Positions 1 to 64,000 of a stretch of DNA of 64,000 nt are shown here, in pieces. Position numbers and translations under genes: made by a program. Within the stretch, counting starts at the first letter, position 1. Each line of letters begins with the position of its first letter. Source of the DNA: Desulfomonilia bacterium. GTDB taxonomy: Bacteria > Desulfobacterota > Desulfomonilia > UBA1062. The stretch lies in assembly GCA_963664325.2 (NCBI GenBank), contig CAXXDQ010000003.1:256001-320000 (forward strand), in the 5' to 3' direction. A model generated the notes under the pieces. It made no database searches. It had not been told where the DNA came from and worked only from the letters and a program-made list of their open reading frames with translations.

Positions 1-134
1 CATTACCGGTATATGTTATTGATACGGGATGACGGTTGCCTTATATATTGATGTTATTAAAGTTATTAAATAATATTTGTTTGTTTCACTAAAGAAGATA
101 TAAGGTCTTGCCGATAGGCTTAGCGAGGAGTGCA

Positions 135-1844
135 ATGGCTACCGAAAGAATTGGCGAAAAATTAATTAAAAACGCGCTTATCACACCCGAACAGTTGCTG
201 GAAGCACAAAAAGCCCAAAGGGTCAGCGGTGTGAGGCTTGGCTCTCAACTTGTAAAGCTCGGCTATATTTCCGAGGAAGAACTGGTTCAATTTTTAGGTC
301 AGCAGTACGGACTGCCCTCTATTGTCTTGAAGAATGTCAAGACGGATCACGAAGCGATAAAACTCGTCCCGCAAAACATCGTATTGAAATATAATGCCAT
401 CCCGTTTGAAAGATCTGGTTCAACACTAAAGGTGGCAATGACCGATCCATCGAATATATTTGCTGTTGACGACATTAAATTTCTCACAGGGTATTCAATC
501 GAAGTGTATGTAACATCTGAGGAATCCCTGAGATGGGCGATTGACAACCTCTATGGCAAAAACGAAGAGGAAGCGATTGAAGATACTCTGTCTGGTCTTG
601 AAGGGTTTGAAGATGGAATTGAAATTGATGAAGGGTTCGACGATGTTACGGCCGGAGCACTGGCCCATGAGGCTGAAGAAGCCCCGATAATAAAGCTTGT
701 AAATCTTATTCTTATTGACGCGATTAAAAAGGGGGCTAGTGATATTCATATCGAGCCCTATGAAAAGTTCGTCCGGGTAAGATTCAGGCTTGACGGCATG
801 CTGCAGGAAATAATGAAACCGCCCATGCGTTTTAAAAATGCTATTACATCAAGGCTCAAAATTATGAGCAAGCTTGACATAGCAGAAAGAAGGCTTCCGC
901 AAGACGGAAGGATAAAGCTGAGGGTTCAGGGCGGCAAAGAGGTTGAATTCCGTGTTTCAGTATTACCGACACTGTTCGGGGAAAAGGTTGTTTTGCGTAT
1001 TCTGGATAAGGCGACTCTGCAGCTTGACATGACAAAACTCGGATTTGAGGAAGAGGCGCTGAAGTATTTCAAGGAAGGCATTTACAAACCATGGGGTATG
1101 GTTCTGGTTACAGGCCCCACAGGCTCCGGCAAGACAACGACTTTATATTCGGCTATTTCCGAGTTGAACAGGATAGATACCAATATATCAACCGCCGAGG
1201 ATCCGGTCGAGTTTGATCTGCCGGGCATCAACCAGGTACAGATGCACGAGGAAATAGGACTGACGTTTGCTTCCGCATTAAGGTCTTTTCTAAGGCAGGA
1301 CCCTGATATAATTCTTGTCGGGGAGATCAGGGACTTTGAAACGGCAGAAATAGGCATCAAAGCTGCCCTTACAGGCCATCTTGTCCTGTCAACACTTCAC
1401 ACGAACGATGCCCCGGCAACAATCAACAGGCTTCTTAATATGGGAATCGAGCCTTTCCTTGTAGCATCTTCGGTCAACCTCATAGTTGCCCAGAGGCTTG
1501 CAAGAAAGAATTGCAAGGAGTGCATTACAGACGACGATGTCCCGTCGGGGACTCTTGTCCAGATGGGAATGGACCCTGAAATTGCGAAAAAAGTTGTAGC
1601 CAAAAAGGGGAGCGGCTGTCCTGCATGCAATAATTCGGGGTACAAAGGCAGAGTTGCCCTTTACGAGGTTATGACGGTAGGAGAATCTCTCAAGGAATTG
1701 ATCCTGATGGGTGCATCGGCATCCGAGATAAAGAGAGAGGCGATAAATCAGGGGATGAAGACATTAAGGCAAAGCGGTCTGACTAAAATAGCCGAAGGTG
1801 TAACATCCGTGTCCGAAGTTCTCAGGACAACTATGCCGGATTGA
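135..1844 (+). CDS. pilB: Type IV pilus assembly ATPase PilB
   Basis: N-terminal MshEN-like repeats (RIGEKLI...RLGSQLVKLGYIS), Walker A GPTGSGKTT, LRQDPDIILVGEIRD, tetracysteine Zn motif (CKEC...CPAC). ATG at 135 follows GAGGAG; the ORF track starts at 108. Confidence 0.97.
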   Translation: MATERIGEKLIKNALITPEQLLEAQKAQRVSGVRLGSQLVKLGYISEEELVQFLGQQYGLPSIVLKNVKTDHEAIKLVPQNIVLKYNAIPFERSGSTLKVAMTDPSNIFAVDDIKFLTGYSIEVYVTSEESLRWAIDNLYGKNEEEAIEDTLSGLEGFEDGIEIDEGFDDVTAGALAHEAEEAPIIKLVNLILIDAIKKGASDIHIEPYEKFVRVRFRLDGMLQEIMKPPMRFKNAITSRLKIMSKLDIAERRLPQDGRIKLRVQGGKEVEFRVSVLPTLFGEKVVLRILDKATLQLDMTKLGFEEEALKYFKEGIYKPWGMVLVTGPTGSGKTTTLYSAISELNRIDTNISTAEDPVEFDLPGINQVQMHEEIGLTFASALRSFLRQDPDIILVGEIRDFETAEIGIKAALTGHLVLSTLHTNDAPATINRLLNMGIEPFLVASSVNLIVAQRLARKNCKECITDDDVPSGTLVQMGMDPEIAKKVVAKKGSGCPACNNSGYKGRVALYEVMTVGESLKELILMGASASEIKREAINQGMKTLRQSGLTKIAEGVTSVSEVLRTTMPD

Positions 1845-1855
1845 TTGGAGGTATT

Positions 1856-2959
1856 GTGGAGAGCACAATTTATGACCTGTTGAAAAAAATGGTGGAAAAG
1901 GGCGCATCCGATCTTCACGTCACTACTGGATCTCCACCGCAGATAAGGGTGAGGGGAGATTTGTTCCCTCTGGACGAGCCGGCTCTTACACCGCCTGACA
2001 CCAGGCAGTTGCTATATTCCCTGCTGACCGAGGCGCAAAAGCATAAATTCGAAGAAGATCTGGAACTCGATTTTTCATTCGGCCTGAAGGGGCTGGCACG
2101 CTTCAGGGGCAATGTTTTTATTCAAAGAGGCGCACCTGCTGGTGTTTTCAGGATGATCCCCTACGAAATCATGTCTCTGGAAACACTCGGATTGCCGAGT
2201 GTTACCGGAAAGCTTACCAGCTATCCCAGGGGGATGGTCCTTGTAACGGGTCCTACCGGAAGCGGAAAATCAACAACGCTTGCGGCATTTCTCGACAAGA
2301 TAAACCAGGAACGCAAGGCTCATGTTATAACGATAGAAGATCCTATAGAATTTGTTCACAAACATAAGAATTGTCTGGTCAACCAGAGGGAAATTGGAAG
2401 CGATACAAGGAACTTTGGAAATGCACTGAAGCACATTCTCAGACAGGATCCGGATGTCGTATTCATAGGTGAAATGAGAGACCTGGAAACAATGCAGGCG
2501 GCGCTTACGATCTCTGAAACAGGACACCTGGTTTTTGCAACGCTGCATACGAATTCATCAGTTCAGACTATTAACAGGATTGTAGATGCCTTTCCCTCAC
2601 ACCAGCAGCCCCAGGTACGGGCTCAGCTGGCATTCGTTCTCGAAGCGGTTATTGCCCAGCAGCTTCTGCCAAGAGCCGACGGTTTGGGCAGAGTCCTGAC
2701 ATGTGAAGTAATGATAGCTACACCTGCAATAAGAAATCTTATCAGGGAAGACAAGATTCACCAGATATATTCTCAGATGCAGGTAGGACAATCAAAGCAC
2801 AACATGCAAACCATGAACCAGTCTTTATATAACCTATATCTTAAGAAACTGATAACCCTTGAGGATGCCCTGGGGTGGGCGGTGGATGTTGATGAACTCA
2901 AACAGATGATGTCTTCAACAGGTGGGATAAAGATAAATTCTGGAGGAGAGAGGAGATAG
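1856..2959 (+). CDS. pilT: Type IV pilus retraction ATPase PilT
   Basis: GASDLH, GPTGSGKSTT, TIEDPIE, LRQDPD and the PilT AIRNLIRE motif. GTG at 1856 follows GGAGG. Confidence 0.97.
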   Translation: MESTIYDLLKKMVEKGASDLHVTTGSPPQIRVRGDLFPLDEPALTPPDTRQLLYSLLTEAQKHKFEEDLELDFSFGLKGLARFRGNVFIQRGAPAGVFRMIPYEIMSLETLGLPSVTGKLTSYPRGMVLVTGPTGSGKSTTLAAFLDKINQERKAHVITIEDPIEFVHKHKNCLVNQREIGSDTRNFGNALKHILRQDPDVVFIGEMRDLETMQAALTISETGHLVFATLHTNSSVQTINRIVDAFPSHQQPQVRAQLAFVLEAVIAQQLLPRADGLGRVLTCEVMIATPAIRNLIREDKIHQIYSQMQVGQSKHNMQTMNQSLYNLYLKKLITLEDALGWAVDVDELKQMMSSTGGIKINSGGERR

Positions 2960-2962
2960 CCT

Positions 2963-4159
2963 ATGCCAATATTCGTTTGGGAGGGCAAACTTGCTGACGG
3001 GACTGTAAAAAAGGGTGAGGTTGATGCCGGAAGCAAGGCGGCAGTAAACACCATCCTCAGAAGGCAGAAGATAACTCCAACAACAATAAAATCTAAATCA
3101 AGACAGATCGCACTGTTCAAGAAAAAAGTTAAGACGAAAGAACTTGTTGTTTTTGTCAGACAGTTTGCAACCATGATAAATGCGGGACTCCCTCTTGTTC
3201 AATGTCTTGAAATACTGGGAGGCCAGCAGGACAACTCCGAATTTAAAAGGATTATTACGATAATCAGACAGGATGTGGAGGGAGGCTCGACATTTGCCGA
3301 TGCTCTCAAAAAACATCCGCAAATATTTGATGAGCTTTTTGTCAACCTGGTAGCGGCAGGTGAACTTGGCGGAGTCCTTGATGTAATTCTTAACAGGCTC
3401 GCTTTGCATATGGAGAAGGCTGAAGCGATCAAAGGCAAAGTTAAAAGTGCAATGGTATACCCGATAATCGTTGTTTGTGTGGCCGTTGCTGTCGTCTCAG
3501 TACTTATGATATTTGTCATTCCGACATTTAAAGAGATGTTTACCTCGTTCGGAGGAACCCTGCCGGCCCCGACCCAGATTGTTATAGGCATGAGCAATTT
3601 CTTCAGGGGGTACTGGTGGGTCTTGATAATTATTATTGTGGTAATTGTTGTCGCCTATAAAAACGCAATGAAGATGCCTAAGATCCGATATCAGAAGGAT
3701 AAGATAATGCTCAAACTGCCTTTATTCGGGCCTCTTCTCCGAAAGGTCGCGGTTGCAAAATTCTCCAGGACGCTTTCAACCATGATATCTTCTGGTGTGC
3801 CGATTATGGATGGCCTTGAAATAACATCAAAGTCTTCTGGAAACATGGTGATTGAAGAAGGCATTAAAAATGTCAGACAGTCGATAAGCGAAGGAAAACC
3901 GATGGCCGAACCGCTTGAGGCAACTGGACTCTTTCCCGGCATGGTTGTTCAGATGGTTTCCGTTGGCGAGGCAACCGGAGCTCTTGATAATATGCTTTCC
4001 AAAATTGCGGATTTTTATGATGAAGAAGTCGATGCCGCGGTTTCGGCCCTTACTTCTTCACTGGAACCTTTGCTCATGGTGTTTCTCGGCGGTACAATCG
4101 GATTCCTGGTAGTGGCGATGTACCTGCCTATCTTCAAAATGGGTGCGGTTGTCGGTTAG
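2963..4159 (+). CDS. pilC: Type IV pilus inner-membrane platform protein PilC (T2SS F family)
   Basis: FVRQFATMINAGLPL, AGELGGVLD, GEATGALD, AMYLPIF; pilB-pilT-pilC synteny. Confidence 0.96.
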   Translation: MPIFVWEGKLADGTVKKGEVDAGSKAAVNTILRRQKITPTTIKSKSRQIALFKKKVKTKELVVFVRQFATMINAGLPLVQCLEILGGQQDNSEFKRIITIIRQDVEGGSTFADALKKHPQIFDELFVNLVAAGELGGVLDVILNRLALHMEKAEAIKGKVKSAMVYPIIVVCVAVAVVSVLMIFVIPTFKEMFTSFGGTLPAPTQIVIGMSNFFRGYWWVLIIIIVVIVVAYKNAMKMPKIRYQKDKIMLKLPLFGPLLRKVAVAKFSRTLSTMISSGVPIMDGLEITSKSSGNMVIEEGIKNVRQSISEGKPMAEPLEATGLFPGMVVQMVSVGEATGALDNMLSKIADFYDEEVDAAVSALTSSLEPLLMVFLGGTIGFLVVAMYLPIFKMGAVVG

Positions 4160-4165
4160 TCCCAG

Positions 4166-4432
4166 ATGAGTATTTTTGAGGCCATGATGCTGATATGTTT
4201 CGGGGCGGCATGGCCTTCATCTATTTATAAATCCTATACATCACGGACATCCCGGGGGAAAAGTCTTGCATTCCTGATCATTGTCCTTGTCGGCTATGCA
4301 GCAGGAATCATGCATAAGGTTTTTTACAGTTTCGATCCGGTTATTTATCTTTATATAATCAACGCACTTATGGTTCTGGCGGACATTTTTCTTTACTTCA
4401 GAAACATCAGATTTGATCACAGCCCGGTATAA
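4166..4432 (+). CDS. Small membrane protein, PQ-loop/SemiSWEET-like (3 TM)
   Basis: 88 aa with three hydrophobic segments; FEAxMLICFGxAWPxSIYKS...GKSLxF pattern typical of PQ-loop-like proteins. Confidence 0.7.
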   Translation: MSIFEAMMLICFGAAWPSSIYKSYTSRTSRGKSLAFLIIVLVGYAAGIMHKVFYSFDPVIYLYIINALMVLADIFLYFRNIRFDHSPV

Positions 4433-5130
4433 CCGGAGAAAAAAAGTTCCTCATTAACAAGCGTTTTTCTGCTTCCTTTTATTTCAACTACCAGAAAGCC
4501 ATTGGAGTCTATGTCTTTGATATCGATTTCAGTTCCGTCGGACAGCATGGGCTTGAAGTCGGATTTTATATGATGTCTGAGGAAGCATTCTTTTATCGGA
4601 TCGAATCCGTCTTTTATTAGTATATGATACCACTTCCCGATTGAATCAATGATAAGGCCTGAGACATCAATGATATTATAATGGTTGCCGGAAACAAGTT
4701 TAAGGGACACTGCTTTAGAAACAAGATCATCGGGCCATTCAGTCTGATTAATGTTAACCCCGATGCCGACGGCCGTGATGGGAGGTCTTGATTCGCAGAG
4801 GATTCCTGCAATCTTTCTGCCTTTGACAAGGATGTCGTTAGGCCATTTAATAAGAGATGCTTCACCGGGAAGGATCCCGGATATAGCCTCCCGTGCAGCC
4901 ACACCTGCCATCACCGTATATCTTGTATCTATACCCGGCAATGTAATGCTAAGAAAAAGGTTGCCCTCAGGCGAAAACCACTGGTGTCCCCTCCGGCCTC
5001 TTCCGGCGCTTTGCCTTTCTGCTGAGACTGCTACAAATGGTTTTCCGTGATCAAGGGCATACCTGTTGGTCGAATCTACAGTCTCAAGGTTGATAAGCTC
5101 TGTTGCGAAGCCTTTTTTATCAGCCTTCAA
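4417..5130 (-). CDS. birA: Biotin--[acetyl-CoA-carboxylase] ligase (no N-terminal HTH)
   Basis: VDSTN, AERQSAGRGRRGHQWFSP, IKWPNDI, KIAGILCE, GIGVNIN motifs. Confidence 0.93.
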   Translation of the reverse strand: MKADKKGFATELINLETVDSTNRYALDHGKPFVAVSAERQSAGRGRRGHQWFSPEGNLFLSITLPGIDTRYTVMAGVAAREAISGILPGEASLIKWPNDILVKGRKIAGILCESRPPITAVGIGVNINQTEWPDDLVSKAVSLKLVSGNHYNIIDVSGLIIDSIGKWYHILIKDGFDPIKECFLRHHIKSDFKPMLSDGTEIDIKDIDSNGFLVVEIKGSRKTLVNEELFFSGYTGL

Positions 5131-7770
5131 GGAGTTTTCTGGCCCTCTCTATTTTTTCAAGCTTGAAGCTTAACTCTTCCTTCAGCCTTTTCTGCTCCTC
5201 AACGACCTCCGGGTCGGCCTTCTCCATGAAATTTCTGTTTGAAAGTTTCTTGTTTTTTGCATCCAGGTCTGAGCTTACGTTTTTGAGCTGCTTGTTCAGC
5301 CGGTCCATCTCCTTGCTGATGTCTATGACGCCTTCAAGCGGTATGTATATTTCCATGTCGGCCGTTACTGCAAAGGCGCTCTCTTTTCGGGGCATCCTCT
5401 TCTACAAAGGAAAGCCCCTTGACCCTCGCAAGCCTTTTGACAAGATTTATATGGCCTTCAAGTATTGTCCTTACATCGGGCGATTTCGGTTTGAGTATTG
5501 CATCGAGCTCAATGGACGGTGATATGTTAGATTCGCCCCTTATGCTCCTTATCCCTGAAATCAGCTCGATAATAACATCCATGAAACGGGCCTCATCCAT
5601 GAAACTGAAACGTTCGTCAACAGAAGGGAAATTCGTAATGGTTATAGACTCTGGTTTTTTCCCGGGGTATGAGCTGCCAGACCTCTTCCGTTACAAAAGG
5701 TATGATCGGGTGCAGCATTTCCAGGATCGTCCTGAATACATGAACCAAAACCCATTTAGTCGTATCCGCTGTCTCGCTTTCAAGCATGGGTTTTGAAAGT
5801 TCGATGTACCAGTCGCAGAATGTGTGCCATGTAAAGTGATAAAGGATTTCCGCCACATCGTTGAACCTGTATTCATCGAGCGCCGAACGAGTGTCTGAGC
5901 AATCGTCTTGTTGAGTTCCGTCAGCACCCATTTATCCGAAGTCGAGAGCTTGAGACCCATTGCTTCAACCGACTCTGGATTGAAGTCATCGCCGATATTA
6001 TTCAGTACAAAGCGGCCTGCATTCCATATCTTGTTTATGAAAAAGCGGTAGCCCTGTATGCGCTTCTCGCTCATGCGGACATCCCGGCCCATTGCAGCAA
6101 AAGCGGCCAGGGTAAACCTGAGTGCATCCGCGCCGAAACGGTCCATCTCGGACAATGGGATCGACGAAATTCCCCTTGGTCTTGCTCATCTTCTGCCCGT
6201 GCTCGTCGCGGATCAGGCGCGTGCAGGTAAACCGTATGGAAACGGCACATCTCCCCGGTGAACTCCATGCCCATCCATGATCATGCGCGCCACCCAGAAG
6301 AACAGGATGTCAAACCCGGTCACGAGGACACTGCCCGGATAGAATATCTTGAGTTCGGGTGTCTCATCCGGCCAGCCCATTGTTGAAAAAGGCCAGAGAG
6401 CGTGCGGATGAAAACCACGTATCAAGCACGTCGGTTTCCTGCCGCAGGTTGGCGGAAGAACATTTTTGTGCATTTATCCGGGTCAGTCGTGCTTACGATG
6501 ACCTCACCGCAGTCGTCGCAGAACCAGGCGGGAATTCTGTGTCCCCACCATATCTGCCTTGAGATGCACCATTCACGGATGTTGTTCATCCATTCGTAAT
6601 ATGTCTTTTCCCATTGCTGGGGGATTATGCGCGTCGCGCCTGTTTTCACAGCCTCGGTTGCCTTTTCCGGCCAGGGGCTTTGTCCTGACGAACCACTGCT
6701 TCGAGAGGTACGGTTCGATAACGGTCCTTGCAGCGGTAGCATTTTCCCACGGGGACTTTGTATGGCGTCTTGCCAACTAAATAGCCTTGCTCTTCCAGGT
6801 CTTTTTCAAGCTGTTTTCCTGCATTCGAAACGGTCCATCCCCTTGTATGGTCCTGTATTTGATGACATAAAGCCTGATTCGTCGATTATCACGATAATCT
6901 CAAGGTTATGCCTTATTCCCATTTCATAGTCGTTCAGGTCATGAGCAGGTGTTACCTTGACCGCGCCTGTGCCGAATTCCAGGTCAACAACAGGGTCAGG
7001 TATGATTTCTATCGGCCTGTTGATTATGGGCAGGATGGCATTTTTCCCCACAAATGATTTATAGCGGCTGTCCTCGGGGTTTACGGCAATGGCCGTGTCC
7101 CCAAGCATGGTCTCGGGCCTTGTCGTGGCGACCACCACTTCGCCGCCATTTTCCATGGGGTAGCGTATATGCCACAGAAAGCTGTCCTCTTCCTCGTGAT
7201 CGACTTCGAGGTCGGAAATCGCGCTGTGACATCTCGGACACCAGTTCACGATGTAATCGCTCCTGTAGATCAGGTCTTCATTATACAGGCTTACAAAAAC
7301 TTTTCTGACCGCCCTGGAAAGGCCTTCGTCCATGGTGAACCTTATTCTGTCCCAGTCCGCATGACGCCCCCAGGCGTTTGAGCTGGTTTATGATCAGGCT
7401 GCCGTGCTTTTCCCTCCATTTCCAGACCTCTTCGATAAAGGCCATCCCTTCCCAGTTCGTGGACGGGAAGTCCCTTTTTCGGCCAGGTGCCTTTCAACGA
7501 CAGTCTGAGTTGCGATTCCTGCATGGTCGGTCCCGGGCATCCAGAGGGTGTTGTAGCCGTCCATGCGTTTATAAACGGCAGAGTATGTCCTGAAGAGTAG
7601 TATTGAGGGCGTGTCCCATATGAAGGACGCCGGTTATATTGGGAGGCGGGATGACTATGCAGAAGGCCTGTTTTTTTATTATCAGAGGGTGCATGGAAAA
7701 ATTTTTTGGTAAGCCAGAATCCATACCATTTCTGTTCAATATCGGCCGGGGTGTATTCCTGGTCAAGCAT
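5120..7770 (-). pseudogene. valS: Valine--tRNA ligase, broken by many frameshifts in this sequence (probably sequencing/assembly error)
   Basis: Collinear fragments in different frames: [15 protein letters not shown] (HIGH), [84 protein letters not shown], and the C-terminal coiled coil LSNRNFMEKADPEVV. Confidence 0.95.
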
Positions 7771-7828
7771 ATTACATCTCCTGAATTAATCTTCAACCCA
7801 CCCCATATCATTTATTAACAAATATTAG

Positions 7829-8410
7829 TCAATCTATCTTTTTCAGTTTTTCAATCTCTTCCCGTATCACCTTTTCAATAATGCCCGGCAGATCCCTTTT
7901 AACGGATGAGGCTATCTCATTGACAAGTTCAGATACAACAGGTCTGACAATGGATTCCACCATATCAGGGATATCCTTTTTTAAATATTCTATGGCAGCC
8001 TCGATGCCGGCCTTTTCAAATTCCGGTTTTGCAGACTGTTCGGGTCTATGTTCGAATTCCTGTTCAACTTTATCCTCTAAAGGTTTTTCAGCCATAACCT
8101 CATCAGGCTTTTCTTCAAAGGGGAACTCATGTTCGTCATTCTTTGGGGATGGTTTGGGCTCCTGCTTTGCTGCTGCGGCTATACCGTCCAATGACTCCCT
8201 GAACACCTTGTCAAAGTCGAATTCCTCTTTAGATTTATTTTCAGGCTGGTCGTCATTCAAGAGTTCCCTGCCCAGATCAAAGGTCTCTGCCTCGATTTTG
8301 AGAGTTTTTTCTTCAGTCTTGGGTTTTTCCGGAGCCGGTTTTTTGGCAGGGTCCTCTTCATCCATTAAGTCCGTGAGATCAATAATCAGGTCGTCATTGT
8401 CATTTGACAT
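7829..8410 (-). CDS. Acidic, largely disordered protein with a C-terminal PopZ(DUF2497)/RomR-C-like helical region
   Basis: N-terminal DDDLIIDLTD, Glu/Pro/Lys-rich middle, C-terminal IPDMVESIVRP...DLPGIIEKVIREEIEKLK; directly upstream of valS; RBS AAGGAG. Confidence 0.7.
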   Translation of the reverse strand: MSNDNDDLIIDLTDLMDEEDPAKKPAPEKPKTEEKTLKIEAETFDLGRELLNDDQPENKSKEEFDFDKVFRESLDGIAAAAKQEPKPSPKNDEHEFPFEEKPDEVMAEKPLEDKVEQEFEHRPEQSAKPEFEKAGIEAAIEYLKKDIPDMVESIVRPVVSELVNEIASSVKRDLPGIIEKVIREEIEKLKKID

Positions 8411-8433
8411 GATGAACTCCTTCGATATGTTTT

Positions 8434-9759
8434 TCAGTTTTTCATAACCGGCTGTCCGGTGGATTCCATTACGCTCATCCAGAGCGGTCCCCCGACATCA
8501 ATTTTTTTCCTCTCACCGACGCTTAAAGCAATAGGTATATGCACATAACTGTTTCCCCAATTGCCTATGAGCATATCGGTCTTCCCCGACATGCCTGCAT
8601 GCACCGCCATCTGAGCCAGAAGGCCGCAGAATATTGAATCGGTAGCATCGGCTTCAATACTGCGAATCATATAACTGGGGTCTATATATTTAAGATTTAT
8701 AGGTATGTCTTTGCCGGAAAAGAATTTCTGAATGTTATCTTTCAGGAAGATACCTATATCCCCCATTTTTATATTTCCCGAGGCATCTTTATGTGCTTTG
8801 GCACTGTCAAAAAATTTGAGACCTGCACCCTCGGCCACCACTACGACCGCATGACCCCGCTCTTTAATCCTTTTCTCGAGACAGGAGAGGAACCCGTTAT
8901 CCCCTTCGAGATCAAAATCCATTTCGGGGACAAGGACAAAATTAGCATCGCCCTGGGCTAACGCTGCATATGCGGTTATGAAGCCCGAATCCCTGCCCAT
9001 GAACTTGACAAGGCCAATGCCGTTAGGCGCGCCTTTTGCCTCGGCATGCGCGCACATAATGGCCTTTTTCGCCTCTTTTACCGCGGTGTCGAAGCCGAAG
9101 GTTTTCGATACGAAGCTGATGTCATTATCGATTGTTTTGGGTATGCCTATAACCGAACATTTATAGTTCCTTGAGAGCACTTCTTTTGCTACGGCGGAGG
9201 CAGCCTTTAATGTCCCGTCGCCTCCGATGAAAAATAAAATATTGAGGTTAAGCCTTTCAATTGCATCGACTATTTCGGTTATATCCTGGCCTCCGCGTGA
9301 CGAACCGAGAACCGTTCCGCCCCTCTCGTGTATATGTTCTACCGTTTCCGGGGTCAGGTCGATTATCGGGTGGGCGTAGCTCGGTATGAAACCCTGAAGG
9401 CCGTAAGGTATTCCGCATATGTTATGGACGCCGTACATATAATAAAATTCCATTACAATGCTTCGTATGACATTGTTTATGCCCGGGCAAAGTCCGCCGC
9501 AGGTCACTATTCCCGCCTTTGTCTTTGACGGGTCGAAGAATATCTTCTTCCTGGGGCCCGCTATTTCCAGGGTTGAAGGATACCGTCCCTGTTGCCTGCA
9601 TCTTTCCAGGGAGGCCAGTGATGAGTCAATCAGTGTCCGTTCGCCGTCTTCAACAAACATCGTGCCCATAACGGGCGAATCAATCCTGGCATTTCCCAGG
9701 GAAGCGATTTTCGTATCTATATCACCTTCCATATATGTAAATGAATTACCTGAAGCCAT
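8434..9759 (-). CDS. pfkA: ATP-dependent 6-phosphofructokinase (PfkA family, group X-like)
   Basis: TCGGLCPGINNVIR, GGTVLGSSRG, IGGDGT (Gly at the ATP/PPi-specificity position), PKTIDND, MGRDSG, KYIDPSYMIRS. Confidence 0.92.
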   Translation of the reverse strand: MASGNSFTYMEGDIDTKIASLGNARIDSPVMGTMFVEDGERTLIDSSLASLERCRQQGRYPSTLEIAGPRKKIFFDPSKTKAGIVTCGGLCPGINNVIRSIVMEFYYMYGVHNICGIPYGLQGFIPSYAHPIIDLTPETVEHIHERGGTVLGSSRGGQDITEIVDAIERLNLNILFFIGGDGTLKAASAVAKEVLSRNYKCSVIGIPKTIDNDISFVSKTFGFDTAVKEAKKAIMCAHAEAKGAPNGIGLVKFMGRDSGFITAYAALAQGDANFVLVPEMDFDLEGDNGFLSCLEKRIKERGHAVVVVAEGAGLKFFDSAKAHKDASGNIKMGDIGIFLKDNIQKFFSGKDIPINLKYIDPSYMIRSIEADATDSIFCGLLAQMAVHAGMSGKTDMLIGNWGNSYVHIPIALSVGERKKIDVGGPLWMSVMESTGQPVMKN

Positions 9760-9878
9760 ATGTCCTCCCATGCAATTCTTTTATCGGTTTTATTATGGTA
9801 TTTCTTTATTCACAGGCATAAAAAATATTAGTTTCAAACCGCCTTTGATGAGAAGCGTATATGTGATATAGCCGCCTT

Positions 9879-11229
9879 ATGCAAAAAGGCAAGTATGACT
9901 TGTTTATAATCGGCGCAGGACCCGGCGGATATACTGCTGCGATACTGGCCTCAAAAAAAGGGCTCAAAGTCGGATTAGCCGAGGCGGGTAAAACGGGCGG
10001 AACCTGCACAAATCTGGGATGCATCCCGACAAAGAGTTATATTGAAAGCGTTAAACTGTTTGCTGGAATAAGGAATGCATCAAGGTTCGGCCTTGAAGCG
10101 GAAATAAAACCTTTAAACCTTGAGAACATCTTCAACCGTAAAGAGAGGATTATTACAAGGCTGTCAAAAGGCATTGAGTTCCTCTTGAAGACAAATGGTG
10201 TAGAGCTCATAAAAGGTGCTGCCACCATTACCGGACGGAATGAAGCGATGATTGGTAATGAGATTTATAATTTCGACAATCTGATCATATCGACAGGTTC
10301 CGGGCCGAAGCCGTGCCCGTTCGATGTCCCCGGAATATGGACCAGCAACGAGGCGCTGTCGGTTAAAATAATACCGCAGTCCCTGCTGATTGTAGGCGGC
10401 GGTGTCATAGGCATGGAAATGGCCGGTATTTTTTCATCTATGGGTGTTAATGTTACTGTTGTCGAAGCGCTGGAGAGAATATTGCCAGGGGAGGAGCCGG
10501 ATGCCTCGCAGTTCCTGGTCAAGGTAATGAGAAATGTCCGCTTCATGACTTCCTCTATTGTCAAAGGGATCGAAAAAGGAGAATGGTACAAAACCAGTAT
10601 TTTATCAGGCGAAAAGATCGAGATGATAGAAACAGAAAAAGTCCTGTGGTGCACAGGACGGTCGCCGGTCGTACCTGTTGGCGTGGAGAATCTAGGGATA
10701 GAAAGGCATGCCTCGGGCGGTATAAAAGTGGACAAAGGGATGAAGACTTCCGTTCCATGTGTATACGCAATAGGAGACGCAACGGGAGAATGGATGCTTG
10801 CCTATATTGCATCAAGGGAAGCGGAAGTGGCCCTTGAAAATATCATGGGCGGGGATGCTCTGATGGATTATTCATGTGTGCCGTCGATAATATTTACAAG
10901 CCCTGAAATAGCATCGGTCGGTAATATGCACCATGATGCTACCGGATTGATAAAGGGGACATTCCCTGTGTCGGCGCTAGGAAGGGCCAGGACTGCTGAA
11001 GCCAATGACGGATTTGCAAATGTCTATACAGATGAGAAAGGCAGGCTGGTAAGAGTGACCATTGCCGCCCCCCCATGCAACCGACCTTATTGCATGGGCA
11101 AGTCTCGCGGTCGGAAGGTGCATGACTGTCCAGGAATTTCTTGAACCGGTGTATACGCATCCGACGTTCTCCGAACTTATTAAAGAGGCTGCTGAGGATA
11201 CTCTTGGACTGAGCGTTCACAAAGGATAG
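9879..11229 (+). CDS. lpdA: Dihydrolipoamide dehydrogenase with one frameshift in a C7 run at 11068-11074
   Basis: GAGPGGY, redox disulfide GGTCTNLGCIP, GGGVIGME. Removing one C restores ...APHATDLI...YTHPTFSELIKEAAE...HKG* (HPTxSE motif), ending at TAG 11227-11229. Confidence 0.9.
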
Positions 11230-11235
11230 CAAGCG

Positions 11236-11709
11236 GTGGAAGGGATGATAAAAGGTGTTGTGATATCTGTTAATACCAGCCTTTTAAAAGGCGAGAAAAA
11301 GTCCCCGGTTGGCAAGGCTCACATTGTACCCTGTCTCGGTATTGAGGGGGATGCCCATGCAGGCCCCGGAGACAGGCAGATAAGCCTTCTAGCATGGGAA
11401 AGCATCGAGAAGATGAGGGAAAAAGGGTATGATGCAAAAAACGGTGATTTTGCCGAAAACCTTACGATTAAAGGTATACTTCTCTGGGAACTGAAACCCG
11501 GGGATGAACTGAAAGTCGGCAGTAAAGTTGTTTTGCGGATAACCCGGATCGGAAAAATATGCCACCAGCGCTGCAGTATCTATTATCAGGTGGGTGATTG
11601 TGTAATGCCGAAGGAAGGAGTTTTTGCAGAAGTTGCAAACGGGGGTGTTGTCAAATCCGGTGATCCCGTAGAATTAATAAATAATGATGATAAACGTATT
11701 GCTGTTTAA
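11236..11709 (+). CDS. MOSC domain-containing protein
   Basis: GIEGDAHAG...RQISLL, GDFAENLT, IGKICHQRC...CVMPKEGVFAEV. Confidence 0.9.
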   Translation: MEGMIKGVVISVNTSLLKGEKKSPVGKAHIVPCLGIEGDAHAGPGDRQISLLAWESIEKMREKGYDAKNGDFAENLTIKGILLWELKPGDELKVGSKVVLRITRIGKICHQRCSIYYQVGDCVMPKEGVFAEVANGGVVKSGDPVELINNDDKRIAV

Positions 11710-11741
11710 GTTTGTACAGTCATTCTGACGTAATGTTTTAA

Positions 11742-14249
11742 ATGAATAAAATTATCCTTACCGGCCTTATAGTTATCCTGTGTTGCAGTGATGCCTTCGC
11801 ACTGAAATCAATGGAAAAAGACGGTGTTTATTTGTACTATCCAGAGGAAGAAGAGGCCTTGGCTGCATCCCTGATGACAAAGCTTGACCCGATAATGGAT
11901 TTTCTTAAGTCATACAGCCTTAGCGTCCCAAAACCACTGCATGTGATAATCGATGAAAAAAAAGATTATCCCGGAGTGGACGTACATGTGATCCCCCATT
12001 ACGAGATCCGCATTCCGATCAAGGCCCCAGGCGTACTGGATGAAGGGTATATGGAAGAAGACCCCTGGGGTTATTTCCTGTTTAAGGGGATGTGCCTTCA
12101 GTCGATATATACAATCAGGTCGGGTTTGCCGGATGCGTTGCATTATGTGTTTGGCGAAGTAATGTCGCCGAACGGTATTATGGCCCCATGGTTCGACGAG
12201 GGTTTTTCAAGCCTCATGTACAAGCTGTATTGCGGCAGGCCGGTTCAGGATCCATATGACAAGGCGATATTCATGGCATCGCTGAAGCCTGATATCGCCA
12301 AACTGAGCAATCATCCCGGGATATGGCCCGGCCATTATGCCTACAGGATTTTCGGGAGGCCCTTTATCGAATGGGTATATGGCAAGTACGGGATGAACAG
12401 GCTGATGGATTTCATAAGGGTACATGGAAATGGTATTATTCCTCTTGAGATTGATCTGAAGGCGAGGGAGGTCTTTGGCAAAACCTGGCATGAGATGTGG
12501 GAAGATTTTATGGGAGAATCCGCCAGGGATTCCGATGATGCGGCAGGCATATTTATCCAGGGATACTGGCCTGAACCTTTTATCTACTGGAATAATTCGG
12601 GTGTGTACCCCGGTGTGGAAAGAAATTCCGTATGCGGCAGGTACGGATACAGAAATACAAGAGGAACAGTATGGCTTCAGGAATATGACTGGGAGGAAAA
12701 ATCACGCATCGTTGCATATATGGACGGGATTTCCAGGATTACCGAGGTCAAGCATGTATGGGATGCGGGACCGGGTGACGTTGCGGTTACCAGAAAAGGC
12801 CATGTCCCGTATCTCATTGATCTTAAATCGAAGGATATCCTCGGCATAGAGACGTTGATCAGAAGCTCCGAGTTCATACCTGGACCCCCGGGGGCTATAC
12901 AGATGTCAGGTCCGGTCAGGGATGCCAGGGGAAGGATTGCCGTTTCCGCCAATGTAAAAGGGAACTGGGATATATGGGTCTATGATAAAAGCTGGACCCG
13001 AATGACGGATTCGCCTTCGACAGAGATGGACCCATGGTGGGATGGCGAGACGCTTGTATATGCCTCCGATTCGTCAGGCAAATTCCAGATATATACGCCG
13101 GGAACGGTTCAGCTGACTGACACCCCGCATGGTGCCGTCATGCCCAGGGGGGGCAAGTATCTGAGCCTGATGCATAACGGTTGGAGGATGGAGAGTTACA
13201 AAATCAGCGAGGAGACCGGCAACAAAATACTTTCTCTTCAACCGACAAGCCCGGAAAGCATATCTCCGGATGCCGATAAAGGAAATAAATACAATCCTTT
13301 TAACAGCCTGTTTCCCAACTGGATGATACCGGATTTCTATGCCGATTTATCCGACGTGCAGATCGGCCTGGTTACGTACAGCAGGGATGTCTCGACAGAC
13401 TATACGTTAAACGGCGGGTTCAGGTATTCATTCTACGAGAACTATCTTAGCGCAAGGCTTGGCGGAAGCGCAAAAGGCCTCGATATAAACCTGTCAAGAT
13501 ACCCTCTTGATTATTCCTCTGATATTGCTGACGTCGACGAATCAAGGCTTGAGGGCAAGCTTGCATACCGTCCTTTCAACAACAGATGGTTTGAACTCTC
13601 ATGTAACTGGCTGGGCTGGGAAGAGCGTGAATTTGACGATGTCAATGGTGAAGACATCTGGGGGGCTGTCAGCATTAATAAGATTTTCGGAAGCCTTGGA
13701 ACATCCCTGACCTATGAACACTATTCCGGTGGCATGAACTCCGCCTATGCGAGCTTCAGGCTGAAAGAAGGGAAAGAGATATTCAGTGTGTTCAGCCTGA
13801 GTGCGGCAAGAACATGGGGTGATTATGAACCGGGACACGGTTCTTTCAGAATGGGAGGGGATGTAGGAGAAGGATATTTTACCAGAAGACCGTCAAGACT
13901 TTATCCTTTAAGGGGGTTTCCATCCAACACTTTTGAGGCCGGTCAAGCGTATACAGCAGGGGCCGAGGTCTATTGGCCGATCGCTAACATTCAGAAGGGC
14001 TACAAGACAATACCACTTTTCCTGCACAGGCTCAAACTGGGAACATTTGTGGACAGCGGCATATGTTCTGATGAGGTATCTACGGATGACATTGCTTTAG
14101 GGGCTGGTATTGAACTGGTCACATCCATGGAAGTTGCTTGGGGGGTAATGACGGAATTCAGGTTCGGGATAGCCTTGCCGGTTGTCAAACCTGATTATAT
14201 AGACAGTGCTGGGTATGTGATCTTATTACAGATAGGCCGGCCTCTTTAA
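11742..14249 (+). CDS. Secreted/outer-membrane protein: degenerate gluzincin-like N-domain, TolB/PD40-like repeats, Omp85-like C-terminal barrel
   Basis: Signal peptide; PWFDEG motif; GNWDIWVY...EMDPWWDG...YASDSSGKFQIY repeats; C-terminal PLRGF, FVDSG, GAGIEL and RFGIA beta-strand patterns. Confidence 0.65.
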   Translation: MNKIILTGLIVILCCSDAFALKSMEKDGVYLYYPEEEEALAASLMTKLDPIMDFLKSYSLSVPKPLHVIIDEKKDYPGVDVHVIPHYEIRIPIKAPGVLDEGYMEEDPWGYFLFKGMCLQSIYTIRSGLPDALHYVFGEVMSPNGIMAPWFDEGFSSLMYKLYCGRPVQDPYDKAIFMASLKPDIAKLSNHPGIWPGHYAYRIFGRPFIEWVYGKYGMNRLMDFIRVHGNGIIPLEIDLKAREVFGKTWHEMWEDFMGESARDSDDAAGIFIQGYWPEPFIYWNNSGVYPGVERNSVCGRYGYRNTRGTVWLQEYDWEEKSRIVAYMDGISRITEVKHVWDAGPGDVAVTRKGHVPYLIDLKSKDILGIETLIRSSEFIPGPPGAIQMSGPVRDARGRIAVSANVKGNWDIWVYDKSWTRMTDSPSTEMDPWWDGETLVYASDSSGKFQIYTPGTVQLTDTPHGAVMPRGGKYLSLMHNGWRMESYKISEETGNKILSLQPTSPESISPDADKGNKYNPFNSLFPNWMIPDFYADLSDVQIGLVTYSRDVSTDYTLNGGFRYSFYENYLSARLGGSAKGLDINLSRYPLDYSSDIADVDESRLEGKLAYRPFNNRWFELSCNWLGWEEREFDDVNGEDIWGAVSINKIFGSLGTSLTYEHYSGGMNSAYASFRLKEGKEIFSVFSLSAARTWGDYEPGHGSFRMGGDVGEGYFTRRPSRLYPLRGFPSNTFEAGQAYTAGAEVYWPIANIQKGYKTIPLFLHRLKLGTFVDSGICSDEVSTDDIALGAGIELVTSMEVAWGVMTEFRFGIALPVVKPDYIDSAGYVILLQIGRPL

Positions 14250-14457
14250 TTGGAATACGCAGACTATTTCCTAATTTGTTGAATGCGGCCATTTCAAGGC
14301 CTCCCAGGCTGATTTTAGCGAAATGAATGGTATATGGCGCTTAGTTATAAGAAAGAACAAATTTAAAGAATCTGTTTCTGTTGATTAATCCATTATTTTA
14401 TCTGCCGGCCGGAATTCACTGACACCGGTTTTGCACCTATCAGACCGTCTCAGGGTA

Positions 14458-14700
14458 TCAGACTTCAATCTCTTTAAGGATTTCTTTTAGCCCTTTTTTA
14501 ATCTGTTTTGTATCTTCCTTTTTTTGAAGAAACTGTCTTTCCAGATCATCATGCCTTTTTGTTAGCTTACCCAGTTCCTGCCTGATGGATGCCAGTTCAT
14601 CATTCAGTTTTTTAATTTCGCCGTTAAGATCGACTTCGCTTGATATATCATCAACGAGTGAGAACAGATCGGTTACCTTCTGTTTTGTCTTAGAGTCCAT
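14458..14700 (-). CDS. Small coiled-coil protein, last gene of the Pom-like operon
   Basis: 80 aa with heptad pattern (IKKLNDELASIRQELGKLTKRHDDLERQF); RBS GGGAGG; overlaps the end of the upstream gene. Confidence 0.7.
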   Translation of the reverse strand: MDSKTKQKVTDLFSLVDDISSEVDLNGEIKKLNDELASIRQELGKLTKRHDDLERQFLQKKEDTKQIKKGLKEILKEIEV

Positions 14701-15505
14701 AGGCCTCCCGCTTTGCCTTTAGCCTTATCTGTGCCAGGGACGCATGCACCTGTTCCAGAGTTGATTTAAGTTCAACAATCTCATCTTCAAGCGGCATGCG
14801 TTTATTGTTTTCTTCTTCCAGAAGGGATTCAAGCTTCTTGATCCTCTGATATGAGGCTTTGAGGTCTCTTTCAAGAATGGAGGCCTTGACGTCGAGCAGG
14901 GCCTTGTCTTTGACCTCGCTTTCAATCTTTGCTAACCTTTCCTCCAGATCCTGCTTAAGAGATATCTGTTCGTTTAAAGCCTTATCTTTTTCGCTGATAA
15001 TCGTAAGCAGCCCCTGTATGTAAAGGTTGGCATCCTGAAGCTGTTCATTAAGGAAATCGATCTCCCTGTTCAGATGACTGGCTGATGTTGCAGCGCTTTG
15101 AAGGGCGGACAACTGCTGGTTCAGTTCAAGATTTTCCTTGAGAGCGTCTTCAAGGGCATGGTCTTTAAGACCTAGCAAACGATTTGCCTCCTTCTTTTCT
15201 ATAATCATGCTGGTAAACTGGGAATCGATTTCTTTTAATGTCTTTTCCGTATGTTTTATTCCTGCAGGAATCATCTTGTCAGGGCGCTGTAGCTGTGTTT
15301 CAAGTTTAATTTCCACAGGTTCATTTTCATAGGTATAACTTTCTGTTTCCTGCTGCTCGAAGTTTTGAATTTCAATTGTTGCAGGTTCCATTTCTTCAGT
15401 TCTTGAGGTTAATTGAACAGGGTTAATGTTCCATGGTCTGTTTGGTCTGACTTTCTGGATTTTCGGCATTTTTTCCGCAACATTTTTATCAAAGCCGTCT
15501 TTCAT
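14690..15505 (-). CDS. pomX: PomX-like protein: N-terminal ParA-activating peptide plus long C-terminal coiled coil
   Basis: N-terminus MKDGFDKNVAEKMPKIQK aligns without gaps to the M. xanthus PomX N-peptide as I recall it (MKKAFEQNVSRAKPRLR); acidic linker, then about 170 aa of coiled coil; directly downstream of the PomZ-like ATPase. Confidence 0.65.
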   Translation of the reverse strand: MKDGFDKNVAEKMPKIQKVRPNRPWNINPVQLTSRTEEMEPATIEIQNFEQQETESYTYENEPVEIKLETQLQRPDKMIPAGIKHTEKTLKEIDSQFTSMIIEKKEANRLLGLKDHALEDALKENLELNQQLSALQSAATSASHLNREIDFLNEQLQDANLYIQGLLTIISEKDKALNEQISLKQDLEERLAKIESEVKDKALLDVKASILERDLKASYQRIKKLESLLEEENNKRMPLEDEIVELKSTLEQVHASLAQIRLKAKREAYGL

Positions 15506-15579
15506 TACACGCTCCCTTTTATTAAGATTATATCGCTTAAGCTTAATATTTTACATTCAGTCATTATAATACCAGGTTC

Positions 15580-16539
15580 TTAAAAAACAATCGGCAGTTC
15601 AGGAAAAATTTCCTTAATCATGGAGTCGATATCGGATGCGCCCCTGCCCTTGGAAGTATATAAATGTATTGGAAGCCCCATACTGGCTGCCTCTGCCATT
15701 TTTGTATCCTGCCTGACAATGGTGCCGAGAAGGTAATCGCTGTAATGCTCTTTCAGGGCTTCTTTTGCCCGCTGGCAAATATTTAAGGCCGCATTATAGT
15801 GATTTATGATTATATGGATGCTGTCTAATATAAAATCAAAATCTTCTTCTATTCCGGAAAGTGTTTCAAAGAGAATCTTGAGGCCGTGATAGGAAAGAAA
15901 ATCTGCCAGGACGGGTACAAACAGGTCTGTGCTTGCAAGAATGCCGTTAAGGTTTAACAGGCCGATTGAAGGAGACGCATCCATTACGATAACGTCATAC
16001 TGATCCTGAACTGTGGCAAGACTCTTTTTAAGCCTCAATTCCCGTGCATTCATCGATGTCAGTGCAAGTTCAACAGGAGACAGGTCGAGGGTTGCCGGAA
16101 TAAGCTTGAGATTGGACATAGGGGTATCGATTATTACATCTTTTATATCCATGCGTTCGATCAGTACATTATAGAGAGTCGCCTCAAAATGATCTGAAGA
16201 TATGCCAAGACATTGCGTAAGATGACCTTGCGGGTCGAGGTCTATCAGAAGGACTTTCATACCGAGATGTGCAAGCCTGAATGCATAAAAGGCAGACAAT
16301 GTTGTTTTACCCGTGCCTCCCTTGAAGTTCAGAAAAATCTGCCGCTTTTTCATTTTCAACAATGGGCCTTTGCCAAGCCTGTCAAGATAAAGAGGTATGT
16401 CATGCGGCCAGTAATAACGTATACCGTCAATTAGTGTTGGCTCCGGGAACATGCCCTCGGATTCCATTTTTTTATGCTGCGACTTTGATATTCCTATTAG
16501 TCTGGCAAAATCCTTTGCTGTGTATTTGGGCTGATTCAT
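15580..16539 (-). CDS. pomZ: ParA/MinD-family ATPase with N-terminal HTH, PomZ-like
   Basis: RQIFLNFKGGTGKT deviant Walker A, LIDLDPQG, DLFVPVLADFLSYHGLKILFET (near-identical to the PomZ segment as recalled), MerR-like N-terminus YTAKDFARLIGIS. ATG at 16539 overlaps the upstream stop (TAATG). Confidence 0.85.
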   Translation of the reverse strand: MNQPKYTAKDFARLIGISKSQHKKMESEGMFPEPTLIDGIRYYWPHDIPLYLDRLGKGPLLKMKKRQIFLNFKGGTGKTTLSAFYAFRLAHLGMKVLLIDLDPQGHLTQCLGISSDHFEATLYNVLIERMDIKDVIIDTPMSNLKLIPATLDLSPVELALTSMNARELRLKKSLATVQDQYDVIVMDASPSIGLLNLNGILASTDLFVPVLADFLSYHGLKILFETLSGIEEDFDFILDSIHIIINHYNAALNICQRAKEALKEHYSDYLLGTIVRQDTKMAEAASMGLPIHLYTSKGRGASDIDSMIKEIFPELPIVF

Positions 16540-17189
16540 TATATATCCTTGATAATTTTCCACCAGCCCTGCCACTTGGCTACTATCCAGGAAAGTTCAT
16601 CATCGGTTGCGCCGGATGGATTGCCGAAGTCTTCGCCGGTTATCTTTTTCAGCGTGCAGATAGCCTGTATTTTTACTTCGGCATCTTTATCCTTAAGTGC
16701 GTCGATAATATTTCCGGCATCATTTTTTCTTCCCCATACGCTGGTAAGTTTAAGTGCGTCTTTTCTAACTTTCGAGTCTTCGTCCTTGACAGCGATGTGC
16801 ATTATTGAACTCAGACTTGATCTGTCATTCATCCATGAGAGGTAGCTGATTACCCTTCTTCTTACATAGGGGTCATGATCATTCAGCCAGGCTATTCCTT
16901 CGCTAGGTTTGAACGAACCGTTTCTGAACAGGTATCTTATTGACTGGCAACGAATATTCGGGTCCTTTTCTTTGGTGCCTTTGTAAAACACCTTTGTAAA
17001 ATCGCCCGGTGTATCGAAAAGGATGTCATAGATTATTGTTGCAGTATCTCTATCGACTGATTCCAAGGCCTCAAGTATCATATTTTGCGATGTTTTTCCA
17101 TGCTGTGCCAGGGCTTTTACAGCAAGCCTTTTTATCTCAGGGTTGCTGTCCTTTAGATCCTGTAGGATATCATTCATATTTAATTTCAA
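16539..17189 (-). CDS. HEAT-repeat protein in the pomY position
   Basis: Repeated LKDSNPEIKRLAVKAL / LNDHDPYVRRRVISYL / KDEDSKVRKDALK / LKDKDAEVKIQAICTL. TTG start 8 nt after AGGAGG; the ORF track starts at 17237. Confidence 0.8.
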   Translation of the reverse strand: MKLNMNDILQDLKDSNPEIKRLAVKALAQHGKTSQNMILEALESVDRDTATIIYDILFDTPGDFTKVFYKGTKEKDPNIRCQSIRYLFRNGSFKPSEGIAWLNDHDPYVRRRVISYLSWMNDRSSLSSIMHIAVKDEDSKVRKDALKLTSVWGRKNDAGNIIDALKDKDAEVKIQAICTLKKITGEDFGNPSGATDDELSWIVAKWQGWWKIIKDI

Positions 17190-17276
17190 GAAATTTTCCT
17201 CCTGCCTGAACATTGTAAGTATAAATGGGAAAAACAAAGGTAGTCAAGCCATTCATTGTAATGATATTTGTATAAT

Positions 17277-19232
17277 ATGAATGTGGCCGAAGTCGTAGTT
17301 TTTTCTGGTATGCCTAAAGTACTGTCATACAGGATTCCCGCTGATATGTATATTTGTGCGGGCATGAGGGTAAATGTTCCCCTTAGAAATTCCATCAAAA
17401 CGGGATTGGTTATTGATATAAAGGAAGGAGAGAATGAAGGATTAAGAGATATAAACGAATCACTCGACTCGATTCCTCTTATACAGCAAGATATAATCGA
17501 TTTGCTTGTCTGGACTTCGAGATATTATCATGCCCCGATAGGTGCTTGTATGCAGCTTGCATTTCCTCCTCTAATCAGAAAGGGTATAGATGCAGGAAAA
17601 ATATCTGCCAAGCAATCAATGCAGGACAGGAATATTGAAAGTCCTCCGAAACATACCAAAGAACAGGCACATGCTATTGAAACGATATGTCCTTTGATTG
17701 AAAGAAAACGTTTTCATGTTGTTGTACTCCATGGTGTGACAGGTTCAGGAAAAACCGAGGTATACATTGAGGCGGCAGTAAAAACTCTCTCAATGGGCGG
17801 TTCGGTTATTTATATGGTTCCGGAAATTGCCTTGACACCACAGACCATTCACCGGATAAACAGCAGGATTCCTTTTGAATCGGCAGTGTTTCATTCAGGA
17901 CTTAGTCCGAATGACAGGTCAAGGGAGTTTATCAGAGTCACATCTGGAAAGGTCAGATTTGTAATCGGAACCAGATCGGCAATTTTTGCCCCCTTAAAGG
18001 ATATCGGTCTTATTATTGTCGATGAGGAACATGACCAGAGCTATAAACAGTCCGATGGCGTAACATATAATGCAAGGGACCTTGCTATTATGAGAGCCAG
18101 CAAAACCGGTGCAGTCGTAATTCTCGGTTCTGCGACTCCCAGCATTGAGACATATGAGAGAACCCAGAAGACTAGTCATACACTTATTACCATAAAGGAA
18201 AGGGCGGGAAATGCCTCGCTTCCGAAGATATCCGTTATTGATATGCGGGGACGCAGTGAGGTTATTTCACAAGAACTCGTTACGGCTATAAACGAAACCC
18301 TTGAGAAAAACCAGCAGGCACTTCTTTTTCTTAACAGACGAGGATTTTCTTCCGTCATGATCTGCCCAGGGTGCGGTAAGGTGCTGGAATGCAGGAGGTG
18401 TTCAAGAGGGCTAACCTATCACAAATCCAGACAGCATGCGATATGCCATTATTGCGGACATATCCAGGCTGTACCGGAGATATGCCCTAATTGCGGATGT
18501 ATTGAAATGAAACATGTCGGGCTGGGTGTAGAAAGAATAATTGAGGAGATTGAAGGACTAATTCCCGGTGCAAGACTACTGCAGATGGATTCGGATAAAA
18601 TAGATACAAATTACAGGCTTAACAGAGCACTGAAAGCCATATCAGACAAGGAAATCGACATAATTGTCGGGACCCAGATGATTTCAAAAGGGCATGATTT
18701 CCCCGATCTTACTCTTGTCGGTATCATACATGCCGAACAGCTGCTTTATATGCCTGATTTCAGGGCAGCTGAAAGGACCTTCCAGCAGGTTGTCCAGGTT
18801 GCAGGAAGGGCCGGCAGGAAAATGCCTGATACAACAGTGATCCTTCAAACGCTGATACCCGAGCATCCTATTATGGGTTTTATATCCGGGCATGACTATT
18901 CATCTATGATTTCTTTTGAAGCAAGGGTCAGAAAAAAGACCGGATTCCCACCGTTCAGATACATGGCCAGATGTATCTTTTCTTCTCAAAAAGAAAATGA
19001 ACCTGAAGAATATGCAAGTAGGACATCGAAAAAACTTAAGGAATACGGAGTCAGTATTTTAGGACCAACGCCGGCCCCCATAGAGATGCTCAGAAATTCC
19101 TACCGATGGAATTTCTTTGTGTTATCTGGAAACAGAAGCAGACTGCATTTATGCCTTGATAATTTAGGAAAGATGAAGTTTCCTTCATCACTCAAAATCA
19201 AGATAGATATAGACCCTTATGATATGCTTTGA
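17277..19232 (+). CDS. priA: Primosomal protein N' (replication restart helicase)
   Basis: HGVTGSGKTEVY, VPEIALTPQ, IVDEEHD, GSATPS, four CxxC pairs, GTQMISKGHDFP, QVAGRAGR. Confidence 0.96.
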   Translation: MNVAEVVVFSGMPKVLSYRIPADMYICAGMRVNVPLRNSIKTGLVIDIKEGENEGLRDINESLDSIPLIQQDIIDLLVWTSRYYHAPIGACMQLAFPPLIRKGIDAGKISAKQSMQDRNIESPPKHTKEQAHAIETICPLIERKRFHVVVLHGVTGSGKTEVYIEAAVKTLSMGGSVIYMVPEIALTPQTIHRINSRIPFESAVFHSGLSPNDRSREFIRVTSGKVRFVIGTRSAIFAPLKDIGLIIVDEEHDQSYKQSDGVTYNARDLAIMRASKTGAVVILGSATPSIETYERTQKTSHTLITIKERAGNASLPKISVIDMRGRSEVISQELVTAINETLEKNQQALLFLNRRGFSSVMICPGCGKVLECRRCSRGLTYHKSRQHAICHYCGHIQAVPEICPNCGCIEMKHVGLGVERIIEEIEGLIPGARLLQMDSDKIDTNYRLNRALKAISDKEIDIIVGTQMISKGHDFPDLTLVGIIHAEQLLYMPDFRAAERTFQQVVQVAGRAGRKMPDTTVILQTLIPEHPIMGFISGHDYSSMISFEARVRKKTGFPPFRYMARCIFSSQKENEPEEYASRTSKKLKEYGVSILGPTPAPIEMLRNSYRWNFFVLSGNRSRLHLCLDNLGKMKFPSSLKIKIDIDPYDML

Positions 19233-19250
19233 TAATCTGGATATTTAGAT

Positions 19251-20384
19251 ATGTATAATGTGGATATTGTAATTATCGGAGCCGGGGTGACAGGGCTTAG
19301 TATCGCATCATCTCTATTACTGAGGAAAGATCTGAATATAGTTGTTATTGAAAAGGAGCCGGGTCCAGGCAGAGGTATAAGTTCAAGGAGCAGTGAGGTA
19401 ATACATGCAGGCATTTATTACCCTGAGTATTTTCTAAAAACAAGGCTTTGCGTTCAGGGGGCAAGGCTTCTTTATGAATTTTGCAATAGATATGAAGTGC
19501 CGTCAATTAAGATTGGCAAGCTGATAGTTGCATCTGATAATTCGGGTGTTAATGCAATTGAAGTCCTATATGAACAGGGTACAAAGAATGGAGTTGAAAA
19601 TTTAAAACTGCTTGACAGAAAGGATTTGAAAAATATTGAACCTAATATCAGAGGCATTGAAGCCTTATACTCTCCCGACTCTGGTATTATAAATTCACAT
19701 TATCTGATCAAGGTTCTTGAAGCGCTGTTATCTAATAATTGTGTAAAATTGCTTTATAACACAGAGTTAACTGCCATGGACTTTTCGAATACAGGATATA
19801 TATGTACGGTAAGAGATCTTTCAGAAGAATACTCTTTCCGGTCAAGAATTGTTATTAATGCGTCAGGTCTGAATTCTGACAGAATTGCGGGGATGGTTGG
19901 GATCGATATCGATATGACTGGTTATAGAATTTATAAAGTCAAGGGCGAATATTTCAGGCTGAAAGCAAGCAAGGCAAGCCTTGTTAACGGCCTTGTTTAC
20001 CCGAGCCCGGATAAGGATATGACAGGGCTTGGCATTCATGTAACCAAAGATATTGCAGGAGGTGTTCGACTCGGACCAAATGCATTTTATATCGATCAAA
20101 TGGATTATGATGTCGACCCATCCCACAAAAATGAATTTTATTTTGGTATCAAAGACTATTTGCCATTTGTTGAAAAACAAGATCTGTCACCGGATACGGC
20201 TGGCATAAGACCGAAGATCCAGGCAAAAGGGGAAGAGACAAAAGACTTCATTATCAGGCATGAGAAAGATAAAAGTCTGCCGGGTCTGATAAATCTTATT
20301 GGAATAGAGTCTCCCGGGCTCACATCATGTCTGGCGACAGGAAAATTTGTTAATCGCATTCTGTATGATGATGGTTTGCTGTAA
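19251..20384 (+). CDS. FAD-dependent oxidoreductase, L-2-hydroxyglutarate oxidase (LhgO)-like
   Basis: IIGAGVTG, SSRSSEVIHAGIYY, KGEYF, LGIHVT, GIESPGLTSCLA. Confidence 0.85.
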   Translation: MYNVDIVIIGAGVTGLSIASSLLLRKDLNIVVIEKEPGPGRGISSRSSEVIHAGIYYPEYFLKTRLCVQGARLLYEFCNRYEVPSIKIGKLIVASDNSGVNAIEVLYEQGTKNGVENLKLLDRKDLKNIEPNIRGIEALYSPDSGIINSHYLIKVLEALLSNNCVKLLYNTELTAMDFSNTGYICTVRDLSEEYSFRSRIVINASGLNSDRIAGMVGIDIDMTGYRIYKVKGEYFRLKASKASLVNGLVYPSPDKDMTGLGIHVTKDIAGGVRLGPNAFYIDQMDYDVDPSHKNEFYFGIKDYLPFVEKQDLSPDTAGIRPKIQAKGEETKDFIIRHEKDKSLPGLINLIGIESPGLTSCLATGKFVNRILYDDGLL

Positions 20385-20457
20385 ATTGTCTGATGAAAAA
20401 TTCAAGGATAGACTTTCGGTTCTTGACAAGATGGTCTTATGAATCTATTTTAACTTT

Positions 20458-20646
20458 ATGAGCAGAGATAGAATATTTTGTCCGGTATGTGCATGGAGGG
20501 GGGACTGCAACAAGAAATTCAAATCGACGGGCGGTATTAACTGCCCCGATTTCAGCAGGGATGTTACAATAAAAGCTATAGAAGAGCCGTCGCCACAACC
20601 AAAGAAGGAAGAAAAGAAGCCCAAAAAGGGTCTCTGGCCTATATAA
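20458..20646 (+). CDS. Small Cys-rich protein (CxxCAWR...C...C), putative metal-binding
   Basis: 62 aa, CPVCAWRGDCNKKF...CPDFSRD, Lys-rich tail; fills the gap between flanking genes. Confidence 0.6.
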   Translation: MSRDRIFCPVCAWRGDCNKKFKSTGGINCPDFSRDVTIKAIEEPSPQPKKEEKKPKKGLWPI

Positions 20647-20649
20647 TTT

Positions 20650-21996
20650 TTAAATATTATCTTTAAGGCTGACGGTTCTGAGCAGAGTCCCTTCATCTGT
20701 TACGATGAGTATAAGAATTTTGTCATCTGTCACAGCAAAATCTACACCATAACCTAATGTCGATCTTAAAGGTATGGTTTCTGTGAAGTCATTCACATTC
20801 CAGGTGTAAACCCTAATCTGGCATGATTTATATATGGTGACTTTATCGAGCACACCCCAAAGACCCTGATTGTTGTCGATCGTGATCATACTATTGGAAT
20901 CTACTACAATACGCGGGGGTAAAAAGTAATCAATTTCTGTTTCCCTGGACTCCGCATCTTCAGACGCACTTGATTTTTTTTCAATATATATTTGCTCCAA
21001 ATATAAAGGCAGCCGTGAAAATTGGATTTCGGATGTCCAGAGTGCTTTTTTGTCTACATCCGAGAAGGTAAAGGCCCCCTTGAACTTTTCCCAGGAACTT
21101 TTCGATGAGTGTTTTGGATTTTTCATGTCCTTGCTGTAAACACGGAGCTTTCCGTTGGTACTGGAAAAGGTTATTATTTCCTTTCCGTCACTCCATGGCA
21201 TTATATCAGCCCTTACGGATGCCAGCGGGTCCATCGATACCGGCAGCAGATCCGGGGTTCCTTCAACAGCCTTTGTTGACGACCACCTGTTGATCTCCTG
21301 GGTTAAATCAGGGAGCATGGATATATCAGTCTGCAATAAGCCATTACCCATTGGTAGAACCACTCCTGTCCAGGTATTTATGGTCACTCCTTCTTTTATC
21401 TGATTGGTTAAAAAAACATCCTTGTTATAACCGCCATTATATTTAATCAATGCAATGATCGTATCATTGTAAGGCCACATACGGAAAATCGGACCTGGCC
21501 CTTTGCATGTCCACCATGCATTTGCCTTCCCATCTTTTATTATATAAATTGTATTTTTGGCGGAAACATAAATATTTTCATTTAATAAAACTATAGATGT
21601 TGCTTTGAAATCAAACCTGATATCTTTGGTTACAGCTGGAGCTACGGGAGGTCTTGTGAGAGAAAAAAGCGATGAAATCATTTCATCAATTGTTGATGTC
21701 AGTTCTGAAAATGATTTCATATCCTTATGATAAGCTTTCGGAGGTGTGCCATCGAGTATTGCATCGAAGGAATATATATCTCCGAGTTTGTTAATTCCGA
21801 TATCGAGCTTGTTGTATTTCCCAGTATCGATGCCCCTTGCAAGGCATCTTGTCTCTATAGTTCTGTTTATCGCATCTTTCTGGTTTTTTAATTCATCCGG
21901 TCCGTTTATCTGGATGTCTACAGCCATTGCAGACAATTGAGATGTGATGCCAAACAAGGCAATTATTGATATTATCAGAATGGATAATTTTTTCAT
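20650..21996 (-). CDS. Secreted hypothetical protein, possibly beta-propeller/VCBS-like
   Basis: 448 aa ORF, signal peptide MKKLSILIISIIALFG, RBS GGGGAAG, beta-rich composition. Confidence 0.6.
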   Translation of the reverse strand: MKKLSILIISIIALFGITSQLSAMAVDIQINGPDELKNQKDAINRTIETRCLARGIDTGKYNKLDIGINKLGDIYSFDAILDGTPPKAYHKDMKSFSELTSTIDEMISSLFSLTRPPVAPAVTKDIRFDFKATSIVLLNENIYVSAKNTIYIIKDGKANAWWTCKGPGPIFRMWPYNDTIIALIKYNGGYNKDVFLTNQIKEGVTINTWTGVVLPMGNGLLQTDISMLPDLTQEINRWSSTKAVEGTPDLLPVSMDPLASVRADIMPWSDGKEIITFSSTNGKLRVYSKDMKNPKHSSKSSWEKFKGAFTFSDVDKKALWTSEIQFSRLPLYLEQIYIEKKSSASEDAESRETEIDYFLPPRIVVDSNSMITIDNNQGLWGVLDKVTIYKSCQIRVYTWNVNDFTETIPLRSTLGYGVDFAVTDDKILILIVTDEGTLLRTVSLKDNI

Positions 21997-22120
21997 AGCT
22001 TCCCCCTAATTTCTAATTGTTATATTTATTATAACATATCATATTATATTAACAAAACATTTGAATAAATATCAACAAACCGACATTTATTAATTGTATT
22101 ATTAGATCTGTTAATAGTAT

Positions 22121-22136
22121 ATGAATGACGATTCAT
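22121..22136. promoter_or_regulatory. Palindromic operator ATGAAT-N4-ATTCAT just upstream of a TTGACC -35-like hexamer; candidate TetR/FadR site
   Basis: Perfect 6-bp inverted repeat ATGAATgacgATTCAT; TTGACC at 22143-22148; upstream of the acs-tetR operon. Confidence 0.55.
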
Positions 22137-22213
22137 TTTTCCTTGACCTGATTGTCGCATTCGGTTATATGATGGCACGTTGCGAATAAAACCAATAATT
22201 AAGGAGGCAATTT

Positions 22214-24184
22214 ATGGCAGAAGATACCATGAGTATGTACGAAAAGATTTTCCCGGTTCCTCCCAAGGTTAGGGAAAAGGCCTACATCAAGAGCAAGGCT
22301 GAGTATGAGGCAATGTACAAGGATTCAATCGACAATCCGGAAAAATTCTGGGCAAAACAGGCCGAGAGACTCGACTGGTTCAAAAAGCCGACAAAGATCT
22401 GGGACTGGTCATTCACTTCACCTGTGAGCGTAAAATGGTTCGAAGACGGCGAGCTTAATGTCAGCTATAATTGCCTCGACCGCCATATTAAGAACGGAAA
22501 AAAGAATAAAGCAGCTATAATCTGGGAAGGAAACGACCCGTCAGAAAGCATAACATTAAGCTATATGGATATGTACCGAGAAGTAAACAAGGCCGCCAAT
22601 GTTCTCAAGCAGCTTGGTGTTAAAAAGGGCGACCGTGTAACAATATATCTTCCAATGGTTCCAGAACTTGCGATTACGATGCTCGCCTGCACAAGACTTG
22701 GCGCTATCCACTGCATAGTTTTCGGCGGTTTTTCGGCTGATGCGCTTCGCGACAGAATAGTAGACAGCGACTCCAAAGTTCTTATCACATGCGATGGCAC
22801 ATTCCGCGGTGCAAAGGCTGTTCCGCAGAAAGACAATGCAGATAAGGCAGTCGAACAATGTCCTTCGATCCAGAAGATGATAGTGGTTAAGAGAACTGGC
22901 GACCAAATCAAATGCGCATGGAAAGACGGTCGCGATCTCTGGTACGATGATCTTATGAAAGATGCAGCTCCTTACTGCGAACCTGAGAAGATGAATGCAG
23001 AAGATCCTCTGTTCATTCTTTACACATCAGGTTCAACAGGAAAACCCAAAGGTGTTGTTCATACGACCGGCGGTTACCTCTTGTATGCATCGGTAACGCA
23101 TCAATACATATTTGATTATCATGACGATGATATATACTGGTGCACAGCTGATATAGGCTGGGTAACAGGACATACCTATATAGTTTATGGTCCTCTGGCA
23201 AATGCTGCAACTTCAATAATGTTCGAAGGCGTTCCCAGTTATCCCGGTTTTGACAGGTTCTGGGCAGTAGTTGAGAAGTACAAGGTTGACATATTCTATA
23301 CCGCCCCTACAGCGATACGTGCGGTTGCAAAAGAAGGCGACAAATGGGTTGACATGCACGACATTACGTCAATCAGAATTCTCGGTTCGGTAGGAGAACC
23401 CTTGAACCCGGAAGCCTGGAGATGGTACTATGAAAAGATAGGGCGCAGTGAGTGCACGATTGTTGATACATGGTGGCAGACAGAGACAGGCGGTATTCTG
23501 ATTACCCCGCTGCCGGGTGCTATCGATATAAAGCCTGCAAAGGCTACAGTTCCTTTCTTCGGTATCGAACCCTGCATAGTTGACGATGACGGTAAAGAGC
23601 TTCAGGGTGTAGCCAGAGGCAATCTCTGCATCAAGAGACCATGGCCGGGCATGATGAGGGGTGTATGGGGCGATCCTAAGCGTTTTGAAGATACATACTT
23701 TGTTCAGTTCCCTGGTAAATATTTCACAGGTGACGGTTCCGAAAGAGACGATCTCGGCTATTACAAGATTACAGGCCGCGTTGACGACGTTATAAATGTA
23801 TCCGGTCACAGAATGGGTACGGCAGAAGTTGAAAGCGCTCTTGTTTCACATCCGAAGGTTGCAGAATCAGCAGTTGTCGGCTTCCCGCATGAGATCAAAG
23901 GCCAGGGTATCTTTGCTTATGTTACCTTGAATACAGGCGTTGAAAAAACTGATGAACTTAAGAAAGAACTTATAGCTCATGTCCGTAAGGAAATTGGACC
24001 TATAGCAACACCTGATCATATACTCTGGGCTGACGGTCTTCCTAAGACACGTTCTGGCAAAATCATGCGACGTGTTCTTAAAAAGGTTGCAGCTGCTGAT
24101 TATAGTGATTTCGGTGATACATCGACACTCGCAGATCCGAATGTTGTGAATGTTCTGGTCGACGAAAGAAAGAAACTGAAGTAA
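22214..24184 (+). CDS. acs: Acetyl-CoA synthetase (AMP-forming)
   Basis: [58 protein letters not shown] (acetylation Lys); RBS AAGGAGG. Confidence 0.97.
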
Positions 24185-24199
24185 GATTTGGTTTTGGAG

Positions 24200-24226
24200 C
24201 CGGGGGCATATTTTGCCCCCGGGTTT
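24200..24226 (+). terminator. Hairpin after acs (weak terminator or mRNA stabiliser)
   Basis: CCGGGGGCA-tattt-TGCCCCCGG perfect 9-bp stem followed by only GTTT. Confidence 0.6.
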
Positions 24227-24284
24227 AGATACTAACTGTTCTGAAATTTTGCTGTAACTTTCTGCATAAGGTGAAGGGATCTAT

Positions 24285-24863
24285 ATGAGAGGTGAAGAAA
24301 AATACAGAACAATATTGAATGCTGCAAAGCAAGTATTTGCTAAAGAGGGATTCTATAACTCCAAAGTTTCGGAAATAGCCAGAGAAGCCCATGTGGCAGA
24401 CGGTACTATATATCTATATTTCAAAAATAAAGATGATATTCTAATATCTCTTTTTGAAGAAGAACTTACAAGAATCATTAAACTTGTAAAAAGTGAGCTT
24501 GAAGGCATTGATGATCCCAAGCAAAAAATAGTCAGATTTTTCGAAACACACCTCGGAATGGTTGAATCAGATAGACCTCTGGCTGAGGTAATCCAGGTTG
24601 AATTAAAACAGTCAAACAAATTTATGAGAGAGTACAAAAATAAGCATTTTCTGGCTTATCTTAATATAGTTGCAGAAATAATAATCGATGGACAACAGCG
24701 CGGGGTGTTTAGAAGGGATATAAAACCTGAAATCACATCAAGGGCAATCTACGGATCACTCGATGAACTGTCCACATATCTTGTAACATCAAAAAGAAAA
24801 AGGTTTGATGTCCGCGATATAGCAATAGAGGTAGCTGCATATTTTATAAACGGGCTCTGTTAA
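24285..24863 (+). CDS. TetR/AcrR family regulator, FadR(YsiA)-like
   Basis: ILNAAKQVFAKEGF...IAREAHVADGTIYLYFKNKDDIL; ELKQSNK and GQQRGVFRRDI in the C-terminal domain; located within beta-oxidation genes. Confidence 0.9.
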   Translation: MRGEEKYRTILNAAKQVFAKEGFYNSKVSEIAREAHVADGTIYLYFKNKDDILISLFEEELTRIIKLVKSELEGIDDPKQKIVRFFETHLGMVESDRPLAEVIQVELKQSNKFMREYKNKHFLAYLNIVAEIIIDGQQRGVFRRDIKPEITSRAIYGSLDELSTYLVTSKRKRFDVRDIAIEVAAYFINGLC

Positions 24864-24895
24864 CAGTTTAGCAGGTTTTTTAAAAGGGGTTTTGA

Positions 24896-26875
24896 ATGCA
24901 GATAAAAAAAGCAGCTGTTATTGGCGGCGGGGCAATGGGAGGCTCAATTGCCCATCTTTTGACCACGGTCGGGATTGAATGCTTTGTCAAAGACGTTGAT
25001 CAAAAGTTTGTCGACAAGGCCATAAGCCTTTCAAAAGGTGTTTATGAAAAACTTGTAGCCAAGGGTAAACTTGCTGTTGAAAAGGCGGAAGCAAGGCAGG
25101 CGCTATTAAAAGGCGGCATTCAATATGATCTTGAATATATGAAAGATGTTGACCTTATTATTGAGGCCGTACCAGAGATACTCAAACTCAAAAAACAAAT
25201 ATTTGCCGAACTTGATAAAATTTGTCCTGAAAAAACCATTCTTGCCTCGAACACATCATCATTGAGTCTGACTGATATAGCCGAGGAAATTCAAAGAAAA
25301 GACCGATTTATAGGACTTCATTTCTTTAATCCGGCACATGTAATGAAGCTGGTGGAGGTCATTTATGACCAGAACACTTCACATGAGACCCTTGAGGAAA
25401 TGATGAAATTTACAACCATAATTGATAAGGTCGCCATCAAATGTAAAAATGCACCAGGGTTTGTGGTTAACCGAATACTTATTCCATACATGAATGAGGC
25501 TCTGCTTGCCCTTATGGATGGGTCGGGCACAATGGAAGAGATAGATGAAACAATGGTTAAATTCGGAATGCCTATGGGACCGTTTACACTCTGGGATCTC
25601 GTTGGTCTGGATGTGGCTATGCACGCTTCCGTTTCGCTTGAAGAGGCATTTGGAAAAAGAACTCCTGTACCTGACATACTCAAAGTCATGGTCGGTAAAA
25701 AAATGTTTGGCCAGAAAACCGGCAAAGGTTTTTATGATTACTCAGATAAGTCTAAGAAAACAGCCAACACCGAGGTCGAGAAATATTTAAATAAACTATG
25801 GAAAGAGAATCCTCCTGAGGGCCTGGATTTTGAGCCTGAGAGGTTGCTTGCTGTTCAGGCGAGAGAGGCCCTTCTGATTGCTGCCGAAGAAGTTGCAGGT
25901 GCTCATGATATAGATACCGGGATGGTTTATGGAACGAATTTCCCAACCAAAGTTGCATATGGTCCCCTGCACTGGGCTGAAGAAGTTATGGGCTGGTCGA
26001 ATGTTGCAGATATAGCTGAAATGTATGCGAACGAAGTTGGCCCTGAAAGGTTTACTTTACCTTCTTCAATTGAGGCTCTGGCAAATGGTGGCAGTATATT
26101 TATCAATTGCACATATGAAGTAGACAAAAACGGAGTTGCATTAGTAACAGTGGAAAATCCTCCGATGAATGTCCTAAGCGTCAAAACTGTCAATGATATT
26201 TCAAACTGCATGCTCAAGGCAATAGCAGATCCTTCTGTAAGGGTAATTGTTCTTACCGGCAAAGGAAGGGCATTTGTTGCAGGTGCAGATATAAAGGAAT
26301 TCCAGCAGATAATGACGCTGGGTAGTGCCAAAGAATATTCAGAGCGCGGCCAGCTGATGACCAATATAATAGAAGGTTCAGATAAGCCAGTTATATGTGC
26401 CATAAATGGCTTTGCATTGGGCGGAGGACTTGAACTAGCAATGCCCTGTCATATCAGGATAGCTGCAGATTCGGCTAAACTCGGACTTCCAGAGATAAAT
26501 CTTGGCATCATCCCGGGATTTGCGGGAACACAAAGATTGCCTAGACTTGTCGGAAAAGCAAAAGGCATTGAGATGATACTGACAGGCGCACCGATAAATG
26601 CTCAGGAGGCCTTGGCTGTCGGGCTGGTTAACAAGGTAGTGCCCTTGGCGTCATTGATAGAGGAAGCCAAAGATTTGGCTAATGTGATATCAAAAAAAGG
26701 AAGGGTTGCTGTTTCTTCCGCCCTGATGTCCGTAATGGATGGATACGATGAAACTTTTGAAGACGGATGCACGATTGAGTCTGAAAATTTTGCACGCGTA
26801 AAGGTGTCAGCGGATGGAGTTGAAGGTGTTGATGCCTTCCTGACAAAACGTGCTGCAAAGTTCAGAGATATGTAA
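24896..26875 (+). CDS. Bifunctional 3-hydroxyacyl-CoA dehydrogenase (N-term) / enoyl-CoA hydratase (C-term)
   Basis: GGGAMG, IIEAVPE, ASNTSSL, GLHFFNPA, PGFVVNRIL; C-terminal FVAGADIKE, GFALGGGLELA, GLPEINLGIIPGFAGTQRLPRLVG. Confidence 0.93.
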   Translation: MQIKKAAVIGGGAMGGSIAHLLTTVGIECFVKDVDQKFVDKAISLSKGVYEKLVAKGKLAVEKAEARQALLKGGIQYDLEYMKDVDLIIEAVPEILKLKKQIFAELDKICPEKTILASNTSSLSLTDIAEEIQRKDRFIGLHFFNPAHVMKLVEVIYDQNTSHETLEEMMKFTTIIDKVAIKCKNAPGFVVNRILIPYMNEALLALMDGSGTMEEIDETMVKFGMPMGPFTLWDLVGLDVAMHASVSLEEAFGKRTPVPDILKVMVGKKMFGQKTGKGFYDYSDKSKKTANTEVEKYLNKLWKENPPEGLDFEPERLLAVQAREALLIAAEEVAGAHDIDTGMVYGTNFPTKVAYGPLHWAEEVMGWSNVADIAEMYANEVGPERFTLPSSIEALANGGSIFINCTYEVDKNGVALVTVENPPMNVLSVKTVNDISNCMLKAIADPSVRVIVLTGKGRAFVAGADIKEFQQIMTLGSAKEYSERGQLMTNIIEGSDKPVICAINGFALGGGLELAMPCHIRIAADSAKLGLPEINLGIIPGFAGTQRLPRLVGKAKGIEMILTGAPINAQEALAVGLVNKVVPLASLIEEAKDLANVISKKGRVAVSSALMSVMDGYDETFEDGCTIESENFARVKVSADGVEGVDAFLTKRAAKFRDM

Positions 26876-26914
26876 AATAAGGCTTGAGGCCAATAAACGG
26901 TAAGGAGGTTTAAT

Positions 26915-27694
26915 GTGAACAGTGTAGTATGCATTAAGCAGGTACCTGATACCGAGACATTGATCAAAATTGACGGCTCGGGAATAGGTATTGCGACGGA
27001 CGGTGTCAAATGGGTTATGAATCCCTATGACGAATTTGCAGTAGAAGAGGCCCTTAAACAGAAGGAAAAGGCCGGAGCTGGTAATATAACAATCGTATCG
27101 CTCGGTCCGGATAGGGCAATCGAAACCATCAGAACAGCCCTTGCAATGGGTGCTGATAACGGTATCCATATACAGGATGCCGATTTTGCAGCCAAAGCAG
27201 ACCCTTATGCTACAGCTTCTGCACTTGCTGCAGCAATCAAGGGAATTGCAGATGTAAAGACTATCTGGTGCGGAAAACAGGCCATTGATGATGATGCCGC
27301 CCAGGTTCCGTCAATACTAGGCGAATTGCTCGGTCTTCCGGTTATCACAATGGTCACGAAGTTCGAAGTAGCCGGGGATAAGGCAGTTGCAACAAGAGAA
27401 ATAGAAGGTGGCCAGGCAGTTATTGAAGTACCTCTTCCAGCTATTTTTACGGCACAGAAGGGTCTTAATGAGCCCAGGTATGCATCACTACCCGGAATTA
27501 TGAAGGCAAAGAAGAAGCCGGTTGATGTAAAGACGGCAGCAGACCTTGGTGTCGGCGCAGCAGCGAAGACCGCTATAAAAAATATGACCCTTCCGCCCGC
27601 CCGCCAGGCCGGCAAGAAAATAGAAGGTGACGATGCCGATATTAAGGCAGCAGCACTTGCTAAAGCCCTTAATGAAGAAGCAAAGGTCATCTAG
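26915..27694 (+). CDS. etfB: Electron transfer flavoprotein beta subunit
   Basis: CIKQVPDT, MNPYDEFAVEEAL, GKQAIDDD, NEPRYASLPGIMKAKKKP; GTG start after AAGGAGG. Confidence 0.96.
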   Translation: MNSVVCIKQVPDTETLIKIDGSGIGIATDGVKWVMNPYDEFAVEEALKQKEKAGAGNITIVSLGPDRAIETIRTALAMGADNGIHIQDADFAAKADPYATASALAAAIKGIADVKTIWCGKQAIDDDAAQVPSILGELLGLPVITMVTKFEVAGDKAVATREIEGGQAVIEVPLPAIFTAQKGLNEPRYASLPGIMKAKKKPVDVKTAADLGVGAAAKTAIKNMTLPPARQAGKKIEGDDADIKAAALAKALNEEAKVI

Positions 27695-27712
27695 GGGAAG
27701 GAGGATAGGACA

Positions 27713-28684
27713 ATGGCAGGAATATTAATAGTAGCGGAAGTTCAAAAAGGCGAAATCAAAAAGGCTGCGTATGAAATAACAAGCAAGGCGAAGACGCTTG
27801 GAGGCGAGGTTTCAGCGGTTATAGTAGGTTCAGGTGTAGCTTCTCTTGCAGGCAATCTTGCGAAGTTCGGGGCGGATAAAATCTTTGTTGTTGATGCACC
27901 TGATTATGCCAACTATTCAACAGAAGCCTATGTACAGGCAGTTGCAGCGGTTGTGGCGAAGGTCAGCCCGTCGGTGATTCTGATTGCGGCGTCTGCACAG
28001 GGTAAAGATCTGACGCCGGCCCTTGCCGCCAGGCTTGGCGTAGGTTCCATATCCGACGTAGTCGACCTTAGTATGGAAGGCGGCAAGGTTGTTGCAAAAA
28101 GGCCGATATATGCCGGCAAGGCATATACAATGATAGAGTGTGTTGCAGATCCGCAGGTAATCTCAGTAAGACCGAATTCATTTATTGCTTCAGAGGTAGC
28201 GGGCGCGGGTGCAATTGAAAATGTAGCGGTTGCACTTGATGCTGCAAAGATCAAAGCTGTTGTTAAATCGGTTGAAGTAGCGGCATCCAAAGAACCGGAT
28301 CAGACAGAAGCTGAAATTATTGTATCCGGTGGCCGTGGCATGAAAGGTCCTGATGAGTTTAATATTCTCCGTGAACTGGCAAAGGCACTGGGACCAACAG
28401 CAACAATCGGTGCATCCCGTGCAGCAGTTGATGCCGGCTGGATCGGACATGGTTATCAGGTCGGACAAACAGGAAAGACCGTCAGCCCCAATCTGTATAT
28501 TGCATGCGGTATCTCAGGCGCAATCCAGCATCTTGCAGGTATGGGTACCTCCAAGGTGATTGTGGCAATAAATAAGGATGCCGAGGCTCCTATATTCAGC
28601 AAGGCAGACTTTGGTGTAGTCGATGACCTTTTCAAGGTTGTTCCTGCACTTACCAATGAAGTCAAGAAAATAAAGGGAGCCTAA
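27713..28684 (+). CDS. etfA: Electron transfer flavoprotein alpha subunit
   Basis: [50 protein letters not shown]. Confidence 0.96.
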
Positions 28685-28692
28685 CCTAGAAG

Positions 28693-28725
28693 AAAAAAGG
28701 GCGGGGATCTCCCGTCCTTTTATTT
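28693..28725 (+). terminator. Rho-independent terminator-like hairpin after etfA
   Basis: AAAAGGGCGGG-gatct-CCCGTCCTTTTATTT. Confidence 0.7.
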
Positions 28726-28816
28726 CGCAAATACGGGGCGGCATGCAGTAATGAGCTGCATGCGGCCCGGTTTTTGGGAATAAGGTAGTGATTATCAAAG
28801 CTCTATAGGGGGATAT

Positions 28817-30970
28817 ATGATCGCTTCTTCTGGTATCACGAGAGAGATATTCTGGAATGTCAAGGGAGACGGATTCCCGATTGTTGAGCCGCTTACCTAC
28901 ATACTGGCGCTTGTTGCAATTGTGATAATGATCCATGGTCTGTATGTCGGTGGTTTTTGGACCAGGTTGAAAATTGCAATGAAGGCAACCGGAACAGAAA
29001 CAAACAGGCTTAATAATATTGGAAAACGAATTTGGGATACAATTGTTGATGTGTTTGGCCATAAGAAAATACTTAGAGAGCCATTCCAGGGCATAATGCA
29101 CTTCCTGATATTCTGGGGGTTTGTAATCCTGTTTGCAGGCGCAGGAATTGATTTCTTGCAGGTCGATGTCATTGAGCCTATATTCCATTATCATTTCATG
29201 GAAAACGGTTTGTATATAGGATATTCACTGATAACTGATACTGCCGGCCTCATGGTAATAATCGGTCTCCTGATGGCGCTTTACCGCCGCTATGTGATGA
29301 AGCCTGCATGGCTTGATGAAAAACCGGAAGACAAGTGGATACTTTGGCTGCTTCTGGCAATTATCATCACTGGCTTTATGGTTGAGGGGCTTCGTATGCA
29401 GTCGACAGAAGCCCAGCCGGGCAATCCTATGCACAACTATATGTGGGCCAGTTATGTTGGTTATGTATTTTCCCTTATATTCAGTGCAATGAGCGTGCAG
29501 GCTGCAAAATCCACGCACCTGGTTGTCTGGTGGGTGCATTTCTTCACCGCGCTGGTATTCTTTGTATTGATAGCTTACACCAAACTGCTTCATATATTTA
29601 CTATTCCGGCAAACGTTCTGCTCAAGTCCGATGCGGCTGTTCCCCAGATCAAGTTCATGCCGCCTGAAATGTTCGAAAATGCCGAGACGTTCGGGATACA
29701 CAATGCCGAAGAATATTCATGGAAAGATATATTCGATACGGATGCATGTGTACGGTGCGGCAGATGTGTTGAAGTATGCCCGGCAAACCTTACCGACAAA
29801 CCTCTCAAACCGAGAGATGTAATACAGAACCTCAGGTCCCATCTTGAAGCCAAGTCCAAGCTGATCATCGGCCCGGACGGCAAGGTCAAGGCAATTCCCG
29901 ACGATCAATACACAGGTCCGCAGCTAATAGGTGATGCAATATCGCCAGATACGTTATGGGCATGTACGACATGTATGGCGTGTGTAGAGGCATGCCCCGC
30001 TTATATTACACAGTTTCCGAAACTTATTGACCTCAGGCGTTATCTGGTCATGATGATGTCCGACTTCCCGCCCGAAGTGCAGGTTGTCTTCAAGGGTTTT
30101 GAGAACAATTCCAACCCGTGGTGCATCGGTGCTCACAGCCGCGGCGATTGGACAAAGACCTGCAGTTCGATTACCCTTAGCGATGGAACTATTAAAGAGC
30201 TGCACATACCGCTTATGTCCGAAAAGGGAGGTGCTGAATATCTGTTCTATATCGGATGTGCAGGATCTTTTGATGAAAGAAACAAGAAAGTCACGATTGC
30301 ACTTGCCAAACTGTTTAACGAAGCAGGTCTTGATTACGCAATACTTGGCACTGAGGAAGGCTGCTGCGGTGATTCTGCAAAGAAGATTGGAAACGAGTAC
30401 ATTTACCAGGCACTTGCAATGGCCAATATAGAGACGTTTAAGACATACAATGTTAAAAAGATCATTACTTTGTGTCCGCACGGGTACAATACGCTTAAGC
30501 ACGATTACAAGGAACTTGGCGGAGACTTTGAAGTCTATCACTATACTGAGATTCTTGACGGCCTTATCAAGAGCGGCAAGATTAAGATGAAAAAGAAAAT
30601 TGAAGGACTTGGGAACATCACACTGCACGACTCGTGCTATCTCGGACGCTACAATAAAATATATGAACAGCCGAGAAACATACTGTCATCTCTCAATAGT
30701 GGCAGTCTGGTTGAAATGGCCAGCCATCATGCAAAGAGCTTCTGCTGCGGCGCAGGCGGCGGCAGGATGTGGATGGAAGAACACCTTGGAACACGTATAA
30801 ACCAGAAGAGGACGCAGCAAGCGTTGGCAACCGGTGCGAAAACCGTCTGTACCGCATGCCCATTCTGTCTCACCATGATTTCCGACGGCATTAAAGAGCT
30901 TGGGTTCGAAGAAAAACTACAGAGTTTTGATATCGCAGAACTGGTAGTTAAAGCAGCTGAACTCGAATAG
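28817..30970 (+). CDS. Membrane-bound Fe-S oxidoreductase (NarI-like TM domain, 2x[4Fe-4S], CCG domains); FadF/DUF224-type ETF:quinone oxidoreductase
   Basis: TM helices with His residues (MHFLIFWGF, WWVHFF, TKLLHIF); CVRCGRCVEVCP and CTTCMACVEACP; EEGCCGD and FCCGAGGG; follows etfBA. Confidence 0.9.
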   Translation: MIASSGITREIFWNVKGDGFPIVEPLTYILALVAIVIMIHGLYVGGFWTRLKIAMKATGTETNRLNNIGKRIWDTIVDVFGHKKILREPFQGIMHFLIFWGFVILFAGAGIDFLQVDVIEPIFHYHFMENGLYIGYSLITDTAGLMVIIGLLMALYRRYVMKPAWLDEKPEDKWILWLLLAIIITGFMVEGLRMQSTEAQPGNPMHNYMWASYVGYVFSLIFSAMSVQAAKSTHLVVWWVHFFTALVFFVLIAYTKLLHIFTIPANVLLKSDAAVPQIKFMPPEMFENAETFGIHNAEEYSWKDIFDTDACVRCGRCVEVCPANLTDKPLKPRDVIQNLRSHLEAKSKLIIGPDGKVKAIPDDQYTGPQLIGDAISPDTLWACTTCMACVEACPAYITQFPKLIDLRRYLVMMMSDFPPEVQVVFKGFENNSNPWCIGAHSRGDWTKTCSSITLSDGTIKELHIPLMSEKGGAEYLFYIGCAGSFDERNKKVTIALAKLFNEAGLDYAILGTEEGCCGDSAKKIGNEYIYQALAMANIETFKTYNVKKIITLCPHGYNTLKHDYKELGGDFEVYHYTEILDGLIKSGKIKMKKKIEGLGNITLHDSCYLGRYNKIYEQPRNILSSLNSGSLVEMASHHAKSFCCGAGGGRMWMEEHLGTRINQKRTQQALATGAKTVCTACPFCLTMISDGIKELGFEEKLQSFDIAELVVKAAELE

Positions 30971-30990
30971 TTATTGTAAGAAAATTCATT

Positions 30991-31026
30991 AAAAATAGGG
31001 GTACTTAAAGTACCCCTATTTTTTTC
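30991..31026. terminator. Perfect bidirectional Rho-independent terminator
   Basis: AAAAATAGGGGTACT-taa-AGTACCCCTATTTTT(TT). Confidence 0.85.
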
Positions 31027-31076
31027 TTGCCTTCTGATAACCTCTAAGTATACCTCAATATCAGGGGTACTATCGC

Positions 31077-31835
31077 ATGAAAATCGGTTTTCTGGTTAAA
31101 GATAAAGCTCAGCTTGAAAACCTTATAAAAGGCCTCAAGAACCAAGGTTGCGATACAGCAGTTTATATTGCCCCCGACCAATTAAAATCAATTGATATTA
31201 TGAAACTTTCTGAATTTATATATGAAACAGATTGTGATGTCATACATAATGAATTAGGTACACTTCCGCTTGCTTTGAATCAGGGAGGAATAACTCCCAT
31301 TTTAACTATCTTGTATTCCTGCCTGAGTGATGAGGATTTATTCATTGTCACCTCTTCCTCTAAGAGATGTTATTTTGCATCGGATAATATGGCGCTTTTC
31401 CCCAAGGAAATATTAAACAGGGCCTTTACGCTGAACGGATCGGACATAACAGGTTCATATTATGGAATTTATGAGAATATTCAAAAGGAAACAGCACGAG
31501 TTGACAGAAGACCATGGGGCTTTTATGAGGTTCTATCCGATAAGAATGATCACAAGGTGAAGAGGATTACTGTAAATCCGGGTAAAAGGCTTAGTCTGCA
31601 GTCTCATAAAATGAGGTCCGAGCACTGGATAGTTGTAAAAGGCAAGGGAGTTGTTACCATTAATGACAATAATTTTGAACTTGGAGAGGGCGAATCAATA
31701 GACATCGTGAAAGGAGCAGCCCATCGTATTTTAAATCCGGATGAGATCCCACTTGTATTCATTGAAATTCAAATGGGGGATTATTTCGGTGAGGATGATA
31801 TTATAAGATTTGAGGATGATTTCGGGAGAATCTGA
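31077..31835 (+). CDS. Mannose-6-phosphate isomerase type II C-terminal cupin fused to an unidentified N-terminal domain
   Basis: RPWGFY...KVKRITVNPGKRLSLQSH...EHW...FIEIQMGDYFGEDDIIRFEDDFGR. Confidence 0.85.
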   Translation: MKIGFLVKDKAQLENLIKGLKNQGCDTAVYIAPDQLKSIDIMKLSEFIYETDCDVIHNELGTLPLALNQGGITPILTILYSCLSDEDLFIVTSSSKRCYFASDNMALFPKEILNRAFTLNGSDITGSYYGIYENIQKETARVDRRPWGFYEVLSDKNDHKVKRITVNPGKRLSLQSHKMRSEHWIVVKGKGVVTINDNNFELGEGESIDIVKGAAHRILNPDEIPLVFIEIQMGDYFGEDDIIRFEDDFGRI

Positions 31836-31837
31836 TC

Positions 31838-32089
31838 ATGCATAACGAAAAGTACTATAAAGAGGTTAATAAAAAACTCCTCAATGAGGCACAAAAAGCA
31901 GGACTTTCTATTATTGAAGACAAAATAAATCGCAGGGGCGGCGTATGTCGCCTTGATGAAAAAATAATTGTAATCTATGACAGGAATACTGTTTGGCAGG
32001 AACGCAACAGGCTTATTGCTGAGGCTCTTGAGCTGGCCGGCAGCAATTCCTCACACGGAAATGAAACTGATGAGGCATCTGAAAAATAG
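31838..32089 (+). CDS. Small hypothetical protein
   Basis: 83 aa, starts 2 nt after the previous stop, GGVCRL motif. Confidence 0.55.
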   Translation: MHNEKYYKEVNKKLLNEAQKAGLSIIEDKINRRGGVCRLDEKIIVIYDRNTVWQERNRLIAEALELAGSNSSHGNETDEASEK

Positions 32090-32119
32090 AGCGGTTTGAT
32101 AACTATATGTCTGTTTTCT

Positions 32120-34060
32120 TCAGCCATCAAGAACTTCACGGACCTTGACAGCCAGTTCCTTTAAAGAAAACGGTTTTCTGAGGAAATATAAACCTTCGTC
32201 CAGCACACCGTGATGAGCAATGATATCAGCCGTATAACCCGACATGAACAGACTCTTAAGGTTCGGATACACAGAAAGAAGCTTCCTGGTCATTTCAGCT
32301 CCATTCATTTCTGGCATAACCACGTCAGTTATGAGCAGGTGGATCTTTTCATTAGCATGATCTTCGGCAAGACGTATGGCCTCTCCCGGGCTGGTGGTGG
32401 CCAGCACTGTATATCCTAGGCCCTCGAGCATATTTTTAGTCATTTTCAGTATTGCCGGTTCATCTTCAACCAGAAGAATTATTTCATGGCCGCCCATAAC
32501 AGGGTCTTCTGCTCCCTTTTCCTGTGTCTCATCTGTTTCGCCCGAATATCGTGGAAGGTAGATGGTGATTGTCGTGCCTTGCCCAGGCTCGCTGGACACA
32601 TTGATGAAACCTTTATTCTGCTTGACGATTCCATACACTGTTGCCAGACCCAGACCGATGCCCTTCCCGAGTTCCTTGGTAGTGAAAAACGGTTCGAATA
32701 TATTAGCCAGTGTTTCCCTGTCCATACCGCAGCCATTGTCGCTGACGGTAAGTTTTGCATATTCTCCTGGTTCAAAGTCAAAGTGGGCGGAATGGTAGTC
32801 CTTTTCAAACAATGTGGTGTCTGTCTCAATTGTTAAACTGCCGATACCTACGATGGCATCGCGGGCGTTGATGCAAAGGTTGGCCAGAATCTGGTCAATC
32901 TGGGACGGATCCATCTTGACCGGCCACACTTCCTTTCCCGGCAGCCAGATGAGATCAATATCCTCACCGATTATCATCCGCAGCATTTTCAGCATGCTTT
33001 CTATGGTCTCATTTAAATCGAGAACCTTGGGGGTAATTGCCTCCTTGCGTGCAAAGGCCAGCAGTTGTCGCGTGAGATTTGTGGAGCGTTGGGCCGCCTG
33101 TTGGATTTCCTGAAGGTCTGTATGGAGCGGATGTGACGGGTTGATTTTTTTTAGGGCAAGTTCCGAATGCCCAAGGATCACGGCCAGCATGTTGTTGAAA
33201 TCATGGGCTACTCCGCCTGCCAGCCTTCCCACCGATTCCATCTTCTGGGCCTGGAATAGCTGGGCTTCCAGTTTTATCCTTTCCTCTCGTGCTCTTTTGC
33301 GAGAAGTGATGTCATACCCTATGCTTATGACTGTCTCATCTGGAAGATTATAGCTGGCCCACAAAGTTGTCAGTTCTTTTCTGTCTCTAGTTAAGGGATG
33401 CCATTCTTTAAAGGTGTTATCCGGATTTGTGATGAATGCTTCGACAGCTTCATTACGTACATTCTGATCAGGGAAGAGCAAGGCAAACGGTTCTTTCTGG
33501 GTATTGATATCATAAATTGTCCAGCCGAAAACTTTCTCAAACTCACTGTTCATTAATGTGCAGCAGCCATTTTTCTCAAATCCTAAAATCATGATAGGCG
33601 CATTCTCAAAAAGTATTCTGAAGCATTCTTCGCTCTTGATCAAATCTGATAACGCCTTCTTTCTCTCCTTTCTTAAAGCAGCCTGTTCCAGTTCCCTGTT
33701 TATTGCTGGAAGCAGCCTGGAAAGATCGTTTTTCGGAACATAGTCATTGGCTCCAAGAATCATGGCATTAATTGATTCATTTTGAAGCATTGTTCCGGAA
33801 ACAATTATTAAGGGAAGATCTATGCCGCTGTTCTTCAATATTTCAATTGCCTGAAATGAGTCGAAAGATTGCATGTCATTATCGGCTATAATGATGTCCC
33901 ATTCACTTATGCCAAGCTGTTCTTTCATTTCCTTTGCCGTGAAGATGCATACATGCTGCACACGATAATTTTTTTCAAGTTCCTTGAATAACGATATTTT
34001 ATCTTTGTCTGAATCTTCGAGAATAAGCACACGCAAAGGTTTTTTGTCATTTTTATTCAT
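32120..34060 (-). CDS. Hybrid sensor histidine kinase (REC-PAS-HisKA-HATPase-REC)
   Basis: N-terminal REC (LILEDS...IIADNDM), PAS (FENAPIMI), H-box [16 protein letters not shown]-box [21 protein letters not shown]-terminal [16 protein letters not shown]. Confidence 0.93.
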
Positions 34061-34558
34061 AGCTCTCTCCTAATCTCCGGATTCTGCCTTTGCCGGAATG
34101 ATCTCTAAACAATCATATCATCGGCGCTTACATAGCACACCTGAATATATTCATTCCGGGGAGCTTCATAATACCGATGATGGTATATACTCATTTCAAC
34201 ATTATAAACCCTTTGAGTTGCGGTTTCCACTCAAACCAATTCATCATGAAAATATTTTTTACCCCGGATTGCATTTTTCGATCAATTCAATTTCGATTAC
34301 TTTTGTCAATAATTAATCACCTCAGAAAAAGCATGTCGTCATACTGGAGAAAGTCTGTTGCCCATTTCAATACTTCAGTAATCTCGTCCTGCAACAATGT
34401 AGTTTATGGTTGCAGATGGCAGACAGTAAATATAACAAATATGAAATTGATGCAGACCTGGAAAACCATATATTATAACATGCAATGCTTAGGAAAAGGT
34501 AAGACGCATCACTTGAAAATAAATAAAAAATTAAAGAAGCAGCATTATAGGAGACGTT

Positions 34559-35386
34559 ATGAAAAGGGCAATAAATCTTGATGAACATCTTGGTATCATG
34601 GTGAAGCAAGTTAAAAAAGTAGCGGAAATGCTTTGGAATAAAGGCTGGGCAGAGGCAAATGCAGGTAATCTTTCCATTGATATAACAGAAAATTTCATAT
34701 TTTCTGACAAGAAAAAGGATATTCCGAAAACAGATATAATGCTCAGGCAAGAAGGATATACAAACCTTGGAAACAGAATATTTCTGATAACCGGGTCGGG
34801 ATGCAGGTTCAGGGACATAGCTGAACATCCTGAAAGCGGCATGTGCATAGTGCTAATATCTCAAGATGGATCAGCATACGGCATATCAGAAGCTTATGGT
34901 TTCAATAAGGACATCAGACCAACATCGGAGCTATCAACACACCTTTTGCTTCATGATTATTTCAGGAAAACAGGCTTGAAAGACAAGGTCGTAATTCATA
35001 CGCACCCAACCGAACTGGTGGCTCTCTCGCAGATAAAACGGCTCTGGAATGAAAAACTGTTGAACTCGAAGCTTCACGGCATGCTGCCGGAGGTGAAAGT
35101 CTTAATTCCAAAAGGGGCCGGACTGGTTGACTATGCCCTTCCCGGTTCGGAAAAACTGGCTGAATCCACCCTGGAAAAAGCGATTAAGAGCCACAAGGTC
35201 ATCATATGGCAGAAGCACGGTTGCCTGGCAGTTTCAGATACTCCGTTCGGGGCATTTGATATAATTGATATATTAAACAAAGGAGCACAGGTATTACTTG
35301 CATGTCTGAATGCGGGTGAGACGCCTGAGGGTCTTAATGAAACTGAACTTATGGAACTAAAGCAGGCTTTCAACCTTCCATATTGA
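34559..35386 (+). CDS. rhaD: Rhamnulose-1-phosphate aldolase
   Basis: KGWAEANAGNLS, FLITGSGCRFRD, PTSELSTH, VIHTHPTEL, WQKHG; class II aldolase next to rhaB and rhaA. Confidence 0.9.
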   Translation: MKRAINLDEHLGIMVKQVKKVAEMLWNKGWAEANAGNLSIDITENFIFSDKKKDIPKTDIMLRQEGYTNLGNRIFLITGSGCRFRDIAEHPESGMCIVLISQDGSAYGISEAYGFNKDIRPTSELSTHLLLHDYFRKTGLKDKVVIHTHPTELVALSQIKRLWNEKLLNSKLHGMLPEVKVLIPKGAGLVDYALPGSEKLAESTLEKAIKSHKVIIWQKHGCLAVSDTPFGAFDIIDILNKGAQVLLACLNAGETPEGLNETELMELKQAFNLPY

Positions 35387-35398
35387 GGCTTGATTGTC

Positions 35399-36874
35399 AT
35401 GTCAGTTCATCTCGCGATCGATCTTGGTGCAGAAAGCGGCAGGGCAATACTCGGAATACTTGAGGGAAAAAGGCTTGAAATTCATGAGATTCATCGCTTT
35501 CCGACAGGTTTTCTGAAAATAAGTGATAGGCTGTACTGGAATATTTTCAGATTCTTTGAAGAACTTAAAAAGGCCCTGCATCTGTGCGCCAGAAAGATTA
35601 TTCCTGATTCTATCGGTATCGACACATGGGGGGTTGATTTTGGACTTCTTGATACTTGCGGGCAATTAATCAGCCTGCCGTTTTCCTACCGAGACAAACG
35701 CACCGAAGGTGCAGCGGATTCATTTTTCCATAAATTAAACAGGGAGGAGGTCTATAAAATAACGGGAGTTCAATTCATGGAATTCAATACACTTTTCCAG
35801 CTTGAATCCATGAGGAGAGATAAATCTCCGCTGCTAGAGATTGCCGATTCTATTTTGTTCATTCCTGATATATTAAATTATTTTTTATGCGGTATCAAAA
35901 AGACCGAGTTTACATTTGCCACCACTTCGCAGATATTCAATCCGTCTTTGATGACATGGGATCCTGATCTTATATCTGCGCTCGAGATAAAGCCGTCATT
36001 GTTCCAGGATATAATATCACCGGGGTCGATATTTGGAAACCTGTCAGCCGATATTTCAAAAGAAACCGGAATTCCTGAAGTTCCAATCATTGCTGTCGCT
36101 GCGCATGACACGGCCTCTGCTGTTGCTGCAGTCCCTTCATATGACCGCGACTGGGCGTATATCAGTTCAGGGACATGGTCGCTCATGGGCGCTGAAAATG
36201 ACAGACCGGTAATAAACGAGGCGTCACTCAGGTCGAATTTTACAAATGAAGGTGGAGTACAGGGCCGGTGGAGGATTCTGAAGAATATTGCAGGCATGTG
36301 GCTTCTGCAGGAATGCAGAAAGGCATGGGAATCAGAAGGATACTCTCCATCTTATGATAAACTGATCAGCGAAGCAGGATCAGCCCGGGCTTTTTCAGTA
36401 CTGATTGATCCTGATTACAAAGGTTTTAAATCTCCTACTGATATGCCCGAGGCCATAAAAAAATACTGTATGGAAACTGAACAGCCAGTTCCGCAAAACA
36501 GAGGAGAAATAACAAGGTCAATTCTGGAAGGCCTTGCACTTAAATACCGATTCGTACTCGGACAACTCAGAGAGATATACGGTCCTGATATAAACAGAAT
36601 TCACATAATCGGCGGAGGGAGTAGAAATGACATGTTGAACAGGTTTACTGCAGACGCGACTGGACTTCCGGTTATTGCAGGGCCAATGGAGGCAACCGCA
36701 ATAGGAAATCTTCTCATGCAGGCGTTTGCACTTGGCGAAATAGGAAGTCTTGATGAGCTGAGAGATATAGTACGCAGATCATTCGAAACAAAAAAATATG
36801 ATATATCCCCCGGCAGGGACAAGTGGGATACAATCTATGATGAGTATAAAAAACTGATAAAACGGGGTGTTTAA
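35399..36874 (+). CDS. rhaB: Rhamnulokinase
   Basis: LAIDLGAESGR, GIDTWGVDFG, HDTASA, YISSGTWSL, FTNEGG, GGGSRN, EATAIGN. Confidence 0.93.
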   Translation: MSVHLAIDLGAESGRAILGILEGKRLEIHEIHRFPTGFLKISDRLYWNIFRFFEELKKALHLCARKIIPDSIGIDTWGVDFGLLDTCGQLISLPFSYRDKRTEGAADSFFHKLNREEVYKITGVQFMEFNTLFQLESMRRDKSPLLEIADSILFIPDILNYFLCGIKKTEFTFATTSQIFNPSLMTWDPDLISALEIKPSLFQDIISPGSIFGNLSADISKETGIPEVPIIAVAAHDTASAVAAVPSYDRDWAYISSGTWSLMGAENDRPVINEASLRSNFTNEGGVQGRWRILKNIAGMWLLQECRKAWESEGYSPSYDKLISEAGSARAFSVLIDPDYKGFKSPTDMPEAIKKYCMETEQPVPQNRGEITRSILEGLALKYRFVLGQLREIYGPDINRIHIIGGGSRNDMLNRFTADATGLPVIAGPMEATAIGNLLMQAFALGEIGSLDELRDIVRRSFETKKYDISPGRDKWDTIYDEYKKLIKRGV

Positions 36875-38155
36875 ATGGATGAAACATTGATTCAAAAAGC
36901 ATACGAAATCGCTGAGCAAAAATATGCGGAATATGATGTTAATGTATCTGAAGTGCTTAAGAAAATGAATAGCCTGTCATTGTCCGTACACTGCTGGCAG
37001 GGTGATGATGTAAGGGGTTTTGAAATATCGGGTTCGGAACCTGGCGGCGGTCTGGCAGTAACGGGCAATTATCCGGGAAGGGCAAGAAATGCCGGAGAGC
37101 TTCAAACAGATTTGAAAACCGCACTGTCCTTTATACCGGGCAGGCACAGGATTAACCTTCATGCAATCTATGGAGATTTCTCGGAATTCAACAAGGACAG
37201 GGATTCTTTAACTTACTCCCAGTATTTGAACTGGGTGGATTGGGCCAAGGAGCAAAGCTTGGCCCTGGATTTCAATGCTTCATGTTTCGGACATGTAAAA
37301 TCCGCTGATGGCTGGACTCTTAGTTCGCTTGAAGAAGACAAAAGGCTCTTCTGGGTAGAGCATGTAAAAAGATGCCGTGAAATAGGGGAATATTTCGGAA
37401 GAACTCTTGGTGAACCCTGTGTACATAATCTGTGGATACCAGACGGCTGCAAGGACAGCACGATGCTGCGTGTTAAAAGAAGAGAGAAACTGAAGCAGTC
37501 ATTATCAGAGATATATTCTGTGCGTCATGACAGGACATGCCTGATGGACAGCGTTGAGAGCAAACTCTTCGGCATCGGTTCAGAAGCTTTTGTAACAGGA
37601 TCTCATGAGTTCTATACGCAATGGGTATCTGATCATAATTTTAAAAATACAGATAATGTGATGCTGTGTCTTGATATGGGTCATTTCCATCCGACCGAAT
37701 CTGTTGCTGACAAGGTATCTTCAATTCTTATGTTTCATCAGAGGCTTCTTCTTCATATAAGCCGGGGATTGAGATGGGATTCCGATCATGTTGCAATCCT
37801 TGATGATGGTTTAAAGGAATTGATGCTTGAAATAGTAAGAGCTGACGCACTTGAAAGGACATATATTGCACTTGATTATTTCGATGCATCAATAAACAGG
37901 GTCGGAGCATGGGTTGCGGGGGCACGCTCAACCCTTATGGCTGTTCTTTTTGCACTGCTGGAGCCTCGTGACAAAATAAGGGAATATGAATTGGAAGGGG
38001 ATGATCTAAGCAAGCTGGCACTCATGGAAACATGTAAAGCCATGCCTTTCAGTGCCATATGGGATTACTGGTGCGCTGCTAATAATGTACCTGAGGGGAT
38101 TTACTGGCTTGATAATATCCGGGCATACGAGAAGGAAGTATTATCGAAGAGATAA
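36875..38155 (+). CDS. rhaA: L-rhamnose isomerase
   Basis: SVHCWQGDDVRGFE, TGNYPGRARN, INLHAIY, VESKLFGIGSE, DMGHFHPTE, RWDSDHV, LDYFDASINR. Confidence 0.96.
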   Translation: MDETLIQKAYEIAEQKYAEYDVNVSEVLKKMNSLSLSVHCWQGDDVRGFEISGSEPGGGLAVTGNYPGRARNAGELQTDLKTALSFIPGRHRINLHAIYGDFSEFNKDRDSLTYSQYLNWVDWAKEQSLALDFNASCFGHVKSADGWTLSSLEEDKRLFWVEHVKRCREIGEYFGRTLGEPCVHNLWIPDGCKDSTMLRVKRREKLKQSLSEIYSVRHDRTCLMDSVESKLFGIGSEAFVTGSHEFYTQWVSDHNFKNTDNVMLCLDMGHFHPTESVADKVSSILMFHQRLLLHISRGLRWDSDHVAILDDGLKELMLEIVRADALERTYIALDYFDASINRVGAWVAGARSTLMAVLFALLEPRDKIREYELEGDDLSKLALMETCKAMPFSAIWDYWCAANNVPEGIYWLDNIRAYEKEVLSKR

Positions 38156-38159
38156 ACGG

Positions 38160-38483
38160 CTAATCCAGGTGAAAGATTTCTTCAAGTTCGAGCATGCCCT
38201 GATCCGGATTCAACCCGCCGAGATTCTCAAAATAGGGCTCCATGAAAGCCTGCCATCTTGTATTTATTTCTTCCTTGGACATGCCTTCAAGAGAATCCTG
38301 AAATGTTCCTGGTGTTTCGAAATATCCGAATAACAAGCCGTCATTTTTTAAAAAAAGCGAATAATTGTGCCAGCCGGTTTTTTTCAGCGCTTCAAGCATC
38401 TCAGGCCAGACTTTTTTATGGTGCTCTATGTATTCGTCAATCTTATCCGGTCTAAGTTTTAATATAAACCCGATGCGATTCAT
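38160..38483 (-). CDS. rhaM: L-rhamnose mutarotase
   Basis: EYIEHHKKVWPEM...GWHNYSLFL...LFGYFE...RWQAFM...LEEIFHLD. Confidence 0.9.
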   Translation of the reverse strand: MNRIGFILKLRPDKIDEYIEHHKKVWPEMLEALKKTGWHNYSLFLKNDGLLFGYFETPGTFQDSLEGMSKEEINTRWQAFMEPYFENLGGLNPDQGMLELEEIFHLD

Positions 38484-38494
38484 ATTAAACCAGG

Positions 38495-39820
38495 CTAGAT
38501 CTTGCCCCTCATCTGATAGAGCCTAAGTTCACGGCTGGCATCAGCATTTTTAGGATTGATTCTTAATGCAGTCCTGAAAGCATCGACTGCCTTGATGGAA
38601 CCTTCATTTTTAAGGACCCATCCGAGGACAAGATAAAAGTAATCGGTTTCAGGAAAGCGTTTAATTGAGTCCCTGAGAGCTTTTTTTATTTCAGAGGTGG
38701 AGCCTTTGTTTGTCTGTAGTCTCATGAACATGGCATTTATAAACGATTCATTGTAGGCCTTTTCATCCGGCGACATTTTTACGCATAGCCTGAGCAGATC
38801 TAGCGCCTTATCATAGTTTTTAGCCTTTATTTCGTCCTTCGCCTGCTGATAGATTAATTCAGCCTGAAGCTGGTTATTGACCCACTGGTCGACTTTAGGT
38901 TTGCCCTGACGTTCATTTTGGATATCGCTGTAAGCCTTCTGGATATTTGTGAAGATATCATTTGCCAGGTCTTTGACCTCAACATCTGATGCATATGCAT
39001 ATGAGTCAGGGTGGTTATCTTTAACGAGCCGGATATAAGCCCTTTTGAGTATATCATCTGACGCATTGGTATCAACTCCTAGTAGCTCGTAAGGTGTTTT
39101 CACTTTCATTTCTGTTAATTTTCCGTTTAATTTATCAATCAATGCCTTGTGCTTGCTTTCTTCGAAAGTAACAAGGCCGCTGCAGTAAAGTGCAAACACA
39201 TTAACGGCTGTTTGGGGATTTTTTAGTACAATTTCTGAAATGGTCAGTTTTTCTATGTTTTCAATGTCTATTGATATTCCTTTCGGCATGTCTTCTTTTA
39301 GAGGTTTGGGTTTTACCGCGGCATAAGGCATAAGGGCTGCGATTGCTGAAGAAGGGTTATATCTTTCAGTAATACCCTTTCTTAGAAGGTAGGATAGCTC
39401 ATCCATGGTAAGTTCCGGATTTTTATTTATTATCTTTGGAACCTCCTGAACCGTACCTGTCTGCCAGTCAAAAATATCCAGAAATCGTTTTTCAATCTGG
39501 AATATTAATGCATCCGTAAGTTGCGACTGGCTAAGGTATCCGAGTGATATTAGTGATGCCCCATGCTTGATCCTGTCTATTCGGGCTTTTTCAAGTGATG
39601 CTGAGTTCTGTTCATGTGTAATATAGCCTTTTTCTATAAGGATATAACCCATGAGTTCATCAGCACGGTTTGACTGTATGGCGCAGAGCCTTCCTTCTTT
39701 GAATATGATTCCTTTTCTCCATTGGTCGCGTGAGAGGAACAGTATACCTGAATATTTGTCTTCGATTATGTCCTTCATTAAAAGGGGGAATGTAATATCT
39801 TCAAGCCTGAATTGTTCCAT
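38495..39820 (-). CDS. DUF4388-like / DnaJ-domain / TPR protein
   Basis: N-terminal SGILFL...KGIIFKEGRL...MGYILIEKG; J-domain PYELLGV...KRAYIRLVKDNHPD...IQKAY; C-terminal TPR-like helices. Confidence 0.85.
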   Translation of the reverse strand: MEQFRLEDITFPLLMKDIIEDKYSGILFLSRDQWRKGIIFKEGRLCAIQSNRADELMGYILIEKGYITHEQNSASLEKARIDRIKHGASLISLGYLSQSQLTDALIFQIEKRFLDIFDWQTGTVQEVPKIINKNPELTMDELSYLLRKGITERYNPSSAIAALMPYAAVKPKPLKEDMPKGISIDIENIEKLTISEIVLKNPQTAVNVFALYCSGLVTFEESKHKALIDKLNGKLTEMKVKTPYELLGVDTNASDDILKRAYIRLVKDNHPDSYAYASDVEVKDLANDIFTNIQKAYSDIQNERQGKPKVDQWVNNQLQAELIYQQAKDEIKAKNYDKALDLLRLCVKMSPDEKAYNESFINAMFMRLQTNKGSTSEIKKALRDSIKRFPETDYFYLVLGWVLKNEGSIKAVDAFRTALRINPKNADASRELRLYQMRGKI

Positions 39821-40115
39821 GCTTTACCATATTATATAATTGCCGGGTCGTGCAACATATTTTAATATATGAACGAGCTTTTAAACTCAGGAGATTTTGA
39901 AAAAAATTGGCCAAGTCAGTGAAGCTTAGATGTTAAATGAGAACTGTTGAAAAATGTCGGCCATTTCATATGATCGATTAAAACAGATCCCGGAGATCAT
40001 TTTTACGGCAGAATAATTATTTCAAGAATAGGCACCGGCATGGACAAAAATAAGTCTTTGGTATATTGGAAAAATTATTCGCCTTCCAGACGAAAAAAAA
40101 CAATGTGAGGTGGTC

Positions 40116-40601
40116 ATGGTTGTTCTTTCAACGAATTTCGGGGACATCAAGATAGAAATGTTTGATAAGGAGGCTCCGATATCAACAGAGAATTTTCTGT
40201 CTTATGTCAGAGATGGTTTTTTTAATGGAACAATATTCCACCGTGTCATCCCTGGGTTTATGATACAGGGAGGAGGTTTTACACCTGACATGATGGATAA
40301 AGATACAAAAGCCCCTATTAAAAACGAAGCGAAAAACGGTCTTAAAAATGAGCGTGGTACGCTTTCCATGGCGAGAACCACAGCTGTTGACAGTGCAACG
40401 TCACAATTTTTTATTAATGTTAACGATAACAAATTCCTCGATCACGGGGTGCGCGATTTCGGTTATGCGGTTTTTGCAAAAGTGGTCGAAGGCATGGACG
40501 TGGTCGATAAGATCGCAGCTGTTAAGTCCGGTAAAAAAGGTTTTCACAGCGATGTGCCGCTTGATCCGGTGATCGTTATATCTGCAAAGATTGAGGATTG
40601 A
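40116..40601 (+). CDS. ppiA: Cyclophilin-type peptidyl-prolyl cis-trans isomerase
   Basis: [50 protein letters not shown]. Confidence 0.93.
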
Positions 40602-40712
40602 GATGTAATCGGCTTATCATTTCTTGCAATATTTCTTTAGCCCGATATTATGGAAGCAGATATTTTAAAAGGCTTTAATATGGACAGGAACTAAAGAAAA
40701 GGAGGATAAGAG

Positions 40713-41021
40713 ATGGCTTTAAAAAAACAGTTTGTTAAGGCAAAAAATCTGTTCAAGGTGACATTTTCCATGCCGAAAGAAGCATTGGGAGGTGCCTCTA
40801 AGGTGGTACTTGCCGGCGACTTCAACAACTGGAGCACCAAGAATGATATCATGAAAAAACAAAAAAACGGTTCATTCCAGATAAATATATATTTGGAACC
40901 AGGCAGGGCATATCAGTATAGGTATTTCATGGACGATAACAGATGGGAAAACGACTGGGAAGCCGATAGCTACATCCCGCATCCATTTGGAGATGGCGAT
41001 AACTCCTTGGTAATACTTTAA
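40713..41021 (+). CDS. Isoamylase early-set / CBM48-like glycogen-binding domain protein
   Basis: VLAGDFNNW...LEPGRAYQYRY...WENDWEAD...GDGDNSLV; RBS AGGAGG. Confidence 0.85.
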   Translation: MALKKQFVKAKNLFKVTFSMPKEALGGASKVVLAGDFNNWSTKNDIMKKQKNGSFQINIYLEPGRAYQYRYFMDDNRWENDWEADSYIPHPFGDGDNSLVIL

Positions 41022-41053
41022 GATCCTATTAATCCCGGACTTCCGGAGTGTTT

Positions 41054-41473
41054 ATGAAAGTCTCGGAAATAATGAAGACGAATCTTGTAACAATATCACC
41101 CTATGAGCCGATCGGCAAAGCCATAAAAATCATGGAACAATACCGGTTTAGAAGGTTGCCAGTAGTTCGGGACGGTCATCTTATCGGAATTATCACCGAC
41201 CGGGACATAAGAAAGGCTCTAAATTCTCCATTGGTGTTCCATGAGGCATCTTATGACAATTACCTTCATAATGAGATAAAGATTGAGAGTTGTATGAGCG
41301 CCTGCCCTATATCGATAAGCCCTTATGCGGATGTAGTTGGAGCCGCAAGAATTATGGAAGAGGAAAAGATCGGCGGGCTGCCGGTAGTAGAGGCAGGCCG
41401 TCTTGTAGGTATTATAACAGTGTCCGACCTGGTTGAATTACTTATCAGGATTTTGACGGAGAAATCTGCCTGA
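41054..41473 (+). CDS. Tandem CBS-domain protein (AcuB-like)
   Basis: RRLPVV...LIGIITDRDIR and IGGLPVV...LVGIITVSDL. Confidence 0.88.
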   Translation: MKVSEIMKTNLVTISPYEPIGKAIKIMEQYRFRRLPVVRDGHLIGIITDRDIRKALNSPLVFHEASYDNYLHNEIKIESCMSACPISISPYADVVGAARIMEEEKIGGLPVVEAGRLVGIITVSDLVELLIRILTEKSA

Positions 41474-41481
41474 TACTGGAG

Positions 41482-43368
41482 TCAGACAGAAGGATCCTCC
41501 TTTCTAGGGGCTTCTTCAAAGGGTATTTCGAGTTCATAAACACCGTACTCAAGCTTAACCTTCAAGGGATATCCCGTCTTTGAAAACACCTTCATCATCG
41601 GTGTATTGCGAGCCAGGACGTCAGCGGTGAACCCTCTGATATCCCTGTCAACGGCAATTCTGCAGAGGTGATTTAATAAGAATGTCCCTATGCCCCTGTT
41701 CTGGAAGTTGTGGTCGATCGTGAATGCCACTTCAGCGGTGTTTGTGCCCGGGTCCCTGACATAATGACCCAGGGCGATTACCTGTTCATGTCCGTCCGGG
41801 GCCTCCTTTCCTAGCACACCCACGACTGCCATTTGATCATAGTAATCAATGGCGGCCATCGGCATTGCCAGTTTGTGTGGGAAATTTCTCAGGTTCTGGA
41901 AAAACCGCGTATAAACATCCTGTTCGGGCAATGAATATACAAGGTCCTGTATGGCCCGTTCGTCTGTAGATCTTGTCGGCCTGAAGAAGATATCTTCACC
42001 TTTTTTGTCCTTAAGCCACATTTCATATTCCCTTGGGTATGGAACAGCAGGCAATATCTGATCCTTGTAGACATAACCCTGCTGTTTGGCGCATTCAAGC
42101 AGCCAATCCCTGAATTTGGGGTGTGCTATATTGATAAGGGCAAGCGCCCTTTCTCTGATAGTCTTTCCATGGATGTATGCATAGCCGTACTCGGTCACGA
42201 CATAATTTACCGAGGCCCTCGTTATGACAACTCCGCTGCCGGGATCGAGAAAAGGGACTATCCTCGATATTGTTCCGTCATCGGTTGTTGAGGGCAATGT
42301 CATAATTGAACGACCACGGTTCGACATGCGTGCCCCTCTGACAAAATCAGACTGTCCGCCTATACCGCTGTAAAACCTGAAGCCAAGAGAATCTGAACAT
42401 ATCTGTCCGGTAAGGTCGACGGTAAGGGCGGAATTTATGGCCGTGCACCTGTCGTTTCTCCTGATTATGTTGGCATTGTTAACATAGGAACAAGGCCTGA
42501 ATTCGAACAGCGGGTTATCGTCAACATAATCATAGAGCTTCCGGCTGCCTGTACAGAAGGAAGCAACGACCTTGCCCTGGTTGATATTCTTTTTCCTGTT
42601 TGTTATGACCCCCGCCTCTATGAGGTCAATAAGGGCGTCATTAAAGACTTCCGTATGTACGCCCAGGTCTTTTTTATTAATAAGATATGGGAGCACTGAG
42701 TTGGGAATGCGGCCTATGCCGGTCTGTATGCAGGACTCGTTTTCAACAAGGTCGGCAATGATGCTGCCTATCCTTTCGATAATTTCGGTCGGGGCCTTTG
42801 ACTGGAATTCAATCAGAGGAAGGTCATTTTCTACGAAAGCATTTATTTCGTTTACATGAAGGAACGAATCACCGTGCGTACGTGGCATGTTCGGATTGAC
42901 TTCGGCAATTATATATGAAGCGACTTCTGCGGCGGTTTTAGTTATATCAACCGATATTCCCAGGCTGACATAACCATTTTTGTCAGGAGGAGACACCTGT
43001 ATGAGCGCCACATCAATGCGCAGGTTCCCCCTCATCATGAGGTTGGGGATTTCGGAAAGGAAAACCGGTGTATAGTCTGCCCGGCCTTCCTCAACGGCCT
43101 TCCTTGTGCTCTGTCCTATGAAAAGGGCGTTGTGGCGGAAGTGCTCGGAGTATTTATCTTCAGCATACTCGGCATTTCCCAGATCAAGGAAATGGTATAT
43201 CTCTGTGTCATACATCTGAGGTGCTATTTCTATAAGGGTTTTTACCAGCAGCTGCGGTTCGCCGCATGCGGAGCCTATGAAAATGCGGGAGCCTTTTTTA
43301 ATGTTTTTAAGTGCTGTCAATGCATCTGTAAGCCTTGACTGATAGGTTTTTCTCCATTCATAGATCAT
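41482..43368 (-). CDS. Acetyl-CoA hydrolase/CoA-transferase fused to a C-terminal GNAT acetyltransferase
   Basis: GRADYTPVFLSE, QTGIGRIPN, LGVHTE (catalytic Glu), GIGGQSDFVRGA, VVTEYG; C-terminal YTRFF...AEVAF...FQNRGIG...VLARN. Confidence 0.92.
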   Translation of the reverse strand: MIYEWRKTYQSRLTDALTALKNIKKGSRIFIGSACGEPQLLVKTLIEIAPQMYDTEIYHFLDLGNAEYAEDKYSEHFRHNALFIGQSTRKAVEEGRADYTPVFLSEIPNLMMRGNLRIDVALIQVSPPDKNGYVSLGISVDITKTAAEVASYIIAEVNPNMPRTHGDSFLHVNEINAFVENDLPLIEFQSKAPTEIIERIGSIIADLVENESCIQTGIGRIPNSVLPYLINKKDLGVHTEVFNDALIDLIEAGVITNRKKNINQGKVVASFCTGSRKLYDYVDDNPLFEFRPCSYVNNANIIRRNDRCTAINSALTVDLTGQICSDSLGFRFYSGIGGQSDFVRGARMSNRGRSIMTLPSTTDDGTISRIVPFLDPGSGVVITRASVNYVVTEYGYAYIHGKTIRERALALINIAHPKFRDWLLECAKQQGYVYKDQILPAVPYPREYEMWLKDKKGEDIFFRPTRSTDERAIQDLVYSLPEQDVYTRFFQNLRNFPHKLAMPMAAIDYYDQMAVVGVLGKEAPDGHEQVIALGHYVRDPGTNTAEVAFTIDHNFQNRGIGTFLLNHLCRIAVDRDIRGFTADVLARNTPMMKVFSKTGYPLKVKLEYGVYELEIPFEEAPRKEDPSV

Positions 43369-43546
43369 AACCTAGAGAGTACCGATAACCGTTTAAAAGT
43401 CAAGAAATCTGTTGGAAAAGCATTCATGACCCATTATTTGCATGGATCTTAAAGAAGCAATTATTATTCAGGAACTTCAGTCTTCTGGATCAGCAACATA
43501 TTCCCCGGGTTGCAATATCGGACTATTGCTAATATATAGCTGGACA

Positions 43547-44536
43547 ATGGGAAAGATACTGATCAGGGGAGTGAACTGGATAGGTGATGCCGTAATGAGC
43601 ATGCCTTTTATCAGCGGGCTTGCCCATGCATGGCCGGATGCTGAAATCCATGTCCTTACAAGGCCTCATCTTGCGGAACTGTATAAATATAATCCGTATA
43701 TTGAAAGTTTAATCCCGGTAAATGATAAGCGCAGGTTTTCAGGATGGAGGGGGGTAATTAAGAAAATCAGGAAAATGAAATTTGAACAGGCATTATGCCT
43801 GCCGCATTCGTTCAGTTCAGCACTCTTTCTGTTTTTTGCAGGGATTGAAAAAAGATACGGGCGGGCGTGCAGCGGAAGATCAATGCTGTTCACCCATCCT
43901 GTATACGGAAAAATTGAAGACTATACCGCTCATCAGTCGGACTATTATCTTGAAATGCTCTTTGCAGTAACAGGATTTATGCCCAATGAGAGGTTGCCCC
44001 TTGTTTATCTTTCAGATGTGCAAAGGAACAGGGCTTCGGAACTTCTGATGAATCTGAAACGACCGGTTCTTGGTATTTTCTGCTCGGCAGCCTACGGGCC
44101 TGCAAAGATATGGCCGCAGGAAAACTTTGCAGAACTCGGAAGGAGGTATATTTCAAAAACAGGCGGATCAGTTCTCCTATTCGGAGGAAGTTCCGATGCT
44201 CAGGTAAATGAAAAGATTATGGCTTCAATAGGAAATGGTGCGCTTAATATTGCAGGCCTGACAGATTTGCTTGAAAGTGTTGCCGTGATGGAAAGATGTG
44301 ATGCAGTTGTGGCGAATGATTCCGGGCCGATGCACCTGGCTGCTGCAAGCGGGACAAAAACGGTTGGTATTTTCGGGTCAACCAATCCTGCAAGGACAGC
44401 CCCGCTTGGCATAAATGCAACATATATATCAAAGAACCTGCCCTGTGCCCCATGTATGGCTCATAAGTGCAGGCTTGGCACATACGAATGCTTAAGGAGC
44501 ATTACCCCTGATGATGTCCTCAAGGAGATTTTGTGA
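43547..44536 (+). CDS. waaF: Lipopolysaccharide heptosyltransferase II (GT9)
   Basis: RGVNWIGDAVM, AAYGPAKIWP, NDSGPMHLAAA, IFGST. ATG at 43547; the ORF track starts at 43442. Confidence 0.9.
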   Translation: MGKILIRGVNWIGDAVMSMPFISGLAHAWPDAEIHVLTRPHLAELYKYNPYIESLIPVNDKRRFSGWRGVIKKIRKMKFEQALCLPHSFSSALFLFFAGIEKRYGRACSGRSMLFTHPVYGKIEDYTAHQSDYYLEMLFAVTGFMPNERLPLVYLSDVQRNRASELLMNLKRPVLGIFCSAAYGPAKIWPQENFAELGRRYISKTGGSVLLFGGSSDAQVNEKIMASIGNGALNIAGLTDLLESVAVMERCDAVVANDSGPMHLAAASGTKTVGIFGSTNPARTAPLGINATYISKNLPCAPCMAHKCRLGTYECLRSITPDDVLKEIL

Positions 44537-45297
44537 AGATTAGCGTCTGTATGATAACATTCAATAATGAGCGTACAGTGGAAAAAGCGCTTGAAAGCGT
44601 AAAGGCCTGGGCAGATGAGATAATCGTCGTCGATTCCTTCAGCACCGATTCCACGCCCGAAATTGTGAAGGAATATACCGATAATTTCGAACATAGAATA
44701 TGGCCCGGTTTTCGCGACCAGTATAATTATTGTATAGAAAAGGCAAAAAACGATTGGATTGTGTTTATTGATGCCGATGAGGTGATCCCTCCCGAGCTTG
44801 CATCAGAGATTATTGATCGGCCCGATGCCGATAAGGGCAGATATGATGGTTATATTGCTCACCGGCGCACCTTTTACCTCGGGCGCTGGATACAGCACGG
44901 AGGATGGGTGCCCGATTTCGAAGTAAGGCTGTTCAGGAAAGACTCAGGAAAATTTGAGGGAGGCATGCATGCAAACGTCAAAGTCAGGGGCAGGGTGGGC
45001 GAGCTCAGGTCTTCATTCTATGAGCATTATAATTACAGGGATATTTCAGATCAGATTGTCACAATAAACCGCTATTCAGAAACCGAAGCTACGGACAAAC
45101 TTGCAGAGGGCAGGCGTTTCAGGACTATTGATCTGCTTTTCAGACCGCCATTCAGGTTCGTTAAGGAATATGTCTTCAAGAGGGGATTTCTGGACGGAAT
45201 GCCCGGGCTTGTTATAGCCGTTTCCACCATGTATTATGTATTCATCAAATATGCAAAGCTCTGGGAGCTTGAGAAAGGGCTTAAAAAAAATGGCTGA
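44533..45297 (+). CDS. GT2 glycosyltransferase (WaaE/KdtX-like)
   Basis: ITFNNE, EIIVVDSFSTD, IDADE, RGFLDGMPG, KYAKLWE. Confidence 0.88.
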   Translation: MKISVCMITFNNERTVEKALESVKAWADEIIVVDSFSTDSTPEIVKEYTDNFEHRIWPGFRDQYNYCIEKAKNDWIVFIDADEVIPPELASEIIDRPDADKGRYDGYIAHRRTFYLGRWIQHGGWVPDFEVRLFRKDSGKFEGGMHANVKVRGRVGELRSSFYEHYNYRDISDQIVTINRYSETEATDKLAEGRRFRTIDLLFRPPFRFVKEYVFKRGFLDGMPGLVIAVSTMYYVFIKYAKLWELEKGLKKNG

Positions 45298-46285
45298 TTA
45301 TTCGTCGGCATATAACGGAAGGAAAGTGCTCATAACAGGCGGTCTCGGTTTTATTGGCTCCAACCTTGCCATAAAACTGGTTTCACTTGGCGCCAGCGTT
45401 ACGATTGTCGACAGCCTGATACCTGAATACGGCGGCAACCTTTTCAATATCGAACCTGTAAAAAACAAGGTTCAAATCAATTTTTCAGATGTGCGTGACG
45501 AGCATTCAATGAAGTTCCTGGTCCAGGGGCATGACTTTCTGTTCAACCTTGCTGGCCAGACAAGCCATATCGATTCCATGCAGAATCCTTATACCGACCT
45601 TGAAATTAACGCACGTGCTCAACTCTTCATTCTCGAGGCATGCAGGCATAATAATCCTGATATAAAGATCGTGTTTGCAAGTACGCGCCAGATATACGGC
45701 AGGCCGCAATACCTGCCTGCGGACGAGAACCATCCGGTCTGCCCTGTTGACGTAAACGGCATAAACAAGGTGGCAGGCGAGTGGTACCACCTTGTCTATA
45801 ACAATGTTTACGGGATACGTTCGTGTGTGCTCAGGCTTACGAATACATACGGGCCCAGGATGAGGGTTAAGGATGCCAGGCAGACGTTTTTGGGCATCTG
45901 GATAAAAAACATAATTGAGGGCAAACCGCTCCTTATCTATGGCGATGGGATGCAGGTCAGGGATTTTACATTTTCAGAAGACGCTATTGATGCATTTCTT
46001 CTTGCTGGTGCAGCCGAGATAGCAAACGGAAATATCTATAACCTCGGGGGAGACTGCAGGATCACCCTTAAGGACCTGGCAGCCATGATTATTGATATAA
46101 ACGGTTCCGGCGCAAGTGAAACGGTGCCGTTTCCCAAAGAGAGGAAAATAATAGACATCGGTGATTATTATTCAGATTTCTCCAGGATTGAAACCGGACT
46201 CGGATGGAAGCCCGCCATATCACTTGAAAAGGGCCTGAAGATTTCGCTTGATTATTTCAGGCAGTATGCCGCTCATTACCGGTAA
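45290..46285 (+). CDS. NAD-dependent sugar epimerase/dehydratase
   Basis: [52 protein letters not shown]. Confidence 0.9.
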
Positions 46286-46289
46286 AAAG

Positions 46290-47399
46290 ATGAAGGAAAC
46301 AGGGTTCATACCGGTTGCAAATCCCAAAGCGCAGGCTGAAAGATTCAGGAATGCGATATTTGATGCTATTAGCCGTGTTGTTGACAGCGGATGTTATATC
46401 CTTGGAAGTGAAGTTACGGCATTTGAAACGGAATTTGCATCATATATCGGAGCCGGTCACTGTATTGGTGTTGCAAGCGGCACTGATGCGTTGATGCTTG
46501 CGCTGAAAGCTGCAGATTTGAAGCCCGGAGACGAGGTTATTACTGTTTCACACTCGGCCGTTGCAACGGTTGCAGCGATAGAGCATGCAGGCTTTGTTCC
46601 GGTTTTTGCTGATATTGACAAAATAAGCCGCTGCATGGACCCTGATATTATTGAAGCTCTTGTCTCAAGAAAAACAAAGGCCATAGCACCTGTACATATC
46701 TACGGTCAGCCATGCGACATGGCGGCTATAATGGGTATTGCAAACAGGTATGGTCTCAAGGTTATAGAAGACTGCGCGCAGGCTCATGGGGCCATGATTG
46801 GAAACAAGAAAGCCGGCACTTTCGGGGACGCAGCGGCTTTCAGCTTTTATCCGACAAAAAATCTCGGGGCGCTCGGTGACGGGGGTGCAGTTGTCACCAA
46901 CGATGACATGATTGCAGATAATGTTAAATGGTTGAGAGAATACGGCTGGAAAGAAAGGTATATCAGCTCGATCTCTGGTGTCAATTCAAGGCTTGATGAA
47001 ATGCAGGCTGCGATACTGCGTGTGAAGTTGGGACATCTGGAAAAAGATAACGAAAGGCGCAGGCAGATAGCATCGATGTATCGCAGAGCGGTTTCAACAA
47101 GCGGGATTAAGTCACCTGGAGAGATTCCGGGCACCACTCATGCCATGCACCTTTATGTGATCGAGTGTGAAAAAAGAGAAAAGCTTCGTGAATATCTGTT
47201 GGGCAAAGGAATAGGGACTGCCGTCCATTATCCGCTCGCGATCCATCAGCAGTCTGCATATCTGGGAAGGATGAGGGGCTGCGAACAGCTCGCAAATACA
47301 GAAGAGATATATAAGAAAATCCTTAGTCTGCCCATGTATCCCGAGCTTGATGAAGATCAGATTGCAAGGGTATGTGAGAGTCTGAAAACATGGCACTGA
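46290..47399 (+). CDS. DegT/DnrJ/EryC1/StrS sugar aminotransferase
   Basis: [50 protein letters not shown]. Confidence 0.93.
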
Positions 47400-47484
47400 T
47401 ATCATGAAAAATATTGTGACCGGTATGTTAAGATCCTGGCCAGTTGATTTCAAACTGAATCTACATTCCTTATAACCTGGAATC

Positions 47485-48600
47485 ATGAAAATTAGTTTTG
47501 CCATTGAGAAATTCGACCCAAAAACAGGAGGTGCCGAGAGGTACTGCTGGGACCTGGCACATTTTCTTGCTGAAAAAGGTCACGATGTTTCAGTTATATG
47601 CATAAAGGCTTCTGCTCCGGAAAATAAGGGAATAGCCATACATGAAATCAGGGCAGTAAAATTTCCACAGGCATTACGCCATCTGAGCTTTGCCTTCAGC
47701 CATTATTTAAAGGCCAGAAAAATGAAAGACCGGGTTCATTACGGGGTGGGCAATACTTTTTATATGAACGTCTATCAACCCCATGGAGGACTACATGCCG
47801 CTTGGTTTGAAAAGGAGAGTCAAAGATATACCGAGAATTGGAGACCAATCATAAAACTGATAAAAAGGTTGAGCCTGAAGGATATAGTCCAGCGCGGGCT
47901 TGAATGGTGGACTCTGAAAAGAACGCGGCCTGTTGTGCTGGCAATATCAAAGATGGTGGAAAATGATATCAGGGCTTACTGCGGGAAATATCAGCCTGAA
48001 ATCTATCTCATCCCGAACGGTATAGATACAGGAAAGTACTCGTCCAGCAAGGCCAGCAGGCGCAGCTCGATAAGAGAGTTTTACGGCCTTAAAGAAAGTG
48101 ATTTCGTATTCCTGTTCGTGGCCAACAATTTTATCCTCAAAGGTTTCAGAGTCCTTACTGAAGCTTTTGGAAAAATAATAAAGACAGGTGCCAGGCTGCT
48201 GGTTGCAGGTGAACCTGACAGCATGTCAAGGAAACTGGCTGATATGTTTGGTGATACGATTTTTTTTGCAGGTAAAAGTACTGATCTCGATTATATTTAT
48301 CCTGCGTGCGACTGCCTGGTCCATCCGACTTTCTATGACGCCTGCTCGCTGGTTGTGCTCGAAGCGCTTGCATCGGGAATCCCTGTAATTACAACGTCTG
48401 CCAACGGAGCGGCCATGTTCGTTGCTAACGGGAAGAACGGGTACGTTATTCCGGCCGCTGATGTAAATGCATTGTCGACAGCCATGGAAAAAGTGATTTC
48501 CGGAGAGGTGCCGCATGTTGAAAAAGCCTCATTCGATGATTCCAGGGCAGTCTTTGAAAAAATAGAGAAGGTCGTAATCGCAAAGGGGCAGGGAAGATGA
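47485..48600 (+). CDS. GT4 glycosyltransferase (WaaG/RfaG-like)
   Basis: GGAERY, IPNGID, FILKG, HPTFYDACSLVVLEALASGIPVIT. Confidence 0.88.
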   Translation: MKISFAIEKFDPKTGGAERYCWDLAHFLAEKGHDVSVICIKASAPENKGIAIHEIRAVKFPQALRHLSFAFSHYLKARKMKDRVHYGVGNTFYMNVYQPHGGLHAAWFEKESQRYTENWRPIIKLIKRLSLKDIVQRGLEWWTLKRTRPVVLAISKMVENDIRAYCGKYQPEIYLIPNGIDTGKYSSSKASRRSSIREFYGLKESDFVFLFVANNFILKGFRVLTEAFGKIIKTGARLLVAGEPDSMSRKLADMFGDTIFFAGKSTDLDYIYPACDCLVHPTFYDACSLVVLEALASGIPVITTSANGAAMFVANGKNGYVIPAADVNALSTAMEKVISGEVPHVEKASFDDSRAVFEKIEKVVIAKGQGR

Positions 48601-49595
48601 GGATGCTTGCCCTGATACAGGGCGAAGAGATTGCTGCAAGCAGGTACAGGATATTGCAGTACCTGCCTTATTTAAAGGAAAATGGCGTCGATACGGATGT
48701 CATGGAGTTCCCGGATTCAATACAGGAGTATGCCAGACTGTATTTGAAACTCGATAAATATGACTGCATTTTTGTCCAGCGTAAACGTTTCCATTTCCCC
48801 TTCCTCGGATTATTCAGGAACAGGGCAAAAAAAACAGTCTATGACCTTGATGATGCAGTCATGTATAAAAACTCTCTGGCAGGCAGCCCTTATTCACGCA
48901 CCAGGCAGCGCCGGTTTGAAAACATGGCCCGGGCTTGCGATGCCATAATTGCAGGCAACAGCTTTCTGATGGAGCAGTCGCTTCCCTATAATTCAAACGT
49001 AGTGCTCATCCCGACATCAATTTCATCTGAAAGGTATGGTCTGAAGGATTACAGCAAGCCTAAAGATATAGTGACTATCGGCTGGATAGGCGATCACGGC
49101 AGTATTCATTATCTTGAGGGGATGGCGGATGTTTTTGATGAGGTGGCCAGGCTGTATCCCGGGAAGGTTGAGCTCAAGATTATCTGCGATGTCTTTTTCG
49201 ACTGCCGCATAATGCCAGTAAGAAAGGTGATTTGGTCGGCCGAGACTGAAGTTGATGAGTTGAAGGACTGCGATATCGGTATCATGCCTCTGAAAGATGA
49301 TCCATGGTCATGGGGCAAATGCGGCCTTAAAATCCTTCAGTATTTCGGGGTCGGAATACCTGCCGTATGCACCCCGGTCGGGGTGAACAGGGACGTTGTT
49401 AAACATGGACAAAACGGTTACTGGGCCAGCAGCAACAGCGAATGGGTCGATATGCTTTCAAGGCTGATTGATGATTCGGAACAAAGGAAAACCTTTGGGA
49501 TTGAAGGAAGAAAGACACTTCAAACCGGATATTCGGTTGAGGCGAATTCACCGCTGATTCTTGAAGCAGTAAAGGGAAGCCGCTGCCAGGAATAA
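48597..49595 (+). CDS. GT4 glycosyltransferase
   Basis: ASRYRILQY, YDLDDA, IGWIG, DIGIMPL...GKCGLKILQY...TPVGVN. Confidence 0.88.
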   Translation: MRMLALIQGEEIAASRYRILQYLPYLKENGVDTDVMEFPDSIQEYARLYLKLDKYDCIFVQRKRFHFPFLGLFRNRAKKTVYDLDDAVMYKNSLAGSPYSRTRQRRFENMARACDAIIAGNSFLMEQSLPYNSNVVLIPTSISSERYGLKDYSKPKDIVTIGWIGDHGSIHYLEGMADVFDEVARLYPGKVELKIICDVFFDCRIMPVRKVIWSAETEVDELKDCDIGIMPLKDDPWSWGKCGLKILQYFGVGIPAVCTPVGVNRDVVKHGQNGYWASSNSEWVDMLSRLIDDSEQRKTFGIEGRKTLQTGYSVEANSPLILEAVKGSRCQE

Positions 49596-49607
49596 TTTTC
49601 CTTACAC

Positions 49608-50498
49608 TCAGCCCTTTAGTGCATATAAGAGGGCTTTTATATTATTTTGGATGGTTTTTATCCTCCATGGCGACTTTAAGAAAGAGACTGAAAGGCATCT
49701 TATTGCCTTTATATATTTCTTCTCATCAATGTATATTATGCCCATATCTCTCTGTGCTTTTGCGGACTGGTAGAGATAGATAAACATCCAGAGCCGAGTT
49801 CTTTTTTTCAACATGAACAGATATTTCCTATAAATTATAAATTCGTTGAACGGCATAATCCGCGAAAGCCTGCTGCTCGTATTTTCACCGTGCCAGCGGT
49901 ATTCCACAAGCGGCTGGCTGATGAAGCCGATCATTCCGTTATATGCAATCCTGATAAACAGGTCATGTTCTTCGCAAACGGCAAAGGATTCATCAAAGAG
50001 ACCGGTGATATCAAGGATGCTGCGCCTGATCAGGGTCGATGATGGTGTAATATAATTTCTTCTGTAAAGATCGATAAAAAGGTTTCCTTCCACTGTTTTC
50101 CCGATGTGGTGTTCTGATGTCCTGTTGACAGGCTCTCCTGAACCGAATCTCTCTTCGGGTGTATAAACCATGCAGTATTCCGGATGGGCATTGAGGAACT
50201 CTACTTCAAGCTCTATTTTATCTGGCTTGAACAGGTCGTCTTGGTCCAGAAATGCTATGAAATCACCTTTCGCGGCATTGATGCCTGAATTGCGGGCACC
50301 CGAAATTCCCTTGTTTTTCTGTTCAATTAAAATGACAGGATATTGTTTTACTACATCAGCACCCCTGTCAGTCGAACCATCATTTACAACAATAATTTCA
50401 ATTTCCGGATAGGTCTGATTCAAAGCGCTCTTGAGCGTTTCCTCTATAAACTTTTCTCCATTAAAAAGCGGGATAACAATGCTTACCAAAGGCTTCAT
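49608..50498 (-). CDS. GT2 glycosyltransferase
   Basis: VSIVIPLFN, VVNDGSTD, ARNSG, FLDQDD, FDE...EEHDL. Confidence 0.9.
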   Translation of the reverse strand: MKPLVSIVIPLFNGEKFIEETLKSALNQTYPEIEIIVVNDGSTDRGADVVKQYPVILIEQKNKGISGARNSGINAAKGDFIAFLDQDDLFKPDKIELEVEFLNAHPEYCMVYTPEERFGSGEPVNRTSEHHIGKTVEGNLFIDLYRRNYITPSSTLIRRSILDITGLFDESFAVCEEHDLFIRIAYNGMIGFISQPLVEYRWHGENTSSRLSRIMPFNEFIIYRKYLFMLKKRTRLWMFIYLYQSAKAQRDMGIIYIDEKKYIKAIRCLSVSFLKSPWRIKTIQNNIKALLYALKG

Positions 50499-50506
50499 GA
50501 GTTATG

Positions 50507-51617
50507 TCATCTTACGCTCAAGGATTCTCCCAATTCCCTTACAAGTCCCACATAGTAGTTCCAGTCATCGAAACTAACATCCGGCGGTACGTTGTGGTCA
50601 AGGCTGGGTATGTATCCGCCGTGTTTCAGCATTTCAGGAACAACCCGCATGACCTCGGCATATATCGCATCCTTTCCCTTGGCGAGTTCGAGTTTGTCGA
50701 TTCCGCCCCAGATGGCAAATTCTCTCGGCCATTCCCGTCTTAGGCCAACTACATCCATGCCGGCATTGACCTCGAACGGCCATATCATGTTAACACCTGC
50801 ATCCACAAAGGGCTTTATGAGAAGCTTCATGTCACCGTCCGTATCAACGCCTATGATCGGGATCCCCAGTTCATTCTTAAGGTAAGCCAGCAGTTCCTTG
50901 TAATAAGGGGTCATGAAGACATCGAAGAGCTTCGGAGAGATTATCGGGCCGTTCTTATAGCACATGTCTTCCCACAGGCTTACAAGGTCAGGCCTGCGTT
51001 TTTCCGCAATCTTCTGGATTACTTTCTTCCACAAATCCACCCAGTGCCTGGCAATGTCGTGAATAAGGTCAGGCTGCCTTCGATAGGCGATCATCAGGTT
51101 GGTAAAGCCCATAAGGTGCCTATGCGTGCCGAAAAGCCCGGGAATATAAACGGTAAGTGGCCAGTCGGCGGTGCCGTCAAGACCGAGCAGTATTTCAGCC
51201 TCGGATAGTCTTCCTGATGAATCCGGATCAAGCCGCCACTTGATATCTTCCCAGTCTTTTCTGCTTTTGACCGGCGATTCAAGCCATGTCGGAATAGCGC
51301 TTGACAGATTGGTGTGTTCTTTAATTATGGAACCGGAACTGTCGCGTTTGACTGTATATTCACAGTCAATGGTTATGATCTCCTCATCAAAGAGCGGATC
51401 AAACCCGGGGTTTAAGTGAACGCCCATGATAATCGGAAGCTGAAGGTCAAAACCTGAATACATGTAAGCGGTCATATCATCCGTTATTTCAGGTGGTAAT
51501 CCCTGAGGATGCCATTTTTTCTATCGTTTCAGGCCAGAAACCGATTGTCTCCATCCTGAATGGTCTGTCAAGAGGCTCAAATGAAGCTGTTGCGAGCAGG
51601 CGTTCACGAGATGTCAT
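50507..51617 (-). CDS. Uroporphyrinogen-decarboxylase-superfamily (UroD/MtaA/CmuA-like) protein with one frameshift in the A6 run at 51515-51520
   Basis: ATG at 51617 overlaps the upstream stop. MTSRERLL...FWPETIEK joins WHPQGLP...MTAYMY when one A is removed. WEDMCYKNGPIISP, WGGIDK, GGYIPSLDHNVPPDV. Confidence 0.82.
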
Positions 51618-52840
51618 TATCCAATCTCCTCAATCGCCAGGGGATACTTTGACATATATTCACAGCCGTCTTTTAAAATTAGTATGGGGTTCTCGTATCT
51701 GAAACCGATGCCTTCGGATGGCGCTGCATACTGCATGGCGCAGATAAGGAGTTCGTTTTCCTGATAGACATGGTCCGGGTCTGTCCAGAATGGAATGGGC
51801 CCGTCATTCTTTGCTCCTATCCTCCATTCGTCGCCAAAAAGGCCGATTCCGTGTTCGCAGCCGGGTACAACAAAATCGGCGCAACCGCGGTCTTCTGCAA
51901 ACTGCATCATCAGATCAGCAAGCTTGGAAGGGGTGACACCTGCCCGGTAATTGGCAAGTACAAGGCTTATCAGGTCTGTAAAGTTATTGGCGTGCCATCT
52001 CTGCCTGGGTGTCTCGGGTGCAATCAGATAATTATGGGAATGATCGCCAAGCGCCAGTTGGAACATGGCGTGGAAGTCAAGCATCAGTGGCTCGCCTGCC
52101 TTGAACTCGCGTGTGGTCGGCGGGGTGCAAGCCCCGAGTCCGGTCCTGTATCCGCTGGATATTTCATTGAGACCGGCGAAGTTCCATTCGGAAACACTGC
52201 CCTCTTTTCTCATTGCAAGGGCTGCAATGCCTGCGATAACCGTTTCGGTCATACCTTTCCATCCGCCGTTCACAAGAGCCGCCCTGGCAGCCTTATGCCC
52301 TTCATCAACTATGCGTGAAGCTTCACGGAAACGGTTGATAGTCCCGATGTCCTTGATTATGGAAAGGCTGTCAATTATCTCTATGGCATTGACAAACTCG
52401 AAACTCTCAAGGGCCTGACTCAGCATCATGAATTCATAATGGCTGAGGTGGCCTTCGGCGGTATAAGTCGCCATGCCATCCTCATAACCGATTCGTCCCT
52501 TTGTCAGGCCCAGATTGTCTTTTATGAATTCACTGATTGCTGAAATCTGGTCCATACCGCCCATTGGTGCGTACGCCCTGACATGGTCTTCGTCTAGCCA
52601 TGTTTCGTCCCCAAGCCTGACTGCATCAATTACGAATGTGAACAGGGTGGGATCTCCCTGCGACGGAATTATTATATAGCTGCGCCACGGGCAGAACGCA
52701 TCGATCACCCAGCTTATAGTTCTGATCCTGGAACCTATGTATACATCGATTCCAGCCTTTGCCATTCCCGCCTGGATTGCTTTTACTCGTGCAGGGTTGT
52801 CAATATAGAAAGAGTCTTTGGGATTAAGAATCCTTGGCAT
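51617..52840 (-). CDS. M24-fold (Xaa-Pro peptidase/creatinase-like) hydrolase
   Basis: Creatinase-N-like start, IKDIGTI...ASRIVD, MLDFH...GDHSH, EHGIGL, GFRYEN...SKYP. Confidence 0.8.
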   Translation of the reverse strand: MPRILNPKDSFYIDNPARVKAIQAGMAKAGIDVYIGSRIRTISWVIDAFCPWRSYIIIPSQGDPTLFTFVIDAVRLGDETWLDEDHVRAYAPMGGMDQISAISEFIKDNLGLTKGRIGYEDGMATYTAEGHLSHYEFMMLSQALESFEFVNAIEIIDSLSIIKDIGTINRFREASRIVDEGHKAARAALVNGGWKGMTETVIAGIAALAMRKEGSVSEWNFAGLNEISSGYRTGLGACTPPTTREFKAGEPLMLDFHAMFQLALGDHSHNYLIAPETPRQRWHANNFTDLISLVLANYRAGVTPSKLADLMMQFAEDRGCADFVVPGCEHGIGLFGDEWRIGAKNDGPIPFWTDPDHVYQENELLICAMQYAAPSEGIGFRYENPILILKDGCEYMSKYPLAIEEIG

Positions 52841-52849
52841 GGTATCCTC

Positions 52850-53251
52850 CTAATAAATGGCTGGTACGCCGGATATTATCTTGTTCATCCGGTCTGCAAG
52901 AGAGGCCAATCTAAGTGCTCTGGCCATGTTGCCCTTCAACTTGAGCTTGCCCGTCATAAGCGCACGCTGGCTCCCGAGTTCCGCCCGGGAGATTTTTGCA
53001 AAGGTTTCATATTCACCGCTTATGGTGAATTCTGCCTTAGGGGGTTCTCCGGTTCCAGTTTCCACCTTTGTCACGGCACCGTTGTCGCATTGTATATAAA
53101 GGAATTTTTCCCCACCGCTGGGACAGTTTTTGTAAATGTTGGACATTGATGTTGACACATTGTTCATTTTTTCCGGCGGTAACTCAGCTTTCAGTCTCTT
53201 GAGAACTTCTTCTGCCCAGGAACTGCTCAGGTATATTAGATTTTCGCTCAT
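52850..53251 (-). CDS. SCP2 sterol/lipid-binding domain protein
   Basis: YLSSSWAEE...AEFTISG...ALMTGKLKLKGNM; RBS AAGGAGG. Confidence 0.85.
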   Translation of the reverse strand: MSENLIYLSSSWAEEVLKRLKAELPPEKMNNVSTSMSNIYKNCPSGGEKFLYIQCDNGAVTKVETGTGEPPKAEFTISGEYETFAKISRAELGSQRALMTGKLKLKGNMARALRLASLADRMNKIISGVPAIY

Positions 53252-53349
53252 AAATATCCTCCTTTTATCTGTTCTGGGTAAATTCTTTTCAGGGAAACAG
53301 TATATAATAAAATTAAAGTTTTTTCTTATAAAATACGATTTGTTAAAAA

Positions 53350-54720
53350 ATGGCGCATATACTGATAGTAGAAGATGATATCAACCTTGGGCAAATGCTG
53401 TTCCAGGAATTCAAGTCGCAGGGTCATGATGTCGAACTGACGGCTGATGCAGAGGCAGCTCTTCCTAGAATCAACAAGTATATCTATGATCTCATGCTTA
53501 CGGATATCAAACTTCCGGGGATGGACGGTCTGGAACTTCTAAAGCAGATCAAGACTGTAAGTCCCACTACGATCGTGCTTGTGATGACCGGCTATGCATC
53601 TGTGGATACGGCTGTTCTTGCAATGAAAAACGGGGCTCAGGATTTCATTCAGAAACCCTTCGGATTCCATGAGATCAATCAGAAAATTGAAGATGCACTT
53701 TCAATAAAGCGCATGAAAAATGAGATCGATTATCTCAGGCATACCCGGGAAGACCTGATTTACCGTACTTCCAACATAATATCAGAAAGCAAGGCGTTCA
53801 AAAGAATTCTTTCGCTGGTTGGAAAACTTGCAAATGCCGACTCCACGCTTCTCATTTCCGGGGAAACGGGTGTCGGGAAAGGTCTTATAGCAGGTGCAAT
53901 ACACTATAACTCACACAGGTCAAGAAACAACTTTGTTCAGGTAAACTGCGCAGCCCTTCCTCTGAATCTTCTGGAAAGTGAACTTTTCGGACATGAAAAA
54001 GGTTCATTTACCGGAGCTGTAAAAATGCGTATAGGCAGGGTGGAGCAGGCAAACATGGGAAGCATATTTCTGGACGAGATAGGTGATATGGATCTATCGC
54101 TTCAGGCGAAGATACTGCGCGTCCTTGAAGAGCGGGAAATTGAGAGAATAGGCGGTACAAAAACAATTAAAGTGGATGTCAGGGTTATTGCGGCAACCAA
54201 CAGTGATCTTTACAGTCTTGTGCAGGAAGGCAAATTCAGGGAAGATCTCTTCTATCGTATAAATGTTGTAAATATCCACATTCCACCGATAAGAGAAAGA
54301 AAAGAGGATATAATCCCTCTTGTCAGATATTTCATGCGTAAATATTCCCAGGAGTTTAGCAAACCGATCAAGGAAATTGAAGAAAAGGCAATGGAGCTTC
54401 TTTTAAATTATGACTGGCCCGGAAATGTTCGTGAAATCCGCAACTGTATTGAAAGGGCCGTTTTGCTTTCTGAAGGGGAGTATATAAAAACAGTGGACAT
54501 AACAATAAATCCCTCAACAAGAGCATCTGAACAACACTCTGAAAACCCGTCAATGTCAAGCCTCGCCATCAGCGAAAAAGAGATGGTCCTCCAGGCATTG
54601 AAAAAATATGATTGGGTTCAGAAAGATGCCGCAAAATCACTTGGAATAAGTAAACGGGTTATGCACTACAAGATACAGAAATATGGTATAACCCATCACA
54701 GATGGCTCAAGAACCGATAG
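53350..54720 (+). CDS. Sigma-54-dependent response regulator (NtrC/AtoC family)
   Basis: REC (LIVEDD, LTDIKLPGMDG), GETGVGK, ESELFGHEKGSFTGA, FLDEIG, FREDLFYR, WPGNVRE, Fis-type HTH. Confidence 0.95.
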   Translation: MAHILIVEDDINLGQMLFQEFKSQGHDVELTADAEAALPRINKYIYDLMLTDIKLPGMDGLELLKQIKTVSPTTIVLVMTGYASVDTAVLAMKNGAQDFIQKPFGFHEINQKIEDALSIKRMKNEIDYLRHTREDLIYRTSNIISESKAFKRILSLVGKLANADSTLLISGETGVGKGLIAGAIHYNSHRSRNNFVQVNCAALPLNLLESELFGHEKGSFTGAVKMRIGRVEQANMGSIFLDEIGDMDLSLQAKILRVLEEREIERIGGTKTIKVDVRVIAATNSDLYSLVQEGKFREDLFYRINVVNIHIPPIRERKEDIIPLVRYFMRKYSQEFSKPIKEIEEKAMELLLNYDWPGNVREIRNCIERAVLLSEGEYIKTVDITINPSTRASEQHSENPSMSSLAISEKEMVLQALKKYDWVQKDAAKSLGISKRVMHYKIQKYGITHHRWLKNR

Positions 54721-56566
54721 CCTCTATAAACACTGGTGTCATTGATGAATCAAGCTTGGTTCCGGACATCATATAAAGCTCTCGGATTGCCTCATCCTGC
54801 ATCTTCTGCGGTCTGTATAGTCTAGGTGACATCATGGCATTATACGTATCCGCAATCCTTAAAGCCCTAGCGCCAATGGGTATTTCAGATCCTTTCAAGC
54901 CCCTTGGATACCCTGATCCGTCCATGTTTTCGTGGTGGTGCTTTAAAATATCATCATCGCAGTTTAACACACAGGCATCCTTAAGAATATTTGCGGAGAT
55001 GATAGGGTGCCATGATATTTTCTTTTTGTCATGGGAACTCAGTTCATCCTTTGTAAGAATGGAAGAAGGCATACCCATATAACCTAAATTTGCCGTAAGG
55101 GCGGAATTAGCCCAGCGGGTTGCATCTTCTTCTCTCATCCCCAAAGAAGTAGCAAGTGTAAACATATGATCAGCAACTTTCAATGAGTATCCGATCGGAT
55201 AACCTGCCTTCATGTCTGAAAGAATGGAAAATACACTCAGGATTGACTGACTCCAATCCTGAACATCGGTTGACAGGCCCTTTATATATGCCCATGAAGG
55301 GGAAATATATGTAACAAGCCATTTATATATCTCTTCCGACAAACCTTTATGTTTAAAGAAACCTAGATCTGCATTTCCCCATACCAGAAGGTCACCTGGA
55401 GGGGTGCTCCTTAACTGGATTTCTTCAGCCTGACACTGCAGTTTGAGGATATCGATAAACTGATTGAATGTTTCAGGCCCTGGGGATAGGCTCAACACTT
55501 TTTTTACAGGCAATTCTGCAGAGAGATTGCTCGTCCGGATGGTTCCGGTCTGAAGGAAACATGCACATTTGAGGCAGTTTTTTTGGGCATAAGTAACTGC
55601 CTGATGGACGGCATTTATTAGGCCTTTTATATCCTGCGCTTCGTCCGGCATTGATGCTATTCCGATATGCATTGAAAGCAATAGATTTTCTTCCAAACCC
55701 CGGGATGCTTTTTCAATGGCTATCCTTGCCTGTTCTGATGTACATCCTGGCAGTATAACAAAAAAACTCATGTCCTCATATCTGATTATATTATCATAGC
55801 ACCTGAGAGATTCTTTCAGTTTTCTTGCCACTTTCCTTAGCGATGATATTCCTTCGAGGACCCCATTGCTGAATCCGTTTTTTTCCAATTCGTTCATGGT
55901 CACAAGCGCAATGCTCATAGGATATGAAAGTCTTCTGGCTTGTTCTTCATATTGATGAAGTATTTCTAGCAGAACATCCCTGGGTTTTATGTCCATTTTC
56001 ATATCTATGTGGTCTCCAATTCTTTTTCCATTGCCAAGGGCATCCCTGAATGTTCTTTCAGACAAAAGGACCACCTGTTTTACAAGTGCCAATTCGGTCG
56101 GGTTAAAAGGTTCTCCTTCTTTCCTGTAAAGCTCAAGACATCCCACCGTATTTGAATCGAGGTAAAGGGGCAGTGCCATCATCGACGAAAAAGAAAAGGG
56201 TATGTCATCCTGCTCAAGCAGGGTTTCTGTAATATCTCTGATCAGAACATGTCTTCCGGTTTTTTTTACTGTATGGGTGAACAGATTACCTTTATCAAGC
56301 GATTTGGGGACGTTTCCCTGAATTCCCCTGCAGAACCACATATCCCATGGCTCCCATATATAAACAAGAGCTGTATCGAAGGATGTCACCTGTTCAATTA
56401 CATATGAAATGATATCGGGAATTTTATCTCTTCTTACTTCCAGTCCTTCGAACAGGGAAACTTTGAAAATATGAGGTATGGCATGGGCGTTTTCCCTGAT
56501 GAAAGCTGGAGTAAACTCCTCAACATTTTCAACAATGAAATCATCCAGTAAATTCTCTTTATCCAT
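54707..56566 (-). CDS. GAF - degenerate GGDEF - degenerate HD-GYP domain protein
   Basis: GAF (SMMALPL...VGCLEL); GGDEF-fold with RYEDMSF at the active-site loop; HHHENMDGSGYPRGL...IADTYNAMMSPRLYR, but TANLG in place of HDIG. Confidence 0.8.
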   Translation of the reverse strand: MDKENLLDDFIVENVEEFTPAFIRENAHAIPHIFKVSLFEGLEVRRDKIPDIISYVIEQVTSFDTALVYIWEPWDMWFCRGIQGNVPKSLDKGNLFTHTVKKTGRHVLIRDITETLLEQDDIPFSFSSMMALPLYLDSNTVGCLELYRKEGEPFNPTELALVKQVVLLSERTFRDALGNGKRIGDHIDMKMDIKPRDVLLEILHQYEEQARRLSYPMSIALVTMNELEKNGFSNGVLEGISSLRKVARKLKESLRCYDNIIRYEDMSFFVILPGCTSEQARIAIEKASRGLEENLLLSMHIGIASMPDEAQDIKGLINAVHQAVTYAQKNCLKCACFLQTGTIRTSNLSAELPVKKVLSLSPGPETFNQFIDILKLQCQAEEIQLRSTPPGDLLVWGNADLGFFKHKGLSEEIYKWLVTYISPSWAYIKGLSTDVQDWSQSILSVFSILSDMKAGYPIGYSLKVADHMFTLATSLGMREEDATRWANSALTANLGYMGMPSSILTKDELSSHDKKKISWHPIISANILKDACVLNCDDDILKHHHENMDGSGYPRGLKGSEIPIGARALRIADTYNAMMSPRLYRPQKMQDEAIRELYMMSGTKLDSSMTPVFIEAIGS

Positions 56567-56660
56567 GGGCCTGTAACCTCAATTATTTATATAAAAAACA
56601 TTCAGATTCTATAATCTTTTCATGTTTAAGCACTATCATGCTCCTATAAAAAAAGAAATT

Positions 56661-56676
56661 AGCAAACATGATGCCA
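56661..56676 (-). promoter_or_regulatory. Sigma-54 (-24/-12) promoter upstream of the HD-GYP-like gene
   Basis: Minus strand TGGCATCATGTTTGCT = GG-N10-GC with TGGCA and TTGC consensus context, about 95 nt upstream of the ATG. Confidence 0.75.
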
Positions 56677-56692
56677 TAAATTGGTTAGATTG

Positions 56693-56705
56693 CAACTAAT
56701 TGATT
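56693..56705 (-). promoter_or_regulatory. IHF binding site
   Basis: Minus strand AATCAATTAGTTG matches WATCAANNNNTTR, immediately upstream of the -24 element. Confidence 0.6.
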
Positions 56706-56813
56706 ATATTAAAATTAGAAAGTGATTAGTGCAATAAACAATGTTAATACTTTGCCATGAAATTTCGAATTATGCAATTTTTTATCTTCTTTTAAGGCAA
56801 TATATTTCACATC

Positions 56814-58361
56814 CTAATTAGCTTTTCTCTGATAAAGAATCTTTGCAAGTCTTATTCCTGAAATATAAAGCACTGTGAAGTATGTGACAGTTCCAGTCAA
56901 AATGCATCCTGAAAGCATTACAAGGCTTTTCATGTTCAACCCAGTATGCCAGAAATTATGTAAGGTTAACAGAAATAGCACGATCCCCATAAGACCTGAT
57001 GCTGAAAGTATTTTCAGGCAATCTCTGTACAGGGGCCTGCCGAATCTTATTTGCTTTTTTACAAGGACAAAATGGAAAACGATAAGCTGGAAAAGAACAG
57101 ATAAGCTGCTTGCAAGGGCAATTCCTGCATGTCTCATGAAAGTCATCAGCAGCAGGCTTAAGATGATATTTACTATAAGGGCAATCCATCCGATATTAAC
57201 AACGGTTTTTGCCTCCTGCATTGAATACAAAGCCTGATTCAAGATACGGACATAACCGATTGCCCATAGAGATATTGAATACATTTGCAATGCGTAGGCA
57301 GTTTCTCTTGCATCTGTAATTGTAAAGGCGCCTCTCATAAAAAGAACAGTCGTGACAGGTTCTGCCAGTATAATCAATGCAATAGAAGAAGGGACCGTAA
57401 ATACGAGAACCATGACTAAGGCGCGTGTTATAAGTGATGAAAGTTCGCTGTTGTCCATGCGTGCAGACGCCGTGCTCATTGCAGGAAGCATAACATTACC
57501 AACAGCAAATGCAAAAATACCCAGCGGGAGTTCCAGAAGCCTTTGGGCATAATATAAAAATGAGATGCTGCCTGTTTTTAGAAACGAAGCTAGTTGCGTT
57601 CCGACAAGAACGTTTATCTGGTAAATGGATGCGCCTATTGCCGCTATTCCCATTAATCTTGTCACCTGCCGTATATTTTTATCCCTGAAATCAGCATTGA
57701 ATCTAATAGGAACTTTGTATCTTTTAAGTGGCGGCAGTTGCAGGAGTACCTGAGCGACTCCTCCAGAGATTACTCCCCATGCAAGTGCATCTGCCGGGGA
57801 TGAAAAGAATGGATACCAGACATAAAATAGTACAGGGATTCCAATCATAAAAATGTTCAACAATATAGGAGCTCCGGCTGGTGCAGCAAAATGACCTACG
57901 GAATTCAGAATTCCCATAAAAAGAGATACTATCCCTATAAGAAGAATAAATGGGAACATTATCCGGGTCAGATGAACGGCAACCTGAAAATCTCCTGTGT
58001 TAATTTTTCCAAATGCCAGGAGGGCGACAAGCCCAGGGGCAATTAATTCTCCGAGGATAGTGATGATGACAAGGCTTATGAACATGAGGGTGAAGATGCT
58101 TTCGGCCATCTTGAATGCCTTTTCAAGACCTTCTTTTTCCTTTACCTCATTGAATACTGGAACAACGGCAATAGTTATCGCACCTTCTCCCATAATTCGT
58201 CTGAGGAGATTGGGTATCCTGTAGGCAATAAAAAAGGCATCAGCGAGGCCTGTGGCTCCTAAAAGCCAGGCAGTGACCATGTCACGTACATAACCTAATA
58301 TTCGGCTAACGCCGGTCAGGCCTCCAACAGTGATTATATTTCTACCGAATCGCTCCTTCAT
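56814..58361 (-). CDS. murJ: Lipid II flippase MurJ (MviN)
   Basis: SRILGYVRD, ADAFFIAYRIPNLLRRIMGEGA, YYAQRLLELPLG, many TM helices. The start may extend to 58406. Confidence 0.95.
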   Translation of the reverse strand: MKERFGRNIITVGGLTGVSRILGYVRDMVTAWLLGATGLADAFFIAYRIPNLLRRIMGEGAITIAVVPVFNEVKEKEGLEKAFKMAESIFTLMFISLVIITILGELIAPGLVALLAFGKINTGDFQVAVHLTRIMFPFILLIGIVSLFMGILNSVGHFAAPAGAPILLNIFMIGIPVLFYVWYPFFSSPADALAWGVISGGVAQVLLQLPPLKRYKVPIRFNADFRDKNIRQVTRLMGIAAIGASIYQINVLVGTQLASFLKTGSISFLYYAQRLLELPLGIFAFAVGNVMLPAMSTASARMDNSELSSLITRALVMVLVFTVPSSIALIILAEPVTTVLFMRGAFTITDARETAYALQMYSISLWAIGYVRILNQALYSMQEAKTVVNIGWIALIVNIILSLLLMTFMRHAGIALASSLSVLFQLIVFHFVLVKKQIRFGRPLYRDCLKILSASGLMGIVLFLLTLHNFWHTGLNMKSLVMLSGCILTGTVTYFTVLYISGIRLAKILYQRKAN

Positions 58362-58395
58362 AATGCCTGTATGGAGGCCAAAATATTCACCATTC

Positions 58396-59097
58396 CTATT
58401 TTGCAAGTACCTCTGCTCTTACCGGTATGATTTTTTCAGGCAGGTTTGGGATATTGGTTTTCATGAGTATGGTTCCTTCAATGATTCCGGGATCTTTGCC
58501 TGAATCCAGTTTTAGCAGAAGGTCTTTTGTTTTGCCAGGTTTAATAACAATATTTTTGCTGGGGGAGATGTCTAGATTTAGCGCAGGATTGACATCTATA
58601 ACACTAATAGTCACATTAGTTTTTCCATTGTTTGTAACCTTTACATGCATGTCAAGTTTCGATTTGATAGCTACTTTTCCGAAATTAATAATATATTGAG
58701 GGGTTATGGATAAAATTTCCCTAATGGTCGCATATATGGTCAATATGAAAGCTCCTTTGTTAGGGTCATTTGTCGTGACATTTATCTCTTTTCTATATGA
58801 GTCCCTGAGATGAGCAGTTTTTATTTCCACATTTATCTTTCCTGAAGTTCCTGGCTCTATCGGCCCCACCGGGGCATTGATTTTAACCCCTCAACAGGGT
58901 TTGACCTTTACCTCAAGTGGTTTGTCTCCTGTATTTTTAATAATAAAGTCATGAACAATCGCTTTTCCCTGTGGAATTTCTCCCGCATTGAATCCATACT
59001 CATTAACTACGGCTTTCGGCGTTGCATTTGCCGCAGATGATATGACTGTCAATAGCATTATAGTTGCTATTGCTATAACTCCTTCTTTTTTCAACAT
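58396..59097 (-). CDS. Secreted DUF1573/Ig-like domain protein with in-frame UGA at 58891-58893 (probable selenocysteine)
   Basis: Signal peptide + FNAGEI...HDFIIKNTGDKPL..VKPC, TGA, then GVKINAPVGPIEPG...TTNDP in the same frame; the two ORF-track ORFs join into one 233-codon frame; hairpin downstream of the UGA. Confidence 0.75.
58859..58881 (-). promoter_or_regulatory. Candidate bacterial SECIS element
   Basis: Minus strand ATCaatGCCCC-GGT-GGGGCcGAT; the G-starting apical loop begins 20 nt after the UGA. Confidence 0.55.
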
Positions 59098-59256
59098 AAT
59101 CCCTCCAATATGTTTTCTGATTTGAAAAAGATTTATACCATAACAGTATTACTGCTTCCAAACACTTTCTCATTTGTTCGTGATAACATGAAGGTTTCAT
59201 GATTTTTATACCGGTATTATTGACTTTTTTGAATGCACAGAATACACCAGATAACA

Positions 59257-60396
59257 ATGAGAGGAAAACTTGAACAGACTAAAGCAACAATTGAATTAAT
59301 ATCAATTGAAGTTGAGAGAGTTGACGCTGAATATAATGAACTCTGGGTAAGTTTTGAATATACATGCCCCGGTGGTGAATATAAATCAGCCATGCCTGTC
59401 CCGACAGGTAATTCAATGGATATGACCAATCATTTTTTCCGTGAACTGACAAATGAGGCAAGACATCTGTCTGAAATGGAAGGAGATGAAAGTTTAATAA
59501 CAAACCTCGTTGTATCTAATAAGGCATCCACGATGCTCCAGATAAAAAATCTTTATCAGCGTGTAATCGAGGCTCTTGACTATGAAGGGATTCTAAGTGA
59601 GAGCGCTTCCTACATTGACCTTTGCACATCCGGTCTTGATTTCAGAACGCCCTCCAACAGCCTTTCTGTCAAAGACTTTGAGGAAAGGTTCAGGATATTC
59701 ATGAGCAGGGCAAAAGACAAAATGTCGCATGGATATTATACAATTGCAGCTGATGACCTGGAAAAAGCAAAGGTCTTGTGTTCAAGCAGTTCCATAATCT
59801 ATAAACTGATCGGTATCTGTCACAGGGAGTTGGGACATCTTGACCTCGCACTTGAGATGTTTTTAAAATCCCTTGAACTTGGTGATAATGACAAAGACAC
59901 TTTCTTATATATTGCAGAAATTTATTTCTTCCTTGGTGATATGGAAAATGCATCAGATATTCTGAATAAAATAATTATTAATTATCCCAACGACAGTCGT
60001 ATTCTTGTCGAGCTTGCAAATGTTTTATACCAGCAGGAAAAGGATTACATGGAAGTAATTGAAAAGGCATTTCAGATTGATCAGGAAGAGACCAGAAACG
60101 CAATTGCCCAAACTTTTGTTTTCAAAAAAAATGGCAATAAAGACTCTAAGAAAATATCGCTGGATAAGGCATCGGAAATGCTTAAGATACCCTCAAATAC
60201 TATAATGTCTCTTGCTGCCAAGCATAAAATTCCGGCAAGGCAGGATGCTTCAACTGAAGGGCTCATCTTTGATGAGAAGGAAATATATACCTGGGCATTG
60301 GTTTACAGGAGGTTTGGCCTGCTCCAAAATGAGATCGAAAGAATTTCTTCTAACTTCAGAGAACAGGACGATAAAGACCTGGCTGTTCTTTCCTGA
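59257..60396 (+). CDS. TPR-repeat protein with C-terminal HTH_17/excisionase-like helix-turn-helix
   Basis: TPRs (YKLIGICHRELGHLDLALEMFLKSLEL...); C-terminal ISLDKASEMLKIPSNTIMSLAAKHKIPA...FDEKEIYTW. Confidence 0.75.
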   Translation: MRGKLEQTKATIELISIEVERVDAEYNELWVSFEYTCPGGEYKSAMPVPTGNSMDMTNHFFRELTNEARHLSEMEGDESLITNLVVSNKASTMLQIKNLYQRVIEALDYEGILSESASYIDLCTSGLDFRTPSNSLSVKDFEERFRIFMSRAKDKMSHGYYTIAADDLEKAKVLCSSSSIIYKLIGICHRELGHLDLALEMFLKSLELGDNDKDTFLYIAEIYFFLGDMENASDILNKIIINYPNDSRILVELANVLYQQEKDYMEVIEKAFQIDQEETRNAIAQTFVFKKNGNKDSKKISLDKASEMLKIPSNTIMSLAAKHKIPARQDASTEGLIFDEKEIYTWALVYRRFGLLQNEIERISSNFREQDDKDLAVLS

Positions 60397-61090
60397 CAGC
60401 AAAAATCTGTCACCTGTTGTTGTTGTCTGTCACGGCATCCCTGGCAGCAAACCTGTTCAAGGCGAGAGAGGATATATCTCTCTTGCAGAGGAGCTGGCAA
60501 ACAATGGGTTTCTCAGTGTAATCTTCAATTTCAGTGGATGCGGGGAATCGTCAGGGAATATTGATCTAAATATTTGGGATAAAGATCTTCGAACCGTATA
60601 TGATTTTGTTTCGGAATTACCCGGGGCGGACAATAATGAAATTCATATGATCGGTTTTAGTGCAGGCGGTGCGATATCTGTAAAGTTCATCATATCGGAA
60701 AAAAATCAAGTTAAAAGCCTTATGCTTCTGGCAACACCGGCGGATTTATCACAAATAATCCCTGGTGATTCAGGACTTATGGTAAGGCATTTCAAGGGAC
60801 TCGGCCTTATAAAAGATGCGGATTTTCCACAAGACATCAATAGGTGGTACAAGGGTTTTTCATCGCTCATGACTGAAAATCTTATACGATGGCTGCCTCA
60901 TGGAACGTCTGTCTGTATTATACATGGAACTGAAGACGAGTTGATTCCTATTTCCCATGCAGAGAGAATATATAAGGCCGCACCTAGTCCCAAAAAGCTT
61001 ATAATACTTGAAGGGGCATCCCATCAGTTAAGAAGAGATGTCAGAGTTCAGGGGATTATCATTGAATGGCTTAGATTACAAAAGAATTGA
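60329..61090 (+). CDS. Alpha/beta hydrolase
   Basis: VVCHGIPG, FNFSGCGESSG, GFSAGG nucleophile elbow, IHGTEDELIP, GASH. Confidence 0.88.
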   Translation: MRSKEFLLTSENRTIKTWLFFPDSKNLSPVVVVCHGIPGSKPVQGERGYISLAEELANNGFLSVIFNFSGCGESSGNIDLNIWDKDLRTVYDFVSELPGADNNEIHMIGFSAGGAISVKFIISEKNQVKSLMLLATPADLSQIIPGDSGLMVRHFKGLGLIKDADFPQDINRWYKGFSSLMTENLIRWLPHGTSVCIIHGTEDELIPISHAERIYKAAPSPKKLIILEGASHQLRRDVRVQGIIIEWLRLQKN

Positions 61091-61112
61091 TACCATGCTG
61101 CGCTTATGAATA

Positions 61113-62423
61113 TCAGCGAATTACAGATCTGGCTCCAACATAGTTCTTTTTGTAATAATTTGTATCCAGTGATTCCACGGTGACCGAATGACCGGGTCTT
61201 GGGGCATGTATAAATTTACCGTCTCCTACATAAATCCCGACATGGGTAATCCTCCTGGGGGCATTTATGTATTTGACTATTTTCTTTCTCGGGTTTTTTT
61301 TGTTTCGTATTTTAATTTTTTTATATGGGGAATTAGTTGAGAAGAAAACGAGATCTCCCTTCTCAAGTTCGTCCTTTTTTCTGGGTATCCCTACATGGAA
61401 CTGTTCCCTGCTGGATCTGGGAAGATTTAACCCCATATCCCTGTAGACTTGCATTGTAAGACCGCTGCAATCCGTTGCACTGCTTGTTGCACCTCCTCTT
61501 TTATAGGGAATGCCCTTGTAGGTGTCTGCAACACTAACGAGCTTTTCCCTTAATTCCGGGTTATCATTAATGGCTGGATCATTCATATTGTCTTCATCTA
61601 TATCTGATTCACTTTCGTTATCATATGAAGCCAGAATGGAACTGCGTTTCTCCTGAGAGTACGCGTAATGGGCATTAACCTTTTCCTTCCTGTTTACTGC
61701 AAGCATACTTTCGTTATGCTTTTTAATTCTTGCGAGTCTCAGATGGTTCTTCTTCTCATTTTTAGCCTTGAGCAGCTTTTTGTTCATTTCTCGTGTTTCT
61801 TTTTTAATCCTTGCTTGAATACCGGGAGGTGCGTTAAAAACCGAACAATAGGTGTTATCAGTAGCAGAAGCAAAAATATTTTCGGATAATTCTTCAGGGT
61901 CCATTCCGGGAAGCGAGGCAAGATTTTCGACTTTCTTTCCAGCCGCACCGTTTGCCTGGGTTTTGCTTTCCGATTTAAACTCTGAAGTAATGCCAACCGT
62001 ATTGGGGTTTATCAAAATTGCTTTCCCAGAATATATAATTTTTCTCTTTGATGATGGTGAACTATACCATATTTCGGTAACAGCTGATTTCTCCCGGTTT
62101 ATTCTGAGGTCGATTTCACCACCTGGCCTGATCCTTTTGATAATCCTCTTGTCAGACTTTTTTGATGCATACAGGGCATCGGCAATGGAAATACCCTGAC
62201 TGGTAAGTATCGTGACAAAGGCATCCCCTTCCTTGATTTTATACGTAATTTTACCTGGAACAGTTTTAGCCTGAAGGGGTATTGTTTTGAAAGTAGCCTC
62301 TGGATTGAAGACATTCTGATTTGCAGCAGGCATTGCATTTGCCTGAACCGCTAATCCAATCAGAAAAAATAAAATATTTATTATTATAAGCCATCCATAG
62401 GACAGCATCTTTGATCTGCTCAC
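61113..62423 (-). CDS. NlpC/P60 (C40) peptidoglycan endopeptidase with OapA/LysM-like N-terminal region
   Basis: Signal/TM segment; YKIKEGDAFVTIL...IRPGGEI; YKGIPYKRGG...DCSGL...LPRSSREQ...GDLVFF...HVGIYVGDGKFIHA. Confidence 0.9.
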   Translation of the reverse strand: MSRSKMLSYGWLIIINILFFLIGLAVQANAMPAANQNVFNPEATFKTIPLQAKTVPGKITYKIKEGDAFVTILTSQGISIADALYASKKSDKRIIKRIRPGGEIDLRINREKSAVTEIWYSSPSSKRKIIYSGKAILINPNTVGITSEFKSESKTQANGAAGKKVENLASLPGMDPEELSENIFASATDNTYCSVFNAPPGIQARIKKETREMNKKLLKAKNEKKNHLRLARIKKHNESMLAVNRKEKVNAHYAYSQEKRSSILASYDNESESDIDEDNMNDPAINDNPELREKLVSVADTYKGIPYKRGGATSSATDCSGLTMQVYRDMGLNLPRSSREQFHVGIPRKKDELEKGDLVFFSTNSPYKKIKIRNKKNPRKKIVKYINAPRRITHVGIYVGDGKFIHAPRPGHSVTVESLDTNYYKKNYVGARSVIR

Positions 62424-62624
62424 AAATAACCTCCAAATAGCCTTTATGATTTATCAAACGATGTTATTCAGGAGATCATGAATTACTAAAATCAATATAC
62501 AACAAGATATATGTATAAGTCAAATTTCAGGAATTGTGTTTATATTACAAGAAGTTGATAGAAAGTAGAACCAAAATTTCAATAATACCCAACCACATTT
62601 TGTTATACAAACTTATATCTCTTG

Positions 62625-63035
62625 TTAAGTTTGCCTGTATATACCGGCAGCCCTTTTCTCGTGTGCCTTTCTGGAGATTGTTGTATCACAGGAAAAGCTG
62701 AGTCCTGTTTTCTGAATCAATTCCTTGATATAATCCAGGTGGGGGCAAGGAGGGCCGTGATAATTGTCCTTGCTTATGCAGCTTGCCAGTTTAACCAGGA
62801 TTTCATGGGCCTCGATATTATCTGACTGCTTGGCCTTCTTTTTAAGCAGGATCAGTTTGCGGTGAATAACCCTGCCGCAGCAGCCGCCGCAGGTGAACGA
62901 CAGTTTCCTGACGTCATCTGCGAGGTCGAGATTTTCAAACCCTCCTGTCCTGGTGACAAACGACTTGTCGCAATAATATCCCGGGCATCTCTGATGGACT
63001 AGATGACATTGAATGATTGCTATCAATTTTATCAT
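62625..63035 (-). CDS. CGGC-domain metal-binding protein
   Basis: IIQC...RCPGYYC...TCGGCCG...LASC...PPCPH. Confidence 0.85.
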   Translation of the reverse strand: MIKLIAIIQCHLVHQRCPGYYCDKSFVTRTGGFENLDLADDVRKLSFTCGGCCGRVIHRKLILLKKKAKQSDNIEAHEILVKLASCISKDNYHGPPCPHLDYIKELIQKTGLSFSCDTTISRKAHEKRAAGIYRQT

Positions 63036-63049
63036 GCTAATTTCTCTCT

Positions 63050-64000
63050 TTATGAAAAGGATGACAGCACTGTGTTCATTCCTGTTTCAACAGCGCTTGT
63101 GATGGAGGAGAGCCAGGAAAAACCAACTCTTACCATATTGTCATTAAGCGTTCGGATTACCTCCATGTAATCAATGCTGTCCGCAGGCAGACCGGCAAGG
63201 AAATCCTGTTTCAAGAATGGATCTCCTTCATGGTTCCTGAGCTCTTTTAACATATTCTCTACTTCAGGCCATCTTGTATGAAATTCTTCCTGCTGCCTGA
63301 TAACCTCCGACAGGCGATCTGTTTTAACAAGTTTGAGACTTTTGACGGATTCCGGGATTTTGGCTGCAAGGGCCTTAAGCCTTGATATCCGCTCATCCAG
63401 ACCAGAATCGATAGCTTCAAGAGATGCCTTCAACAAGCATTCGGAGAGAAACATTGATCTTACATTTGAGTACCATTTCCTGAGTGCAATAAGGTTGGCG
63501 ATATAATATATATTATTTTTAACCTTTCGTTTTATCTCAAAATAAACTCCTGGGAAGAATTTGAATTCCTTGACATCCTGAACAGAACCTGTCACCAGTT
63601 GGCCCTCTGAAAGGTCTCTCCTGTATACGATTCCTGCCGCTATTGTTGAACCGAACCCGATGCGTGAAGGCCCTACGAGCCCACCCTGACCGCCAAGAAA
63701 TATGGGTCTCTCTCTGAGAAACACTCCGCGAGGCACATCTCCCATTATGGAGGCTGTTGCCTTGTCCATATTGGGTGTAAAGTTGAAATGTATGTATGAA
63801 CTGCCGACCTCACTGTGATTCTTCCGGCTTGTTCCGCCTGCCATCATGCAGTCACAAAAATTTATGAGACTGCCCAGTGTAACAAAAGGGAACAGTATCG
63901 TTTGTTTAAGTCCCACAGCATGCGCAGCATTTGCCTCTTCTTCCATAATGCAGCCCTCACGTACATGGGCACCTGAACTCATACTTGACTTATCAAGGAA
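63050..64000 (-). CDS. GlmU-like / left-handed beta-helix protein, 5' end outside the window
   Basis: GAHVREGCIMEEEA...GLKQTILFPFVTLGSLINFCD...HFNFTPNMDKATAS...FLGGQGGLVGP; the frame is open to the window edge. Confidence 0.7.
   Translation of the reverse strand, partial: FLDKSSMSSGAHVREGCIMEEEANAAHAVGLKQTILFPFVTLGSLINFCDCMMAGGTSRKNHSEVGSSYIHFNFTPNMDKATASIMGDVPRGVFLRERPIFLGGQGGLVGPSRIGFGSTIAAGIVYRRDLSEGQLVTGSVQDVKEFKFFPGVYFEIKRKVKNNIYYIANLIALRKWYSNVRSMFLSECLLKASLEAIDSGLDERISRLKALAAKIPESVKSLKLVKTDRLSEVIRQQEEFHTRWPEVENMLKELRNHEGDPFLKQDFLAGLPADSIDYMEVIRTLNDNMVRVGFSWLSSITSAVETGMNTVLSSFS

Follow-up and report, generated by a model that had tools for sequence, protein, structure and literature searches.

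The locus and its conservation

The window analysed here, a stretch of 64,000 nucleotides from a Desulfomonilia bacterium, carries at positions 14458-17189 four co-oriented open reading frames on the minus strand, which encode a HEAT-repeat protein, a ParA-type ATPase and two coiled-coil proteins. The features of the region are listed below.

17218..17247, minus strand: sigma-70-like promoter match just 5' of the HEAT gene (weak evidence)
16539..17189, minus strand: HEAT-repeat protein, PomY-like, 216 aa (TTG start at 17189 or ATG at 17177)
15580..16539, minus strand: PomZ-type ParA/MinD ATPase, 319 aa
14690..15505, minus strand: gene 3, PomX-like scaffold protein (coiled coil), 271 aa
15458..15505, minus strand: N-terminal 16 residues of gene 3, presumed ATPase-activating peptide (PomX-NPEP-like)
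14458..14700, minus strand: gene 4, small coiled-coil protein, 80 aa

A first-pass annotation had described this layout as a compact operon resembling the division-site positioning cluster of Myxococcus xanthus, with a fourth gene and without parB, and the open reading frames confirm that the operon is real. The stop codon of the HEAT gene and the start codon of the ATPase gene overlap by 1 nt in TAATG, genes 3 and 4 overlap by 11 nt (ATGGACTCTAA), both as claimed, and 74 nt separate the ATPase gene from gene 3. The TTG start of the HEAT gene lies 8 nt downstream of AGGAGG. The candidate promoter reads TTGACT-18-TATACT and agrees with the consensus at 10 of 12 positions; a scan of the region for promoters and terminators did not rise above shuffled sequence (9 promoter-like matches against a shuffled mean of 7.5). 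The flanking genes, a divergent priA upstream and the gene of an 835-aa protein downstream, are not division genes. Pfam detects neither a ParB nor an RHH domain among the four genes, and a canonical Soj-ParB pair sits on another contig of the genome.

The cluster is vertically conserved in this Desulfomonilia-type family (f1): it occurs in 25 of 25 genomes, the window's own included, with an ATPase orthologue of 69-89% identity in all 24 others. Orthologues of 55-58% identity are found in three other families of Desulfobacterota, namely f13 (10 of 11 genomes), f9 (1/1) and f5 (1/1). Loss of gene order in relatives had been named as evidence against a Pom-type reading; all 11 f1 loci inspected by eye keep the four-gene order. 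Among 17 f1 loci, again counting the window's own, the HEAT gene is present in all, gene 3 in 16 and gene 4 in 15, and each absence of gene 3 or gene 4 falls at a contig end. Gene 3 is placed 3' of the ATPase gene in 16/17 f1 loci, 10/10 f13 loci and the single loci of f9 and f5, against none of nine loci of other ParA types, and the pomY-pomZ-pomX-type order is preserved in f1, f13 and f9. The four-gene arrangement is not a matter of chance, and the locus is conserved together with its neighbours across 14 f1 genera.

Comparison of the four proteins with PomXYZ

Among positive regulators of Z-ring placement PomXYZ has been studied best, and it is, to our knowledge, the only ParA/MinD system with two activators. 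In M. xanthus (locus L046) its genes stand in the order pomY-pomZ-pomX, as the annotation had stated and as in the window. The ATPase (Pfam AAA_31/CbiA, E 8e-47) is homologous to PomZ and of the same length (319 aa); the two have in common an N-terminal HTH-like segment, KGGTGKT and a long motif around DLFVPVLADFLS.HGLK.LFET, although the HTH domain is 13 residues longer in the window. A likeness to PomZ beyond Soj motifs had been asserted on two motifs, and M. xanthus PomZ indeed has both. By BLASTP, the ATPase is 47% identical to PomZ over 315 aa and scores 295 bits, compared with about 130 bits for Soj, and its identity to the Soj of its own genome is only 32%. The two proteins are reciprocal best matches, at 292.9 versus 135.8 bits in one direction and 292.7 versus 129 bits in the other. 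In an IQ-TREE phylogeny built without MipZ, McdA, ParC, PpfA or true MinD sequences, PomZ and the Desulfobacterota ATPases form one clade (support 94/89), within which each side is a single group (92/95 and 100/98, respectively), and Soj-type proteins fall elsewhere, so that the clustering with generic ParA proteins that would have spoken against the annotation is not seen. Sixteen myxobacterial loci were kept in this tree and the rest left out; further omissions were duplicates (L104, L098), a row scoring below 50 bits (L102) and truncated or broken rows (L029, L047, L075, L084, L090, L067, L032). On this sequence evidence the ATPase is best regarded as an orthologue of PomZ and not of Soj, MinD or another ParA type.

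Residue-level comparisons point the same way. An alignment of 32 ATPases from Desulfobacterota and Myxococcota has 80 invariant columns, among them those of G74, K78, D102 and K280, which align with G62, K66, D90 and K268 of PomZ. K73 and K78 belong to the deviant Walker A motif KGGTGKT, and K280 is the counterpart of the DNA-binding residue K268. Published functional or contact residues of PomZ are identical at 16 of 25 positions at one fixed offset, and at 0-4 at other offsets. The PomX-contact pocket is identical to that of PomZ at 6/13 positions (2-4/13 in four Soj controls) and the PomY-contact (alpha-5) pocket at 6/8 (1-2/8 in the same controls). In the AlphaFold model of the ATPase (pLDDT 84, pTM 0.87), residues 1-54 fold as a winged helix-turn-helix (pLDDT 89-94), because of which the label "HTH-ParA" given at first pass holds. 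A prediction of the complex between the ATPase dimer, two ATP and gene 3 residues 1-40 reached scores of 0.02 and 0.14, the mark being 0.32; run without controls, it counts neither way.

Other members of the ATPase superfamily stand further off. The search of the PDB returned 8ray_B, a "ParA family protein" (E 1.9e-37), and Soj (6iub, E 1.8e-30), which is thus among the best solved relatives; the Soj/ParA-ParB-parS system nevertheless differs in its position in the tree and in its ParB, which the window cluster lacks. McdA/McdB, ParC/ParP, PpfA/TlpT and MipZ likewise pair an orphan ParA with an adaptor that is specific to the cargo and has the expected activator in its N-terminus, and a passage of an mBio paper describes activation of ParA by a basic N-terminal peptide of its partner as a general rule. 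However, the similarity of the ATPase to McdA (PDB, E 1.4e-13) and MipZ (Pfam, E 1.2e-5) is much lower, and the carboxysome, chemoreceptor and ParB links of these systems are absent from the window cluster. The tree places as next sister of the Pom clade (99/94) an HTH-ParA paralogue that 5 of 16 genomes in the sister family f2 encode; this protein carries an HTH extension at its N-terminus and aligns over its full length, but is only 33-35% identical, and its locus has a 125-136-aa protein without a Pfam family in place of the HEAT and peptide-bearing coiled-coil genes.

The protein of gene 1, called a PomY-like HEAT-repeat protein in the annotation, is homologous to the HEAT domain of PomY and contains only that domain. 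Pfam assigns it to HEAT_2 (E 2.9e-16), and hhalign aligns its family with the PomY family at 97.8% (E 1.1e-12), residues 10-198 against PomY 212-403, which is the whole HEAT domain; the match is collinear end-to-end, including the segment after the repeats. A genome search with full-length and HEAT-only PomY profiles found nothing, and hmmsearch with filters off recovered the HEAT gene, which ranked best of 15,498 genome ORFs with the PomY HEAT profile (35.6 bits versus 15.4 for the next). In the opposite direction PomY was the best match of the HEAT-protein family profile in M. xanthus, though narrowly (55 versus 49.9 bits), and M. xanthus PomY directly matches the HEAT proteins of f13 and f1 (E 3e-9 to 4e-6). 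PomY has 682 aa compared with 216 aa here. The window protein begins directly in the HEAT domain and ends about 20 residues past it in a conserved Trp-rich helix (W..KWQGWW) common to the HEAT proteins of f1 and f9. In alignments to PomY it lacks the N-terminal coiled coil, the disordered region and the C-terminal region (helix alpha-5 and gD domain), and hhalign aligns no part of it past PomY residue 403. In passages on M. xanthus PomY, condensates and colocalisation with constrictions are described as dependent on the coiled coil (PMC10307791), and residues 496-682 as holding the activating activity and PomZ binding (bioRxiv 10.1101/2025.12.01.691545).

Gene 3, for which Pfam reports no family above cut-off, repeats the plan of PomX, beginning with a basic peptide (core F-[DE]-x-N-V...P-[KR]) that a disordered linker joins to the coiled coil of the C-terminus; AlphaFold models the last two as linker 26-79 and one helix of 187 residues, 82-268 (pLDDT >90). 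Both coiled coils span about 190 residues and close on a similar L-E-x-V-H-x-x-L-x-Q motif, but PomX has 404 aa and gene 3 has 271, without the Ala/Pro-rich region. That gene 3 opens with a PomX-like peptide, another claim of the annotation, is upheld by several comparisons. From Met1 the peptide aligns gaplessly with the PomX activating peptide printed in PMC7993993; M1, K2, F5, N8, V9 and P14 are identical, positions 6, 10, 15 and 16 are conservative, and R15 of PomX is Lys. K13 of PomX, one of two essential residues, is Met in gene 3, flanked by K12 and K15. When the first 16 or 18 residues of PomX were scanned without gaps (BLOSUM62) against 8.6 million six-frame positions of the genome, the gene 3 peptide ranked first, albeit by a small margin (38 versus 36), and it was no longer top with 22 residues. 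Divergent PomX N-termini of Myxococcota bridge the M. xanthus and gene 3 forms. The peptide is presumed, from this resemblance, to activate the ATPase. Past the peptide, gene 3 is only weakly similar to M. xanthus PomX (BLASTP E 0.04); across the coiled coil, hhalign to the PomX family reaches only 43% (E 2.5e-4), and a PomX HMM search of the genome did not report gene 3, its top hit being gene 4, which is not significant (E 0.3).

Gene 4, whose 80-aa coiled-coil product is conserved at the N-terminus, is the one component of the window's system without a counterpart in Myxococcus. It is f1-specific, being found in no locus examined outside that family; Pfam gives no family above cut-off, and no relative was detectable, all Atlas scores being below 0.9. 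An origin as the split-off coiled coil of PomY was considered and is unsupported by sequence, as hhalign to the PomY family gives 1.4%.

A probable role at the division site and its alternatives

The cluster is very probably a divergent, reduced orthologue of PomY-PomZ-PomX, and that this orthologue also marks the division site is, on the whole, the best explanation and a probable one. The placement role taken by itself we consider somewhat better than an even chance. The ATPase would bind ATP, dimerise and coat the nucleoid non-specifically, while gene 3 may polymerise into a scaffold through its 187-residue helix; its basic N-terminal peptide would dock at the ATPase dimer interface and trigger ATP hydrolysis. 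The gene 3 scaffold would be loaded with the HEAT protein and probably also with the product of gene 4, and the assembly most likely marks the site of, or stimulates, FtsZ-ring assembly. What the comparisons show is the homology of the ATPase and of the HEAT domain, the common N-terminal peptide, the like architecture and gene order, and their conservation; we infer all of this binding, the ATPase activation, the movement over the nucleoid and the link to FtsZ. The first-pass interpretation is largely right. Its phrase "streamlined Pom-type positive-positioning system" stands as far as the relatedness of ATPase, HEAT domain, peptide and order is concerned, but "streamlined" makes too little of the difference, since the PomY-like protein has neither the condensate-forming nor the PomZ-activating parts of Myxococcus PomY.

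That same loss underlies the strongest alternative, in which a Pom-homologous nucleoid machine positions some other cargo, or only itself, and, having no equivalent of the PomY parts linked to condensates and division in Myxococcus, fails to recruit FtsZ. Gene 4, lineage-specific and without a Pom counterpart, fits this alternative, as do the neighbours of the cluster, which are not division genes, and the variation of partners between lineages, f13 loci carrying in addition an RHH protein and two peptide-bearing proteins. Yet ATPase, HEAT domain and peptide are orthologous to those of a system known only for positioning the division site, the cluster is strongly conserved throughout f1, and no locus examined has a linked candidate cargo gene. 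The genome moreover encodes FtsZ, and in its assembly (95.6% complete) no MinD above cut-off, MinE or MinC was found (the ATPase itself reaches 31 bits on the MinD model, with a cut-off of 212.9). We regard this alternative as unlikely, although it deserves serious weight. The lack of minCDE, a check proposed by the annotation, was dropped as functional support for division-site marking: it is not specific to a Pom role, since MinD is missing from 371 of 401 genomes sampled in the phylum Desulfobacterota and likewise from the sister family f2, which has neither a Min nor a Pom-type system. As far as we know, M. xanthus has no Min system either.

It is much less probable that the ATPase alone is a true relative of PomZ and that unrelated partners were recruited, so that genes 1 and 3 would resemble PomY and PomX by convergence or in generic features. 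Both HEAT repeats and coiled coils are widespread, HEAT profiles cross-match 14 places in M. xanthus with PomY ahead by only 5 bits, and the coiled coils of gene 3 and PomX are weakly similar. Against this stand the identical gene order, a HEAT match that extends end-to-end beyond the repeats, the clear gap in the reverse HEAT search, the top-ranking peptide, located precisely at the start of the protein encoded behind the ATPase, with its intermediate forms in divergent Myxococcota, and contact pockets for PomX and PomY that are better conserved in the ATPase than in Soj. An ordinary type Ia HTH partition ParA of a chromosome, plasmid or integrated element, with genes 3 and 4 as an unusual centromere-binding adaptor, is the least credible reading and is largely refuted: the best NCBIfam match of the ATPase is plasmid-partition RepA, its winged HTH resembles those of type Ia ParAs, the f13 RHH protein has the fold of ParG-type centromere binders and the GC content of the region (0.416-0.418) is below that of its flanks, but the RepA score of 118 bits is far under the 348-bit cut-off, the window's cluster has no ParB or ParG while the genome has its own Soj-ParB pair, the ATPase groups with PomZ and not with Soj-like or other ParAs, and the conserved neighbourhood in 14 f1 genera argues against a mobile element.

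Distribution and possible origin of the Pom core

Pom co-occurrence is placed in Cystobacterineae in a passage of an eLife paper (2021), and a statement in a PomZ paper (2025/2026) calls the system conserved in myxobacteria. The annotation held that it has been characterised only there, and we found no contrary report of Pom outside myxobacteria in the full-text literature, a search that did not cover the supplements of the Pom papers, which possibly list such homologues. Because a Desulfomonilia-type bacterium carries a clearly related PomY-PomZ-PomX cluster, the Pom machinery is not confined to myxobacteria, and an orthologous cluster in uncultured Desulfobacterota widens its range. The cluster also marks out the core that has stayed stable in evolution, namely the ATPase, the N-terminal peptide (F-D-x-N-V...P-K), the HEAT domain and the coiled-coil scaffold. 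As a far smaller system found in nature it lends itself to reconstitution, and it tests whether the PomY condensate and the second activator are essential or lineage-specific additions. It is also a first candidate division-site system for part of this phylum, in most sampled genomes of which MinD is missing.

Taken together, the data allow a tentative evolutionary reading, to which we give something over one chance in three, in which Pom already existed before Myxococcota and Desulfobacterota diverged, or else passed between them in ancient times. The small ancestral core would have comprised a winged-HTH PomZ ATPase, a single-peptide PomX-like filament former and a bare HEAT adaptor, to which PomY later added its condensate-forming coiled coil and second activator. 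If so, the window would hold a Pom system that is minimal by nature and that would serve, more generally, some anaerobes lacking Min. The PomY additions may be dispensable here or supplied in trans by gene 4. Behind the latter idea are the conserved alpha-5 pocket of the ATPase and, in gene 4, a conserved N-terminal helix that repeats the V-x-x-L-L-x-x-M spacing seen in PomY helix alpha-5.

The four-gene cluster and its ATPase

The window carries a real feature, a cluster of four minus-strand genes that is a true relative of the PomX/PomY/PomZ (Pom) division-site system of Myxococcus, in a reduced four-gene form and in a new phylum. The proposal of the first-pass annotation that a Pom-type system extends beyond the myxobacteria is upheld as regards kinship, and by analogy the system would serve in positioning. 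The genes are as follows:

16539-17189, minus strand: HEAT-repeat protein (gene 1); TTG start at 17189, 8 nt after AGGAGG; alternative ATG at 17177
15580-16539, minus strand: ParA-type ATPase (gene 2), 319 aa
14690-15505, minus strand: gene 3, 271 aa
14458-14700, minus strand: gene 4, 80 aa

TAATG joins the stop of the HEAT gene to the start of the ATPase gene, with one base in common. A gap of 74 nt lies between the ATPase gene and gene 3, which in turn overlaps gene 4 by 11 nt. ParB is absent from the cluster; the open reading frames (ORFs) and the sequence thus bear out the arrangement first described (co-oriented, overlapping, no parB). Pfam assigns gene 1 to HEAT_2 (E 2.9e-16) and gene 2 to AAA_31/CbiA (E 8e-47), and places genes 3 and 4 in no family above cut-off. 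Among NCBIfam models the ATPase scores best against plasmid RepA, with 118 bits well below the cut-off of 348. Its close homologues in public databases come from records labelled “Desulfomonilia bacterium”, “Thermodesulfobacteriota bacterium” or “Deltaproteobacteria bacterium”, where the annotation goes no further than “ParA family protein”, “AAA family ATPase” or “chromosome partitioning protein”. The genome is a 4.3-Mb assembly, 95.6% complete, in which the window spans positions 256001-320000 of contig C3, and the lineage suggests an anaerobic host. Upstream of the cluster, primosomal priA is the divergent neighbour. A protein of 835 aa whose N-terminus resembles a signal peptide is encoded convergently to the cluster (11742-14249, plus strand); its C-terminus (…LLQIGRPL) also adjoins the cluster in several loci of the same family, so the neighbourhood is conserved.

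The order HEAT protein, ATPase, gene 3 is that of pomY-pomZ-pomX, which the first-pass annotation gave for M. xanthus and which is found in L046, the Pom locus of strain AM003:

863-3037: pomY ORF
3078-4037: pomZ, 319 aa
4043-5257: pomX, 404 aa

BLASTP aligns the window ATPase with M. xanthus PomZ at 47% identity over 315 residues (295 bits, E 4e-104), and the alignment contains the motifs initially singled out as PomZ-like, as well as the N-terminal segment. The two proteins are reciprocal best hits: PomZ scores 292.9 bits in the M. xanthus genome against 135.8 for the next ParA, and the reverse search of the window's genome gives 292.7 bits for the window ATPase against 129 for Soj, the chromosomal ParA of the Soj-ParB pair. 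Across the ORFs of 108 loci, ATPase scores are 466–583 bits in the window's own family (f1), 336–367 in the Desulfobacterota families f13 and f9, and mostly 280–297 for full-length myxobacterial PomZ; all remaining ORFs reach at most 175 bits.

Phylogeny separates the ATPase from Soj-type ParA proteins. In an IQ-TREE analysis (59 rows, 328 columns, LG+C20; long outgroup branches flagged; MipZ, McdA, ParC and MinD not among the rows), 16 myxobacterial PomZ (92/95) and 28 Desulfobacterota proteins (100/98) form a single clade (94/89), with the Soj-type proteins of both genomes outside it. The next sister of the clade is a helix-turn-helix (HTH) ParA of the sister family f2 (99/94).

A 32-sequence alignment of the ATPases has 80 invariant columns; among the invariant residues, G74, K78, D102 and K280 correspond to PomZ G62, K66, D90 and K268. 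A 2025 preprint (10.1101/2025.12.01.691545) names 25 functional or partner-contact residues of PomZ, and 16 of these 25 are identical in the window ATPase at a single offset of +12, other offsets giving 0–4. Of its residues so named, the pocket for the PomX peptide, the N-terminal PomZ-activating peptide of PomX, retains 6/13 with five further conservative changes, and the pocket for the PomY alpha-5 helix retains 6/8, as against 2–4/13 and 1–2/8 in four Soj-type controls. The AlphaFold model (pLDDT 84, pTM 0.87) has a confident winged helix-turn-helix at residues 1–54, followed by the ParA fold; myxobacterial PomZ has the same N-terminal segment, 13 residues shorter. On alignment and phylogeny, the window ATPase is a PomZ orthologue.

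The partner proteins

Comparison of profiles relates the Desulfobacterota HEAT family (23 sequences) to the PomY family (16 sequences) with a probability of 97.8% (E 1.1e-12), window residues 10–198 aligning with PomY 212–403, which is the entire HEAT domain and a short following segment. With M. xanthus PomY as BLASTP query, seven f13 and one f1 HEAT proteins are matched (E 3e-9 to 4e-6). M. xanthus has 14 HEAT stretches that match the Desulfobacterota HEAT profile, the top one inside pomY (55 bits, next 49.9). A PomY profile search of the genome's contigs gave no match, whereas an unfiltered local hmmsearch ranks the HEAT ORF first of 15,498 ORFs (35.6 bits, E 5.8e-9; runner-up 15.4 bits).

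At 216 aa against 682 aa for PomY, the window protein lacks the N-terminal coiled coil, the long disordered region, the alpha-5 helix and the gD domain. It matches, as judged by profile alignment, the PomY HEAT domain and no other part of PomY. According to PMC10307791, the PomY HEAT domain binds PomX in pull-downs, and the coiled coil is required for condensates and for colocalisation with constrictions; 10.1101/2025.12.01.691545 assigns PomZ binding and activating activity to PomY residues 496–682, and neither to the HEAT domain alone. Since the condensate-forming and activating parts are missing, the system would work either with one activator and no condensate, or with these roles moved to gene 4 or to the C-terminus of the HEAT protein. 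That C-terminus is a conserved Trp-rich helix. Its motif, E-W-I-x-A-K/R-W-Q-G-W-W (window 16539-16600; columns 201–225 of the HEAT protein alignment), is strongly conserved in f1 and f9 and absent from f13 homologues and PomY; it may be a docking or membrane-binding helix.

The 22-residue PomX activating peptide is printed in PMC7993993 (eLife 2021). The start of gene 3, earlier described as PomX-like, indeed aligns with it without gaps from Met1, with M1, K2, F5, N8, V9 and P14 identical and D6/E6, A10/S10, K15/R15 and I16/L16 as conservative pairs. K13, one of two essential PomX residues, is Met in gene 3, between K12 and K15. In an ungapped BLOSUM62 scan of the whole of the window's genome (8.6 million six-frame positions) with the first 16 or 18 residues of L046 PomX, the gene 3 N-terminus comes first by a narrow margin (38 vs 36); with 22 residues it is not top. 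A regular expression covering both peptide forms, designed knowing both sequences, has its single genome match at gene 3. Divergent Myxococcota loci, with PomZ 53–65% identical to that of M. xanthus, hold variants that bridge the PomX and gene 3 forms; F-D-x-N-[VIL] ... K-P persists in them as the core. A coiled-coil gene with the motif stands downstream of the ATPase in 16/17 f1, 10/10 f13, 1/1 f9 and 1/1 f5 loci, and in 0/9 loci with other ParA types.

The AlphaFold model of gene 3 (pLDDT 79.5) comprises a short helix (6–11), a disordered stretch (26–79) and a single helix (82–268) at pLDDT >90. Its coiled coil matches PomX with a probability of just 43% in hhalign, BLASTP with PomX gives E 0.04, and a PomX HMM did not report gene 3 in the window's genome. 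Within Myxococcota, BLASTP with M. xanthus proteins detects PomX in only 8 and PomY in only 9 of the 12 divergent loci mentioned above, and weak partner similarity is therefore expected at phylum distance. Peptide alignment and structural model together indicate that gene 3 has the PomX plan.

In gene 4 a heptad-rich helix comes after a conserved N-terminus, and its relatives are restricted to f1 in BLASTP over the ORFs of the loci. Comparison with the PomY family shows no similarity, and the Atlas offers no useful neighbour. Judged by eye from the gene 4 alignment and the L046 PomY sequence, the hydrophobic residues of its N-terminal helix are spaced as in PomY alpha-5. Because of this spacing and the conserved alpha-5 pocket of the ATPase, gene 4 is, speculatively, a candidate second ATPase partner.

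Distribution in Desulfobacterota and Myxococcota

A full-length ATPase orthologue is present in 24/24 other f1 genomes, from 14 genera, at 69–89% identity. The expected conservation of gene order is borne out: it is identical in all 11 f1 loci inspected by eye, and in BLASTP across 17 f1 loci, the window's included, the HEAT gene is detected in all 17, gene 3 in 16 of them and gene 4 in 15, each missing gene falling at a contig end. An even sampling of the phylum (401 genomes) shows orthologues with 55–58% identity in three further families outside the class (f13, 10/11; f9, 1/1; f5, 1/1, truncated) and none elsewhere at that level. Upstream of the ATPase these families again have a HEAT protein, with 23–27% identity to that of the window (E 3e-12 to 6e-6), and downstream a coiled-coil protein that shares the N-terminal motif.

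In f13, a 110-aa protein bearing a second copy of the motif occurs instead of gene 4, and an RHH_3 protein lies upstream. The cluster there (L018-L027, e.g. L020:272-3471) runs RHH_3 protein (79–98 aa, Pfam 56 bits), HEAT protein of ~250 aa, ATPase, 110-aa protein and 271-aa coiled coil. The N-terminal motif (F-x-x-N/S-V-A-x-K-x-P) is present in both downstream proteins, so there may be two peptide-type activators in this lineage; a sequence-specific DNA anchor, or else autoregulation, is hinted at by the RHH protein.

In the sister family f2, a full-length ATPase relative at 33–35% identity is found in only 5/16 genomes (G025, G027, G031, G035, G039; loci L030 and L033). This HTH-ParA, sister to the entire Pom clade, is followed by a 125–136-aa protein without a Pfam family; its loci have no HEAT gene and no peptide-bearing coiled-coil gene. 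The G025 match contains one in-frame TAG.

A degenerate DNA pattern for the first nine PomX peptide residues retrieved 59 loci from the species-genome collection, all in Myxococcaceae/Archangiaceae-type records or unclassified “delta proteobacterium” or “Proteobacteria” MAGs, bar one. The exception (L051, BNCN01000008.1, titled “Comamonas sp. KCTC 72670”) holds a complete pomY-pomZ-pomX with PomX 82% and PomY 93% identical to M. xanthus, and has the look of a myxobacterial assembly that was mislabelled or contaminated. In an even 201-genome sample of the M. xanthus phylum, 89 genomes (one, G624, flagged unpublished) have a PomZ-type protein at E <=1e-55, with identities from 100% down to 53%; the window ATPase, at 47–49%, falls just outside this range. 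One Myxococcota genome has a second PomZ-type gene, 53% identical, beside the main copy (G625:C42:29454-30227). The Myxococcota and Desulfobacterota proteins are reciprocal groups in the tree, a topology that would fit ancient shared descent as well as a single old transfer.

Full-text searches turned up Pom papers on Myxococcus only; supplementary tables and subscription papers fell outside these searches, and an earlier mention of non-myxobacterial homologues is possible. In a 2024 review, PomXYZ is given for M. xanthus only.

Proposed mechanism and division context

Homologies, architecture, synteny and conservation are observed in the genomes; from them we infer each interaction and the link to FtsZ. 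By homology, ATP-bound ATPase dimers would coat the nucleoid. Gene 3 filaments would be the cargo, displaying many copies of the N-terminal peptide, which would dock at the ATPase dimer interface and lead to ATP hydrolysis. The HEAT protein, and probably gene 4 as well, would bind the gene 3 scaffold. Driven by ATPase flux, the protein cluster would then travel towards mid-nucleoid and there, most likely, promote formation of the Z-ring.

FtsZ is encoded in the window's genome, on contig C5 (399 bits). MinC and MinE were not found in this genome, and no MinD scored above cut-off (best 129.8 vs 212.9 bits). The presence of FtsZ without Min is compatible with a Pom-type role but not specific to it, because MinD occurs in 0/41 genomes of the class and in only 30/401 sampled genomes of the phylum (none of the 30 in f1, f13, f9 or f5), and because f2 is without both Min and a Pom-type system.

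The window's genome also encodes a canonical Soj-ParB pair, separate from the cluster. Another ParA-type gene is present in two near-identical copies (G000:C2:6265-7011, L107; G000:C4:343261-344001, L106), with tree end branches of 0.00 and 0.065 and open frames of 381 and 348 aa, and may belong to a repeated mobile or plasmid-like element.
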